Shown: positions 1 to 64,000 of the stretch, one piece after another | How positions within the stretch are numbered: the first letter of the stretch is position 1 | Layout of the letters: each line of letters begins with the position of its first letter | Source of the DNA: an uncultured Desulfospira sp. | GTDB taxonomy: Bacteria; Desulfobacterota; Desulfobacteria; Desulfobacterales; Desulfobacteraceae | Length of the DNA: 64,000 nucleotides | Reading direction: 5' to 3' | Assembly: GCA_963663165.1 (NCBI GenBank) | Contig: OY760175.1 | Location: 6,240,001 to 6,304,000, forward strand | The notes under the pieces: model-generated | Databases searched by the model: none | What the model saw: the letters and a program-made list of their open reading frames with translations, nothing else | What the model was told of the DNA's origin: nothing | Translations under genes and position numbers: made by a program

Positions 1-942
1 CTGGGGTTAGGGATTTATGAGAACAATTCGGTTCTCCATTACCTGTATTTCGGGGTGACCCAGGGGATTTATCCGCCGTTGATTTTTCTGGGCATCGGGG
101 CCATGACCGACTTTTCAACCCTGCTGGCCCGCCCGATCCTCATGCTGTTGGGGGCCGCAGCCCAGACCGGCATATTTATCACATTTTTAGGGGCCTTAGC
201 CTTGGGATTTGCCCCCAATGAAGCCGCTTCCATCGGGATTATCGGCGGGGCGGACGGTCCTACCGCCATCTTTTTAACGGCCAAGCTTGCGCCCAACCTG
301 ATCGGCCCTATTGCCGTGGCCGCCTACTCCTATATGGCCCTGGTGCCCGTGATCCAGCCGCCCATCATGAAACTGTTAACCACTAGAAAAGAGCGGCTCA
401 TCCGCATGGAAGAACCCCGGCAGGTAACCAAAAGAGAAAAGATGATCTTCCCTGTGGTGGCCTTTTTGCTCTGCTGTTTTCTGGCCCCGGCGGCCCTGCC
501 GCTGTTAGGCATGCTCTGTTTTGGCAATGTCTTGAAAGAGGCCGTGGTGACCGAACGGCTGGCCGTTACCGCCAGGAACGCCATCATTGATACGGCCACC
601 ATTCTTCTGGGCCTGACCGTTGGGGCGTCCACCCAGGGGGATGTGTTCCTGACCTCAAGCTCTGTGAGAATTTTTATCCTGGGGGCCCTGTCCTTTGGTA
701 TTGCCACAGCCTCAGGGTTGATTTTTGCCAAATTCATGAACCTGTTCTTAAAGACCAAAATCAATCCGTTGCTGGGCGCGGCCGGGGTGTCTGCTGTTCC
801 GGATTCGGCCCGGGTGGTCCAGATCGTCGGACAGCGGGAAGATCCCACCAACTTTTTGCTCATGCACGCCATGGCCCCCAATGTATCCGGGGTCATCGGC
901 TCGGCCATTGCGGCCGGGGTCTTGTGGAGCCTGATGGTTTAA
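1..942 (+). CDS. oadB: Na+-translocating carboxybiotin decarboxylase beta subunit (OadB/MmdB/GcdB family), 5'-truncated by window edge
   Basis: Frame open from base 1. Motifs [48 protein letters not shown] and [14 protein letters not shown]. Substrate cannot be told from the beta subunit alone. Confidence 0.9.
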
Positions 943-964
943 AGCCGTTAAGGTAAAAAAGCGT

Positions 965-1861
965 ATGGCACAACAGATCAGCATCATCGGTATTCCCATG
1001 GACTTCGGCCAGCTTCTCAGAGGGGTTGACATGGGGCCTGCGGCGGTAAGGTATACGGAACTTGCCAGGCGGTTAAGGCAGCTGGGCCATGTTGTCCGGG
1101 ACCGGGGCGATGTGCCGGTTCCCATCCGGGATGCCGAACCGGAAACCAAACAGGGCAGGGACAAGTACCTTAAAGAAATCATCCAGATCTGCAATGCGGT
1201 ATATACCCTTGGCCGGAAGGCGGTGGATCAGGGAGATTTTCCGTTGTTCATCGGCGGGGACCATTCCGTTGCCATCGGAACCGTGGCCAGTGTTGCGGCC
1301 GATGGCCCTGTGGGGCTGATCTGGGTGGATGCCCATGCCGACTTTAACACCCCGGACACCTCACCGTCAGGAAATATCCATGGTATGCCCCTGGCGGTTT
1401 TGATGGGGGAGGGGTACCCGGACCTGGTCAATGTGGGACGGCCCGGCCCCAAAATCAAGCCTGAAAATGTGGTGCTCATCGGCCAGCGGGACCTGGACCC
1501 CGGAGAAAAAAAACGGCTCAGGGCCCTGGGAATGACCGTATTTACCATGAGGAACATTGACGAACAGGGAATTTCAGCGGTTGCGGAAAATACCCTTGCC
1601 AGGTTGTCCCATTTAAAACGGGTTCACCTGACCCTGGACATGGACGCCTTAGACCCCGTGGAGGCCCCGGGTGTGGGCACGCCGGTACCCGGCGGCATCA
1701 CCTACCGGGAGGCCCATCTGCTTATGGAAACCCTGTCTGATTCCGGCAAAATTTGTTCCATGGACCTTGTGGAGATCAACCCCATTCTGGATGTGGCCAA
1801 TAAAACCGCCGGCCTTGCCGTGGAACTGGCCCTTTCCGTCCTTGGGAAAAGCATTTTGTGA
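965..1861 (+). CDS. rocF: Arginase
   Basis: GVDMGP, GGDHS, DAHADFN, SGNIHGMP, DMDALDP and GVGTPVPGG Mn-binding ureohydrolase motifs. Confidence 0.92.
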   Translation: MAQQISIIGIPMDFGQLLRGVDMGPAAVRYTELARRLRQLGHVVRDRGDVPVPIRDAEPETKQGRDKYLKEIIQICNAVYTLGRKAVDQGDFPLFIGGDHSVAIGTVASVAADGPVGLIWVDAHADFNTPDTSPSGNIHGMPLAVLMGEGYPDLVNVGRPGPKIKPENVVLIGQRDLDPGEKKRLRALGMTVFTMRNIDEQGISAVAENTLARLSHLKRVHLTLDMDALDPVEAPGVGTPVPGGITYREAHLLMETLSDSGKICSMDLVEINPILDVANKTAGLAVELALSVLGKSIL

Positions 1862-4755
1862 TTCTGTCCGAGTATATTGCCTCTCTAAAAAACTACAAAG
1901 GGTTTCGGGGGGACATTGTCTGCCACCGGACCCTGGACCGGACAACGCCTTGTTTTTCTAACAAAACGCCCAGGCTTTCCCATGACCCGGAGGCTTTGCT
2001 GAAAACCCTCGGCATTGAGCGGCTGTACGCCCATCAGCAAGAGGCCGTGGACATGATCCGCAAGGGCACCCATACGGTTATTGCCACCCCGACGGCCTCG
2101 GGAAAAAGTCTGGTTTACAACCTTCCCGTCATTGATGCCGTGCTGGATAACCCGGATGCCAGGGCATTGTATCTGTTTCCCCTCAAGGCCCTGGCAAGAG
2201 ACCAGCTGGACACTGTCCGGCAGCTGTTAAAGACCGCCCGGGCCCTGACACCCGAAAAGATGAAACTAACGGCCGAGGTGTATGACGGAGATATTTCCGC
2301 CTATAAAAAGGCCAAAATCCGGCGGGACCCGCCCCAGGTGCTGCTCACCAACCCTGAGATGCTCCATCTGGCCATGCTGGCCCACCACCATCTCTGGGCG
2401 GATTTTTTTGCCCATCTCTCCTATGTGGTCATTGATGAGGTCCATACCTACCGGGGGGTCATGGGTTCCAACATGGCCTGGGTGTTTAGGCGGCTGATCC
2501 GCATCTGCCGCCATTACGGGTCAGATCCTGTCTTTGTTTTCTGCTCGGCCACCATTGCCAATCCCGCAGCGCTTTGCGGCCGCCTTACCGGCCTTGATGT
2601 AAAGGTCGTGGATACATCCGGCGCCCCGTCGGGGCAAAAGGATGTCCTGCTCATGCGCGGCCTTGAAGGGGCTGCCCAGACGGCCATTGCACTGATCCAT
2701 GCAGCGGTTCACCGGCAGTTGAGAACCATTGTCTATACCCAGTCCAGAAAAATAACGGAACTGATCGCCCTATGGGCCTCCCAGCGGGCCAAAGGGATGC
2801 GGGACAAAATATCGGCCTACCGGGCCGGGTTTCTTCCCGAGGAACGCCGGGAGATTGAACAGAAAATGGCCAGCGGCGACCTGCTGGCCGTTGTGTCCAC
2901 GTCAGCCCTGGAACTGGGCATTGATATCGGGGCCCTTGACCTGTGCATTCTGGTGGGGTACCCGGGCACCATGATGTCCACCTGGCAGCGGGCCGGACGG
3001 GTAGGGCGGGCCGGACGGGAATCGGCCATGATTCTCATTGCCCACGAGGATGCCCTGGACCAGTACTTTATCAATCATCCCGACGATTTTTTTTCAATGC
3101 CCCCGGAAACCGCCATGATCAATCCAGGCAACCCCATGATCATGGAAAACCACCTGGAGTGTGCCGCCGTTGAACTAACCTTGCGCCACGATGAACTTCT
3201 TTTGAATGACCCCGGGGTCCTGTCCTGCATCAAGGGGCTGGAACAGCAGGGAAGGCTGCTCAAAAGCCGTGAGGGAACCCTCTGGTACGGGGCCAGGAAA
3301 GCCCCCCACCGGGAGGTCAGCCTCAGGGGAACCGGAAAATCCATTCCCATTTTCAATGCCCAAACCCGGGAAAGCTTAGGCGAGATTGACCGGCACAGGG
3401 CCTTTTTTGAGACCCATGAGGGGGCGGTTTACCTTCACCGGGGCAAGACCTATGTGGTGACCCGGCTGGATTATGAAAAAGGGGCGGTTGAGGCCGAGCA
3501 GGAGACCGTGTCTTACTATACCCGGGCAAGGTCTTCCAAGACCACCCACATTATGGAAGTCCTGGATTCCAAAAGGGTTGGCGCCACCCGGGTCTGCCTG
3601 GGGAATTTAAAAATTGTGGAGCAGGTCACCGGGTTTGAAAAAAAGACCGTGGCCGGGCAAAAATCCCTTGGGATCGTTCCTCTGGACTTGCCCGAGTTAA
3701 CTTTTGAAACCCAGGGGCTATGGATCGAGATCCCGGATGAGGTCAGGGATGAAATTGAATACCGGCGCCTTCATTTCATGGGCGGAATCCATGCCCTGGA
3801 GCATGCGGCCATCGGTATCATGCCGTTGCTGGTCATGACGGACAGAAACGATTTAGGCGGCATCTCCATTCCATTTCATCCCCAGGTGGAAAAGGCCGCA
3901 GTGTTTATTTATGACGGGGTTCCCGGCGGCCTCGGGCTGTCCGGTCAGGCCTTTACTCAGGCCCAGGCGCTCTTTAACAGGACTTTTGATGCCATCAGGT
4001 CCTGTTCCTGCGATAACGGGTGTCCGGCCTGTGTCCATTCCCCCAAATGCGGCTCCGGCAACCGGCCCATTGACAAGGCAGCGGCCATGGCCATTCTTGA
4101 GTTGATCCGCGAGGACGGGCAGGGCCAGGGCAGGGCCGATGGGGATGAAACACCCGTTTACACAGGGATCCCTTTGGGGCTGGAAAAGGCTGCTGAAAGT
4201 TGTTCTGATCATAAAAAAGAGGTCCGCCGGTACGGGGTCCTGGACATTGAAACCCGGCGGTCGGCCGCCGAGGTCGGGGGGTGGAACAAGGCCGAAAGAA
4301 TGGGGGTTAGTATAGCCGTTCTTTATGATTCCGGCTCCGACACCTTTTATGATTTTCACCAGGATGAGGTGCCCCGACTGGTGGATCATCTAAAGCAACT
4401 GGACCTGGTCATCGGGTTTAACATCATCCGGTTTGATTACAAGGTCCTATCCGGTCTAAACGACTATAATTTTCACCGGCTGCCCACCCTGGACATCCTG
4501 TCAAAGGTTCATGAAGTCCTGGGATACCGGCTGTCTCTGGATCATTTGGCCCAGCAGACCCTGGGGGAAAAAAAGAGCGCAGACGGACTCATGGCGCTAA
4601 AGTGGTGGAAACAGGGGAAAATGGATGAGATCATCCAATACTGCCGCCAGGACGTACGGGTAACACGGGATCTTTACCGGTTCGGCAAAGACCATCAGTA
4701 CCTGTTGTTCAAAAACAAGGCCGGGAACGAAGTAAGGGTACCAGTCTCCTGGTAA
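1858..4755 (+). CDS. DEAD/DEAH-box helicase of Hrq1/SftH/MrfA(YprA) type with DUF1998 Cys cluster and a fused C-terminal RNase_H_2 (YprB-like) DEDD exonuclease domain
   Basis: TPTASGKS, DEVH, CSAT, ALELGIDIG, QRAGRVGR; CSCDNGCPACVHSPKC; C-terminal VLDIET...GFNIIRFDY...YCRQDV. GTG start overlaps the arginase TGA. Confidence 0.88.
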   Translation: MILSEYIASLKNYKGFRGDIVCHRTLDRTTPCFSNKTPRLSHDPEALLKTLGIERLYAHQQEAVDMIRKGTHTVIATPTASGKSLVYNLPVIDAVLDNPDARALYLFPLKALARDQLDTVRQLLKTARALTPEKMKLTAEVYDGDISAYKKAKIRRDPPQVLLTNPEMLHLAMLAHHHLWADFFAHLSYVVIDEVHTYRGVMGSNMAWVFRRLIRICRHYGSDPVFVFCSATIANPAALCGRLTGLDVKVVDTSGAPSGQKDVLLMRGLEGAAQTAIALIHAAVHRQLRTIVYTQSRKITELIALWASQRAKGMRDKISAYRAGFLPEERREIEQKMASGDLLAVVSTSALELGIDIGALDLCILVGYPGTMMSTWQRAGRVGRAGRESAMILIAHEDALDQYFINHPDDFFSMPPETAMINPGNPMIMENHLECAAVELTLRHDELLLNDPGVLSCIKGLEQQGRLLKSREGTLWYGARKAPHREVSLRGTGKSIPIFNAQTRESLGEIDRHRAFFETHEGAVYLHRGKTYVVTRLDYEKGAVEAEQETVSYYTRARSSKTTHIMEVLDSKRVGATRVCLGNLKIVEQVTGFEKKTVAGQKSLGIVPLDLPELTFETQGLWIEIPDEVRDEIEYRRLHFMGGIHALEHAAIGIMPLLVMTDRNDLGGISIPFHPQVEKAAVFIYDGVPGGLGLSGQAFTQAQALFNRTFDAIRSCSCDNGCPACVHSPKCGSGNRPIDKAAAMAILELIREDGQGQGRADGDETPVYTGIPLGLEKAAESCSDHKKEVRRYGVLDIETRRSAAEVGGWNKAERMGVSIAVLYDSGSDTFYDFHQDEVPRLVDHLKQLDLVIGFNIIRFDYKVLSGLNDYNFHRLPTLDILSKVHEVLGYRLSLDHLAQQTLGEKKSADGLMALKWWKQGKMDEIIQYCRQDVRVTRDLYRFGKDHQYLLFKNKAGNEVRVPVSW

Positions 4756-4757
4756 CG

Positions 4758-4821
4758 GTGTTTGGGCGAAAACTCACCCATCTGTTGCGCCTTGCATCTG
4801 GGCAAGTTTTCACCCAAACAC
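4758..4821. terminator. Long imperfect hairpin between convergent genes (bidirectional terminator or REP-like element)
   Basis: GTGTTTGGGCGAAAACTCACCCA ... TGGGCAAGTTTTCACCCAAACAC, 23-bp arms with 3 mismatches. Confidence 0.5.
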
Positions 4822-4848
4822 GGGTTATCGATCAGGCCAGACCTTGAC

Positions 4849-5169
4849 TCAAGACTTGATCAATCTAAGCACGTGGGTTTCCTGTAGTTTCTTCCACATG
4901 GCGTGAACAATGACCATGGTTGGGTCATCGTCCCCGGTCCCTGTCTCTTCAATGGCTTGGAGGCATTCATGGAGCAGCAGGTCATTGCCGCTCCACAATC
5001 TGAAATCTCTGGCTATTTGAAGTCCAACGACTTTATGGACTAAATGTAACTGTTCGGTTTTCATGGAACCCAGCCGGGTTCGATCTATCAATGGCAGATC
5101 AGCGATAAGGATGCTGACGGCCTCGTCAATGGTTGTGGGTAAGTTGCTGCTCAAGGGTCTTGTAAACAT
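4849..5169 (-). CDS. Small hypothetical protein, DUF6794-like
   Basis: PTTIDEAVSILIADL...GLQIARDFRLWSGNDLLL...IVHAMWKKL resembles DUF6794 from memory. The ATG at 5169 is preferred over 5259. Confidence 0.5.
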   Translation of the reverse strand: MFTRPLSSNLPTTIDEAVSILIADLPLIDRTRLGSMKTEQLHLVHKVVGLQIARDFRLWSGNDLLLHECLQAIEETGTGDDDPTMVIVHAMWKKLQETHVLRLIKS

Positions 5170-5346
5170 GATTTTTGCACTGCTTTCTATCGATTCCTTT
5201 TGGTTCGCCCATTGGTTTTCCCATCCAATGCCGGGGGGCCATGGGCAAACTGTAAACATAATATTCCCCTTCGGCCGTCACCAAAGGTTGCCGGCCAATG
5301 TATGCCTTTGATTAATGAATGTCAAATGATTGAACAGTTACGGACC

Positions 5347-5442
5347 TTTTTATATGAAAGTCTCACTAACATCCTGATAAGACTTTCATTATTCGTTGTG
5401 GGCGGTTCTTGGTTGGATAACCAAGGCGGCCCGTGGCCGTTA
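5347..5442 (+). repeat. Dispersed ~95-bp two-hairpin repeat, family A, copy 1
   Basis: TATGAAAGTCTCACTAACATCCTGATAAGACTTTCAT...GTTGTGGGCGGTTCTTGGTTGGATAACCAAGGCGGCCCGTGGCCGTTA; homologous copies at 21200, 45583, 49192 and 56487. Confidence 0.85.
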
Positions 5443-5444
5443 TA

Positions 5445-5476
5445 AGAAACTGGAGACAAGAAACAAGAGACAAGAG
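5445..5476 (+). repeat. Short heptamer run (ACAAGAR type)
   Basis: AGAAACTGGAGACAAGAAACAAGAGACAAGAG, same unit as the array at 41195. Confidence 0.65.
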
Positions 5477-5584
5477 GGCGAAGCACCTGCGGTGCCCAGT
5501 TTATAGCCTGCCGTTGCCGGTATCTTCAGTTTCATGATTTGTTGTGGGCCGAATGGGATTAATAATCCACGCGGCCCATGGCCG

Positions 5585-5613
5585 TTAGTTTTCAGCATTG
5601 GCTGAATCGTTAC
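5585..5613 (-). repeat. Short repeat, family B (GTAACNATTCAGC..AATGCTGAAAACTAA)
   Basis: Reverse complement matches 9294-9322 with 2 mismatches. Confidence 0.65.
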
Positions 5614-5746
5614 GAATTGTTTTTAGATAGAAGGGGGGGATAATGCAAAAACTTTAGATGCTTCATATCGCTTTACACCGTTCCGGATTATTGATATGGG
5701 TCTGTCATGAGATTGTAAACCTTAAATTCGTTAAGGAGGCTGCCCC

Positions 5747-6757
5747 ATGACCCCGCAGGAACCGTTCAAGGCCCTGGTGGTAGACAGGGATAACAAAGGC
5801 GTAACCGCTCAGATCAAACAACTGGAACTTTCGGATCTGCCCGATGAGGATGTTCTCATCCGGGTGGATTATTCCACCTTAAATTATAAGGAAGGGTTGG
5901 GGTTTGCCGACCGGAACAAGATTTTCCGTGTGTTTCCCATGGTCCCGGGCCTGGACCTTGCCGGCACCGTGGTTGAGTCGGATTCCCCTAAATTTTCCCC
6001 GGGGGACCAGGTGGTGTTAAACGGCTGGAGCGTGGGGGAACGGTACTGGGGCGGTTACGCCCAGATGGCCCGGATAAAATCTGATTTTCTCATCCCTTTG
6101 CCGTCGGGAATGGATACTAGAAAGGCCATGGCCATCGGCACGGCCGGATATACGGCCATGCTCCTGACCATGACCCTGGAAGAGGCCGGGGTCAAACCGG
6201 ACAGCGGCCCGGTCATTGTCACCGGGGCGGCCGGCGGAGTCGGCTCCAGCGCGGTGGCCATCCTTTCAGGCTTAGGGTATGAGGTCACGGCACTGACCCG
6301 GGCAGACCAGGCATCCACCCATGATTTTCTGCGCAGCATTGGGGCAAAAAATTTTGAATTCGGAGAAGAATGGTCCAAAGACCCGGCCCCCCTGGAAAAC
6401 CAGAAATGGGCCGGGGGCGTGGACACGGTGGGCACCAAAGTGCTGGCAAGGGTTCTTTCCCAGATGAATTACGGCGGATGTGTGGCCGCCTGCGGCCTTG
6501 CCGGAGGCTTTGACCTGTCCACCACGGTGATGCCCTTTATCTTAAGGGGCGTCAGCTTAAGGGGGGTGGATTCGGTCTGGTGCCCCAATGAGAGAAGAAT
6601 CAAGGCCTGGGACCGGCTGGTCACGGATTTTCCGGATGCAGCCTTAAACCACATCAACAATGAAATCTGCCTGGAACAGGTGCCGGAATATGCCAAAAAA
6701 ATCTTAAAAGGCGAGATTGTGGGCCATATCATCATTAATGTAAATAAAGAATTTTAA
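5747..6757 (+). CDS. acuI: YhdH/AcuI-family MDR oxidoreductase (acryloyl-CoA reductase-like)
   Basis: YSTLNYKE, PMVPGLDLAG, AMAIGTAGYTAML, VTGAAGGVGS, VAACGLAGG, MPFILRGVSLRGVDSV. Confidence 0.85.
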   Translation: MTPQEPFKALVVDRDNKGVTAQIKQLELSDLPDEDVLIRVDYSTLNYKEGLGFADRNKIFRVFPMVPGLDLAGTVVESDSPKFSPGDQVVLNGWSVGERYWGGYAQMARIKSDFLIPLPSGMDTRKAMAIGTAGYTAMLLTMTLEEAGVKPDSGPVIVTGAAGGVGSSAVAILSGLGYEVTALTRADQASTHDFLRSIGAKNFEFGEEWSKDPAPLENQKWAGGVDTVGTKVLARVLSQMNYGGCVAACGLAGGFDLSTTVMPFILRGVSLRGVDSVWCPNERRIKAWDRLVTDFPDAALNHINNEICLEQVPEYAKKILKGEIVGHIIINVNKEF

Positions 6758-6777
6758 CCCCATTTAGGAGACGATTT

Positions 6778-7233
6778 ATGACGACCATCGCCCCAGGCAC
6801 CCCCATCCCCTGCCGTGTGAGAAGAACCCTGGACAAGGGGGATTTTTCCATCCTTCACCAGCTGACCTGGTTTAATATGGCGGTTCACTCAGATGCCGAA
6901 TATGCCAAGGGCACCTGGTTCAAGGAACGCTCCCTGGCCGGGCCCGTGATTTTTACCGTGTCCGACGGCCTGGTTCACCATGCCGATAACATTGCCGAAC
7001 TTTTGGCCAAAGACGGGTATGAAATTTATGCCTATATCGGGGTGGACAACATGAAAATCACTTCTCCGGTCCTGTTCGGGGACACCCTGCGCGCCGATGC
7101 CAAGGTGGTGGCGCTTCGCCCGACCAAGAACCCGGAACGGTTTTTGTTTATCTATGAAAACAAGGCCTATAACCAGAGAGACGAGCAGGTCATTGAATAC
7201 CAGACCACCATGCTGGTCGTCAAAAAGGGCTGA
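6778..7233 (+). CDS. MaoC-family hot-dog fold dehydratase
   Basis: AVHSDAEYAKGTWFKERSLAGP and PVLFGDTL...AYNQRDEQV. Confidence 0.75.
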   Translation: MTTIAPGTPIPCRVRRTLDKGDFSILHQLTWFNMAVHSDAEYAKGTWFKERSLAGPVIFTVSDGLVHHADNIAELLAKDGYEIYAYIGVDNMKITSPVLFGDTLRADAKVVALRPTKNPERFLFIYENKAYNQRDEQVIEYQTTMLVVKKG

Positions 7234-7284
7234 TTGAGTCATTTGCCAGTGCAACAGATGTCATTAAAGATGCCGTAACGAAAA

Positions 7285-8175
7285 ATGCCTGGATTGAGTG
7301 CAAAGCAGGCGTTGCCGGCCATATTGGCGGGAGCGGTCATGATCAGTTTTTCAGGGGTATGGGTAAAGCTTGCCCATGTTTCCCCGACGGCTTCCGCCTT
7401 TTACCGGGTTTTTTTCGGCAGCCTGTTTTTGTTCCCGGCTGCTTTTTTAAAAGGGGAGCTGTCCCGAAAATCCCTGAAGCAATACGGGATAGCGGCCTTG
7501 TCTGCCGCCTTTTTTGCCCTGGACCTGTTCTTCTGGCATAAAAGCATTCTGTATATCGGGCCGGGGCTTGCCACCATTGTGAGCAACTTTCAGGTCTTTG
7601 GCATGGCCCTGGTGGGGATCCTGTTTTTTAAGGAAAAGCTTCGGTCGGCCTTTGTCATTTCCCTTCCCCTGGCCATGGCCGGGCTTTACCTGATCATCGG
7701 CGTCAACTGGAAAACCCTGGAACCCGGATACGGGGCAGGCCTGTTGTTTGGGTTTGCCACAGCCGCCTGCTACCTTGGCTATTTGTTGACCTTGAGAATG
7801 CTCCAGTCCGGGCAAAAGGAGCACTCCCATTTCTTTTTCATGATGCTGGTCTCATTGATGAGCAGCCTGTTCTTAGGCGGCATTATGGCCGCATCCGGGG
7901 ACAGTGTTGTCATCCCGGATCTTCAGTCGTTTTTTTCTCTTGCCGCCCTGGGGTTTTTAAGCCAGTTTGCTGGATGGGTACTGATCGCCAATGCCATGCC
8001 CCATATCAGGGCTTCCCACACCGGCCTGGTGCTGCTGCTCCAGCCGGCCCTGGCCTTTGTCTGGGACGTCCTGTTTTTCTCTCGGCCCACGGGTCTGCTC
8101 AACTGGACCGGGGTGTTCATCGCCCTGGCCGCCATTTATCTGGGAACGATGCAGAAAAGAAATCCGTCAACATAA
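7285..8175 (+). CDS. EamA/DMT family transporter
   Basis: About 10 hydrophobic segments; SAFYR, DLFFWH.SI, GLAT, LLLQP motifs. Confidence 0.85.
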   Translation: MPGLSAKQALPAILAGAVMISFSGVWVKLAHVSPTASAFYRVFFGSLFLFPAAFLKGELSRKSLKQYGIAALSAAFFALDLFFWHKSILYIGPGLATIVSNFQVFGMALVGILFFKEKLRSAFVISLPLAMAGLYLIIGVNWKTLEPGYGAGLLFGFATAACYLGYLLTLRMLQSGQKEHSHFFFMMLVSLMSSLFLGGIMAASGDSVVIPDLQSFFSLAALGFLSQFAGWVLIANAMPHIRASHTGLVLLLQPALAFVWDVLFFSRPTGLLNWTGVFIALAAIYLGTMQKRNPST

Positions 8176-8244
8176 ATACCGGTGGATTTTGAATTTGATT
8201 AATTTTGTCTCATGTCCGGGAATTGTACCCGGCTGCTGAACCGG

Positions 8245-8658
8245 TTATCCGTCTTTGTTCCCCTCAATAAGCCCCATTTCGACAAGCAGGGAGATAAGTT
8301 TTTTTGGCCTGACAGGTTTGGGAAGATAAGAAGTGGCACCGCCCTGATAGTATGCTTCAAATACGTTTTGGGGATTATCAAGGGCTGTTGTCATGATGAT
8401 CTTAACTTCGTTGGATGGATCTATACCATTGTGCTGCTCTATTTCGCGGATCAATTTTAAGGCTTCCTGCCCATCCATTTGCGGCATCATAATATCAAGA
8501 CAGACCAGGTCATATGGAATTCTGCCAATAATAGCCATTTCAAAGGACTCGACCGCATCTTTGCCGGTACTCACAATATCGCAGGCACCATGGGGATCAA
8601 GTGTGGTTTTCATCAACCTCTGACTTATGGGATCGTCTTCAGCTATTAGAATTCTCAT
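8245..8658 (-). CDS. Single-domain response regulator (CheY-like)
   Basis: ILIAEDD, DLVCLDIMMPQMDG, IIMTTA, YLPKP. Confidence 0.9.
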   Translation of the reverse strand: MRILIAEDDPISQRLMKTTLDPHGACDIVSTGKDAVESFEMAIIGRIPYDLVCLDIMMPQMDGQEALKLIREIEQHNGIDPSNEVKIIMTTALDNPQNVFEAYYQGGATSYLPKPVRPKKLISLLVEMGLIEGNKDG

Positions 8659-8793
8659 GATGGTTCCCCCTGAAGATTTGTTAATAATGTTATTAAATCA
8701 AATATTTAAATAGGGTATCAAAAATACGAAAAAAAAACAAAAAAAATTTTTAAACTTTTGGAGTTGAATAGCACAGTGAAATCCTGTTCGGTT

Positions 8794-9279
8794 CTAAGGC
8801 ATGTTCAAATAAGTGTCAAGTTCGGCCATATCGTCTTCACAAAAAACGAGAATACCCTGCTGCCGCATCAGGGCGGCCGTGACCCCCATTCCCGGAATCA
8901 GGGTGCCGGAAAAGGTGCCGTCGTAGATTTCTGATTTCCCGCAGGAAGGGCTTCGCTGTTTTAAAATGGCCGCTTTCACCCCTTCTTTTACGGCCAAAGC
9001 AAGGGCCTGTTCGGCCCCGCTGATAAAGGCCCGGGAGACGTCCTCTCCCTGGATATTTTTTACCGGGGCACCGCCTTTTAAGACATCATCGCCGGACCCG
9101 CTGATGATTTCCGCCGGCGGCCGGGGCAGGGGAAGGCCGCCGGCCATTTCAGGACAGAATTTCACCAGCCGGCCCTGAAGTTCAAGCTGCCGGATCACGG
9201 GATGGTCCAGGGGGGCAAGCTTTCCGTCGTACCGGACCCTCTCCCCGGCAAGACAAGCTGATATAAGAATTTTTTCCAT
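8794..9279 (-). CDS. DUF523 / 2-thiouracil desulfurase (YbbK) family protein
   Basis: ILISACLAGERVRYDG, FCPE, ILKQRSPSCG, GMGVTAA. Confidence 0.85.
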   Translation of the reverse strand: MEKILISACLAGERVRYDGKLAPLDHPVIRQLELQGRLVKFCPEMAGGLPLPRPPAEIISGSGDDVLKGGAPVKNIQGEDVSRAFISGAEQALALAVKEGVKAAILKQRSPSCGKSEIYDGTFSGTLIPGMGVTAALMRQQGILVFCEDDMAELDTYLNMP

Positions 9280-9293
9280 ATTTAAAAACCACT

Positions 9294-9445
9294 GTAACTA
9301 TTCAGCTAATGCTGAAAACTAAGCAAAACAAGGGTCCGTAACTGTTCATCAGTGCTTCATATTTGTTTAGTCAGACCTTCGTAGCATACTGTTGCTATGT
9401 GAGAAGGCCTGAATGAGCGAAGATGGGGCACTGCTGAACAGTTAC
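9294..9445. repeat. Family B short copy (9294-9322) followed by a 108-nt long hairpin element (9338-9445)
   Basis: Terminal arms GTAACTGTTCATCAGTGC / GCACTGCTGAACAGTTAC (17/18). Pairing continues inward to a GTAGCA-TACTGT-TGCTAT apex. Confidence 0.7.
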
Positions 9446-9452
9446 AAACCAC

Positions 9453-10331
9453 TCAACCCTGATTGGTATGCAGTACCCGGACAATCCCGTCGGCAAGTCC
9501 CTGCATGGGGACGTGGATCTTTTCGCACCGGCCCCAGTCCATGGCCTTAAGGTAAATTTTCGCGCCGGGGATGATGACATCGGCCCGGTCCGGTTTAAGG
9601 TAAAAGCGCATCATCCGCTCTTCTAAAGAATAAGCGGCCAGATCGGCCCGGACCTTTTTGATTTTATCCCGGGTCACCCAGGACCCCGGCCGGCCCTTGG
9701 CCAGCTTGAACAGCTTGTTGATATTGCCGCCGCTGCCGATGGCCTCTACCGGGTCATGGCCCCGGGTTATTTTTTTCAGCCAGGACTTCATATGTTTCCA
9801 GTCCTTGTCCTGGACCCGGTCGTTGAGCAGCCGGATGGTCCCGATATTAAAAGACCGGCTGGCCCTGACCCGGCCGTCGCAGAACAGGGTAATCTCCGTG
9901 CTGCCGCCGCCCACATCCACGAACAGGGCCGCCTTTTGGGGCGAGGTCATGATCCTGTGGCGGTTTTGAAACAGATACCGGGCCTCCTGCTTGCCGTTGA
10001 TGATCTCAATGTCAATACCGGTCTTTTCTTTAATCCGCCGGCAGACGTCATCCCCGTTCTCAGCCGTTCTCATGGCGGATGTGGCGCAGGCCTTGAAGGC
10101 CACGGGCTGAAACGCGTCAATCAGGTTTGAAAACCCAGTCATGGTCTTTTGAAGTTTTTCGGCCCGTTCATCAGAGATCCGCCCGGTTAAAAAGGCATCT
10201 TCGCCCAGGCGGATGGGCATCCTCATCCAGGAAATCTTTTTGACCCGAAGATCGGCTTCTGTTTGCGAAACCATGGACAACAGCAGGCGTACCGCATTGG
10301 AACCGATGTCGATGGCCGCGTATTTAGTCAT
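9453..10331 (-). CDS. ppx: Exopolyphosphatase, Ppx/GppA family (short form)
   Basis: AAIDIGSNAVRL, IRLGEDAF, CATSAMR, FVDVGGGSTE, GSGGN, DRADVIIPGA. Start is 10331 or 10340 because 10352 lies within the predicted -10 box. Confidence 0.9.
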   Translation of the reverse strand: MTKYAAIDIGSNAVRLLLSMVSQTEADLRVKKISWMRMPIRLGEDAFLTGRISDERAEKLQKTMTGFSNLIDAFQPVAFKACATSAMRTAENGDDVCRRIKEKTGIDIEIINGKQEARYLFQNRHRIMTSPQKAALFVDVGGGSTEITLFCDGRVRASRSFNIGTIRLLNDRVQDKDWKHMKSWLKKITRGHDPVEAIGSGGNINKLFKLAKGRPGSWVTRDKIKKVRADLAAYSLEERMMRFYLKPDRADVIIPGAKIYLKAMDWGRCEKIHVPMQGLADGIVRVLHTNQG

Positions 10332-10345
10332 TGAATCCATAATGC

Positions 10346-10379
10346 TTGACATCTTAGTATAATGACGTCATTATATCAA
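10346..10379. promoter_or_regulatory. Overlapping divergent sigma70-type promoters with a perfect 18-bp palindrome (candidate RHH operator)
   Basis: + strand TTGACA(10346)-N17-CATTAT; - strand TTGATA(10379)-N17-TAAGAT; palindrome TATAATGACGTCATTATA at 10358-10375. Confidence 0.7.
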
Positions 10380-10410
10380 GACAGAAAAATCATGCTAACA
10401 AGGATCTCAC

Positions 10411-10572
10411 ATGGCTAAATCCAAAAAGGTGAACACCTCTCTTCGGCTGGAAAAAAAGGTTTTAAAAGAGCTTAAAATCCTGGCCATTGAAAAAGAGACC
10501 AGTGTTCAGGCCATCATGGAAAGACTCATCCACGAATATATTCAAAAAAATAAGGAAAAAACGGACCCATGA
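10411..10572 (+). CDS. 53-aa ribbon-helix-helix DNA-binding protein (CopG/ParG-like), not in the ORF track
   Basis: MAKSKKVNTSLRLEKKVLKELKILAIEKETSVQAIMERLIHEYIQKNKEKTDP; AAGGA upstream; TGA overlaps the CHAD ATG (ATGA). Confidence 0.8.
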   Translation: MAKSKKVNTSLRLEKKVLKELKILAIEKETSVQAIMERLIHEYIQKNKEKTDP

Positions 10573-12080
10573 ATCTACCCGATCCCGGAACGTTTACGTT
10601 TCCGGCCGCCATCAAATTAAAAAGCCTTAACGCCGGACTCAAAGATTCCGGGATGATCCTTGAGGCAAATCCAGTGGAACCGGAGGACGGAATCGTTCTG
10701 GATACCTTTGATTCGGCCGTTTACCATTCACACAGCATCCTGTTGCAAACCGACGGCCGTCTGATCCGGATCTGTTATAAAGCCGGCCCCACGGTTCAGC
10801 CGGCCCCCAAAGGCAGCTGGAAATTCGCCAAAGACCTTCCCGACGGGGAGATAAAAACTTTTTTAGTGTCCCTGTGCCCCTTGCGTGCCCTCATGTCCGA
10901 GGGGAAAATTAAGCTGACCCTGGACACACTGCGGCTCCTGGATGACGAGAAGAAAACCCGCTGCCGAATTGAGGTGGTCTGCATCACCCGGGAGGCGCTT
11001 TCCTGGACCTTTATGCGAACCCTTCCCATGCGTGGTTATAACGCTGCCCATGACCTGATTTGCGACCTTCTCAATAAGGATGCTTTCCCGGCTTCTCCGG
11101 CAGAAGTTTTGAACCTGCCCATTTCAAACTATACCGCCAAGCCGGAGATCCGCCTTTCCCCCAAAGTGCCCATCAAGACCAGCCTGTGTGCTATTGTCAG
11201 TGCCTATCTTAATGTCACCCGCCTTAACGAAACCGGCCTTGCCAATGACATTGACACTGAATTTTTACACCAGTGGCGGGTCAGCCTGCGGAAAGTGCGG
11301 TCCGTGCTGACCCTGTTCAAGGGGGTGGTTGAAGCCCAAACCCTTGACAGGCTGAACCAGGATTTCAAAACCATTATGCAGGACACCAACCTGATGCGGG
11401 ACCGGGACGTTTACCTTTTATCCCGGGAAGACTACATGGCCATGGTGCCCCCTAAGGCACATCCCGGCCTTGAAATCCTCTTTGACCTGCTCGGGCAGGA
11501 GAGAAACCAGGCCTTTGAAAAGGTTAAGGCCATGCTCAGGTCCAAGGCCTACAAAAAACAGTTCAAAGCCCTTCAGGACCTGTTCAACGCCCCCAAAACC
11601 CTGCCGGCGGGGCCAAAGGCGGATGCCCCGTCCCGGGAGTTTGCCGCAGAACTTATTCTCAAACGGTATAAAAAGGTGTGCAAACTGGCAAAGGCCATTA
11701 CGGCCCAGACCCCGGATGAGACCATCCATGACTTGAGGATTCAGTGCAAAAAACTGCGCTACCTTATTGAATCGTCCGCCCCCCTGTTCGACCCCCAGAA
11801 GGGAAAGGACCTGCTCAAAACCCTTAAAGGCCTTCAGGAACACTTAGGGAATTTTAACGACCAGTCGGTCCAGCAGGTGACCTTAGCCCAGTGCCTTGAC
11901 CGGTATGCCGGCAAAGATGAGACCCAAAAGGCCCTGGCCGAAAGCATCGGTGCCCTGACCGCCATGCTTTACACCAGGCAGCTTGCCGAACGTCAGTTGA
12001 TTATTGACAACCTTTCCCAGTTTTACAGCCCCGAGACCCGGGACGCCGTTAACCAGCTTTTTGACCCAAAGGAGGCTTAA
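10569..12080 (+). CDS. CHAD domain protein (polyphosphate-binding family)
   Basis: DIDTEFLHQWRVSLRKVRS, RDRDV, IHDLRIQCKKLRYLIE, LQEHLGNFND. Confidence 0.88.
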   Translation: MNLPDPGTFTFPAAIKLKSLNAGLKDSGMILEANPVEPEDGIVLDTFDSAVYHSHSILLQTDGRLIRICYKAGPTVQPAPKGSWKFAKDLPDGEIKTFLVSLCPLRALMSEGKIKLTLDTLRLLDDEKKTRCRIEVVCITREALSWTFMRTLPMRGYNAAHDLICDLLNKDAFPASPAEVLNLPISNYTAKPEIRLSPKVPIKTSLCAIVSAYLNVTRLNETGLANDIDTEFLHQWRVSLRKVRSVLTLFKGVVEAQTLDRLNQDFKTIMQDTNLMRDRDVYLLSREDYMAMVPPKAHPGLEILFDLLGQERNQAFEKVKAMLRSKAYKKQFKALQDLFNAPKTLPAGPKADAPSREFAAELILKRYKKVCKLAKAITAQTPDETIHDLRIQCKKLRYLIESSAPLFDPQKGKDLLKTLKGLQEHLGNFNDQSVQQVTLAQCLDRYAGKDETQKALAESIGALTAMLYTRQLAERQLIIDNLSQFYSPETRDAVNQLFDPKEA

Positions 12081-12084
12081 ATCC

Positions 12085-12819
12085 GTGAAACTCATTGCCT
12101 GCTATTCCAACAAGGGCGGGGTCGGCAAAACTGCGGCCTCGGTCAACCTGTCCTATGCCAGCGCCCTTTGGGGCAACAAAACCCTGTTGTGCGACCTGGA
12201 CCCCCAGGGGGCTTCGGGATTTTACTTTCGAGTAAAGCCGTCCAAAAAGCTTACGGACCAGACCTTTTTCAAGGATACCCGGAAATTTGCAGACGCCATC
12301 CGGGCCAGTGACTATGAAAACCTGGATCTGCTGCCGGCCAATTTAAGTTTCAGGGATTTTGACATTCTGCTGTCAAGGATGAAAAAAAGCCGGACCCGGC
12401 TCGATAAACCCTTAAAATCCGTGGACGGGGAATATGATGTGATTATTTTGGACTGCCCCCCCAACATCTCCCTTTTGTCTGAAAATGTCTTTAAGGTGGC
12501 CGATCAGATTGTGGTACCGGTGATTCCCACCACCCTTTCCCAGCGAAGCCTTGAGCATCTGTACGATTTTTTCAAGGACAATGGGTATAAGACGGGTAAA
12601 ATACAGCCGTTTTTCTCCATGGTCCAGCAAAGCAAGTCACTTCATATAACCACCATGGAACAGATCCGGGCCGGCCATAAAAAAGTAATGAACACCAGTA
12701 TTCCCTTTTCCACCCATATTGAACGGATGGGCATCTACCGGGCCCCGGCCTTAAGCTATGCCGGAAAGGAGACCGCTGTGGCCGCCTATATGGACTTGTG
12801 GAAAGAAATTCAAAATTAA
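12085..12819 (+). CDS. ParA/MinD-family ATPase (orphan, no ParB nearby)
   Basis: GTG start after AAGGAGG; deviant Walker A YSNKGGVGKT, LCDLDPQG, IILDCPP, VPVIPTTLS. Confidence 0.9.
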   Translation: MKLIACYSNKGGVGKTAASVNLSYASALWGNKTLLCDLDPQGASGFYFRVKPSKKLTDQTFFKDTRKFADAIRASDYENLDLLPANLSFRDFDILLSRMKKSRTRLDKPLKSVDGEYDVIILDCPPNISLLSENVFKVADQIVVPVIPTTLSQRSLEHLYDFFKDNGYKTGKIQPFFSMVQQSKSLHITTMEQIRAGHKKVMNTSIPFSTHIERMGIYRAPALSYAGKETAVAAYMDLWKEIQN

Positions 12820-12826
12820 CGGCCAC

Positions 12827-12861
12827 ACAGCTAAAGGCTAACAGCTGAAAGCTAAAGGCTC
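12827..12861 (+). repeat. Five imperfect heptamers (ACAGCTA/AAGGCTA)
   Basis: ACAGCTA AAGGCTA ACAGCTG AAAGCTA AAGGCTC between parA and the CYTH gene. Confidence 0.65.
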
Positions 12862-12882
12862 TAAGACAAGGTCCCATTTATC

Positions 12883-13344
12883 ATGAAAGAGATTGAACGA
12901 AAATTTTTGCTGTCCCAGATGCCGGACATTCCTTTGCAATCCACCGTGTCGGTCCGGCAGGGCTATATTACCGAATCTGAGGACTCTGTGGAGGTCCGGC
13001 TGCGCCAGAAAGGGGACCGCTTTTTTATGACCGTTAAAAAGGGCCAGGGCCTTGTCCGGGAAGAGGGGGAAATCAGCATTACACCAGAAGATTTTAACCG
13101 GCTGTGGCCCATGACCCGGGGAAGACAGGTGGAAAAGACCCGGTCCAAATCTGATTTAGGAAACGGACTGGTCGCGGAAATCGATGTCTTTTCAGGGGAT
13201 CTTGAGGGCCTGATGCTTTGTGAGGTGGAGTTCAAAGACCCGGACCAGGCTGAACAATTTACTCCCCCCTGGTGGTTTGGCACCGATGTGACCCAGGACA
13301 GCCGGTACAAAAACAAGAGCCTTGCCCAAAAGGGGATTCCTTAA
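12883..13344 (+). CDS. CYTH domain (triphosphate tunnel metalloenzyme) protein
   Basis: EIERKFL, RQGYI, VRLR, EIDVF, CEVEF, DVT.DSRYKN. Confidence 0.9.
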   Translation: MKEIERKFLLSQMPDIPLQSTVSVRQGYITESEDSVEVRLRQKGDRFFMTVKKGQGLVREEGEISITPEDFNRLWPMTRGRQVEKTRSKSDLGNGLVAEIDVFSGDLEGLMLCEVEFKDPDQAEQFTPPWWFGTDVTQDSRYKNKSLAQKGIP

Positions 13345-13358
13345 CAAGGAGAAACACC

Positions 13359-14282
13359 ATGGATCGACGGGATTTTTTAAAAAAGGCTATTGGCGGCGGG
13401 ATTGCGGCCGGGTCCGCCCTTGCCCTCACAGGGGCCGGCAGGCTCTGGGCTTCGCCCCAAAAAAGCCCGGGGGAAGTGGTTGACCTGGTGGCGGTCAGGG
13501 GAGGGGAACCGGACGAGATGTTTGATGCAGCCATCCCTTCTCTGGGCGGGATTAACGCTTTCGTGCCCAGGGGCAGCCGGGTCCTGGTCAAGCCGAATAT
13601 CGGCTGGGATGCCCCGCCTGAACGGGCCGGCAACACCCATCCGGCCCTGGTGGGTCACATTATCGGACAATGCCTTCTGGCCGGGGCAAAAGAGGTGACG
13701 GTATTTGACCACACCTGTGACAACTGGCGGCGCTGCTATAAAAACAGCGGCATAGAAGATGCGGTAAATGCTGCCGGCGGGAAAATGGTATCCGGCGATA
13801 ATGAGGGGTATTACAAAAGCGTTCCCGTGCCCAGAGGGGTGCGGCTCAAAGAAGCCAAAGTCCATGAGGCCCTCCTTAATGCGGATGTGTTCATCAATGT
13901 GCCGGTACTCAAGCACCACAGTTCTTCCATGGTGACCATCGGCATGAAAAACCTGATGGGGGTGGTCTGGGACCGCTGGTCCTGGCACCGCAACGACCTT
14001 CACCAGTGCATTGCGGATTTTGCGTCCTTTAGAAAACCCGACCTCACGGTGGTGGACGCCTATAATGTGATGAAACGCAACGGCCCGAGAGGGGTGTCGG
14101 TCAGTGATGTGGTCTTATTGAAAGCCCAGGTCCTTTCCACAGACCCGGTGGCGGCCGATGCGGCAGGGGCCAGACTCTTTGGGGAAGAGCCCGGCGATAT
14201 CCGCCACATAAGGATCGCGTCTGAAATGAACCTGGGAACCATGAACCTTGAAGCCCTGTCCATCAACCGCATCAAACTGTAA
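13359..14282 (+). CDS. DUF362 domain protein with twin-arginine signal peptide
   Basis: ATG after AAGGAG; MDRRDFLK; VLVKPNIGWD, NTHPALV, INVPVLKHH, MKNLMG. Confidence 0.85.
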   Translation: MDRRDFLKKAIGGGIAAGSALALTGAGRLWASPQKSPGEVVDLVAVRGGEPDEMFDAAIPSLGGINAFVPRGSRVLVKPNIGWDAPPERAGNTHPALVGHIIGQCLLAGAKEVTVFDHTCDNWRRCYKNSGIEDAVNAAGGKMVSGDNEGYYKSVPVPRGVRLKEAKVHEALLNADVFINVPVLKHHSSSMVTIGMKNLMGVVWDRWSWHRNDLHQCIADFASFRKPDLTVVDAYNVMKRNGPRGVSVSDVVLLKAQVLSTDPVAADAAGARLFGEEPGDIRHIRIASEMNLGTMNLEALSINRIKL

Positions 14283-15869
14283 ATGAAGCTTTCCCATATC
14301 AAGCGGTTCCGGGTGTCCATGGCCATTGTTTTTTGGGTGTCCACCGCCGTTCTTTTCCTGGATCTTTGGGACACCGGGGTCAGTACCGTTGCCGGGGAAT
14401 TGCTTTTTTTGCAGGTCGTCCCGTCACTGCTCAACTTCCTGAACCATGGGGCCGTTGAGGGCGCAGGGTTTATGATTGTTCTTTTGATCACCCTGGTGTT
14501 CGGCAGGATTTACTGTTCGGCGATTTGCCCCTTGGGGATATTCCAGGATATGATTGCCCGGCTGTTTTCAAAAAAAACGCCCCCGGGCAAACAACGGTAC
14601 CGGTATGCCTTTTCACCGCCTTTCACCGTCCTGCGGTATACCATCCTGTGCCTGACAATTCTCACCTTTATGCTGGGCAGCGGACTGATACTGAACCTTC
14701 TGGATCCGTTCAGCAGTTTTGGCCGGATTCTGGCCCATGTTTTCCGCCCCATTGCCGTCGCGGTAAACAACCTTGCAGTGCCCTTGACTGACGTTCTGGG
14801 CGTCCCGGCTCTTTTCCTTGTCCAGTGGCCGGTGCTGGCCCCGGTGTCCTTAGGTGTTGCCCTGGCAGCCCTGGGCCTTTTGGGATGGATGAGTGCCCGG
14901 CACGGCCGCCTTTGCTGCAACACCATCTGCCCTGTGGGAACCCTGCTTGGCCTGGTTTCAAAGGTGTCTCTGGTCAGAATCGGCATTGACACGGGGGCCT
15001 GCAAGTCCTGCGGCCAATGCATGAGCGTATGCAAGGCCGGCTGTATTGATGTAAAGACCAAACAGGTGGATATCAGCCGGTGCGTTGCTTGCTTTAACTG
15101 CCTTTCCGCCTGTCCTGGCCAGGCCATGACCTACAAGCCGGGGCGACAGCCTGCAAAAATGAACGTCAATGTTCCGGCTGGCCGAAGGGGATTCATGCTT
15201 GCCCTTGCGGCGGGTGCTGCCGGCATGGCGTCGACAAGGCTTTGTGCCCAGCCCAACCCTTTGCCGGCTCAGGCCAGGCCCACCACCATTCCTGAAAAAA
15301 GAACCTGCCCCATATCCCCGCCTGGCTCTGTGGGTATTGACCGATACACCGGCATCTGCACGGCCTGCCATCTGTGCGTCTGTGCCTGCCCGTCCCGGGT
15401 GCTGGTGCCCTCGATGTTTTCTTTCGGGCTGTCCGGGGTCATGCAGCCGAAAATGGATTTTTCTTCTGGCCACTGCAACTATGACTGCACGGTCTGTTCA
15501 CAGGTCTGCCCCACCAATGCCATCCAGCCCCTGTCAACGCAAAAAAAACGACAGACCCAGGTGGGCACAGCCAAATTCATCAAAGAAAACTGTGTGGTCT
15601 ATACGGACCAGACCAACTGCGGCGCCTGCTCGGAACACTGCCCCACCAAGGCGGTTCACATGGTGCCCTACCTCAATGTTGACGGCCGGAAGCTGGTGAT
15701 TCCCCAGGTAAACGAAGCCATTTGCGTGGGTTGCGGCGGGTGTGAACATGCCTGCCCCACCCGGCCTTACAAAGCCATTTATGTGGACGGCAACCCGGTT
15801 CACCGTGTGGCGGATAAACCGTTAGAACAAAAACTTGATGCCGATACCGGGAAAGACTTTCCGTTTTGA
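14283..15869 (+). CDS. Membrane polyferredoxin (NapH/MauN-like membrane part plus multiple 4Fe-4S domains)
   Basis: GRIYCSAICPLG, CNTICPVG, several CxxCxxCxxxC(P) motifs, PPGS; internal GRRGFML motif. Confidence 0.85.
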   Translation: MKLSHIKRFRVSMAIVFWVSTAVLFLDLWDTGVSTVAGELLFLQVVPSLLNFLNHGAVEGAGFMIVLLITLVFGRIYCSAICPLGIFQDMIARLFSKKTPPGKQRYRYAFSPPFTVLRYTILCLTILTFMLGSGLILNLLDPFSSFGRILAHVFRPIAVAVNNLAVPLTDVLGVPALFLVQWPVLAPVSLGVALAALGLLGWMSARHGRLCCNTICPVGTLLGLVSKVSLVRIGIDTGACKSCGQCMSVCKAGCIDVKTKQVDISRCVACFNCLSACPGQAMTYKPGRQPAKMNVNVPAGRRGFMLALAAGAAGMASTRLCAQPNPLPAQARPTTIPEKRTCPISPPGSVGIDRYTGICTACHLCVCACPSRVLVPSMFSFGLSGVMQPKMDFSSGHCNYDCTVCSQVCPTNAIQPLSTQKKRQTQVGTAKFIKENCVVYTDQTNCGACSEHCPTKAVHMVPYLNVDGRKLVIPQVNEAICVGCGGCEHACPTRPYKAIYVDGNPVHRVADKPLEQKLDADTGKDFPF

Positions 15870-15978
15870 CCGCGGCATCGATGTTCATACGGTGGGGCAG
15901 TTTTTAAATTCGTTGTCATATCCCCGGTGTCCGGGCTATGGCAATTTTAGGCTGGAAATGGGGTTTATCTTCAAAAAA

Positions 15979-16064
15979 TTGGACTTGGGACTTGGGATAT
16001 GGGACCTGGGGATTGCGGCATCCACGGCCTCCCCAAGTCCCATATCCCATATCCCAAGTCTCAA
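15979..16064. repeat. Hairpin with heptamer-periodic arms (TTGGGAY / RTCCCAA)
   Basis: TTGGAC TTGGGAC TTGGGAT ATGGGAC CTGGGGA ... TCCCCAAG TCCCATA TCCCATA TCCCAAG TCTCAA. Confidence 0.75.
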
Positions 16065-16191
16065 CAATATACATTATAATCCTTCCCAAAGAACACCAAA
16101 CCCAAAACCGGAGATACACCTTTGCCCTGATTCCCGGATTTGCCTGTCTGGTATCTTTCTGAAAGTTGTGCTATAAACCCCTGCCGTAACT

Positions 16192-18228
16192 ATGAATGAT
16201 TTGCAGGAAATGGTCAGCGTGGAAAAGAAAAAATACAGGTTTGATAATAACTTCCTGGTTCTGGAAACCGAATGCGGTGAATATAAATTCCAGATCAGTG
16301 GGGAGACCGGACAGGCCGACGCCGAAAAGATTGCCGGGATCATGACCGGTGAAATGGAAAAAGCAGACCAGGTCTTTGATCAGGGCCAGATGAAATCAAG
16401 CCCCTATGCCAAACTGTTGCTTGCCAACCTGAACATTTCAGACCGGTTTGTCCGCCTTGAAAACAAGTATGAAGCGCTTGCCCGGGCTTACGAAGATTTA
16501 AAGGACCGGTCGGCCCGGGTCCATGATTCGGAAAATCCCGGCCAAACGGTTTCACGAGAACCGGACACCCCCCTGGCGGCCCCGGCCCCGGAAGCCGTTC
16601 ATAATGATACGGCCGTTTCAGCCCCCCAAAAGCCGGGTCCCCTGATCCGCCAGATTCTTGGCAATCTGGCCGCCTCCCCGGCCCTTGAAGAACCGTCATC
16701 TGACGGCGGGAAAGACACCCGGCCATCCGGCAGCCGGACTGAACCTGAACCGGCCGGACAACCGCCGGCCCTGTCCCGCCCCATGCCCCCGGAGACCGGA
16801 AAGTTTACCCTGCCGTCCCTGGATTTTCTTGAACAGGGAAAACAGGAAGCCGCCGTTGACCATGAGGTCATCCGGCGGGATGCGGAACTGCTTGAGCAGA
16901 AACTGGGGTATTTCGGCATCAAGGGAGAGGTCATGGAAGTCTCTCCCGGCCCTGTGATCACCACCTTTGAATACAAGCCGGCCCCGGGGATTAAAATCAG
17001 TAAAATCGTTAACCTGGCCGATGATCTGGCCCTGGCCTTGAGCGCGTTGAGCATCCGCCTGGTGGCCCCCATACCAGGGAAAGACGTCATCGGCGTTGAA
17101 ATCCCCAACCCGAGCATGAGCATTGTTCCATTCCGGGATATTGTCAGTTCCAAAGCGTTTGAACAGATCCATTCTCCCACCCCCATCTGCCTGGGCAAGG
17201 ACATCATCGGCAACCCGGTGGTGGTGGGGCTTGAGAAAATGCCCCATCTGCTCATCGCCGGGGCCACGGGAACCGGTAAAAGCGTGGCCTTGAATGCCAT
17301 GATTGCCAGTATCCTGTACAAATCTACCCCGGACCGGGTGAAATTCATCATGATTGATCCCAAGCGGATCGAGCTTTCCCTGTTCAACGACATCCCCCAT
17401 CTGCTCACCCCGGTGATCACGGATATGAAAAAGGCCACCATTGCCCTTCAGTGGGTGGTCCGGGAGATGGAACATCGGTACGAACAGCTGGCAAAGCACA
17501 AGGTCAGAAATATCGAGCAGTACAACCGGAAAATCAGGAAAAAGGAGCTGTCAAAGGATGTGGAAAGCCCTGAGCCCTTTCCCTACATTATCGTGATCAT
17601 TGACGAGCTGGCAGACCTGATGATGACGGCCAGCAAGGATATTGAATTTTCCCTTACCCGCATCGCCCAGATGGCCAGGGCGGCCGGCATTCACCTGATT
17701 CTGGCCACCCAGCGCCCGTCAGTGGATGTCTTAACCGGCATTATCAAGGCCAATTTCCCCACCCGGATATCCTTTCAGGTCTCTTCAAAGACCGACTCCA
17801 GAACGATTATTGACGCCAACGGGGCGGAAACCCTTCTGGGCAGGGGGGATATGCTCTTTGTGCCGCCGGGAACAGCCCGGCTCCAACGGGTCCACGGCAC
17901 CTACCTGTCTGAAAAAGAGCTTGTCACCATCACCGATTTTGTCAAAGCCCAGGGAGCCCCCGAATACGTTCTGGACATCACCACGGAGAAAGACGACGTC
18001 ATGGAAGTCGTTGACATCAGTGATGATGAATATGATGAAAAATACCAGCAGGCTATAGACCATGTCATGTCCACCCGGCAGGCCTCCATATCCGGTGTCC
18101 AGCGGGCATTGAGAATCGGCTACAACCGGGCCGCAAGGATTATTGATATCATGGAAAAAAACGGGGTGGTTTCCCCGTCGGACGGGGTCAAGCCCCGGCA
18201 GGTTCTCAAGGGCCCGGATTATTTTTAA
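16192..18228 (+). CDS. ftsK: FtsK/SpoIIIE DNA translocase lacking N-terminal TM helices; ZapA-like N-terminal domain, Pro-rich linker, motor and gamma domains
   Basis: PGPVITTFE, IGVEIPN, PHLLIAGATGTGKS, MIDPK, IIDELADLM, LATQRPS, GAETLLGRGDML, gamma domain LRIGYNRAARII. Confidence 0.9.
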   Translation: MNDLQEMVSVEKKKYRFDNNFLVLETECGEYKFQISGETGQADAEKIAGIMTGEMEKADQVFDQGQMKSSPYAKLLLANLNISDRFVRLENKYEALARAYEDLKDRSARVHDSENPGQTVSREPDTPLAAPAPEAVHNDTAVSAPQKPGPLIRQILGNLAASPALEEPSSDGGKDTRPSGSRTEPEPAGQPPALSRPMPPETGKFTLPSLDFLEQGKQEAAVDHEVIRRDAELLEQKLGYFGIKGEVMEVSPGPVITTFEYKPAPGIKISKIVNLADDLALALSALSIRLVAPIPGKDVIGVEIPNPSMSIVPFRDIVSSKAFEQIHSPTPICLGKDIIGNPVVVGLEKMPHLLIAGATGTGKSVALNAMIASILYKSTPDRVKFIMIDPKRIELSLFNDIPHLLTPVITDMKKATIALQWVVREMEHRYEQLAKHKVRNIEQYNRKIRKKELSKDVESPEPFPYIIVIIDELADLMMTASKDIEFSLTRIAQMARAAGIHLILATQRPSVDVLTGIIKANFPTRISFQVSSKTDSRTIIDANGAETLLGRGDMLFVPPGTARLQRVHGTYLSEKELVTITDFVKAQGAPEYVLDITTEKDDVMEVVDISDDEYDEKYQQAIDHVMSTRQASISGVQRALRIGYNRAARIIDIMEKNGVVSPSDGVKPRQVLKGPDYF

Positions 18229-18247
18229 CCACAGGGACAACAGGGGC

Positions 18248-18283
18248 GAAGACCCCGGGATACAGGAAGACCCGGGGATACAG
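18248..18283 (+). repeat. 18-bp tandem duplication between convergent genes
   Basis: GAAGACCCCGGGATACAG GAAGACCCGGGGATACAG. Confidence 0.6.
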
Positions 18284-18316
18284 AAAAGCCTTAACTGAAA
18301 AAAAGTCTCCCGGCCT

Positions 18317-18712
18317 TTACCTCATGGTCACCACGGGGCACTCAGCCTGGAGGATCAGAAACCGGGCCGTGGATCCAAAGAGCATTTTACTGACATTGGA
18401 GCGGCCTTTGATCCCAATGATGATTTCGCCGGCTTTTTTTTCTTCGGCAAAGGCCAGAAGGTCCTCTCCTGCGGACAGTCCCCGGATCAGCAGATGGGTC
18501 TCACAGGGAATCCCTTTCTGGTCAAACCGGGTTTTGGTTTTTTCCAGGGCAGCCTCTGTTTCGTTGATCAGCTTCTGGTCATCCTCATGCCCCTCTTCCA
18601 GAGAGGTGACAATCATAACGCTGCCCTTAAAGGCAATGGCATGGGCCAGGGCAAGTTCTAATAGATCTTCTGATAAATTTGACCCATATTTGTACCCCAC
18701 CAGAATTTTCAT
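18317..18712 (-). CDS. Universal stress protein
   Basis: MKILVGY, IIIGIKGRS..SKMLFGSTA, CPVVT. Confidence 0.88.
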   Translation of the reverse strand: MKILVGYKYGSNLSEDLLELALAHAIAFKGSVMIVTSLEEGHEDDQKLINETEAALEKTKTRFDQKGIPCETHLLIRGLSAGEDLLAFAEEKKAGEIIIGIKGRSNVSKMLFGSTARFLILQAECPVVTMR

Positions 18713-18730
18713 TTAAACCCCTTCTTTAGA

Positions 18731-19102
18731 TCAGATTTCTTTTTTGATTTCCTCTTGGAACACCTTTTCAAAAAACGTATCCGATTCCGTCAGGACATGG
18801 GAATGGATATGCCGGAATTCTTCTAAAAGCTTTTTGGCCAGGGGGGTGAGGGTGGAACCGCCGCCGCTGCTTCCCCCTGATTTTCTGACCAGCAAAGGGC
18901 GTCCAAGCCCCTCTTCCGTGGCTTTGATCTTTCCCCATACCGCCCGGTATCCCATTTTCAATTCCTTGGCGGCAGAATTGATGGAACCGCTTTGCTCTAT
19001 GGCTGACAGGATTTTATACCGGCCCAGGCCGAAAATGACTTTGCCGGCATCATCTTCTATCCAGATTTTGGACCTTATGGTAAACGGATTATCAGCATTC
19101 AT
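18731..19102 (-). CDS. ModE-type winged-helix protein (DNA-binding domain only)
   Basis: KIWIE, FGLGRYKIL, GSINSAAKELKMGYRAVW, GGSSGGGSTLT; no TOBE domains. Confidence 0.85.
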   Translation of the reverse strand: MNADNPFTIRSKIWIEDDAGKVIFGLGRYKILSAIEQSGSINSAAKELKMGYRAVWGKIKATEEGLGRPLLVRKSGGSSGGGSTLTPLAKKLLEEFRHIHSHVLTESDTFFEKVFQEEIKKEI

Positions 19103-19161
19103 GCCATCCTATTTACCACAACCCCTTGTAAAAGAAAATCCCCTGTCCGGTTTGAAAACAA

Positions 19162-19974
19162 TTATATTTTGTACATGGTAAGAATACCCGAAATCATGGC
19201 AAAGGCCACAAATCCCACAAGGGTGCCTAAAAACAGAATCAGAACCGGTTCGACCATGGCGTTCATCCGCTGGACATAGGTCTTTAACATTTTTTCATGA
19301 ATATCAGCGGCAATGGAAAGGCTGGTCTCCACACTGCCCGTCTCTTCTCCGACAGCCACCATGCTGGCCACCATGGGCGGGAAAATATGGCCGGCCGCCT
19401 TGATGGGGGCGGACAGGCTCTCTCCGCGCAGGATATGCTCTTCCATTGTTTCCATCACCCGCCTGGCGGCCCGGTTGCCAATGATCCCCTTAACAATCTT
19501 CAAGGATTCCAGGATGCTGATGCCGCTGCCGATCAGGGTGGACAGGTTCCGTGTAAACTGGACGATAAGGGAATAATAAAAGACCGGCCCGATAACGGGT
19601 ATCCGGGTCTTGAGAATATCGATCCCATACCGGACCCGTGAATTCCAGCGGTACAGAAGATAAAAGGACACCCCGCCTGAGCAGAGACCGGCCAGCAGGT
19701 ACCGCCAGTACACTTTGAACCATTCACTCACATCAATGATCAGCTGGGTGTTCCAGGGAAGCCTATGGGTTCTCAAGCGGAGCAGGGGTGTGATCCTCGG
19801 GATGACAAAGGAGACCAGAAAAACGACGACGACCACCACCACAATGGTGACAATGATGGGGTAAATGGCCCCGGTAATCAGGTGGCTCCTGAAATTGGCG
19901 TCCTCTTCAATGTGGTCGGCGATCCGTGTGAGCATCACCCCGAGGGTGCCGCTGGCCTCTCCGGCCGCCACCAT
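19162..19974 (-). pseudogene. 5'-truncated PilC/GspF (T2SS F family) fragment
   Basis: Starts at the internal motif MVAAGEASGTL of the first T2SSF domain; second domain FPPMVASMVAVGEETGS and EP..ILFLG intact; 270 aa against about 400 aa for full-length members. Confidence 0.75.
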
Positions 19975-20447
19975 TCACCCAACGCCTCCTGAAAGGTCTT
20001 TTTCAGCCGGGCGGCCGAACCGGGAGGCGGTTCAAGGTGCGCCGGCAGCGGCGGCAGCACCAGGCGCTCCGGCCCATCATCGTGGTTGCCCCGGATGGGA
20101 TACACCTTAATGCCGGATCGGTAGACCGGGGCCATGGCCTTTTTCCAGTTTTGATATTGGACCGGGTATGGTGTGCCGCCGTTCCTGAACCAGCCGTTGA
20201 TAAGGTCGCCGGAAACCAGCACAAGATCAGGTTTTTCAAGCACAATGTCATTGGCAATGGCCTGGACAACCCTGTCATTGACACAGGAATGGCCTTCAGG
20301 TGCCCGGTTAGATCCCTGGGTGTCCGTGACCACTGCAAATTTCCAGGGGGGTGGCGTTAACCGGGTACAGGAAGCACCGGCCAGGGAAAATGCTAAAATC
20401 AGGATCAATAGAACAGACAGATGTTTTTTATGGGCAAGTGATGGCAT
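19935..20447 (-). pseudogene. 3'-truncated exported metallophosphoesterase, running out of frame into the pilC fragment
   Basis: Signal/lipoprotein-like N-terminus; VTDTQ, SGDL and GNHD motifs present; later His motifs absent. Confidence 0.75.
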
Positions 20448-20486
20448 GGCCCGCTCCAACCCTACCGCTCAAACCAGGGAACTTGA

Positions 20487-20584
20487 CGGTTTCGGTCTCC
20501 CGTCTCCTTTTCTCCGGTTTCCGTTTTTTATCCTTATCATCAAAACTGACATCGCCCGCAGGCAAGTTACATGCGATTGCCCTG
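20487..20584 (+). mobile_element. Partial copy of MITE family C (one TIR plus half of a family D arm)
   Basis: ATCCTTATCATCAAAACTGACATCGCCCGCAGGCAAGTTACATGCGATTGCCCTG matches 49511-49565 and the reverse complement of the 39519 end. Confidence 0.7.
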
Positions 20585-20684
20585 GTGTGGTAATTGATAT
20601 GGCTTGACCTTTTTAATGAACAGCGGTTTAATCAAATTTTTATATGCGGTTCACCCTGTAATGATTTAAAAAAAGGAAGGTCCT

Positions 20685-21035
20685 TTGAATCCCGTACTGG
20701 CCGCTGTAGCCCTTTTGATCTGCAGCAATGTTTTTATGACATTTGCCTGGTATGCCCATCTTAAAGAACTGAATCACAGCCTTTGGATCACTGCGGCGCT
20801 GATCAGCTGGGGCATTGCATTGTTTGAATATCTGCTGCAGGTGCCGGCCAACCGGATCGGGCATACCGTGCTGTCCGTCGGCCAGTTAAAAATCATTCAG
20901 GAAGTCATTACACTATCTGTTTTTGTCCCTTTTTCAGTGTGTTACTTGAAAGAACCGTTCAAACTCGATTACGTATGGGCAGGATTTTGCCTGATGGGCG
21001 CGGTGTTTTTCATTTTCAGGAGCAAACTTTTTTAA
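20685..21035 (+). CDS. Small DMT-family membrane protein (DUF486 / DMT_6)
   Basis: SNVFMTFAWYAHLK, SWGIALFEYLLQVPANRIG, QLKIIQEVITL; TTG start after GGAAGG. Confidence 0.88.
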   Translation: MNPVLAAVALLICSNVFMTFAWYAHLKELNHSLWITAALISWGIALFEYLLQVPANRIGHTVLSVGQLKIIQEVITLSVFVPFSVCYLKEPFKLDYVWAGFCLMGAVFFIFRSKLF

Positions 21036-21199
21036 TTTTGGCACAACAGATTGATGGCCGGCCACGGAACGGTCACCAGGACATAAATCGGCTGATTCGA
21101 GCGGTTGAGAAAGCCGTCTGCTGGAGGTAATCAGCTGATTTTCTCATAAAATTTCTTTGACAAGAACCCATATGATGGTCTATATCACTCTGGTTTTAA

Positions 21200-21295
21200 T
21201 AATGGTCACGGGCCGCCTTGGTTATCCAACCAAGAGCCGCCCACAACAAATATTGAAAGTCTTCTCAGGACGTTAGGGAGATTTTCTTATAAAAA
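21200..21295 (-). repeat. Family A repeat, copy 2
   Basis: Reverse complement aligns along the whole of 5347-5442. Confidence 0.85.
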
Positions 21296-21545
21296 TTATG
21301 ACAGAACAGTTTAACCGGTTGATAAAGTTTTTAAGATGTTGTTTGGTGTTATGATGTTGTCTATTTTTCCCAGGGGATTATGCCGCCTCAATGTTCTGAT
21401 CCCTTCGGGCTGTCCTGCCTTTTTATTATGCCTTTTTCGGTATGGATTGTCTTAGATCATCTTCCTGTTCCAAGAAACAGAAATCGAATATTGCAATGCC
21501 GGAATAAGGCTTCCGTAAGGTCAGGATCAGGACAAAGGCAACACC

Positions 21546-24500
21546 ATGTTCAAAAGCAAAGATACCCCACGCAGCAACACCTGCCACAAAACCCCTAACA
21601 CCATATTGGAAAACTCATTAAGGGTTCTTGTTCCCCTGTATCTAACCTACTTTATTTTCCTGTTAAGTATTTTTTTTATTTTTATTCCCCAGCAAAAACA
21701 GCAGGTCTTAAATCAAAAAAAGCTGGTCATCCTAAAACTCGCGGAAGTTGGGGTAAGCCTGATTGCAGAGTACAACGCACGGGTTGAACGAAATGAGATT
21801 TCCCTGTCAGCAGCCCAAAAAGAGGCCAGAGACCTCTTAAAAAACATTGCATACAGCACCAATGGAAAAGGGTATTTCTGGATCGGCGACATGTCCGGAA
21901 AAATTATAATGCACCCGCATATAGACCGGTCCAGATGGAAAGAACTTGGGCAAATTAAACTGCCGGATCAAAAAAGCCTTACGGACACCATACGGGGAAT
22001 CGTGGAAAAAAACGGCCAGGGGTACATTACCTATCCCTGGATGAAAGATGGAAAAATTTCCCCATCCGCTTCCAAACTCTCATTTGTAAAAGGTTTTCCC
22101 CCATGGCACTGGATTCTGGGGACCGGGATTTACCAGCATGAGATAGACCATGAAATCGGGTTGATCACCCATAAGTTTGTTAAAATTTTTAAGGCAATTT
22201 TTATTTTCTTAATCATTTTATCGGGGTATATCACCTGGCAGATTATCCACATCAACCAGAAGAAAAACCGGGCGGAGCAGGCCAAGGCCCTTGAAGAACA
22301 AGGGACCAAAAAACTGCTTCAGCTGGTTCAGCTCGAACCCAAAACCCGGAATTCCATTATCGGATTTACCCTCAGGCAGATCATCGACTTAACCCAGAGT
22401 GACTTAGGGTATCTGGCCATAGTGGATGAACCCTGTCAGCGAATGGACCTCTACATATGGCAGGGACAGGATCTGGAACCGGAATGCCGCCAGGTTGAAT
22501 ATACCCCTGACACCATAGACCTGTGGGCAACACCGCTAAAGGACAGGCAAAGCACCATCATCAACGGGTGTCCCGGCCACGCCCGTCTTGCCTCCGAAAA
22601 ATGGCCCGGCCGCCATACAGGGATCACCCGGTTTTTAGGGGTGCCGGTGTTTGATCAGGCGCATATTGCCGTTCTGGCCGGCGTGGCCAATAAGAAGCAG
22701 GCCTATGACAGCTTAGATGTCCGGTTGCTTCAGCTGATGGCCGAAGGCATGTGGAAAGTCCTTGAAACCATAAAAGCCCGGGAAAAACTGGAAAAAAGTG
22801 AGCGCAAATACCGGCTGCTGGCTGAAAACGCCAATGATGTCATCGGCATTATTGACTTTCGGAAATTACAGGCCTTATATATTAGCCAATCCATTGAACA
22901 ATTACTGGGGTATCACTTTAAAGAAGCGGTTAAGCTTCCACCCGAGGCGATTTTTACCGATTCATCATTGAAAGCGCTGCGCCAGACCTTGCATCACAAC
23001 CCGGAACATTTTTTCTCATCTTTGACCGGTAAGCCCCGGTCCATGGTAATTGAACTGGAAATGGTAAAAAAAGACGGTTCTGTGATCTGGACGGAACATA
23101 CGATACGCCCGGTCATGGGAAACCAACGCGAACCCGACAAGATGGTGGTTGTGTTCAGGGACATCACCCAGCGAAAGGCTTTGGAAAATGAACTGATTCA
23201 AAGCCACAGGACCCTTGAGCTTGCCCAAAAAATATCCCAAATAGGCTCCTGGTCTTTTGACCCTGAGTCCGGCACCTGGAGGTATTCAAAGGAGTGCTTC
23301 CGAATATATGAAAAAGCCCTTGATGAAAAGCCCTACTCTCTGGAAAAACATTTTAAAATTTTTTCTTACCGGGGCAGGGACAAATTGGAGACGGCGTTAA
23401 AGAAGGCGGTTACCCAAGGCATTCCCTTTGAAATTGAAACCCTGTTAACCCTGCCGTCAAAAAAAGAAAAGTGGGTTCATATTATTTGCAATCCCCAGGA
23501 AAAGCCGGGCCCCAAAGGATATTCTCTGAGCGGTACCACCCAGGACATTTCCCAGAGAAAAGACATGGAACGTCAAATAAGGCAAAGCCAGAGATTAGAG
23601 GCAATGGGAACCCTTGCCGGCGGTATTGCCCATGATTTTAACAACATCCTTTCATCCATCATGGGGTTCACGGAGCTTGCCAGGCTGGATTTGGAAGACC
23701 GCCCTGAAGTCCTCAAGACCCTGGACCATGTTATGGCCGGCGGGATCCGGGCAAGGGAGCTGGTCAAACAGATCCTTACCTTCAGCCGGAAAACAGACGC
23801 CCAGCAAATCGCCGTAAAACCGGCCATTATGATCAAAGAAAGCCTTAAGTTCCTGAAAGCCTCTGTCCCCAAGAATATCGAAATTAAAAGCCGGATCGCG
23901 GATCATGGCTGCATGGTTTTTGCCGATCCCACCCAGATCCACCAGGTGCTCCTGAACCTGTTGACCAATTCCGTCCATGCCATGAAGGAGAACGGCGGAT
24001 GTCTTGAAGTTTCTTTAAAAACCATCCGTCTTGACCACAGGGATGTCCTGTGCAAGGAAATTTTTCCGGGCCGTTATGTTGAGATATCTGTCAGCGATAC
24101 CGGGTACGGCATCCCCCGCCATTTACTGGATAAAATATTTGATCCTTTTTTTACCACTAAAAAACGGGGAGAGGGAACCGGGTTAGGCCTTTCCACCGCC
24201 TATGGCATTGTGAGTTCGTTGAAAGGAAAAATTCTGGTTCACAGCCGGCCGGACAAGGGGACACGCTTTAACCTTCTCATCCCGGAACATACCAGCGAAA
24301 CCATAGAGATCCCGGATGAACGCAGCATCCCAATGATAACCCGGGGAAACAGCCATCTGCTCATCGTGGATGATGAAGCCGACATCCTGGACTGGACATC
24401 ACAAATGCTCTCCGCCCACGGCTATCAAATTTCAACCGCCTCGACCGCCGAAGAAGCGTTAAAACAATTCAATGCCCACCCGGACCGGTTTGACCTGTTG

Positions 24501-24722
24501 CTGACCGACCTGTCCATGCCGGGAATGGACGGCATTTCGCTGTCTAAACAAATAAATGCCTTAAGGCCCGGCATTCCCATCCTTTTGTGTACGGGAATGC
24601 TTGAAGGAAAAACCCAGGAAATAATTGCAAACACCTGCATTTCAGGTATTATCATGAAACCCGTCATCGCAGGGGAACTGGCCGGGGCCATCGAAACCGC
24701 ATTGGAGGAAGCCAAAGGATGA
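21546..24722 (+). CDS. Hybrid sensor histidine kinase (Cache-GAF-PAS-PAS-HisKA-HATPase-REC)
   Basis: GYFWI..MHP and W.LGTGIY (single Cache); GTLAGGIAHDFNNIL; QVLLNLLTNS; FDPFFTTK..GEGTGLGL; DLLLTDLSMPGMDG. Confidence 0.9.
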   Translation: MFKSKDTPRSNTCHKTPNTILENSLRVLVPLYLTYFIFLLSIFFIFIPQQKQQVLNQKKLVILKLAEVGVSLIAEYNARVERNEISLSAAQKEARDLLKNIAYSTNGKGYFWIGDMSGKIIMHPHIDRSRWKELGQIKLPDQKSLTDTIRGIVEKNGQGYITYPWMKDGKISPSASKLSFVKGFPPWHWILGTGIYQHEIDHEIGLITHKFVKIFKAIFIFLIILSGYITWQIIHINQKKNRAEQAKALEEQGTKKLLQLVQLEPKTRNSIIGFTLRQIIDLTQSDLGYLAIVDEPCQRMDLYIWQGQDLEPECRQVEYTPDTIDLWATPLKDRQSTIINGCPGHARLASEKWPGRHTGITRFLGVPVFDQAHIAVLAGVANKKQAYDSLDVRLLQLMAEGMWKVLETIKAREKLEKSERKYRLLAENANDVIGIIDFRKLQALYISQSIEQLLGYHFKEAVKLPPEAIFTDSSLKALRQTLHHNPEHFFSSLTGKPRSMVIELEMVKKDGSVIWTEHTIRPVMGNQREPDKMVVVFRDITQRKALENELIQSHRTLELAQKISQIGSWSFDPESGTWRYSKECFRIYEKALDEKPYSLEKHFKIFSYRGRDKLETALKKAVTQGIPFEIETLLTLPSKKEKWVHIICNPQEKPGPKGYSLSGTTQDISQRKDMERQIRQSQRLEAMGTLAGGIAHDFNNILSSIMGFTELARLDLEDRPEVLKTLDHVMAGGIRARELVKQILTFSRKTDAQQIAVKPAIMIKESLKFLKASVPKNIEIKSRIADHGCMVFADPTQIHQVLLNLLTNSVHAMKENGGCLEVSLKTIRLDHRDVLCKEIFPGRYVEISVSDTGYGIPRHLLDKIFDPFFTTKKRGEGTGLGLSTAYGIVSSLKGKILVHSRPDKGTRFNLLIPEHTSETIEIPDERSIPMITRGNSHLLIVDDEADILDWTSQMLSAHGYQISTASTAEEALKQFNAHPDRFDLLLTDLSMPGMDGISLSKQINALRPGIPILLCTGMLEGKTQEIIANTCISGIIMKPVIAGELAGAIETALEEAKG

Positions 24723-24917
24723 TCAACATACTGGTTATTGATGATGATCCGGGCGTTTCTCAATTTTTAGCCGCTTTACTGGACACCATGGGGGCTGAGC
24801 ACAGCATTGCCCACAATTTTTTTCCAGGCCAGATCCCTGATCGCGGCCCAGGCATACGATCTGGTTCTTCTGGATCTCGGGCATGTCCCGCTAAAGGCTG
24901 TATGGATTGCTGGATAA
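24719..24917 (+). pseudogene. Frameshifted, truncated response regulator
   Basis: MINILVIDDD start coupled to the kinase stop; YDLVLLDL lies in another frame after a T7 run (24817-24823) and that frame stops at 24917. Confidence 0.7.
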
Positions 24918-25180
24918 GTATGCCCTCCCGCAATTCAAATAAGGTTTGGACCTGTTCAAAAACAGGACAGTTTCCCATAAGCAGGAACCAAACACTTCCT
25001 GTTTATGGGAAATTTTGCCCCCCTCCCATCCCCATTGAGCTGCCGTTTTAATCAGCTGAAATCGCACTGGTTTATGGATTTCGGCGATATCCTTTCCCGG
25101 CACATTTTTTGCTTAGTTTTATTTTAGTTTAAACCACACAAACTGTTTTTTAACCTAAGCTAAGAAAGGAAAACTTTAGG

Positions 25181-27178
25181 ATGAAGATGTCATTAAAATC
25201 CAAGTTGCTCATCGGGGGCATCCTGGCCTCCATGCTCCCGCTGGCCGTCACCGGTTACTTTTCGGTAACCAAATCCACTCATGCCCTGGTCAAAAGCGCC
25301 AAATCCCAGTCTGTTCAGATTGCAAATGATCTGGCCGCCCTGTCCGAAGAGGTCATCAAACAGGAAAAAGCCTTTGCCCGGGCCATGGCTCAGGTTCCTG
25401 TCATAAGGGAAACCGCCTCAGCCATATATGACAATGAAATCTATAATTCGAGCCGGGAGATCGGCGAATTAAAACAGTTTCTAATTGACACTTATGGTCA
25501 AACCAATGGCAAATATGAGACACTTCTTGTATTGGATAAGACCGGAACGGTGGTTGCCGACAGCCGAAAAGAAGGGACCAAAATTTTTTCCCTGGCAGAA
25601 CGGCAGTATTTTATTGACGCCAAAAAAGGAAATGTCTGTTTGGGCGACCCTATTCTATCCAAAGCCAGCGGACTTCCCATTTTTGTTATTGCGGCACCGG
25701 TGAAAAAAAACGATGGAACATTTACCGGCGTCTTTGTCACCATCATTACCATGAACGAGCTAAGCCATACCGTCACTAAGGTAAAAATAGGGGAAACCGG
25801 TTATCCCTTTGTTATCAACGGAAAAGGAATGGTCATTGCCCACCCCAAACCTGAAAACATATTTAAAACCGATATTTCCAAATCCGCCGGGATGGAAGCG
25901 GTGGCCGCCAGTATGACCGGCCAGGAAACCGGGGTGCAGTATTATACATTCAAAGGCATTGATAGAATCGCGGGCTTTGCGCCCATCAAGTCGGCGGGCT
26001 GGAGTGTCTGTGTTACCCAGGATGAACACGAGTTCCTGGCCGCAGCCAGGTCCATTCAGAAGGTGGTGTTTATCATCGGCGCGGTCTCCCTTATTATCAT
26101 TTTTGCCGGCGTCCTCTTTTTTGTCAAAGGTATCATGACCCAATTGGGCGGGGAACCTGAGGATATAGCCGGTATCGCCAACACCATTGCCAGCGGGGAT
26201 CTGACCACTCAGTTTAAAGGAGATACCGGAAAACTCACCGGCGTTTATGCGGCCATGAAGAAAATGTCGGAAAACCTGACCCATATGCTCAGAGAGGTTA
26301 CCGGCGGGGTCCAGACCCTGACCACCTCCTCAACAGAGTTATCCGCCATTTCAGAACAAATGGCATCCAATTCCGAAGACACCTCGGCAAAAGCCAACAG
26401 CGTGGCTGCCGCTGCGGAAGAAATGAGCGCCAACATGAATTCAGTGGCTGCGGCGACCGAACAGACCTCTGCCAATATTCACATGATCATTGCCGCGGCT
26501 GAGGAGATGTCCTCCACCATTTCTGAAATTGCGTCCAATACGGCCAAAGGCAGCCAGACCACCATTGATGCCGTCAAAAAGGCTGAAGAAGTCTCCGGGA
26601 AAGTCAATGAACTCGGGGCGGCGGCCTCCCAGATCAGTAAAGTGACCGAAACCATAGCCGATATCTCCGAGCAGACCAACCTTCTGGCCCTTAATGCCAC
26701 CATTGAAGCGGCACGGGCCGGTGAAGCCGGCAAAGGGTTTGCCGTTGTGGCCGCAGAAATCAAGGCCCTGGCCCATCAGACAGCTCAGGCCACCGATGAA
26801 ATCGGGACCCGGATCGGCGAGGTGCAGAAAAGCACCAATGAATCCGTCACCGCCATTAATGAAATCGTTGATGTTATCAATGAGGTGAACACCATCGTGA
26901 CGTCTGTGGCCGCGGCCATTGAAGAACAGACCGCCACCACCCAGGAGATCTCCCACAATGTGAGCCAGGCCGGAACCGGGGTTCAGGATGTCAATGAAAA
27001 CGTCAACCAGGCGTCCGTGGTATCCGGGGAGGTCAGCCAGGATATCCACCAGGTCAGCCGGGCAGCCGACGAAATGAAAAACGGCAGTCTCCAGGTTAAT
27101 GAGAGCGCCGGCGAGCTCTCACGGCTTGCCGAAAACCTTAACCAGTTGATTTCCCAGTTCACCCTGGAAAAATCTTAA
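25181..27178 (+). CDS. Methyl-accepting chemotaxis protein with dCache sensor
   Basis: Two TM segments; [45 protein letters not shown]. Confidence 0.93.
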
Positions 27179-27185
27179 GGGAATC

Positions 27186-27256
27186 AGGCTGAAGGGGGTT
27201 GGGCTGAAGGGATGCACAACCCTACGCCCCTTCAGTCTTCAGCCTAATCCCCTTCA
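27186..27256. repeat. Hairpin repeat family E (GCTGAAG arms, GGGATGC core); possible terminator
   Basis: GGCTGAAGGGATGCACAACCCTACGCCCCTTCAGTCTTCAGCCTAATCCCCT, homologous to 41338-41390. Confidence 0.7.
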
Positions 27257-27312
27257 TACCTTGCTGCTGCCCCTTTGGGACATTGACTTAAAAGAAAATA
27301 AATGTTATTTGG

Positions 27313-27327
27313 AAATAATTATTATCT
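27313..27327. promoter_or_regulatory. Fur/Per-box-like 7-1-7 inverted repeat upstream of perR
   Basis: AAATAAT-T-ATTATCT. Confidence 0.5.
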
Positions 27328-27344
27328 AAAGAGAAGGGTTCCCG

Positions 27345-27785
27345 TTGAAAACTGCTCAAAAAAGATTTAAAACTATCATCAAAACGCTCAAAGAAAACGG
27401 CCATAAAATAACGCCCCAGCGAATGGCCATTGTCAGAATTCTGGCCGAAAGCCAGACTCATCCCAGTGTAGAAGATATATATACAAAGGTCAAAGCCGAT
27501 TTTCCCACCATGAGCCTGGCCACGGTCTACCGGAATATTTTATTGATCAAATCCCTTGGAGAGGTCCTTGAACTCGGATTTCCCGACGGGAGCAACCGGT
27601 ATGACGGGCAGAAACCCTTTCCCCATCCCCATGTGATCTGTATCAAATGTAAACAAATCGTTGATCCTGATCTGGACAGCCTGGATGCCATGCAAAAAGA
27701 AGTTTCCAATGAAACCGGCTATACCATATTAAATCACCGGCTGGATTTTTTTGGGATATGCAACAGCTGCAAGGCCAAGGAGTAA
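27345..27785 (+). CDS. perR: Fur-family peroxide regulator PerR
   Basis: KITPQR, HPSVEDIY, SLATVYRN, RYDG...HPHVICIKC, GICNSC; adjacent to katG. Confidence 0.85.
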   Translation: MKTAQKRFKTIIKTLKENGHKITPQRMAIVRILAESQTHPSVEDIYTKVKADFPTMSLATVYRNILLIKSLGEVLELGFPDGSNRYDGQKPFPHPHVICIKCKQIVDPDLDSLDAMQKEVSNETGYTILNHRLDFFGICNSCKAKE

Positions 27786-27831
27786 TCCCCTCCTCCGGTT
27801 TCGAGTCTCCTGTCTTTGTTCAAAATTTTTC

Positions 27832-27861
27832 TTGACAGATAAATAATAACTGTTATCATTT
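27832..27861 (+). promoter_or_regulatory. katG promoter overlapped by a 10-1-10 Fur/Per-box-like inverted repeat
   Basis: TTGACA(27832)-N16-TATCAT with upstream TG; AAATAATAAC-T-GTTATCATTT at 27841-27861. Confidence 0.65.
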
Positions 27862-27907
27862 GATAAAAATTTCCCTAAATAGGAAAATCCCTGTCACTCC
27901 ACTGTAA

Positions 27908-30163
<2,256 letters not shown>

Positions 30164-30179
30164 TCCTTCTTGCTTCATA

Positions 30180-30219
30180 ATCATGCTCTTACTCAAATCG
30201 TTTAGAGCAAGAGCATGAT
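30180..30219. repeat. Hairpin with hexamer-periodic arms after katG; possible terminator
   Basis: ATCATGCTCTTACTC / GAGCAAGAGCATGAT (14/15), with further 6-nt units flanking. Confidence 0.55.
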
Positions 30220-30418
30220 CAAGATTAAGAGAATGATGCTGATCCCCGAGGTTGGCTTCCGGTTTCCGATCTCCTTTTTTCCTTGCTTTTAATCACGGCG
30301 TTTGTTATTTAAGCGGGTTATAAATATTTCTATTTATGTTGCGGACGAAAGCCGGTTCCAAAACCCAATCCGCTCGTGACAGTTATATTTAAATACACTA
30401 TGAAAGGGGCGATGTTTT

Positions 30419-30628
30419 TTGAAAGAGATTACAGTCACGGTTATTGACAACGATGTGGAAAAGGCTTTACGGATTTTGAAGAAAAAAATCCAGAATGACG
30501 GCCTCTTCAAACGTCTTAAAGTGAAAAAGCACTATGAGAAGCCATGCCAGTACAGACGACGTAAGATGAGAGAAGCAATGAGAAGACAACGGATTGCTGC
30601 CTCCAGATCTCGCAGAAGACAAAAATAA
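30419..30628 (+). CDS. rpsU: 30S ribosomal protein S21
   Basis: VEKALRILKKKIQNDG, HYEKP, very basic C-terminus; TTG start. Confidence 0.92.
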   Translation: MKEITVTVIDNDVEKALRILKKKIQNDGLFKRLKVKKHYEKPCQYRRRKMREAMRRQRIAASRSRRRQK

Positions 30629-30640
30629 CCACCGACCGAT

Positions 30641-30698
30641 AAAAACCCCGGCAGACCGGCCCCTTAATACCCATCAGGGAATGGATGCCGGGTTTTTT
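30641..30698 (+). terminator. Probable intrinsic terminator after rpsU
   Basis: AAAAACCCCGGCA ... TGCCGGGTTTTTT; the loop is unusually large. Confidence 0.4.
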
Positions 30699-30723
30699 AC
30701 GTCTTTAAAAAGTTCAACCGATA

Positions 30724-32040
30724 ATGACACATACCGCCTATCAGGAATGCCTTGATAAAATTTACCAACTCGGCCGTTTCGGCATCAAGCTCGAACTTGA
30801 GACCATCCAGAATATTCTAGGCCTTCTGAACAACCCCCAGAAAAACTACAACACTGTCCATGTGGCCGGCACCAACGGCAAAGGCTCCACGGCCACCTAT
30901 ATTTATTCCATTCTAAGGCAGGCCGGTTTCAGAACAGGCATCTACACCTCTCCTCACCTGGTCCGTTTCAATGAACGGATCAGTGTCAACGGCGTTGATA
31001 TCTCTGATGACCAGGTGGTCAAGGCCTATGAGGCGGTTAACCGGACCGATGTGGGAGACCGGAGGGCCACGTTTTTTGAAATTGCAACGGCCATGGCCTT
31101 TTACCACTTTGCCCTGGAAAAGGTGGAATGGGCTGTGATTGAAACCGGCATGGGGGGACGGTTTGATGCCACCAACATCATTGACCCCAAGGTTTGCGTC
31201 ATTACCAACCTGTCCATTGAGCATACCGATTACCTGGGATCCACCATTAAAGACCTGGCCCGGGAAAAAGCAGGGATTATCAAAAAAAATACCCCGGTGG
31301 TCACGGCAGTATCCCAGCCTTCGGGCATTCAGGTGATCCAGGCCAGGGCCAAAGACCAGGATGCGGGCCTGTACCGGTTCAAACAGGCGTTTTCCGCCAG
31401 GAAACAACGGGAGGCACAGGTCCTGGACTACCAGGGGATTTTCAACAATTTCAAAGGCCTTGACATGCCCCTTCCCGGGGACCACCAGAAAGAAAACTTA
31501 AGCCTGGGGATCGCGGCCTGCGAATTGATTTTCAAGCCGCTGGCGTCCCATGATCCCCGGTATGCCCTGACCCCGGACCTGGTTAAGCAGGGGCTTTCCC
31601 ATGTCAAATGGCCCGGCCGCCTGGAAGTCGTTAAGGAAAAGCCGCTGGTCATCCTGGACGGTGCCCACAACCTTAAAGCTGCCCGGCTTCTGGCCAAATA
31701 TCTGGCGTCGGGCCTGAACAACAGACCCCTGACCCTGGTGATCGGCATTCTGGACGACAAGCCCTATGAAGATATGCTCAAGCACCTGGCCCCCTGTGCA
31801 TCCCGGATCATCATCACCCGGCCGAAAATCAACCGGAGCATGGACACCGGCATCTTAAAGAAAGCCGCCCAAGCATATTTTTCAGGACCGATATTGGAAA
31901 TCCAGGATGTCAAAGAAGCCACCGCCCACGCCATTGCCTCGGCATCAGACACGGAAGCGGTCTGCATCGCCGGATCACTTTATGTGGTGGGTGAGGCAAA
32001 ACAAAAATTAGATATGGATTTTTCCGGTCACATGGTGTAA
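30724..32040 (+). CDS. folC: Bifunctional folylpolyglutamate/dihydrofolate synthase
   Basis: HVAGTNGKGST, YTSPHL, ETGMGGRFDATN, REKAGII, WPGRLE, LDGAHN, GSLYVVG. Confidence 0.95.
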   Translation: MTHTAYQECLDKIYQLGRFGIKLELETIQNILGLLNNPQKNYNTVHVAGTNGKGSTATYIYSILRQAGFRTGIYTSPHLVRFNERISVNGVDISDDQVVKAYEAVNRTDVGDRRATFFEIATAMAFYHFALEKVEWAVIETGMGGRFDATNIIDPKVCVITNLSIEHTDYLGSTIKDLAREKAGIIKKNTPVVTAVSQPSGIQVIQARAKDQDAGLYRFKQAFSARKQREAQVLDYQGIFNNFKGLDMPLPGDHQKENLSLGIAACELIFKPLASHDPRYALTPDLVKQGLSHVKWPGRLEVVKEKPLVILDGAHNLKAARLLAKYLASGLNNRPLTLVIGILDDKPYEDMLKHLAPCASRIIITRPKINRSMDTGILKKAAQAYFSGPILEIQDVKEATAHAIASASDTEAVCIAGSLYVVGEAKQKLDMDFSGHMV

Positions 32041-32055
32041 AAGATTAAATTCCAA

Positions 32056-32131
32056 GCGCCCGTAGTGCAGGGGATAGCACGTCAGCCTCCGAAGCTGAAG
32101 ATCGCTGGTTCGAATCCAGCCGGGCGCACCA
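32056..32131 (+). tRNA. tRNA-Arg(CCG)
   Basis: Cloverleaf: acceptor GCGCCCG/CGGGCGC, D stem GTGC/GCAC, anticodon stem TCAGC/GCTGA with loop CTCCGAA, T arm GCTGG-TTCGAAT-CCAGC, encoded CCA. Confidence 0.95.
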
Positions 32132-32178
32132 CCTCATCATTCCCCGGTTTCCATAAACATAAACTGCACTTTAAAGTT

Positions 32179-33426
32179 ATGAACCCAGGACATGAATCCC
32201 GGCTGAGAATCGGCCTGATCTCCTACAGAAGCAACCCCCATTCCGGCGGTCAGGGGGTTTATGTCCGTCATTTAGGCCGTGCCCTGTCCGATCTCGGCCA
32301 CCAGGTTGAGGTGATTGCAGGCCCCCCGGACCCTGAACTTGCCCCCAACACCCGGCTGACCATGCTTACTACCCTGGACCTTTACAACCCGGCCGACCTG
32401 TTCCGGACCCCGGGTCTGGACGAACTCAAAGATCCGGTCAACCTCATTGAATGGCTTGATGTCTGCGCCATGGGATACCCCGAGCCCTTGACCTTTGGCA
32501 TGCGGGCAAAGCGGTACCTTAGGGGAAAAGAAAGCCGATACGACATTATCCATGACAACCAGAGCCTGTCCTATGGGATTTTATCCCTTGCCCGCAGACT
32601 GCCCGTAACGGCCACCATTCACCATCCCATGACCGTGGACCGGCGCCTGGCCGTTAAAAGCACCCGCTCTTTTTATAAAAAATTAAAGGCCCTGCGCTGG
32701 TATTCCTTTATTGGCATGCAAAAACGGGTAGCCCGAAGGCTGCCCCGGCTGATCACGGTATCGGACAGTTCCAAAAAGGACATCTCCAGAGAATTTAAAA
32801 TCAGAGAATCCCGGTTTGCCACCATTCCCATCGGCATTGATACCGACCACTTTTACCCCCTGGACCATATTAAACGAATCCCGGGCCGGATCATTGTCAC
32901 CAACAGTGCGGATACCCCCTTAAAGGGGCTTTACCACCTGCTTTACGCCTTAAAAAATATTATCCGGAAAAGGAACGCCTTTCTGGTGGTCATCGGGTCG
33001 CCCAAGAAAAACGGCGGCATTGAAAAACTGATCAAAACCCTGGACCTTGGCCGTCACATTGAATTTACCGGCCGGATCGACCACGACCGGTTTGTCAAAG
33101 AATATGCAAAGGCCTCCATGGCCGTGGTTCCCTCCCTTTATGAAGGGTTCGGCCTGCCCGTAGGTGAGGCCATGGCCGCAAGGGTGCCGGTGATTTCCAC
33201 CACCGGCGGGGCCCTGCCTGAGGTGGCCGGGGATGCGGCGCTTCTGGTCCCTCCCGGAGATGCCAAAGCCCTTGAAAAAGCCATTATAAGGCTGATGGAT
33301 GATCCCAAACTCAGCGAAGATTTGGCCCAAAAGGGGTATGACCGGATTCTTTCAAGCTTCACCTGGGAACAGACCGCCATTAAAACCGCCCAGGTCTACA
33401 GGGAGGTCATCCGTGCTCACCTTTAA
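32179..33426 (+). CDS. Glycosyltransferase family 4
   Basis: SYRSNPHSGGQGVYV, IHDNQSL, PSLYEGFGLPVGEAMA. Start moved to 32179 because the longer ORF overlaps the tRNA. Confidence 0.9.
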   Translation: MNPGHESRLRIGLISYRSNPHSGGQGVYVRHLGRALSDLGHQVEVIAGPPDPELAPNTRLTMLTTLDLYNPADLFRTPGLDELKDPVNLIEWLDVCAMGYPEPLTFGMRAKRYLRGKESRYDIIHDNQSLSYGILSLARRLPVTATIHHPMTVDRRLAVKSTRSFYKKLKALRWYSFIGMQKRVARRLPRLITVSDSSKKDISREFKIRESRFATIPIGIDTDHFYPLDHIKRIPGRIIVTNSADTPLKGLYHLLYALKNIIRKRNAFLVVIGSPKKNGGIEKLIKTLDLGRHIEFTGRIDHDRFVKEYAKASMAVVPSLYEGFGLPVGEAMAARVPVISTTGGALPEVAGDAALLVPPGDAKALEKAIIRLMDDPKLSEDLAQKGYDRILSSFTWEQTAIKTAQVYREVIRAHL

Positions 33427-34123
33427 CTTTAACCGGTTTGGCCTGGAGCCGGGCCATCGGTTTCTGGATATCGGCTGCGGGGAAGGGCGGCACATTGTCC
33501 GGGCCTGTCAGGAACAGGGGACCATCTGCACCGGTGCGGATTATGTGTTTGACAATCTTTTGACAAGCCGGAACAAGCTTAACTTTCACCAGGCCGTCAA
33601 CGATCTCAAATGCCGGGACTGGAACCTGTCGGCCATGGATGTGACCCGGCTGCCCTTTGGTGACCACACCTTTGATCTGGTTATCTGCTCCGAGGTTTTG
33701 GAACATATCCCGGATCATGAAACCGCCGTGGCGGAACTGATCCGGATTGTCAAACCCGGCAAAATCCTGGCGGTCAGCGTGCCCAGCTTCTGGCCGGAAA
33801 AAATCTGCTGGTTGCTGTCAAAAGAATATACCCGGGCCGACATGGGCCATGTCAGGATTTACAAAAAAAACCAACTTATTAAACAGTTCACCTCAAGGGG
33901 GCTGATATTCACCGGCGCCCACCGCTCCCATGCCATCCATGCCCCGTACTGGTGGCTCAAATGCCTGGTGGGGGTCAACCGGCCCGATTCGGTTTTGGTC
34001 AACCTTTACCACCGCTTTCTGGTCTGGGATTTAATGAAAAGGCCCTGGATATCCGGTTTTGCCGACCGGCTGCTTAACCCCCTGCTGGGCAAAAGCCTGG
34101 TCCTCTACTTTCGCTGCCCCTGA
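33413..34123 (+). CDS. Class I SAM-dependent methyltransferase
   Basis: GTG after GGAGG; FLDIGCGEGRH, LPFGDHTFDLVICSEVLEHIPD. Confidence 0.88.
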   Translation: MLTFNFNRFGLEPGHRFLDIGCGEGRHIVRACQEQGTICTGADYVFDNLLTSRNKLNFHQAVNDLKCRDWNLSAMDVTRLPFGDHTFDLVICSEVLEHIPDHETAVAELIRIVKPGKILAVSVPSFWPEKICWLLSKEYTRADMGHVRIYKKNQLIKQFTSRGLIFTGAHRSHAIHAPYWWLKCLVGVNRPDSVLVNLYHRFLVWDLMKRPWISGFADRLLNPLLGKSLVLYFRCP

Positions 34124-34246
34124 CCGGGACACCATCACAGAAATGATGACCGGTATCCAGAGATTATGCCGGATAATAAATACGGTCACCCTGATCTCCC
34201 CGGGGCCGGTCAGTGGGGGGTAATTCCAGAATATCTGATTCACCGG

Positions 34247-34534
34247 TCATTGTCTGATATAATGTCCCCGTTCCTGAACGGACCACTCCTTTTCATGCCT
34301 TGTCCTTGGGGGTATATGTTTTGTCTGTCTGAATTGCTTAACCCAGAGAGCCATGAGCAGTACAATAACGGGGTCCGTGATTTCCGGCGTTCTGCCGTCC
34401 AGGAATATCTGCATGATTTCAATGGCAAAAACAGAGGACGTCGTAATCATGGCTAAACGGGAATAATCTTTCCATAAGAATACCTGTGTTAATCCATGGT
34501 TGATCTGATGGTAAGGCTCTGCTTTTGCCGATGT
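34247..34534 (-). pseudogene. Probable VanZ-like C-terminal remnant
   Basis: VFAIEIMQIFLDGRTPEITDPVI resembles the VanZ E..Q.F.PGR...D motif; the frame is closed upstream at 34535-34537. Confidence 0.45.
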
Positions 34535-34569
34535 TTATTCCAACTATAAATGGGGCGGCCCGATCCGGG

Positions 34570-37500
34570 TCACTGGGGCTGATGTTCCCTATGCTGTTTG
34601 ATCTCGTCTAAGGCCTCGTTGAACCGGTATTTGCCGATAAGGAAATTGACCGTTTCCATGAGCTTTCGCTCTTCCGTGTTCAGGGCAGTGGATTTGAGCC
34701 GGGCAAGTACCGGCTGGATCTGCTTGGGGCGCCGTTTTTCAACCGCCTGGATCAATTGTTCCCATAAATCGCCCTGGGGCTCCTCTAAAACAGCAGGGGC
34801 AGGGGGGGGGGCATCCTGGGTTTTAAGGAGGCTGCTGGCGTTGACCTCGTCAATCATCCGGGTCATTTCTTTTTCAAGATCCGGCAGCAAAGACTCGTCC
34901 AGGGTGTCTTCTATTTTTCCGGCAACCTCCTGCAGGGCAGATGCCCCGATATTGCCTGACAGCCCTTTAATGGTATGGGCAATTCTTACGGCCTCTTTTT
35001 TGTTTTCCGTTATCAGGGCTTTCAGCCTGGGGGAGATGTTCTGGTAATCGGCAATAAAATTTTTGATGATTTTGGCGTAAAGCGCCTTGTCTCCCATCAT
35101 GCGGCTCAGTCCGGTTTCGGCGTCAATGGTGGTGAAATCCGGCAGGCCTTGGGGTTCTGAAGCTGTGTCTTCAGGGGCTTTCGCCATATCCGGATCAAAG
35201 GCCGCGCATTTTTTAGGAATGAGCCGGAGCAGGGCGGCAAAAAGCTGGTCCACGTTGATGGGCTTGACAATATGTTCGGTGGCCCCGTGATCCAGGGCCT
35301 TTTGCACATCACTGGCCATGGCATTGGCCGTCAGCGCAATAATGGGAACATCCGGATCAAATTCCCGGATTTGCCCGGTGGCCTCATACCCGTCCATGAC
35401 GGGCATCTGGATGTCCATGAGAATCAGTTCGTATTTTTCCGGGGCCTGCCGGTAGGTATCCAGGGCAATTTGCCCGTTTTCCGCCTCGGTGATGATGATC
35501 CCGCTGTGGGACAGCATGCCCAGAACAATTTCACGGTTCAGCTTGTTGTCCTCCACGAGCAGGACAGAGCTGCCCTTGAGGGTGGTCAGCTCTTTTTTGA
35601 GCTGTGCGGCATTGGTATTTTGCTGATATTCGCGTTTAACGGCCTCACCGGTAAAGGTTTCTAAAATAACCTCGTAAAGGTGGGATGGGTTGATGGGCTT
35701 AAATAAAAATGTTTTGATGCCTTCTTGTTCTGCCTCTTCAACCACGGATTCCTGGTGGTAGGCTGAAACCATCATGATGACTTTGCCGGTGGATCTGCCG
35801 CATTCTTTGATCTGCCGCACCGTTTCAATACCGCTCATCTCGGGCATGTGCCAGTCCATCAGGATCAGGTCAAATTCTGTTTCCCTCTCGCAGATAATGG
35901 AAAGGGCTTCCCGGCCGCTGACCGCCGTCCGGGTATCGATATGGTAATGGCTGAGCATTTTTTCAAGGATTTCCCGCCAAGAGGAAGTATCATCCACAAC
36001 AAGGGCTTTTTTATCCTTGAACTGTTTTAACCCCACCGGTTTCTCCGGCTGTTCAAGAATGGTCACCTCAAAGGCAAAGGTACTGCCTTTCTCGTATTCG
36101 CTTTCCACCCATATGTGGCCGCCCATCATTTCCACTAAGCGTTTGGAAATGGTCAAGCCAAGGCCCGTGCCCCCGTATTTGCGGGTGGTGGATACGTCGG
36201 CCTGGGAAAAGGATTGAAACAGCTTGCCCTGCTGCTCCGGCGTCAGGCCGATACCGGTATCTTTGACCTCAAACAGGAACCGGTTTTTTTCAAGTTTTTG
36301 AACGTATACCCCGACTTCCCCGTTTTCAGTGAACTTGACGGCGTTGTTGACCAGGTTGGTTAAGACCTGGCCTAACCTTAAGGGGTCTCCGTGCAGGTTC
36401 ATGGCAGTGATGTTGTCGTAGGATACAATAAAATCAATATTTCTTTCAGCGGCCTTGGCTTCCACGATGGTGGCCACATTGCCGATTACAGTACTCAAGT
36501 CAAAATCAATGTTTTCCAGCTGAAGCTTGCCGGCCTCGATTTTTGAGATGTCGAGAATATCGTTGATAATGCCCAGAAGGGCGTTGGCTGATACCTCTAT
36601 TTTTTCGATAAACCCTTGCTGGGCCGGGGTGAATTCGGTTTCCTTCAACAGGTAAAGCATGCCGGTAATGGCGTTCATGGGGGTTCTGATTTCATGGCTC
36701 ATGTTGGCCAGGAATGCGCTTTTGGCCTTATTGGCGGCTTCGGCGGCCTGGCGCTGCCGTTCTGCCTGGGCCCGTTTCATCCGGGCGGTAATGTCCATGA
36801 GGTGGCCGGTGATGCCGTACATTCGGCCGCTCGGGCTCACCAGAGCCCGACCGGACAGGGAAACCCAGAGCAGGGTTCCGTTCTTATGCTTCATGCGGGC
36901 CCTGAAGTCGGTCACGGTGCCGTTCTCAATGATTTTGTCCACAAACCGCTGCCGGTCCTTGATATCTTCGAAGAGCTCTGCGCTGATGTCCGGGCTGATC
37001 TCCAGCAGTTCCTGGGTTGACCCGTATCCGAATATCCTGGCCATGGCCGGGTTTATCTCTAAATAGGCCCCTTTCTCGGTGACCTGGAAAACCCCTTCAA
37101 TCGCGTTTTCAAACAAAGACCGGTATTTTTCTTCCGCCCGCCGGGACTGGGTCAACGCCTTTTCCTGGAATTCGACCATATCAAAGAATGATTTGTACAG
37201 CAGCCGGATTTCCTGGCCCACATTGGTGCCGGGCCCGCCGGCATTTTTATCCACCGCCGGGTTATTGCGGATTTCGTTGGCCACCTGGGCCAGTCTGAGA
37301 ATGGGTTGAACCAGGCCGGTGTTTACATGGCGGGCAAAGATCAGGGTGGCCAGAATGCAGAAGGTGATACCGGTGACAAAGACCATCAGGAAAAATTGGA
37401 AAGGCTTTTTGGCTGCGGCAAGGCTTGACAGCACAAGGCAGTTGAACCGGTTTCGTTCCAAAGCCCTTGGCAGGCTGATGTCGGCGGCAATGAATACTTC

Positions 37501-38211
37501 TTCTTTGCCCTGGTGCGCAATGGTCATTTCTTCAATGGCCTGGCTCTGGTGTAGATGGTGTGAATATTCAACCTGTGAAAGCCATTCCGATTCAGCCACA
37601 GGGCCGTCAGCATTGTAGATGGTCAGGCCGGTGAGGCCGGTTTTGCTCATTTCCTCTATGGTGCCGGCCGGCGGAAAGGCGGCAAGGGTGATCAGGGTCC
37701 CGATTCTGGCCGTTTTGTCCATTATGGGAACGGCATTGACCACGGCCAGCCGCCCCTGGTAGGTGGTGTACATGGTATGGTTTCTTTCAGCGGCCAGGGC
37801 AGGGGGGTAAAGGGTCTCATCCTTGGGAATATGGGTTACGATATTTCCCTTTGCATTCAACAGCCAGATCCGGTCAAACCCGCCCTCATAGCCCATGTTT
37901 TTTCTTAAGATCCGGTTGGCCTGGGCCGGCAGATCCAGGTGGATGACCACCCGCAGGGCGTTCTGCTCCGCCAGGTTCCGGGTCTGGTGCTGGAGGAAAA
38001 GCAGGTCCCGGGTCATCATGCTTTCCATGAGCCTGGCGGTCTGGCGCAGGTTGTTGAGCATGGCATGGCGGATCATGTGGGTGCCGGTAAAATAGACAAT
38101 GATCAGTCCGAGGGCGCCCACACATACGGCTAGCCCCAGACTGGCCATCAGCTTAAATTTCAGTGACCGGTGCCGCATCCCTTCAGATGGAGACTGTTGG
38201 AAAAGGTTCAT
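34570..38211 (-). CDS. Hybrid sensor histidine kinase (TM-HAMP-PAS-HisKA-HATPase-REC-REC-HPt)
   Basis: [47 protein letters not shown], two REC domains, [13 protein letters not shown]; start 38211 or 38178. Confidence 0.92.
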
Positions 38212-38224
38212 TGTGCTTAAGTTA

Positions 38225-39316
38225 TTATTTTTCGGGTTCGCCCTTGAGTTCAATGTGCTTGAACACGGAATCCGATGCCAGAAGGATATTTTCCGGGATA
38301 AAGAGTCCCAGTTCATTGGCGCGTTCAAGGTTGAAGACAATGGCATAATCAGGGGCCTCTATAATGGCCAAATCACCGGGCTGTGCCCCTTCCAGGATGG
38401 CAGCGGCCTGAACCCCGGCATGTTTGCCCATACTCTTGAAGTCCACCGAGGCGCCGCCAAACAGCCCTAACTTGCAGAAAAAGTAATTGAGCGGGATTTC
38501 AGGTTTTCTGGAGTTCGCCAGGGTCCACCGGAAAATGCCCGGTGCCGTTACCCGTGTTCCGTCGGATGTGGGCAGGGTTAAGGCCACCGGGTACAGGGCC
38601 TGGACGGCGTTATCCTGGTTCAGCGCCTTAATCAGGGTTTTATACTCATCAAAGGTCTTGACCCGTCGCACCTCCCAGTCCACGGGCAGCCCTTCGGCGG
38701 CTTCAAGCTCGAACTGTTTGGTAATGGCGTTGCCCGTTGGCGAATAATCCGTGATCCCCACGACTTTTTTGATACCGGACAGGGCATTGTGCAGGACGGT
38801 CAGGGCCCGTTTCAGGTGAAGCTTTTCATACACCCCGGTGACATTGCCCCCCGGGTGTTCCCGGGTGTCCATGAACTCTTTTTTCCGGTCATAGTCCTCG
38901 GGCTGGCCGTTCAGGCCGCAGAAAACCACCGCGATCCCCGGCCGGTTGATAAGTTCCATGCCGACTTCGCGAAAGGCGTTATCGTCGAGGGCAACGACTA
39001 TCCGGGGGTGGCGCTTTTCCACTTCTTTTAATGCCAATCGGCCCCGTTCAGCCACGGCTTTGGGGGTGGTATAGGTTTTCTTGGTGTCCATGTAAAATTC
39101 TTTAACATTTACCCTTCCCGGATACAGGCCGGATTCCGTCAGGGCCTCGATAACCCCGTCAGCCTGGGGCTGGCCGCAGACATGGTCTTTTTCGTAACTG
39201 TGGACGATCAGAACCAGGGGCGTTTGGGCACAGGCCAAGGGCAGGGCAAATACCGGCATAAAAATCGCCGGCGTCACGGCAACGAATAATTTAAACCGAC
39301 TTATCAATCGAACCAT
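38225..39316 (-). CDS. Periplasmic ABC-type substrate-binding protein (ABC_sub_bind-like), upstream of the kinase
   Basis: Signal peptide; [46 protein letters not shown]. Confidence 0.8.
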
Positions 39317-39518
39317 CTGTTACCTCCGTAATTTACAACAAATTGGCGGCAGGCGAAATGTACGATCCCGGTCAAAAAAACCACCGGCCCGCCCTGGAGG
39401 GCAGCATGGGGGGGCTGGGCTTGTTGAATGGGCCATGACCGGTAATTTTAAATAAGGGTAAAAAGCCGCGGTTCTTATAGATATAAACAAATGGCGGGAT
39501 CGTGTCAAGGGACGGCAA

Positions 39519-39748
39519 CAGGGTGATCAGGGGGATCGCATGTAACTTGCATCCTGGTGATGTCGATTTTGATGATAATAAATGTAAAAAACGGAAACCG
39601 GGAAAAAGGAGACCGGAGACCGGATCGCGCATCCTTAGGGGTTTCGCATCCCGGTCTGCGGTCTCCTTTCCTCCGGTCTCCCTGCGTTTGAAGATAGTCC
39701 TTATTTTCCATTTTGGAATGGATTGCTTTTTTACCTGCGATTGCCTTG
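39519..39748 (-). mobile_element. MITE family C, full copy containing a family D hairpin
   Basis: Ends CAGGGTGATC(AGGGGGATC)GCATGTAA and TTACCTGCGATTGCCTTG; flanks GGGACGGCAA / GGGACTGGAA (8/10 direct repeat); both subterminal regions match 49067-49565. Confidence 0.75.
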
Positions 39749-39772
39749 GGGACTGGAAATAGAAACAGGCCC

Positions 39773-41053
39773 TTAAAATTTCAAGTCTCCTGAGTTCGTA
39801 AATTCAAGTTCGCCGAAAAGTTGAATCCGGGCATGGGGGATTTTTTTTATTTCGCCGGCCAGGGCCTGGCTGACCAGAAAACGGGTGGTGTGCATGGTGT
39901 CTTTGATGATCACGGCCCTGGCCCGGGACGGATCAAGGGGGCCAATGGTCTGAAAGGCCGCCTGGATCGCCTTTTCCTCGGAGGGAAGCCTCACCGGAAT
40001 AAAGGCTTTGCGCAGGGACATGGAGGTGAGTGCGTTCATCAGGGTGGCCTCGTAATCCATGGATTGAAAGACCTTTTCCGTAATGATGTCGGCATTGCCA
40101 AGCCCAATAGCGTTGCCGGCGGTTTGCTTCGACAGGTTCAGCACCGCCACCCGTTTGGCGTCAAGGCTCTGGGAAAAATCGTCCTCCATTAAATCGTAAG
40201 TCCGGCCCGTGACATTGGGGTCCATGCCGGAACCGCTGATTTCCTTGCCGATCTGCCTGATGACCAGGACATCAATTTCGTCAAAGGGTAGGGCAGGGAA
40301 TTCCTTTTTGGCCTGTTCAAGGAGCCGGGCCTCGCCTTTGGCCATGTCCCGGGCTGAAAGGATCTCCACGGCCATGGTCCGGTCATGGGCGTTTTCCACT
40401 ATCCCGATGCCCAAACACAGATTGGTCTTTTCCAGGATAGTGTCGCCCATGGGCTTTAACAGTTTGTAAAATCCGTATTTTAAAGCCATGTGGTGATAGG
40501 CCAGTGCCCCCTCATGCTTGCCCATGCCCACCACCATCATTTTATAAAGGCCGCTTTCCATGGGCCCTTTGAATTTGGTATGGGGTTTGATCCGGTTGAT
40601 GCACAGGGCATGGTCGGCTTTAAGTGCCCTTGAAGAGAAAAAGACCGGTACATCCCCAAAGACCTGCCCGACCTTTACCGCCTCCATTTCCGGGCAAATG
40701 GGGGCATCACAGGTGCCAGGGGTAATGTTGAGCTTTTCAAGAACGTTCACCTGGCCTTCCGGGGTAGCGCTGCCATGGCTGCCCATGGCCGGGATGATAA
40801 AGGGGCGGGCCCCTTTTTGTTTAATGCACCGGCAGATACAGGCAACAAATTCGTCAATATGGGCAATCCCCCGGGAACCCACGCCTATGGCCACGGTCTG
40901 GCCGGCCCGGATGCCCGCCCGGTCAAGGGCCGGGCAAAGTTTGGCTTCGAGCTCTCCCACCGGATCGGAAAGGGCGTTGTCCGGCGGGTTGAGGTCAACC
41001 TGGTAAAACGGGGGAAAATAAAATTTTTGCTCCAGGTATTCAGGGTACCGCAT
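39773..41053 (-). CDS. Lactate racemase N-terminal-like (DUF2088/DUF362-type) protein
   Basis: VAIGVGSRGI, IPAMGSHG.AT.EGQ, INRIKPHT.F, ESGL.KM...G.GK..GA, IGKEISGSGMDPNVTGR, GNAIGLG.AD. Confidence 0.8.
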   Translation of the reverse strand: MRYPEYLEQKFYFPPFYQVDLNPPDNALSDPVGELEAKLCPALDRAGIRAGQTVAIGVGSRGIAHIDEFVACICRCIKQKGARPFIIPAMGSHGSATPEGQVNVLEKLNITPGTCDAPICPEMEAVKVGQVFGDVPVFFSSRALKADHALCINRIKPHTKFKGPMESGLYKMMVVGMGKHEGALAYHHMALKYGFYKLLKPMGDTILEKTNLCLGIGIVENAHDRTMAVEILSARDMAKGEARLLEQAKKEFPALPFDEIDVLVIRQIGKEISGSGMDPNVTGRTYDLMEDDFSQSLDAKRVAVLNLSKQTAGNAIGLGNADIITEKVFQSMDYEATLMNALTSMSLRKAFIPVRLPSEEKAIQAAFQTIGPLDPSRARAVIIKDTMHTTRFLVSQALAGEIKKIPHARIQLFGELEFTNSGDLKF

Positions 41054-41194
41054 GGGGGTTCCTTAACGTTGTTCTGATTCCGGCTGTCTCCACCATTAAA
41101 AAAGAGGATTACACCAGAATCTATAAAATATCGGCAGAAGATGTTTGACATCTGACGGCCTTTGGGGTTCTATACCACAGGCGGCCGGACCAGG

Positions 41195-41327
41195 ACAAGA
41201 AACAAGAAACAAGAAACAAGAGACAAGAGACAAGAGACAAGAAACAAGAAACAAGAGACAAGAAACAAGAAACAAGAAACAAGAGACAAGAGACAAGAAA
41301 CAAGAGACAAGAGACAGGAAACAGGAA
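41195..41327 (+). repeat. Heptamer tandem array, 19 units of ACA(A/G)GA(A/G)
   Basis: 17 x ACAAGAA/ACAAGAG plus 2 x ACAGGAA, counted by hand. Confidence 0.95.
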
Positions 41328-41337
41328 AGAAGGTGGT

Positions 41338-41390
41338 AGGCTGAAGGGATGCGTAACCCTAAACGCCTTCAGTCTTCAGCCTAAGCCCCT
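41338..41390. repeat. Hairpin repeat family E, copy 2
   Basis: AGGCTGAAGGGATGCGTAACCCTAAACGCCTTCAGTCTTCAGCCTAAGCCCCT. Confidence 0.7.
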
Positions 41391-41465
41391 GCATTTCATT
41401 GAAGGTTAAAAAAATTATATGAACTTTAAATCGGGTTCATTCAGGATAGACACCGGGCTTTTGCC

Positions 41466-44339
41466 ATGATTCCATTTGATGAGTTAAAGAACGGCCTTAA
41501 GGGAGACCTTTACCTGGACCTTTACAGGCGAAGGCTTCTGGCCACGGACGGCAGTATTTTTGAACAGATTCCGGCGGCCGTGGCATACCCTAAAAGTACC
41601 CAAGATGTTCAGGCCATTGTTCTGTTTGCCAAAGACCACGGCCTTGCCGTCCATGCCAGGGGGGCAGGATCCGGGGTGTGCGGGGCATCCCTGGGCCGGG
41701 GGATTGTGGTTGATTTTACCAAATACATGAACCGGCTCAACCACCTGGATGTGGAAAACCGCTGGTTTGAATGCGAGCCCGGGTACCGCATGGGCGAGCT
41801 TCTGGCCGCCTTAAATGGAACAGACCTGTTTTTTCCGCCGGATCCGTCATCCGGGGAGTATGCCTCTTTTGGGGGGATGTTTGCCACCAACGCCTCAGGG
41901 GCCCATTCGGTGAAGTACGGGAATGTGGGCGATTACTGCCTGGATGCCACCATTGTGACGGCAGACGGGCAGGCGGTGACCCTGTCCCAAGTGAAGGCCG
42001 TTGAACGGGCGGACCTGTCCCCTAAGTTTCAGGCCCTTTATGATCTGTATGTTGAAAATGCTGAAAAAATTCAGTCGGCCTACCCCCCGGTAAGGCACAA
42101 TTCAACCGGGTATAACCTGCGGCACATGGTGGATGAAAAAGGCCACCTGGACCTTTCCCTGCTTTTCAGCGGTGCCGAGGGAACCCTTGGGATCGTCACG
42201 GGCCTTAAGTTTGCCCTTAAACAAAAAAACAAGCATGACATCCTGATCGTGGCCTATTTTAAGGACATTGTCCCTTCGGCCCGGGCCACCCAGCAGATCC
42301 TTCCCCTGGGCCCGTGCGGGATCGAGATCATGGACCGGTCGCTGCTGGATCTGGCCCGGCAGCGGGACCATAACCTGGACCGGCTGCTGCCCGACGGGGT
42401 TGAGAACCTGCTGCTCATTGCCTTTGACGAACCCCTTCAGGAGACCTGCCGGGACAAGGCCCATGCCGTTAAACAGATTTTAGACAACGAGCAGACCCTC
42501 GGGGATATCCATATTGCCTTTTCAGAGCAGGAAAAGGCTGGATTCTGGAGCATCCGAAAGGCCGCCGTTCCCATCCTTTATAAGATGAAGGGGGGAAAAA
42601 AGGTCCTGCCCCTGATTGAAGATGCCGTGGTGCCCACGGACCGGCTGGTTCCTTATTTTGAGGGGATCTATCGGATTTTAGGGGAGCTCAAGGTTCAGTT
42701 TGTGGTGTTTGGCCATATTGCCAAGGGACTGCTTCATACAAGGCCTCTGCTGAATTTGAAAACCCGGGAAGATACGCTTTTATTAAAGACCATTTCAGAC
42801 CGGATATTTGAGCTGGTCTATTCCCTTGGCGGGGCCATATCCGGGGAACACGGGGACGGAAGGATCAGAAGCGTTTATATCCGGGACCAGTATCCGGATA
42901 TTTTCCCTTTGTTTGAACGGGTAAAAGATACCCTGGACCCGCTAGGACGGTTCAACCCGGACATTATCACTGGTGCTGAACCGGACCCCCCGGCCGGGGA
43001 GAAATCAGAAAATTATCGGTTTTTGCCCTTAAGGTACGGGGACGCATACCGGGCCCAGAACCCTTACGGGCAGGCGTTGTTTCCCCCCGGGGACCTGGTT
43101 CTGGAAATTGAAAAATGCCATGGCTGTTCCAAATGTACCACCGTCACCCATGCCACGCGAATGTGCCCGGTATATAAAGTGTTAAGGGATGAGTCCGCCG
43201 CCCCCAAGGCCAAGGCCAATATCCTGCGAAGCCTTATTTCCGGAAGAATGGGGGCCATGGACCGGCATGTGTATGCCCGGGCACTGTTCCATGTGCTGGA
43301 CCACTGCATCAACTGCGGCTCATGCAGCCATGAATGCCCTTCAGAGGTGGACATCCCCAAAATGGTCCTGGAGGCCAGGGCGGCCTACAAAAAACGGTTC
43401 GGCGTAACCCTTGCCGACCGGATACTGACATCGGCCAGGCAGGGGGCAAGGCTTTCCCGGCCCTTTTCCGGTCTTGCTGCCATTGCCATGGAGAATCCTG
43501 GCTTAAGGCGTCTGGGCGAGAAGGTGGCCGGCATCAGTGCCCGGCGAATCATCAATCCCTTTGACCCAAAGCCCTTGGAAAAAAGACTGCCCTTGAATGA
43601 TGGTAAACCAGGCCCCCGGGTTCTCTACTTTGCCGGATGTTATGCATCCCTGATCCGGCCGGAAATCGGGGAAGCTGCGGCCAAGGTGCTCAATGCCGCA
43701 GGATTCAGCCTGGTGTTTCCCCAGCAGCACTGCTGCGGCCTGCCCATGATCTCCAAAGGCATGGGAAACAAAGCCCTTAAGACCATTGAAAAGAACCTGT
43801 CCCTTTGGCTGGACCAGGCATTGGCCGTGGACCACATCGTCACCACCTGTTCGTCCTGCCTGCTGTCATTAACCCGGTACTGGCCCTGGTTTATGGATTC
43901 AGGGCAGATTCATCCGGATAGCCGAAAAGCCAGAGCCCTGAAGGTTATTCAGGAAAAGACCGTTCACATCTCAACCCTGCTGCTGGATCACAACGCCTCC
44001 CTGAACCTGAACCCCATCACCCTGTCTGTGGCCTACCACACCCCCTGCCATCTTAAGGCCGGCCCCCATGTCGCATCCTCTGTCCGGCTCCTTGAGGCCA
44101 TCCCGGGACTTGTCCTGGACAACATGACCTGCCATTGCTGCGGCATGGCCGGCACCTGGGGCATGATGGCCGAAAACTATGATTTGAGCAGCCGGATCGG
44201 GTCAGACCTGAAAGAATGCCTGAACAATTCCGAAGCCTTGGCCGGGGCTACGGACTGTCCCACCTGCCGCATGCAGATGGAGTCCTTTTCAGATAAACCT
44301 GTTTTTCATCCGGTTGAAATCCTGGCCAGGGGTCTTTGA
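41466..44339 (+). CDS. FAD-binding and Fe-S/CCG-domain oxidoreductase (GlcD-GlcF fusion, YdiJ-like)
   Basis: ARGAGSG, FPPDPSS, GAEGTLG, GAISGEHGDG, CHGCSKC, CINCGSCSHECP, HCCG, YHTPCH, CCGMAG, DCPTC. Confidence 0.88.
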   Translation: MIPFDELKNGLKGDLYLDLYRRRLLATDGSIFEQIPAAVAYPKSTQDVQAIVLFAKDHGLAVHARGAGSGVCGASLGRGIVVDFTKYMNRLNHLDVENRWFECEPGYRMGELLAALNGTDLFFPPDPSSGEYASFGGMFATNASGAHSVKYGNVGDYCLDATIVTADGQAVTLSQVKAVERADLSPKFQALYDLYVENAEKIQSAYPPVRHNSTGYNLRHMVDEKGHLDLSLLFSGAEGTLGIVTGLKFALKQKNKHDILIVAYFKDIVPSARATQQILPLGPCGIEIMDRSLLDLARQRDHNLDRLLPDGVENLLLIAFDEPLQETCRDKAHAVKQILDNEQTLGDIHIAFSEQEKAGFWSIRKAAVPILYKMKGGKKVLPLIEDAVVPTDRLVPYFEGIYRILGELKVQFVVFGHIAKGLLHTRPLLNLKTREDTLLLKTISDRIFELVYSLGGAISGEHGDGRIRSVYIRDQYPDIFPLFERVKDTLDPLGRFNPDIITGAEPDPPAGEKSENYRFLPLRYGDAYRAQNPYGQALFPPGDLVLEIEKCHGCSKCTTVTHATRMCPVYKVLRDESAAPKAKANILRSLISGRMGAMDRHVYARALFHVLDHCINCGSCSHECPSEVDIPKMVLEARAAYKKRFGVTLADRILTSARQGARLSRPFSGLAAIAMENPGLRRLGEKVAGISARRIINPFDPKPLEKRLPLNDGKPGPRVLYFAGCYASLIRPEIGEAAAKVLNAAGFSLVFPQQHCCGLPMISKGMGNKALKTIEKNLSLWLDQALAVDHIVTTCSSCLLSLTRYWPWFMDSGQIHPDSRKARALKVIQEKTVHISTLLLDHNASLNLNPITLSVAYHTPCHLKAGPHVASSVRLLEAIPGLVLDNMTCHCCGMAGTWGMMAENYDLSSRIGSDLKECLNNSEALAGATDCPTCRMQMESFSDKPVFHPVEILARGL

Positions 44340-44421
44340 TCCGGGGCCGCCGCCCTAAGGAAACCCTGTTGATAATCCGGCACAGTAATTGGTTATCGGT
44401 TGTAAATTAAATAAAAAACGC

Positions 44422-44506
44422 AGACCGGAGGAAGGGAGGCGGGAGACCGGATCGCTCATCTTTAGGGGCTTCGCATTCCGGTCTGCGGTCTCCTTTCCTC
44501 CGGTCT
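44422..44506. repeat. Hairpin repeat family D (heptamer-periodic GGAGACC-type arms)
   Basis: AGACCGGAGGAAGGGAGGCGGGAGACCGGA ... TCCGGTCTGCGGTCTCCTTTCCTCCGGTCT; near-identical to 39600-39682. Confidence 0.8.
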
Positions 44507-44672
44507 CCCTATGTTTTTTGGAGATCAAATATATTAGCATAAATGAGATTAACCTGGCAGCCAATTTTGTCTTGAATTTTTTTTACGACCTTCTAATATT
44601 TATGTCACATTCTTTTGGTAGAGTATCCTCAATGGTATGACATATTTTTAAAAAAGGGGCATTTCAAAAACC

Positions 44673-45440
44673 ATGGACATCCATGCTGACCTTCACACGC
44701 ACACCCGGTTTTCCGACGGTTCGTCTTCTGTTGATGAGATGGTGCAGGCCTCAATCAAAAAGGGCCTTGCCACGGTTGCCATCACCGACCATATGCCCTT
44801 GCCCTATTCAACCCGGTACGCCATGGACATCAATCAGGTCGCTGAATACAAAAAAGAAATCCGTGATGCCAAAGAAAAATACAGGGACCGGATTCAGGTC
44901 CTTGCCGGGATGGAAATTGAATTTTCCCCTGAGCTTAAAGCCTGGGTTAAATCCATTGTGGACATGGGCTGGGAGTATCTGATAGTATCGGTTCACAGCC
45001 TGTTTAAGCGCGGCAAACCCTGCCTTGTCAACGGCAACCGTCAGGAGTTTGCCAAATCCCTTCATGGCCCCTTCAACAATGATATCAGGGCGGTATGCCG
45101 GCAGTATTTTTTTTATCTTCACCAGGCGTTTGAAACCGGGTGGTTCCAGACCGCCGCCCACCTGGATGTCGTTAAAAAGCACACCAACGGCCTGTTTGCC
45201 GAAAACGAGCCCTGGTACCGGGACCAGGTGCTGGAGACCCTCAAGGTGCTGCAGCGGCAGGACATGAAAATGGAGATCAATACGTCGGGCCTGGACCAGT
45301 CTCCTGAAGCCGCTTACCCAAGCCCCTGGATTATCCGCCAGGCGGAACAGATGGGCATCCCCATGGTGTTAGGATCAGATTCCCACTCCCCGGACACCCT
45401 TGGCCGGTATTTTGACGGGGCGGTGAAAGACCTTGGCTGA
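44673..45440 (+). CDS. hisJ: PHP-domain histidinol-phosphatase, HisJ family
   Basis: DLHTHTRFSDG, ITDHMP, GMEIEF, SVH, AHLD, EINTSG, GSDSH. Confidence 0.8.
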   Translation: MDIHADLHTHTRFSDGSSSVDEMVQASIKKGLATVAITDHMPLPYSTRYAMDINQVAEYKKEIRDAKEKYRDRIQVLAGMEIEFSPELKAWVKSIVDMGWEYLIVSVHSLFKRGKPCLVNGNRQEFAKSLHGPFNNDIRAVCRQYFFYLHQAFETGWFQTAAHLDVVKKHTNGLFAENEPWYRDQVLETLKVLQRQDMKMEINTSGLDQSPEAAYPSPWIIRQAEQMGIPMVLGSDSHSPDTLGRYFDGAVKDLG

Positions 45441-45582
45441 AATCCGGTCCAACGTTCCTTTTCCCCGCTGTTTGATGCGATTGGGATACTGTTTTTTCAT
45501 AATGTTTACGGTTGGGCCACGCTAATGGTTTGAAATGTCTGGGAAAATGGTGATTAGACGGGGTGTGCCGCCTTAATGCCCC

Positions 45583-45617
45583 TTTTTATGAAAGTCTCAC
45601 TAACGGCCCATGGCCGT
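45583..45617 (+). repeat. Family A repeat, internally deleted mini-copy
   Basis: TTTTTATGAAAGTCTCACTAAC joined directly to GGCCCATGGCCGTT (both ends, no middle). Confidence 0.7.
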
Positions 45618-45622
45618 TTCCC

Positions 45623-48600
45623 TTAATCTGTTTTGAAACATTTCACGGCATTCATCTGCCGGTCTTTTTTGAGCTGGGTTGCCATTTCATCAGCGGCAAG
45701 GGGTTTGGAATAGTAGTAGCCCTGGATCAGGCCGCAGTTCATGGATTTGAGAACTTCAAGCTGCTCGGCGGTTTCAATGCCTTCGGCAATGACGTTAAGG
45801 TCCAGGTGACGGGCTAAGGTGATAATGGTTCTGGCAATTTCAAAATTCTCATGTTCGTCATTGATGCCGTTAACAAAGGATTTATCCATTTTCAGGTTAT
45901 CTAAAGGAAAATTCTTCAGATAGGCCAGTGAAAAATATCCGGTTCCAAAATCATCAATGGAGATCTTGATGCCGATTTTTTTAAGCCGGTTCAGGTGGCC
46001 AATCACCGACTCGGGTTTTTCAATGACCGCACTTTCCGTGAGTTCAGCCGTCAGGTACTGGGGATCAAGCCCGGATTCTTTCAGGGCATTTTCAATGGTA
46101 TTTTCAAGGTTGTTATAGGTGGCAAACTGCTGGACGGAGATATTGACGCTTACACTCAGCTGCTCCGCGCCCGGGATTTGTGTCTGCCATTGTTTTAATT
46201 TTCGGCAGGCGGTCTCGATTACCCACTGGCCAATGGGCAGGATCATGCCCGTGTCTTCGGCTATGGGAATAAATTCAGACGGCGGGATCAGTCCCTTTAC
46301 GGGATGTTCCCACCGGATCAGGGCTTCAAAACTTTTAATAATCTGGGTTTTGGCGCAGACAACGGGCTGGTAATAGAGGGTAAACTGGTCCCGTTCCAGG
46401 GCCGATTTCAGATCGTTTTCCAGCAGCAGGGCATCCCGGGTCATCTGGTCGAGTTTTTTACTGAACACTTTATACCGGGATTTGCCCGTGGTTTTGGCCC
46501 GGTACATGGCGATGTCCGCATCCCTGAGAATATCCTGGGACCGGCTGTATCTGGAGGTGTTCATCACAATGCCGATACTGGCGCTGACCTTGACCTCATT
46601 GCCTTCAAGGGTAAAGGCCCTGGCGGTTTCGTCCCGGATCCGCCTGGCAATGGTCACAATCTCCTTGGCACTGTCAATATCCTCTAAAAGAACGGCAAAC
46701 TCGTCCCCGCCAAGCCTGGCCACCGTGTCCACCGACCGGACGCAGCCAAGGAACCGCTGGGCCGCTTTGATCAGAAGGTCGTCGCCTGCCGGATGCCCTA
46801 AGGTATCATTGACCCACTTGAACCGGTCAAGGTCAATGAGAAATACAGACGACTGGAGCGTCTCATTTCGCCGCTGCCGTTTAAGGGTGTGCCGGAGCCG
46901 GTCCAGAAAAAGGATCCGGTTGGGAAGTCCGGTCATGCTGTCGTAAAAAGCCTTTCGGTAGAGCTGATTTTCAAGGGCCTTTCGCTTGGTCACGTCCTGA
47001 TACACATAAAAAATGCCCTCAATCAGGTTGTTGACAAAAATCGGGAACGCCAACAGGGAAACCGGGATCAGTTTCCCGGATTTGTGTTGACGCCGGGTTT
47101 CTTTTTCCACTGTCTGGCCTGAGAGAATGGCCTCTTTTATGGTGGCTGTTTCAAAGCTGAGGTTGTCCGGCACAATGATGTCCTCAGGACAGATTCCGGT
47201 TGCGTCTTCGGCGCAATAGCCGAACAGGGTTTCAAACCCCTTGTTGGCCCGGGTGATCAGGCCGTCACCGTCCGTTAGAATCACGGCCTGGGGAGAGCCG
47301 TCAAACAGTTGCTGGAACCGTCCCCCCATTTGCTGTAAGGCCTCCATCATTTTGTTGTACCGGGCCGCGATGACCCCGGTTTCCGTAAACGGATCCACCG
47401 GTACCCGCAGGGAAAGGTCCCCGGTTTTTTCCTGAAGCTGCATGACATGAAAAAAGTCAGCAGATTCCGTTCTGGCACCGTGCTCGGAAATGTTCAGCCC
47501 GATCTCCTCCTCCTCGCTGGATACCCGTAATGGGGTCATCCGGTTGATCTGCCGGATAATGAAAAAGGGAATGACAAAGGCCGTCACAAAGGCGGCAAAA
47601 ATACCGGTGGCCTGGATGGTCAGCTGACCGGTAAAGGTCAGGCCGGTTCCCAGGACCTTGGGATCGCCAAACAGGGCAACGGCCAGGGTGCCCCAGATGC
47701 CGCAGGCCAGATGCACCGGAACGGCACTGACCGCGTCATCAATTTTAAAGTAAAGGAGCAGTTCGTCCACGGCCAGGCAGATGCCGCCGGCAACCATGCC
47801 GATCAATGCGGCCTCAAAGGTGGTTACACAGTGGCAGCAGGCCGTGATGGCCACAAGGCCGCCCAGGGTCCCGTTAATCAGAAATGATATTCTGAATATC
47901 CGGAATATCAGGTATCCCAGCAAAAGGCATAGGGCTGCCCCAAAGGCTGACGCGATGATGGTATTGATAATAATGGCCGGCACCTGTTCGTTCATGGCCA
48001 GGGTGGAGCCTCCGTTAAACCCGATCCAGCCGATCCAGAGCAGCAGGGTCCCGAGAACCGAAAGGGGCAGGTTGCTCCCGCAGATATCAATGGGCTTGCC
48101 GTCAGGCAGGAACCGCCCCTGTCTCGGGCCAATGACAATCAGCACGGCCAGGGCGGTCCAGCCCCCCACACTGTGGACCACCGTGGAACCGGCAAAATCA
48201 ATAAACCCGGCAGCCCCCAGCCAGCCGGCCGGATTCCCGGTCTCAATGCCGTTCCAGGCCCAGTGGCCGAAAAAGGGATAGATAAAGAAGGAGAGCAGAA
48301 CAGCCACCTGCAGATAAGATGAAAATTTGATCCGCTCAGCAACGGCCCCGGAAAAAATGGTGGTGGCGGTGCCGCAGAACATGGTCTGGAACAGAAAAAA
48401 CGAGATGAGGTGAAAATTATGGCCGAATTCCGGCAGAAAATGGGTAGTGCCGACAATGCCTGAGTTTGAAAGGCCGAACATGATGCCGAATCCCACCAGC
48501 CAGAACCCAATGACGGAGAGAACAAAGTCCGCCAAGTTTTTAATGGCCACGTTGATGCTGTTTTTGGGCCTTGTCAGGCCGGATTCAAGGCACATGAACC

Positions 48601-48670
48601 CGGGCTGCATCAAAAAAACCAGAACGGCCGAAACAATGACCCAGAGATTGTCCAGAAGAGAGCTTCCCAT
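45623..48670 (-). CDS. Ammonium transporter fused to PAS-GGDEF-EAL domains
   Basis: FLMQPGF, FQTMFC, DFAGSTVVH, WIGWIGFNGGS, DDAVSAVPVH; RSVD..RLGGDEF; FEALIRW, DDFGTGY, AEGIE, QGYY. Confidence 0.92.
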   Translation of the reverse strand: MGSSLLDNLWVIVSAVLVFLMQPGFMCLESGLTRPKNSINVAIKNLADFVLSVIGFWLVGFGIMFGLSNSGIVGTTHFLPEFGHNFHLISFFLFQTMFCGTATTIFSGAVAERIKFSSYLQVAVLLSFFIYPFFGHWAWNGIETGNPAGWLGAAGFIDFAGSTVVHSVGGWTALAVLIVIGPRQGRFLPDGKPIDICGSNLPLSVLGTLLLWIGWIGFNGGSTLAMNEQVPAIIINTIIASAFGAALCLLLGYLIFRIFRISFLINGTLGGLVAITACCHCVTTFEAALIGMVAGGICLAVDELLLYFKIDDAVSAVPVHLACGIWGTLAVALFGDPKVLGTGLTFTGQLTIQATGIFAAFVTAFVIPFFIIRQINRMTPLRVSSEEEEIGLNISEHGARTESADFFHVMQLQEKTGDLSLRVPVDPFTETGVIAARYNKMMEALQQMGGRFQQLFDGSPQAVILTDGDGLITRANKGFETLFGYCAEDATGICPEDIIVPDNLSFETATIKEAILSGQTVEKETRRQHKSGKLIPVSLLAFPIFVNNLIEGIFYVYQDVTKRKALENQLYRKAFYDSMTGLPNRILFLDRLRHTLKRQRRNETLQSSVFLIDLDRFKWVNDTLGHPAGDDLLIKAAQRFLGCVRSVDTVARLGGDEFAVLLEDIDSAKEIVTIARRIRDETARAFTLEGNEVKVSASIGIVMNTSRYSRSQDILRDADIAMYRAKTTGKSRYKVFSKKLDQMTRDALLLENDLKSALERDQFTLYYQPVVCAKTQIIKSFEALIRWEHPVKGLIPPSEFIPIAEDTGMILPIGQWVIETACRKLKQWQTQIPGAEQLSVSVNISVQQFATYNNLENTIENALKESGLDPQYLTAELTESAVIEKPESVIGHLNRLKKIGIKISIDDFGTGYFSLAYLKNFPLDNLKMDKSFVNGINDEHENFEIARTIITLARHLDLNVIAEGIETAEQLEVLKSMNCGLIQGYYYSKPLAADEMATQLKKDRQMNAVKCFKTD

Positions 48671-48748
48671 AATTATTTATCCGTCAGGGATTTGGGATAT
48701 GAGATGGGGGACTTGAGGCGGCCTGACCGCTTTTTTAAAAATATCAAG

Positions 48749-48764
48749 TGCCAGATCAATGCCA
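48749..48764 (-). promoter_or_regulatory. Candidate sigma54 (-24/-12) promoter for the Amt fusion
   Basis: Minus strand TGGCATTGATCTGGCA = GG-N10-GC, about 80 bp upstream of the ATG. Confidence 0.4.
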
Positions 48765-49151
48765 TTAACTAAAGAAACTTGACAACGCATACAGGGGTAT
48801 AAAATGGGCGCCAACGGCGCTTCCCCCTCTTGTTTCCAGTTTCTCGTATTACCGCTTAAGTTTATGACATTGGGTGCCAGATCCCAGATCCCGTTTCCTT
48901 AAATTTATTGCAGACAGCCTTTAATGAGTTTTTTTTTAAACACTGTCCTTGGTTCCTATGTTAAAACAGGGCCTGTTAACAATACGGAATCCTGTTTCCA
49001 TCTTCTAATAAGCGTGAAGATATATCAGTAATTTAAATAAGAAACAAGGGACCGAGGGCGGAAAACCAGGGCAATCGGATGTAAAAAAACAATCCATCCT
49101 GGAATGGGAAATATTGAATCTCCCGACTGCCGGTTCAAACAGGCGGACCGC

Positions 49152-49478
49152 TCGCTATCGCTATCGCTATCGGGATCGCTATCGGAAAATATTTATATGA
49201 AAGTCTCACTAACATCCTGAGAAGACATTCATTATTTGTTGTGGCCCCATGCTCGGTTGGATAACCAAGACGGCCCGTGGCCGCTAGTGATGTCCTAAAC
49301 AAAATTTTTGATTTTTACCGCCTTGCCATAAGCTATGGAAATGCCCCGTATTCAGGGATCAGATTTTGAACCCTATTTTTTGGGGCTCTGCCATTTAGGG
49401 CCAAAGGTAATGACGTGCAAACCGAAATCGAAATCGACCTCAAGTCCCCTTCGATAGCGATTCCGATAGCGATAGCGA
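49152..49478. repeat. Inverted hexamer (TCGCTA/TAGCGA) arms nested within the MITE
   Basis: TCGCTATCGCTATCGCTATCGGGATCGCTATCG (49152-49184) and TCGATAGCGATTCCGATAGCGATAGCGA (49451-49478). Confidence 0.7.
49192..49286 (+). repeat. Family A repeat, copy nested inside the MITE
   Basis: TATGAAAGTCTCACTAACATCCTGAGAAGAC...GGTTGGATAACCAAGACGGCCCGTGGCCGCTA. Confidence 0.85.
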
Positions 49479-49573
49479 GGGGCAGGGCAAAACAGTAAGG
49501 ATTCTACATTATCCTTATCATCATAATTGACATCACCGGCAGGCGAGTTACATGCGATCACCCTGGGCGGAAA

Positions 49574-49654
49574 ACGGGAAACAGGAGACGGAAATGTGTA
49601 CCCCTTAGGGATGCGTAATATCCGGTCTGCGGTCTCCTTTTTTCCGTTTCCGTC
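49574..49654. repeat. Hairpin repeat family D copy at the end of the efflux operon
   Basis: ACGGGAAACAGGAGACGGA...TTAGGGATGCGTAA..TCCGGTCTGCGGTCTCCTTTTTTCCGTTTCCG. Confidence 0.7.
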
Positions 49655-51117
49655 TATTTACTGATCTGGCCTCCGCCCATGGTTTTGTACAGGTTGATCA
49701 GGTTGCTTGAAAACGCCTGCTTTAAAACGATCTCCCCTTGCTGGGCGGAGAACAGGGACCGCTGGGCATCAAGGACCGCTAAAAAATCATCCACCCCGTT
49801 GTCGTACCGGGCCCTGGACAGGGTGTAGGCCTTTCGGGCGGCATCCACCAGGGCCTTCTGGGCATTGAGCTGATCCTTGTAGGTCTTGCGGGCTGCCAGT
49901 TCATCGGCCACCTCCTTAAAGGCGGTCTGGAGGGTGCCTTCATACTGGGCCGCAGCGATTTTTTCATCCACGGTGGCGGCATCCAGGGCGGCATTGAGCC
50001 CTTCCCGGTTGAAAATGGGAATGGACAGGGCCGGGGAAAAGGCCCAGGAGCGGCTCTCGGACACATTGAACAAACCCGAAAGACTCTGGCTGGCAAGCCC
50101 TAGGGAGCCGGTCAGGCTGATGGTGGGATACAGGGCTGCCCGGGCCGCCCCGATATCGGCATTGGCGGCCTTGAGACGGTGTTCGGCAGCCATGACATCG
50201 GGCCTGGCCAGAAGAATCCGGGAGGGCAGGCCTGCGGGCAGGTCTTCCAGAAAAGCAATGTCTTCAATGGTGGCCGGTGAATGGATCAGATCCCGGACCT
50301 GTGATCCGGCCAGGAGGACCAGGGCGTTTTCCGCCTGGGCCGCCAGCCGTTTGTACTGATAGATGGATGCCAAAGCGCTCTGGGTGGAGGTGGCGGCCTG
50401 GGCCAGGGAGATCTGGTCCGAGGTGCCGGCCTCGACCTCCCGCTGCACCATATCATAGGTCTTTTTCTGGGCCTCGTAGGTGTCCTTTGCCAGTTCCAGC
50501 AGTTTTTGCTGGGTCAAAAGGGCCACATAGGCATCAGCGGTCTGGGCGATGAGGGCGATGCGGGTGCTTGCTGCGGCATCCCGGGTGGCCAGATAGGTTT
50601 CTAGAGCACTCTGGCTCAAGCTTTTGATCCGGCCGAAAAAATCCAGTTCATAGGCGGTGATGCCAAGGCCCACGCTCATGATGGCGTCCGTGGTATAAGC
50701 CGTCCCCATGCTGCTGTTGTCCTTGGCAATCCCCTGGCGGTTGACACCGGCGCTGCCGGTGACCACCGGCAGTTTACCGGCCTCCTGGATCCGGTAAGCG
50801 GCCTTTGCCCGTTCAATATTGAGCAGGGCCACCCGAAGATCCCGGTTGTTTTCAAGGGCAAGGCCGATGATGCGGCAGAGGGTCTCGGACAAAAAATAGT
50901 CCTGCCATGCCGTATCCGCGGCATTTTGACCGGAAGCCGCTGTGGCGCTTCCTTGGGCATTTGAAGGCCAGGCCTCCTCAACGGGCAGTTCCGGCCGCTG
51001 ATATTCCGGGATAAAGGAGCAGCCGGCGGTAAAGAGAAGCATACCGGCAAAAACAGTCGAAAGGACCCTGATGGGAAGCACCGGCAGGTGCCGGGGCCTG
51101 TAATGGTTATTGGACAT
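49654..51117 (-). CDS. RND efflux outer-membrane lipoprotein (NodT/OprM family)
   Basis: Lipobox [51 protein letters not shown]. Confidence 0.92.
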
Positions 51118-54100
51118 TGATTAATTCTCCTTGACTGGTTGGGGCCTGTTTTTTCTTTTCACTGCGCCGTTCGATGAGGACAAAGAACAGGGGGACGTAA
51201 ATAATGGCCAGGGATGTGGCCGCCACCATCCCGCCGATGACCCCGATGCCGATGGCGTTCTGGGAGGCGGAGCCTGCCCCGTCGGATATGGCCAGGGGCG
51301 TTACCCCCAGGATAAATGCAAAGGAAGTCATCAAAATGGGGCGAAGCCTCAGCTCTGCCGCCATGACCGCCGACTGCACCAGTTCAGTCCCGCTTTCGTA
51401 AAGGCTTTTGGCAAATTCGACAATCAGGATGGCATTTTTGGATGCCAGGCCCACCGTGGTGAGCAGGGCGATCTGAAAATAGACGTCATTGCTTAATCCC
51501 GCCCATTTGGTGGCCGCAACCGAGCCGATAATGCCCAAGGGCACAATCAGCATGACCGAAAACGGGATGGACCAGGATTCGTAAAGGGCGGCCAGGCACA
51601 GGAACACAAATAAAAGGGAGATGGCATACAGCATGCCGCTCTGGGAGCCGGCCATGCGCTCTTCATAGGAGAGCCCGGTCCACTCCAGGGAGATTCCCCG
51701 GGGCAGCTTCTGGGCCAGATCCTCGATAATGGCCATGGCCTCGCCCGAGGAGACCCCCGGGGCCGGCGCGCCCAGGATCTCCACCGAGGAAGAGCCGTTA
51801 TACCGTTCCAGCCGGGGAGAGCCATAGGACCACTGCCCATAGGAGAATGAGGAAAACGGCACCATATCGCCTTGGGTGTTGCGCACATGCCACCGGTTAA
51901 TGTCTTCGGGCAGCATGCGCGATCCGGCATCGCCCTGGATATAGACCTTTTTTAGGCGGTTCCCGTCCATGAAGTCATTGACATAGGAGGAGCCCCAGGC
52001 GGTTTGCAGGACACTGGAAATGTTGGCCGTGGTGACGCCCAACGCCTCGGCTTTTTCATAGTCGATGGTCAGTTTGTACTGGGGCACATCGGACAGCCCG
52101 TTGGGCCGGACCCCCACCAGTTTGGGGTTCTGGGTGGCCATGCCCAGCATCTGGTTTCTGGCGTTCATCAGGGCGGTATGGCCCAAACCCGCCTGGTCCA
52201 CCAGCTCAAAGTCAAACCCGGTGGCGTCTCCCAAGGCCAGAATGGCCGGCGGGATAAAGGCATAGACCGAGGCATCCTTGATGCCGTACATGCGGGCCAT
52301 GGCGCGGCCGGCAACGGCGGCGGCCTTTTGATCGGGCCGATGGCGTTCGTCCCAGTCCGTGAGGTTGAGAAAGCCCATGGCCACATTCTGGCCCCGGCCC
52401 GAATGGCTGTATCCCACAACCGTGAACAGGCTTTGGACATTCTCTTTTTCCTGTTCCAGAAAATAGTCTTCCACCTGGTTGACGGATTTCTGGGTCCGTT
52501 CCATGGTGGCGCCCGGGGGGGCTGAAATCATGGTCATCATCATGCCCTGGTCTTCGTCGGGCAGGAACCCTGTGGGTATTCCCTTGAAAATATAGACCAG
52601 GCCCGCAATGATCAGGGCATAGATCAACAGAAACCGCAAGGCCCGGGTGGCCGCATACCGGACACTGGACTTATAGGCGGTTTTGGTTAAATTAAAGCCT
52701 TTGTTGAACCAGGCGAAAAAACCGCGCTTGTTTTCATGGTGTCCCTTTTGAACCGGTTTGAGCAGGGTGGCGCACAGGGCCGGGGTCAGGATCAGGGCCA
52801 CGAGAACGGACAGGGCCATGGCCGATACCAGGGTCAAGGAGAACTGCCGGTAAATGGCCCCGGTGGACCCGGAGAAAAAGGCCATGGGGATGAATACCGC
52901 CGACAGCACCATGGCAATGCCCACCAGGGCGCCGGTAATCTGGTCCATGGATTCCCGGGTGGCTTCCTTGGGCGGCTTGCCGGTTTCAGACATTACCCGT
53001 TCCACATTTTCCACCACAACAATGGCGTCATCCACCAAAAGACCGATGGCCAGGACCATGGCAAACATGGACAGGGTGTTGATACTGAATCCAAATGCCG
53101 ACAGCACCCCGAAGGTCCCGAGAAGGACCACAGGTACCGCAATGGTGGGGATCAGTGTGGCCCGAAAGCTTTGCAGGAACAGGTACATGACCAAAAAGAC
53201 CAGGACAATGGCCTCGATCAGGGTTTTGAGCACCTCTTCAATGGAGAGCCGGACAAAGGGGGTGGTATCGTAGGGGAAGATCACTTTGAGCCCCTCGGGC
53301 AGAAATTCGCTGAGCTCCCCGACTTTATCTTTGACCCGTTTGGCGGTATCCAGGGCGTTGGCGCCGGTGGCCAGGCTGATGGCCATGGCCGCGGCAGGCT
53401 TGCGGTTATACCGGGTGTTGAACCCATAGGTCTCCGGTCCCTTTTCCACTTGGGCCACATCCTTGACCCGGATCTGGGAACCGTCCGGGTTGACCTTGAC
53501 CAGGATTTTTTCAAAGTCTTCAACGGTCTGGAGTTTGGACTGGGCCGTCACAACGGCATTGAGCTGCTGGCCTTCAATGGCCGGGGCGCCGCCGAGCTGG
53601 CCTGATGAGACATCGGCGTTCCGGGCCTTGACGGCGGTCATGACATCCGAGGGCATGAGGTTAAAGGCGTTGAGTTTTTCCGGGTTGACCCAGATTCTCA
53701 TGGCGTACTGGGAACCGAACACCGTCAGGTCCCCCACCCCCTGGACCCGGGAGACCGGGTCGGCCATGTTGGATTTAAGATAATCGGAGATATCATCATC
53801 GCTCATGGTACCGTTATCGGAGTAGAGCCCTACCAGCAGCAGGAAACTGTCAGAGGCTTTCTGGACGGTCAGGCCCTGCTGTTGCACTTCCTGGGGCAGA
53901 AGGCTTTCAATTTTTGATATCTTGTTCTGCACCTGGACCTGGGCAATATCCGGGTCTGCTTCGGGCTCAAAGGTCAGGGTGATGGACAGCGAACCGCTGG
54001 AGTCGCTGGCCGAGCTGAAATACCGCAAATAATCAATACCGGTCAAAGACTGTTCAATGACCTGTGCCACACTGTCTTCCACCACCTGGGCCGAGGCCCC

Positions 54101-54250
54101 GGGATACATGGTGGAGATGGTAATGCTGGGCGGGGCGATTTCCGGATATTGTTCCACCGGGAGAGTGAGAACGGCAAAGAGCCCGGACAGCATGATGACA
54201 ATGGCGATAACCCATGCAAATATGGGACGATCTATAAAAAAACGTGACAT
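51107..54250 (-). CDS. acrB: HAE1 RND efflux permease (AcrB/MexB family)
   Basis: [54 protein letters not shown]. Confidence 0.95.
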
Positions 54251-54265
54251 GGTTCTATCCTGGTA

Positions 54266-55480
54266 TCATGAGTTGGCGGAAGGGGCGAATTCCACGGGGG
54301 TGACCTTGGCCTGGGGGCTGATTTTCAGATGGCCTTCCACCACCACCCGGTCGCCGGGGGCAAGGCCCGAAGAGATTACCCACTGGTCCTTGACGGCCTG
54401 GGCAACGGTTACCGGTTTGGTGTTGACCGTATTGGCATCGTCCACCACCCATACCGATGTGGAGCCGTCGGCCTTTCGGGTGATGCATTGCTGGGGGATC
54501 ACAATGGCCTGATCCTGGCGGGACTGTTCCACCCGGGCCCTGACAAACAGGCCGGGTAAAAGGTCGTTGTCCGGATTGGGAAACAGGATGCGCAGCTGGA
54601 CCATGCCGGTGCTCTGGTCCACGGTGGCATCGGAGAACAGCAGTTTGCCCGGAAGGTCATAGGGGGTCCCCTCTTTGCCCACAAACAGGCTGACCATGGA
54701 CTGTTCTTCAGGGTTGTTCAGCCCTTTTTTCAGGGCCATCAGCTCTTCGCTGGACTGGTTGACATCCACATAAATCTGATCCAGGTTCTGGACTACCGCT
54801 AAGGCCGTTATCTGGTTGGCCGTCACCAGGGCCCCTTCGGTGACCGAGGATTTACCGATCCTGCCGGAAATAGGGGAGAACACCTTGGTATAGTCCAGAT
54901 TGATTTTCGCGGCTGCCAGATTCGCCTTTGCCACGGCCACATCGGCCCTGGCCTGGGCCAGGGCGGCCACGGTATCGTCGTAGACCTGGCGGCTGACCCC
55001 GCCGATTTTTACCAGGTTTTCGTACCGTTTTAATTTGGGTTCCACGGCCGTTACATCGGCTTTGGCCCTTTCAAGACCGGCCGCAGCCGAATCATAGGCC
55101 GCCTTGTAAGTGGCCGGATCAATCTGGTAAAGCTGCTGTCCTTTTTTAACCAGGCTTCCCTGGGTAAACAGCCGCTCAAGGATAATGCCCGAGACCTGGG
55201 GCCTGATCTCCGCCACCTGGTATGCTGCGGTCCTTCCGGCAAGGTCTTTGGTGAAAATCGCCTCCTGGGGAACAACCGTGTAGACGGACACCTCTACCGG
55301 GGGACGGGCAGGGGCGGCTGCCTGCGCGGGGGCTTGGTTCCCGGGCTCGGCCTTTTGATCGCCGGCTGTGGCTGATTTTTGAACCAGCTGAATGTCAGGC
55401 AGTTCACCTGCATAATGCAAATAAGCACCGCCCACAAGCAGGGCTGCGGCAAATCCAAGCAAAAAACGCTTCATCTTCAT
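54266..55480 (-). CDS. acrA: RND efflux periplasmic adaptor (AcrA/MexA family)
   Basis: AEIRPQVSGII, LYQIDPATY, SPISGRIGKS.VTEGALV, FPNPD..LLPGLFV. Confidence 0.93.
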   Translation of the reverse strand: MKMKRFLLGFAAALLVGGAYLHYAGELPDIQLVQKSATAGDQKAEPGNQAPAQAAAPARPPVEVSVYTVVPQEAIFTKDLAGRTAAYQVAEIRPQVSGIILERLFTQGSLVKKGQQLYQIDPATYKAAYDSAAAGLERAKADVTAVEPKLKRYENLVKIGGVSRQVYDDTVAALAQARADVAVAKANLAAAKINLDYTKVFSPISGRIGKSSVTEGALVTANQITALAVVQNLDQIYVDVNQSSEELMALKKGLNNPEEQSMVSLFVGKEGTPYDLPGKLLFSDATVDQSTGMVQLRILFPNPDNDLLPGLFVRARVEQSRQDQAIVIPQQCITRKADGSTSVWVVDDANTVNTKPVTVAQAVKDQWVISSGLAPGDRVVVEGHLKISPQAKVTPVEFAPSANS

Positions 55481-56079
55481 TTCTCCTGTTTCTTGAGTAT
55501 GCTCCTGTCTAAAAGACAGATGATATCTTTTTTAAAGGCTTCGATGTCCGTAATGGGTTCCTCCCGGTACCCTAAGGACTCCATGGGGCCGATCACGGCG
55601 CCAAAGATCATGGCCGCCATGACATAGGGGTCCATATTGACGAAATCGCCTGAAACCATGCCTTTTTTGCAGACCTTTACCAAAGGCAGGATGGTCAGCG
55701 ACATCTTTTCATCGGTGGCTTCGGCTGCAGACCGCTGGCTTTGGATAAATTTAAAATAAAGGGGGTACTCCTTATGGAAGTTAAACACATTCTCCACAAA
55801 GGTGTAAAGTTTTTCCATGGGACGGATGGATTGTCCGAACAACTGGTCGGCCCCGTTTTTGATGGGAAAGATCACCGCTTCATGGACAAAGGAGAGCAGG
55901 GCTTTTTTATTCTTAAAATAGTTGTACAATGTGCCTTTTGATACCCCGCACTGTGCGGCGACGTCATCCATGGTCAAGGGCTGGTCCTCATGGATCATGG
56001 ACAAAACGGTTTTCACCACTTCCTCTTTGATCAGCCGGTCCATCAGTTCTTTTCTTTTTGTGGGCGTTTTCATGGCCAC
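55477..56079 (-). CDS. TetR/AcrR-family regulator
   Basis: LTMDDVAAQCGVSKGTLYNYFKNK helix-turn-helix; first gene of the efflux operon. Confidence 0.92.
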   Translation of the reverse strand: MAMKTPTKRKELMDRLIKEEVVKTVLSMIHEDQPLTMDDVAAQCGVSKGTLYNYFKNKKALLSFVHEAVIFPIKNGADQLFGQSIRPMEKLYTFVENVFNFHKEYPLYFKFIQSQRSAAEATDEKMSLTILPLVKVCKKGMVSGDFVNMDPYVMAAMIFGAVIGPMESLGYREEPITDIEAFKKDIICLLDRSILKKQEK

Positions 56080-56145
56080 TCCCTTTTTGTTTAACCCGTC
56101 GTAAATGTCTTGGCCGTTTTAACTGGAAACCCCAATAAAAAAAAA

Positions 56146-56195
56146 TTTTTTGACCATTGAAACTAAAAAATTGACTCAACGGTCAAAAAATTGAC
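56146..56195. promoter_or_regulatory. Nested TTGAC/GTCAA inverted repeats; probable TetR operator
   Basis: TTTTTTGACCATTGA (56146-56160) / TCAACGGTCAAAAAA (56176-56190), 14/15; also TTGAC-N6-GTCAA at 56171-56186. Confidence 0.6.
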
Positions 56196-56323
56196 TTTCA
56201 AGTATAATAATTGCTGCAGGGCCTTTTGTCAAGGTGTTTTTAAGGGGCTGCTTGGGCAACCGTTATTTATAATTCGGTATGGTACTGGGGGGCGTAAAAT
56301 TTATAATATTCCGGCCTGGATAG

Positions 56324-56380
56324 TCGAAATCGAAATCGTTATCGAAATCGAGGGAATCTTGAAACCAACTTTGATTTTGG
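56324..56380. repeat. Hexamer (TCGAAA) periodic element related to 49423-49478
   Basis: TCGAAA TCGAAA TCGTTA TCGAAA TCGAGGGAATCTTGA...TTTGATTTTGG. Confidence 0.6.
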
Positions 56381-56427
56381 GTTGGAGCGGGCCATGCCCG
56401 CGATTCGCGGACATGGCCCGCTCCAAC
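56381..56427. repeat. REP doublet (REPIN-like)
   Basis: GTTGGAGCGGGCCATGCCCGCGA-T-TCGCGGACATGGCCCGCTCCAAC, 22/23 inverted match. Confidence 0.7.
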
Positions 56428-56486
56428 ACGGCGATGTTTCATACCCCTGTTTAAACCGGCACCCGGCGAATTCAATTATATTCGAT

Positions 56487-56580
56487 TAACGGCCATGGGC
56501 GGTTCTTGGTTATCCAACCAAGAACCGCCCACAACAAATATTGAAAGAACTCAAAAGGTTGCTGAGTCTTTCATATAAAA
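56487..56580 (-). repeat. Family A repeat, copy with a perfect 16-bp stem
   Basis: TAACGGCCATGGGCGGTTCTTGGTTATCCAACCAAGAACCGCCCACAACAAATATTGAAAG...CTTTCATATAAAA. Confidence 0.85.
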
Positions 56581-56765
56581 GATTATTATAAATTCAGGTA
56601 TTCCAGAGATCCCCCGTTAAAAATCATCGGACAATCTTCAAATTGTCATTGGGTTTGGAAAAAACCAGTTTCACCCAGCGGTTGATACACCGGGGTTCTT
56701 CCCCCTAGTATGGAGGATAATGGCCTTTTTATCCAGCAGCCCGCTTTGTATGGCCTGGCCGGTTA

Positions 56766-56970
56766 GGAAAATGTTTTCATAACATTAGGAAAAAGTTTTC
56801 CAAAAATTATAACATTAATTACCCAATGAACCATGGGAAATGCCACGCCAAATGATATTCAGTCAATGATTTGGGATTATTTTTATCGGAAAATGTTTTA
56901 ATACCAGTATGATCAAAAAATATCTATGAGAAACACAATCGCCCATAAAGTATCAGGAATAAATTTTGCT
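56766..56970 (+). promoter_or_regulatory. Candidate sigma54 promoter with tandem upstream activator sites
   Basis: GGAAAA-TG-TTTTCA (56766) and GGAAAA-AG-TTTTCC (56788), 22 bp apart; AGGAATAAATTTTGCT with GG(56956)-N10-GC(56968). Confidence 0.5.
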
Positions 56971-57170
56971 TGCTCTATTATACCGGAACAGGCGTGCCTG
57001 TTCCAACCGGTTTGCAATGTATCCGCACGGACGACCGGACTGTCATTCATGGTTTGGCCCATCTGAACCCGGAAAGTTGTGTAAAAATTGAAACGTTGAA
57101 TAAGTCATTTATGATCATGGAGGACATGCCGGGTGCGGCCATGCCCTCAAAGCTCAAGGAGGGACATGGA

Positions 57171-60100
57171 ATGAAACCCCATCTGTTATTATTTAATTTT
57201 TTGCGCACCCTGCCGGCGGTGGTCGCCGCAGGGCTGTTGATGATTTCTACCGCACAGGCAGGTATAACAACCAGCGGAGGCATATCTCCGAGCAATCTCG
57301 CTGATTGGAACGCTTCAACTGATGCTTATATCGGTTGGTATGGCAGCGGGTCACTGTCCATTACCGGGGACGATTCGTTAGCTGCCTGTAACCTTAATGT
57401 GGGATACGACTCAGAAGGAACCGTGACCGTTGACGGCGCTGGCTCAATTTTGAGTGTCAGTGAATATCTTGAAGTGATTAAAGGAACGTTATCCATCACA
57501 GGCGGGGCTTCATTGGAAAGTCAATATGCCAGTATCAGAAAAGCCACCAGCAGCTATGCCGCAACGGTAACCGTCAGCGGCACCGGTTCCTCCTGGACCA
57601 ACACCAGTTATCTTACAATAGACGGCGGAATACTCAATATATGGGACAACGCAACAGTTGAAGTTTCAGGTTCTACAACGGTCTATGAAGATGGCAGTAT
57701 CAATTTCGGGGACTCTGAGGGCGGCACATTAACCACCGGCACCCTGTACGCCGGCGCATCCCAATTGTCAGGCAGCGGAACCATCAATGCCGCCGGCATC
57801 CTTACCGACGCTGCCCTTGTTTTTGACAGGGACCATGGCACGACACAAACCTTCACGATAGGTGATGTGACCATCAACTTGAGTCTGGTTGATTCCGGTG
57901 ATTCTGTTGAGTTAGGTGATTTAGTAAATTCCATTGCCCTTGGGGTCGGTTACCTTGGAGATGGCAGCCTGACCATTTCGGAGGGCGTGGCCGTGACTTC
58001 GGATTATGGCTACCTGGGATATGGTGAAGGCGCCAACGGTGTGGCTGTAATTACGGGTGAAGGTTCGAGCTGGACCGTTGGGTATGAACTGACGGTGGGG
58101 TCAAACGGCACCGGATCCCTGACCGTTCAAAATGGCGGGTCACTAACGAGTGGATATGCTTATGTCGATTGGTCAGCCGATGACCAAGTCAGCAGTGTCA
58201 CCGTCACGGGTGATAATTCTTCCTGGGTCAGCGATTACATCTATCTGGGCAATGAAGGCGGCACGGGAACCCTTGACATTCGTGACAGTGGCTCGGTGAC
58301 AACTGACTATATGTATGTCGGCAATGGCTCTACCGGAATACTGACAGTCGATGATGCAACATTGGAGAGCTTTTATCTTGCCGCGGGCTTCAACGACGGC
58401 ACCGGCACGCTGACCATTCAAAATGGCGGGTATGTGTCAAGCATGTATGTTTCCATAGGCGATGAATATGAAGAATATGAGAATACCAGCGGAGCCGTGA
58501 CGGTTAAAGATGCCGGATCTAAATTGAAGGCCACCAATCTTGATGTCGGCAATTACGGAACCCTTAATATTCTCAGTGGTGCAGAGGTCTCGGTCTCCGA
58601 GGAAACCATGGTGTCTGAGAAAGGAAACATCAATTTTGGGGACAGCGGCGGTACGTTGACCACCGGTACCCTGTACGCCGGAACATCCCAGTTGTCGGGC
58701 ACCGGCACAATCAATACTTCAGGAATTGTTTCCGATATTGACCTCACCTTTGACAGTACTCATGGCACGACACAGTCCTTCAAGTCTGATGACGTAACCA
58801 TCAACCTTACCCAGGACGCTTCCGGCGATCTCGGGGCTGGCTATTTGGGGAATGCCACCCTTACTATAGACGGCTTGGACATTGTTTCGGACAACGGCTA
58901 TCTTGGCTATTTTAGCGGTTCAAGCGGTACGGCTGATGTTGACGGGGAGGATTCCTCCTGGACTACCAATTACCTTTATGTGGGTTATGAGGGTGAAGGG
59001 GTCCTGAATATTTTAAATGGCGCAATGGTAACGGTTTCCAAGGAAACCGTCCTGGGCGATCAGGGAAGTATCAATTTCGGGGAAAACGGGGGAACGTTGA
59101 CCACCGGCACCCTGTACGCCGCGACATCCCAGTTGTCAGGCACCGGCACAATCAATACGTCAGGGATCATTTCCGATATAGACCTTGTTTTTGACAGCAG
59201 CTATGACGGTATCACCCAGTCTTTTACCTCAGATGGCATCACCATCAACTTGAGCCTGGATGATTCCAGCATCCTTGGTGTCGGATACAAGGGAGAGGGC
59301 TCGCTTACCGTTACGGGCGGCGTGTCTGTTGCTTCGGATGACGTTTATCTGGGGTACTCTTCCGGGTCAAAGGGGATGGCCTCTGTTAACGGGGCCGGTT
59401 CCATCCTGGTCAACAGCGACTATTTTTTTGTAGGCTACGCAGGTGAAGGAAGCCTTTCCATCACAAATGGCGGGTCGGTCGTATCCGGATTATCCCAATA
59501 TGATATTTCTGCGATCGGGTACCAATACGGTTCCAAGGGTGCGGCTACCGTTAACGGCGCTGGTTCTACCTGGGTTAACAGCGGCTACCTGAATTTGTAC
59601 AGCGGCACCCTTTCCATCAGCGACGGCGGTCAGGTGAGTGCCAACAGAGTCTATATCTATAGCGGATCGACCGCAACCGTGGATGTGAACAGCTCTCTTA
59701 AAGCGGGGACAGCGGATAATGACTGGAGCGGCACCCTTTATAACAGAGGAACCATCCGCCTGGTGGCGGGGGCAGGCGCAGCGGCTTCCGATACCTATAC
59801 CCCTTTGTCCTATGGGACGTTAAGTAACTACGGCAGTTTTGAGGTTCTGGGCGGTGTATGGGATGCTGGTACAAAGACCGTCAAGGTCTCTGATGCGGTT
59901 GCGGCAGGCAATGGTGAAGAAGCCTCCGTGACGCTGTCCGAATCCCAGCGGGTTCTGGTTACCGACACCAGTACCGGGAAATCTGCCGGTGCCGCTTTCC
60001 TGGCCGCTGACACAACCATCAGCCTGACCGCCACCCTTCTGGGCGAAGCTGATCTTGACTCCCTTGAGACCCTTGTTGCTGAAACTGACGAAGCCGCAAC

Positions 60101-60428
60101 GGTTCTGTCAGCCTGGCAATTTTCATTGGGAGAAGGGGATGATTATGACGATGCGGTTTATCTGTCCCTGTTTGCTGAAGGGGCAACCGACGTCCTTGAT
60201 CTGATCATCTGGTATCTTTCCGATGAGGATGGATGGGTTGAATACGACGCTGCAGACCTGGCTTTTGACAACACCTATGCCAGCTTCGCCGTCACTGAAC
60301 TTGGCACTTACGCGGTAAGCGCCGTCACATCCGCCGTGCCCGTTCCGGGAGCTGTCTTTCTCTTAGGCTCAGGCATTCTGGCGCTGGCGGGCCTGAAAAG
60401 ACGGAAAAACAGACATGAAAATTGCTGA
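57171..60428 (+). CDS. Large acidic repeat surface protein with PEP-CTERM/VPLPA-CTERM sorting signal and T5SS/PEP-CTERM-associated beta repeats
   Basis: ATG after AAGGAGG; signal peptide ending AQA; repeated V.G.GSSW...L.VG..G.G.L.I..GG units; C-terminal AVPVPGAVFLLGSGILALAGLKRRK. Confidence 0.85.
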   Translation: MKPHLLLFNFLRTLPAVVAAGLLMISTAQAGITTSGGISPSNLADWNASTDAYIGWYGSGSLSITGDDSLAACNLNVGYDSEGTVTVDGAGSILSVSEYLEVIKGTLSITGGASLESQYASIRKATSSYAATVTVSGTGSSWTNTSYLTIDGGILNIWDNATVEVSGSTTVYEDGSINFGDSEGGTLTTGTLYAGASQLSGSGTINAAGILTDAALVFDRDHGTTQTFTIGDVTINLSLVDSGDSVELGDLVNSIALGVGYLGDGSLTISEGVAVTSDYGYLGYGEGANGVAVITGEGSSWTVGYELTVGSNGTGSLTVQNGGSLTSGYAYVDWSADDQVSSVTVTGDNSSWVSDYIYLGNEGGTGTLDIRDSGSVTTDYMYVGNGSTGILTVDDATLESFYLAAGFNDGTGTLTIQNGGYVSSMYVSIGDEYEEYENTSGAVTVKDAGSKLKATNLDVGNYGTLNILSGAEVSVSEETMVSEKGNINFGDSGGTLTTGTLYAGTSQLSGTGTINTSGIVSDIDLTFDSTHGTTQSFKSDDVTINLTQDASGDLGAGYLGNATLTIDGLDIVSDNGYLGYFSGSSGTADVDGEDSSWTTNYLYVGYEGEGVLNILNGAMVTVSKETVLGDQGSINFGENGGTLTTGTLYAATSQLSGTGTINTSGIISDIDLVFDSSYDGITQSFTSDGITINLSLDDSSILGVGYKGEGSLTVTGGVSVASDDVYLGYSSGSKGMASVNGAGSILVNSDYFFVGYAGEGSLSITNGGSVVSGLSQYDISAIGYQYGSKGAATVNGAGSTWVNSGYLNLYSGTLSISDGGQVSANRVYIYSGSTATVDVNSSLKAGTADNDWSGTLYNRGTIRLVAGAGAAASDTYTPLSYGTLSNYGSFEVLGGVWDAGTKTVKVSDAVAAGNGEEASVTLSESQRVLVTDTSTGKSAGAAFLAADTTISLTATLLGEADLDSLETLVAETDEAATVLSAWQFSLGEGDDYDDAVYLSLFAEGATDVLDLIIWYLSDEDGWVEYDAADLAFDNTYASFAVTELGTYAVSAVTSAVPVPGAVFLLGSGILALAGLKRRKNRHENC

Positions 60429-60552
60429 GCATATAACAAACAGCGGCTTAAGTTCGTGTACCCTTAAGCCGCCGGTGTTGTTCAGCCTGGTAAAACAATG
60501 AATGGCTGTTGAGCCATATAAACGAAAGAAACGAATAAGATTTAAGGAGATT

Positions 60553-61188
60553 ATGAAAATGAAAACAATTAAGGTTTTTCTACTGGCGTCTATTCTGCTG
60601 TTAGGGGCGTGCATGACATCGGCATATGCCATAATGGCTGCTGATTATATCAGTGTCACTGAAGACTGGAGTGGCCTGTATGATGTCAATTTTACAATAA
60701 CAAGCAGTTACGATGATATAACCGCTTTTGCAGTGGGGACGAACTATTCTTATAATTTCGGTGCCAAAATTGAAATTGTAGACGGGTGCGAAATTCCATC
60801 TGACTGGCAAGCCCTGGCGGTTGTTAAAGATCAAAATAACGGGTGGCAGAGTGTTGAATACGTTTACAATTTTGAAACATTGGGAATTGAGGTTGTCACA
60901 ACCCAGCTGACCGGCACCATTCTGGATCTTATGAATGCTTTAGACAGCGAATATACCAGCGCATTTTTATATTACGGCACCACGGCACTTAAGGCTGATG
61001 TTACTTTTTCCGGGTTTGTTGGTAAAGTTTACGGTGAAGATTCTGCCTATGTTGCCCTGCGGTCACTTTCAGACGGGACCACCAGTATCCTGACCGGGGA
61101 AACCACTACCACTGTCCCTGTGCCAGGCGCGGCCGTTCTGCTTCTCAGCGGCATGATCGCACTTGCCGGCACCTGCCGTACGCGTTAA
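60553..61188 (+). CDS. Small PEP-CTERM/VPLPA-CTERM protein
   Basis: ATG after AAGGAG; signal peptide ending AYA; C-terminal TVPVPGAAVLLLSGMIALAGTCRTR. Confidence 0.8.
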   Translation: MKMKTIKVFLLASILLLGACMTSAYAIMAADYISVTEDWSGLYDVNFTITSSYDDITAFAVGTNYSYNFGAKIEIVDGCEIPSDWQALAVVKDQNNGWQSVEYVYNFETLGIEVVTTQLTGTILDLMNALDSEYTSAFLYYGTTALKADVTFSGFVGKVYGEDSAYVALRSLSDGTTSILTGETTTTVPVPGAAVLLLSGMIALAGTCRTR

Positions 61189-61219
61189 TTTCTTCGGCGT
61201 CATTTTATAATTATTAAAA

Positions 61220-61256
61220 AAAGGGGGCGTATGCTTTTGCAGCATACGCCCCCTTT
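61220..61256. terminator. Intrinsic terminator
   Basis: AAAGGGGGCGTATGCT-TTTGC-AGCATACGCCCCCTTT, perfect 16-bp stem. Confidence 0.8.
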
Positions 61257-61404
61257 GCTGTTTTGTATGATGGTCTGACCTTACTGTCAGTCGGGTATCT
61301 AACCAAAATCTAATCCCCTTGACAAGAAGCGGCGGGCAGGGCTATAGCACCAGGACATGAATTAAGGAAGACCTGATAACGCAACCCATAAAAAGGATGC
61401 AAGC

Positions 61405-61863
61405 ATGGAAGAGTTTAAACAGATTTTATACCCGGTGTCACTCACGGAAATTTCGCCCAAGGTGGCCCCCTATGTGGTGACCCTTGCCCGGCAGCTGGAT
61501 GCAACGGTTCATTTGCTGCATGTGCTGCGGCCGTTGGATATGCTGGTGGACACCTATGTCCTGGACCCGCCAAAGCCTGACTTCAAACAGATTGCCAGCG
61601 ATTTTGACAGCCACATATCTGCCCAGGCCCGGGCCAGGCTGTCGGCCTTTGAGAAAAAATATTTAAGCGGGACACCCGTGGCCCGGTCCACGGTGGTCTC
61701 CGGCACCCATTATAAAGAAATTTTAAGTTATGCCGAGGCCAATGGCGTGGACCTTATTGTCATGGGAACCGGCACCCGCATACAGAACATGGTCTTTGGC
61801 TCGGTGGCCGACAAAGTGTCCAAGCTCTCACCGGTCCCGGTGATGCTGATCAAATGTTCGTAA
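61405..61863 (+). CDS. Universal stress protein
   Basis: FKQILYPV, VHLLHV, DLIVMGT, FGSVADKV...SPVPVMLI. Confidence 0.88.
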   Translation: MEEFKQILYPVSLTEISPKVAPYVVTLARQLDATVHLLHVLRPLDMLVDTYVLDPPKPDFKQIASDFDSHISAQARARLSAFEKKYLSGTPVARSTVVSGTHYKEILSYAEANGVDLIVMGTGTRIQNMVFGSVADKVSKLSPVPVMLIKCS

Positions 61864-61908
61864 GTTTAAAATGACCCAACGGTAAATTGTATTCTTTGGA
61901 GAGATGAT

Positions 61909-63318
61909 ATGGAAAACCAGAACAAAAAACGAGACCCTTATCTATGGGAAGCGCTGATATCCATCCTTGGTCTGATTGTCTTTATCAGCCTTGCGGTGCT
62001 GCGCTATGAAACCGACCCCCAGGTGCCCATTCTGCTTGGGGTCTTTGTGGCTGCCATGGTGGGGCTGCGGGCCGGGTATACCTGGAAGGATATTGAAACC
62101 GGGATGCTCAACGGCATCACCAATTCGCTGCAGGCCATTGTGATCCTGGCCGTCATCGGTATTCTCATCGGTGTCTGGATCACCGCCGGCGTGGTGCCTA
62201 CATTGCTGACTTACGGCCTTAAAATCCTGCACCCCATGATCTTTTTGCCGGCCACCTTGATTATCTGTTCCATCGCCTCCCTTGCCACCGGGTCTTCCTG
62301 GGGCACCTCGGGCACCATTGGTATCGCCCTGATCGGTATCGGCAACGGGCTGGGGTTCCCTTTGCCAGTGGTGGCCGGGGCCGTGCTTTCCGGGGCCTAT
62401 TTCGGCGATAAAATGTCGCCGCTGTCCGACACCACCAACCTGGCGCCGGCCATGGTGGGCACCGATCTTTACACCCATATCAAACACATGATGTATACCA
62501 CCGGTGTCAGTTACCTGCTCACCCTTGTGATTGAAATTGTGCTGGGCTTTTGTTACGGGGGCGGACAGGCCGACATGGAGAGCGTGACTCAGATCCTGTC
62601 CGGTATTGAGTCCCAGTTCAGCATCAACCCGCTGCTGCTGCTGCCCCCGGCCATTGTCATGGCCCTGGCCTTTAAGAAGGTGGCGGCCATTCCGGGGATC
62701 ACCTTCGGCATTTTGTCCGCCGGTCTTTTAGGGTGGATTTTCCAGGGCAGCTCCTTCGGGGATCTGCTGTCCGCTGCCTATGGCGGGTATACCAGCAATA
62801 CCGGTGTGGAAGCCGTGGACAACCTTCTGACCAAAGGCGGGTTTGAATCCATGATGTACACCGTGTCCCTGGTCATCTGCGCCATGATGTACGGCGGCAT
62901 CATGGAAAAAACCAACCAGCTGCGGGTGGTGGTGGGGGTTATTCTCAAAAAAGCCCGGTCCACCGGGTCTCTGGTTACGGCCACCATCCTCACCGCCATT
63001 GGGTCCAACCTGATCCTGTGCGACCAGTACATGTCCATTGTGATGACGGGAAAAATGTATGCCCAGTCCTACCGGGACATGGGGCTTGCCCCGAAAAATC
63101 TGTCCCGGGCCATTGAGGACAGCGCCACGGTAACGGCCAACCTGGTGCCCTGGAACTCCGGCGGAGCCTATCAGGCAGCTACTCTGGGGGTGCCCACCCT
63201 GGCCTATCTGCCCTTTAATTTTTTTTGCTGGATTTCACCCCTGGTCTCCATGGCTTACGGCTGGTTCAACATCACCATTCATCCTCTGGACGATGACCTG
63301 GAAACGCCGGAGGACTGA
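61909..63318 (+). CDS. nhaC: NhaC-family antiporter/transporter
   Basis: ATGSSWGTSGTIG, GAYFGDKMSPLSDTTNLA, LSRAIEDSAT, LVPWN. Confidence 0.9.
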   Translation: MENQNKKRDPYLWEALISILGLIVFISLAVLRYETDPQVPILLGVFVAAMVGLRAGYTWKDIETGMLNGITNSLQAIVILAVIGILIGVWITAGVVPTLLTYGLKILHPMIFLPATLIICSIASLATGSSWGTSGTIGIALIGIGNGLGFPLPVVAGAVLSGAYFGDKMSPLSDTTNLAPAMVGTDLYTHIKHMMYTTGVSYLLTLVIEIVLGFCYGGGQADMESVTQILSGIESQFSINPLLLLPPAIVMALAFKKVAAIPGITFGILSAGLLGWIFQGSSFGDLLSAAYGGYTSNTGVEAVDNLLTKGGFESMMYTVSLVICAMMYGGIMEKTNQLRVVVGVILKKARSTGSLVTATILTAIGSNLILCDQYMSIVMTGKMYAQSYRDMGLAPKNLSRAIEDSATVTANLVPWNSGGAYQAATLGVPTLAYLPFNFFCWISPLVSMAYGWFNITIHPLDDDLETPED

Positions 63319-63380
63319 TCCGGACGAATTGTCCTGTTTTGGCCCTGGATGAACGGCGTTAACGCTAAGGAGAAAACAAC

Positions 63381-64000
63381 ATGGGTTACCATAATTTTAT
63401 AACCACACTGGCAAGATGCCTGTTGATCGGGGTTCTTTCGGGCCTGAGCCTTGCCCCGGTATGGGCGGCGGGCAGCAACACCCCGTCTGTTCTCGATGAG
63501 ATTAAAGCGCGCAAAGAGCTTCGGATCGGCGTGGAAGCCGGTTACATGCCCTTTGAGATGATCGACAAACGAAGCGGTGTCCGCCAGATGGACATCCGCC
63601 ACGGGGGAACCCGGCGCAAGGGCCGCCAGCTCAGCCTCATGGGCTTTGACATTGATATGGGCATTGAAATGGCAAAGGCCTTAGGGGTCAAGGCGGTTTT
63701 TTTTGACACCCTCTGGCCCAGTATTATCCCGGCCCTTAACCTGGAACAGTTTGATGTGATTTTCGGCGGCATGTCGGTGACTGAAGAGCGCAAGGCCAAG
63801 GTCGATTTTGCCGACCCCTTCATGGTGATCGGCCAGACCGTGCTGGTCAATGGGAAACACAAGGATAATGTAAAATCTTACCTGGATTTAAATGATCTGT
63901 CCTTTACAGTGGTGTCCAAGCCCGGAACAACCGGCGAAGCCGCTGTCAAGGCCTATCTGCCCAAAGCCGTCTATGTGACGGCCGGAACCGAGATGGACGG
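63381..64000 (+). CDS. Polar amino-acid ABC substrate-binding protein (SBP_bac_3), 3'-truncated by window edge
   Basis: Not in the ORF track (no stop). Translates MGYHNF...LRIGVEAGYMPFEM...GFDIDMG..MAKALGVK...W.SIIPAL...GGMSVTEER; ATG after AAGGAG. Confidence 0.88.
   Translation, partial: MGYHNFITTLARCLLIGVLSGLSLAPVWAAGSNTPSVLDEIKARKELRIGVEAGYMPFEMIDKRSGVRQMDIRHGGTRRKGRQLSLMGFDIDMGIEMAKALGVKAVFFDTLWPSIIPALNLEQFDVIFGGMSVTEERKAKVDFADPFMVIGQTVLVNGKHKDNVKSYLDLNDLSFTVVSKPGTTGEAAVKAYLPKAVYVTAGTEMD

Follow-up and report, generated by a model that had tools for sequence, protein, structure and literature searches.

A ParA-type ATPase co-inherited with a long CHAD protein in Desulfospira: a candidate organiser of polyphosphate granules

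Results and Discussion

In a 64,000-nt stretch of DNA from an uncultured Desulfospira sp. (contig OY760175.1; this whole stretch is called the window below) we found a ParA-type ATPase gene paired with the gene of a long protein that combines a CYTH-fold domain with a CHAD domain. What can be read directly at the level of sequence is the pair, its recurrence, its intact ATPase motifs and its intact polyphosphate (polyP)-binding residues. We propose, with a probability of roughly 0.5, that the two proteins are a co-inherited pair which acts as an ATP-driven organiser of polyP granules, setting their position or number.

Layout of the locus

The ppx gene (9453..10352, minus strand; Pfam Ppx-GppA, 8e-37) encodes a single-domain Ppx/GppA exopolyphosphatase-like protein. 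It is divergent from a tightly packed run of four plus-strand genes, an arrangement described in the earlier note and borne out by the ORF coordinates and Pfam. The run consists of an RHH gene (10411..10572; 53 aa; RHH_1, 3e-5), the CHAD gene (10569..12080; 503 aa; CHAD, 5e-59, residues 208-439), the ParA gene (12085..12819; 244 aa; AAA_31, 1e-37) and a gene for a stand-alone CYTH/TTM protein (12883..13344; CYTH, 3e-6); all five Pfam matches of the locus are above the cut-off. The CHAD start overlaps the RHH stop as ATGA. The ParA gene starts with GTG at 12085, 4 nt behind the CHAD stop and with GGAGG 10 nt upstream, and is separated from the CYTH gene by 63 nt. The ppx gene may instead start at one of two ATG codons (10340 or 10331); its product reaches 209 bits against TIGR03706, under the cut-off of 307, and its best PDB match is 7EPQ, a putative exopolyphosphatase (1e-70). 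A ppx gene divergent from the RHH gene was found in seven Desulfobacteraceae-type relatives. It is confined to the closest kin; in the remaining relatives its place is taken by ppk1, ppk2, sixA-like or Nudix genes.

That the locus lacks parB and parS was confirmed by a genome search for ParB_N and a parS scan of the window. The whole genome contains two ParB_N matches, both distant from the window; one of them, at 4.83 Mb, adjoins a canonical Soj-type parA, and this canonical parAB lies 1.4 Mb from the CHAD-ParA locus. The parS consensus has no match in the window with up to three mismatches allowed.

Linkage of the ParA family to polyP genes

The CHAD gene lies within 300 nt of the ParA gene in 29/33 fetched loci with at least 44% identity (17/19 at 60% or more and 12/14 at 44-60%), but in only 6/37 at 38-44% and in 0/8 below 38%. 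Without an adjacent CHAD, ppk or CYTH gene are 28 of the 37 loci at 38-44% identity and all eight below 38%. When the search started from the long CHAD, a family ParA was found directly downstream in 10/12 Desulfobacterota genomes and at 8/9 places in Pseudomonadota; four long CHAD copies had no family ParA nearby. In an independent metagenome draw, CHAD was upstream in 8/15 family loci and ppk1 directly upstream in 1/15, compared with 0/65 lower-scoring ParA loci with CHAD or ppk1 neighbours, which served as control. Family members are also located behind ppk2 (three loci, TIGR03708) or behind ppk1 (loci L116 and L167). CYTH-like tails are fused to ParA in 80 of the 120 long matches listed, and one ParA-CHAD fusion (P0311) was detected. 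Thus, the expectation that close ParA homologues are linked to polyP genes held for the close clade, with its CHAD neighbours, congruent trees (see below) and empty controls, but not for the wider family, which is mostly unlinked. We are highly confident that the link between this ParA and polyP genes is strong.

Apparent fusions with CHAD in the first position (P0153 and 19 others) were discounted as Rosetta-stone evidence, since most of them look like frameshift read-through: six of seven examined junctions end frameshift-like before an intact ParA start. At the level of whole genomes the ParA family also co-occurs with CHAD of any kind (62/78 versus 65/323), but this figure is inflated by kinship and was set aside as a test.

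The ParA and CHAD trees agree across phyla. For 40 pairs, 25/37 splits are shared, among the starred ParA splits 13/13, with no strong conflict, while shuffling gives a mean of 0.2 shared splits. One starred clade mingles Desulfobacterota, Pontiella and Gammaproteobacteria. Shared transfer of the two genes could also be explained by their physical linkage alone, which counts against reading them as an organiser.

In three phylum samples the ParA family was present in 13/301, 78/401 and 6/151 genomes. The label "Myxococcota" for L010 as a separate phylum was rejected, because its phylum search had redrawn Desulfobacterota genomes. The CHAD-ParA pair is also present on six Paracoccus plasmids; altogether 9 of 72,556 plasmid records match the cassette, and the annotation of the two Paracoccus records examined lists no rep or parB closer than 7 kb to it. 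Culturable carriers are Desulfobacter type strains and Paracoccus marcusii and P. aestuarii with their plasmids; in these two Paracoccus species the gene order is RHH-CHAD-ParA-CYTH-Nudix.

The CHAD protein and the two CYTH-type domains

Judged from its sequence, the 503-aa protein is a phosin-like combination of a degenerate CYTH domain and a long CHAD of the CtCHAD subfamily of Chlorobium tepidum. It matches CtCHAD (3E0S/6QV7) with 149 bits, and the CtCHAD structures (3E0S, 6QV7, 6QVA) belong to the same long-CHAD subfamily, with 31-32% identity and an rmsd of about 1.5. The predicted model (pLDDT 92; Z 34, rmsd 1.5 to 3E0S) has the CHAD architecture of two four-helix bundles, a central pore and conserved His/Arg/Lys polyP contacts. 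In CtCHAD the polyP-contact residues H253, R256, R260, R296, R418, Y419 and K441 were mutated (PMC6537752). They correspond to H234, R237, R241, R277, R397, Y398 and K420 in the window, which are invariant in 33 homologues. The solved structure of CtCHAD covers the CHAD half only. The accessible parts of the literature on CtCHAD mention no ParA partner.

A 185-residue N-terminal domain with a CYTH fold had been overlooked before. Profile-profile comparison of this N-terminus with CYTH families yielded a short D-T-x-D motif alone (probability at most 21); the CYTH assignment is based on the fold search, in which the match to the CYTH protein 2GFG (Z 8.3, rmsd 4.3, 159 aligned residues) has a Z barely over background. 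The domain order is that of the E. coli triphosphatase YgiF. However, in contrast to YgiF and NeuTTM, no ExExK motif, the N-terminal metal-binding motif of CYTH/TTM enzymes (PMC8233210), is conserved in the N-terminus of the 33 homologues, and the first strand reads TFTFP. This half of the protein, which lacks ExExK, is likely inactive as an enzyme. The N-terminus of the protein is ordered and unconserved, and is not a basic flexible activator tail.

The stand-alone CYTH protein has an intact EIERK at residues 3-7 and, like NeuTTM (NE1496), is a stand-alone CYTH with ExExK. It matches NeuTTM (2FBL/3TYP) over 149/153 residues with 158 bits (E 1e-45) and by this measure is a close relative of that protein, which was described as an inorganic triphosphatase (PMC8233210).

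The ParA ATPase and its surface

By sequence criteria, the ParA protein is a Soj-like ATPase of a distinct family. It scores below every NCBIfam cut-off (ParA_partition, 78 bits versus 180) and has neither an N-terminal HTH nor a C-terminal tail. K10-GGVG-K15-T16, D37/D39 and D123 are conserved among 94 family sequences, with K10 in 93/94 and K15, D37 and D123 invariant, so that the deviant Walker A and the Walker A'/B residues are intact. The nearest relatives in fold and sequence are chromosomal Soj/ParA proteins (24-29% identity; TM 0.86-0.90 for the predicted model, pLDDT 92). In contrast to them, the window ParA has no adjacent parB, the genome's own parAB being elsewhere, and the basic PRNVRL patch of Soj is replaced in the family, where the second arginine has given way to D or E in 56/94 members. 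In the subclade of the window ParA the arginine aligned to the Soj D-x-R motif is also missing (QQSK). With these arginine patches replaced or partly lost, ordinary nucleoid binding is doubtful.

ParA/MinD proteins bind their matrix by a C-terminal basic DNA interface or a membrane helix (PMC11407121). The C-terminal tail for a membrane helix is absent here, while basic positions remain conserved in the family at R90, K184, R219 and in the segments 49-59 and 98-108 (R183 in 72/94 and K184 in 89/94 members). The window ParA keeps these other basic sites and has a net charge of +8; the mean is +10.9 in CHAD-linked ParAs versus +2 for three further ParAs that the genome encodes.

A possible organiser of polyP granules

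Like McdA/McdB, the locus consists of an orphan ParA-type ATPase gene next to the gene of a putative cargo binder, with intact sandwich-dimer motifs and no parB. The fold of the window ParA also matches McdA (TM 0.84-0.85), although the sequence similarity is distant (33 bits). Unlike in McdAB, the partner is a CYTH-fold/CHAD protein, the predicted cargo is an inorganic polymer and the DNA-binding surface is altered.

In the proposed mechanism, the CHAD protein would coat the granule, its CHAD domain binding polyP, and ParA would dock on it, thereby setting granule position or number. The degenerate CYTH-fold domain is the candidate ParA contact, because fusions of ParA with CYTH-fold domains occur elsewhere. 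On this contact ATP would be hydrolysed and ParA would come off a polyanionic matrix, which is probably the nucleoid, bound by way of a basic surface of non-canonical kind. Long chains and the end product PPPi would be degraded by Ppx and the NeuTTM-like CYTH protein. The earlier interpretation is supported in part: the polyP linkage holds for the close clade but not for the wider family, and its type Ib alternative is not supported.

Alternatively, ParA could be an ATP-dependent switch for polyP enzymes or for assembly of the granule coat, without moving granules. We regard this as possible, if tentative: the partners vary (CHAD, PPK1, PPK2, CYTH fusions), as expected of a regulator of polyP proteins, the canonical DNA patches are eroded, and by structure comparison FleN and BcsQ, which are regulators of their partners, have the same fold. 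Partner switching was described for FlhG (PMC11407121). However, the nearest structures and sequences are Soj/ParA and not FleN or BcsQ, the surface is still strongly basic, and the partner that varies least is a binding protein without catalytic activity.

It is rather unlikely that ParA has swapped the nucleoid for polyP, with ATP-dimers on the granule itself and with CYTH-fold domains, whether free, CHAD-fused or ParA-fused, as the ATPase-activating adaptor. A related reading, in which ParA-ATP dimers bind polyP directly and are stripped by the CYTH-fold/CHAD protein, leading to surface patterning or to granule-granule or granule-DNA tethering, would fit the replacement of Soj-type patches with conservation of other basic positions, and polyP is the common denominator of all partners; but most family members retain R183 and K184 and could still bind DNA, and we consider it unlikely.

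Very unlikely, in our view, is a ParA which merely travels with polyP genes and has an unrelated job. Many family members are indeed unlinked, some long matches continue into domains of unrelated kind (PF00497, solute-binding; PF05116, HAD), and one starred 17-row ParA clade sits mostly beside rnfH-truA. On the other hand, translational coupling is kept across phyla though all other neighbours change, and the association arose repeatedly and independently with different polyP genes, with nothing comparable in the 65 control loci.

The RHH protein and its palindromic box

An operator-like palindrome between ppx and the RHH gene (10352..10381), which the earlier note had missed, is a likely RHH binding site judging from its sequence. 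It contains the perfect core TATAATGACGTCATTATA (10358-10375) and the conserved box TGACGTCATwATwTCA (10363-10378), and overlies divergent sigma70-like sites, the count in the promoter scan being at chance level (4 versus 2.8 +/- 1.5). The exact box is unique in the 6.74-Mb genome, and no repeat array was found across 9000-14000, where the box is single. An RHH gene was detected in 9/35 CHAD-ParA loci scanned by tblastn and profile; the box is present in 9/9 of these and in 0/26 loci without RHH, of which 20 had sufficient upstream DNA. With two to three mismatches it also precedes RHH in 2/2 Paracoccus loci. The RHH protein has no sequence match in the PDB, and about six residues precede its beta-strand. 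RHH is an accessory protein and likely the autoregulator of the operon; bound at the single box, it would shut down the two divergent promoters together.

Least probable of all is a partition pair of type Ib (ParF/ParG, delta/omega), in which box-bound RHH activates ParA and a DNA locus is segregated, as a relic or as a chromosome-to-granule tether: the short ParA without HTH, the upstream RHH, the conserved box and the Paracoccus plasmids would fit, but RHH is dispensable across the clade, the lone box lies at a promoter, few residues precede the RHH strand, the CHAD gene stands between RHH and ParA, and the cassette is rare on plasmids, without annotated rep or parB nearby in the two records.

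Relation to previous work and significance

The only precedent for a ParA-CHAD link or a ParA role in polyP positioning that we found in the literature is synteny in Acidithiobacillus (subscription papers and supplements such as granule proteome tables lay outside the search). Its folD-ppk-parA-CYTH/CHAD cluster resembles our locus by gene content, with ppk, parA and CHAD conserved together, but its CYTH domain, with the active-site residues retained, was interpreted as an adenylate cyclase, and its parA was assigned to the partition of chromosomes or plasmids, with no granule role proposed (PMC6416229, PMC10892726). In a 2024 review of ParA/MinD cargos the word polyphosphate does not occur (PMC11407121). 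Two findings in other bacteria speak against the proposed organiser. Spacing of polyP granules depends on AlgP in P. aeruginosa (PMC9239181); in S. elongatus it is independent of a ParA-type ATPase, according to the accessible part of a study which also states that the mechanism of granule spacing and inheritance in bacteria is unresolved (PMC13081873).

With its occurrence in only a minority of the sampled genomes, the ParA family is not a general answer to polyP granule spacing. If the proposed organiser is real, the actively placed cargos would be joined by an inorganic condensate, served by a dedicated ATPase and its granule-coat partner, and the genes named here would be those to start from. 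If instead ParA has exchanged the nucleoid for polyP, the granule would be the first inorganic storage organelle with an ATP-driven organiser.

Organization of the locus and its genomic setting

All five genes of the ppx/RHH-CHAD-ParA-CYTH layout described in the earlier note were found in place: ppx (9453-10352) on the minus strand and, on the plus strand, RHH (10411-10572), CHAD (10569-12080), ParA (12085-12819) and CYTH (12883-13344). RHH and CHAD overlap by ATGA, and ParA starts with GTG at position 12085 after a gap of 4 nt. The window, whose closest relatives are Desulfospira and Desulfobacter, lies at 6.24-6.30 Mb in a single-contig genome of 6.74 Mb. This genome contains one CHAD and one ppx of the window type, and its ppk1, ppk2 and sixA-like genes are located outside the locus. 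Since a canonical Soj-type parA with parB is present at 4.83 Mb, the ParA of the window is an orphan. The ordinary flanking genes (8245-9279 and 13359-15869), encoding a response regulator, a 2-thiouracil desulfurase, a DUF362 protein and a polyferredoxin-like membrane protein, are not kept beside the cassette in relatives.

Two repeats were found in this region. The 27-nt element in the ParA-CYTH gap (12827-12853), with 14 genome copies at up to two mismatches and 112 at up to four, is a dispersed REP-like repeat. Just 3' of the ppx stop codon (9333-9450), an inverted repeat has 48-nt arms (77%), one of which gives approximately 50 genome matches at up to eight mismatches; it is likely a small dispersed element.

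A ParA family linked to CHAD

The window ParA (244 residues) is a Soj-like ATPase (model pLDDT 92; TM 0.86-0.90 to Soj/ParA structures), and K10, K15, D37 and D123 are kept in 93-94 of 94 aligned ParA sequences. It falls below every NCBIfam cut-off and, judged by its sequence, belongs to a separate family, the members of which scored above 120 bits in the genome search and the other ParAs of the genome below 90 (tblastn). The family was detected in 13 of 301 Desulfobacterota genomes (window genome included), in 78 of 401 genomes of the phylum of a gammaproteobacterial carrier and in 6 of 151 of the phylum of a Pontiella carrier, nearly always as one copy per genome.

Wide DNA was fetched for 18 close loci, all 12 other Desulfobacterota matches, two second copies and 46 further places, which were taken from 80 in the phylum of the gammaproteobacterial carrier by score and contig size, not randomly. 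With neighbour profiles built from these loci, CHAD lay within 300 nt of ParA in 17 of 19 loci at ≥60% ParA identity, in 12 of 14 at 44-60%, in 6 of 37 at 38-44% and in 0 of 8 below 38%. The proposed linkage to polyphosphate (polyP) genes thus held for close homologues (29/33 with CHAD at ≥44%) and failed for the wider family, where the majority of distant members are unlinked. Of the four close loci without adjacent CHAD, two can be explained: locus L017 lacks CHAD because it is cut by its contig, the same assembly carrying CHAD on L018, and in L116 ParA is directly behind ppk1. In three further loci ParA follows a double-domain PPK2 by 10-29 nt. The metagenome-assembled loci L011, L012 and L116 have broken CHAD, ppk1 or ParA frames, due to assembly error or decay.

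In the Pontiella phylum sample (n=6), CHAD was upstream in four cases, CYTH downstream in one, and neither in one. A separate metagenome draw yielded 15 family loci, eight with CHAD upstream, one with ppk1 5 nt upstream and six with none (two short-flanked); CHAD/ppk1-type neighbours were found at 0 of its 65 lower-scoring ParA loci, many of them short-flanked. Viewed in reverse, the long CHAD form had ParA directly behind in 10/12 Desulfobacterota genomes and 8/9 Pseudomonadota places; one more genome has one long-CHAD copy convergent with ParA and another alone. The outer neighbours vary freely (ppx, ppk1, ppk2, SixA-like His phosphatase, Nudix, CYTH, PhoU).

The starred 30-row clade containing the window ParA has a polyP-related neighbour in 28/28 locus rows. 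Quick ParA and CHAD trees, built from 40 pairs without a mixture model, agree in 25 of 37 splits, among them 13/13 starred ParA splits, compared to 0.2 with shuffled labels. Both trees group Desulfobacterota with Pontiella and Gammaproteobacteria within a single starred clade. Further, the pair is present on six Paracoccus plasmids (ParA identity 57-68%), on two of them in the order RHH-CHAD-ParA-CYTH-Nudix. From the matching trees, the mixed-phylum clade and the plasmids it follows that the pair moves as a unit, which demonstrates coupling, though not contact.

Domains and fusions

Residues 194-503 of the CHAD protein superpose on CtCHAD of Chlorobium tepidum (Z 34, rmsd 1.5), in which certain mutations are reported to weaken polyP binding (PMC6537752). 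The CtCHAD polyP residues map to H234, R237, R241, R277, R397, Y398, K417, K420, K365, K368 and K369, seven of them invariant across 33 CHAD homologues. Residues 5-185 match the CYTH/TTM fold (2GFG at Z 8.3; Foldseek matches to several TTMs at E 3e-4 to 1e-2). This domain keeps D45-T-F-D48, R106, K129, R133 and R155-G-Y and lacks ExExK, the motif described as marking catalytically active CYTH proteins (PMC8233210); in YgiF and AtTTM3, PPPi hydrolysis reportedly needs its glutamates (PMC4641920). The stand-alone CYTH, in contrast, is close to the triphosphatase NeuTTM and has ExExK intact. A second NeuTTM-like CYTH (34% identity to that of the window) is encoded at C1 2220397-2220897 of the genome.

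Among the best 120 long ParA matches, which are 90%-identity clusters with many kin among them, 80 have a CYTH-like tail behind ParA (some with ExExK, many degenerate), 20 contain CHAD-protein sequence and 20 other domains, mostly PF00497. One two-member cluster (P0311; ParA, linker and full CHAD protein) looks like a real fusion. The 19 CHAD-first fusions were left uncounted, as they mostly look like frameshift read-through of overlapping genes. Fusions to the PF00497 solute-binding domain comprise P0291, P0297, P0303 and about 13 more, several clusters being many-membered; P0132 and P0275-P0277 carry a sucrose-phosphatase-like HAD domain (PF05116), with 28 members in one cluster.

Proposed granule positioning and alternatives

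The ParA-CHAD module is real, mobile and polyP-linked, and very probably it is functionally tied to polyP. That it controls granule positioning or number has a probability of about 0.5. A role of ParA as a regulator of polyP enzymes is doubtful.

Several points argue against a plain copy of McdAB. In this family, the canonical DNA-binding arginines are partly lost, and the majority of distant members are unlinked. The first arginine is that of the D-x-R motif (Soj R189), and the second is R218, the second arginine in Soj PRNVRL, with a DNA-binding role. The first is retained in 72/94 members, the window subclade reading QQSK there, and the second position is D or E in 56/94; the chromosomal ParA of the genome has both motifs intact. 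ParA-type positioners are reported to bind DNA via C-terminal basic residues (PMC11407121), and Soj R189E to abolish binding (bioRxiv 2023.04.12.536610). The family is still basic, with K/R kept at 90, 184, 214 and 219 and in 49-59 and 98-108, and may bind DNA in another way, or polyP; that polyP is the matrix of ParA is quite improbable. Granule spacing is reported to use AlgP in P. aeruginosa (PMC9239181) and to need no ParA-type ATPase in S. elongatus (PMC13081873).

Three of the four promoter-like sites within 9200-13500 are overlain by a palindrome whose perfect core is TATAATGACGTCATTATA. The box TGACGTCATwATwTCA, derived from the window, L007 and L063, has a single occurrence in the genome. 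All 9 of 9 loci with RHH contain it, seven of these being close kin, and 0/26 RHH-less loci do, 20 of them having enough flank. With two and three mismatches, it also precedes RHH in the two Paracoccus loci examined. The box is best read as an operator for autoregulation that serves both divergent promoters, that of ppx and that of RHH-CHAD-ParA-CYTH. The RHH is accessory to the ParA-CHAD module, and therefore the type Ib ParA/RHH partition relic considered earlier is unlikely.

A starred, polyP-unlinked subclade of 17 ParA rows (L069-L091, L102, L120) mostly adjoins rnfH-truA and has its own motif, N-x-V-N-x-x-K-P-I-H. Three of its loci are within 5 kb of mamK, so the hosts are likely magnetotactic cocci, for which large polyP inclusions are reported (PMC8786505); in many of these genomes, a stand-alone CHAD is encoded at another place. 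A role of this ParA in magnetotactic cocci is possible.

In Acidithiobacillus, a conserved folD-ppk-parA-CHAD cluster likewise unites ppk, parA and CHAD, but its parA was read as a partition gene (PMC10892726, PMC6416229). Beyond this cluster, the openly accessible main-text literature yielded nothing on a ParA role at polyP granules. As far as searched, the ParA-CHAD module is uncharacterised, and it would belong with the ParA/MinD cargo systems.
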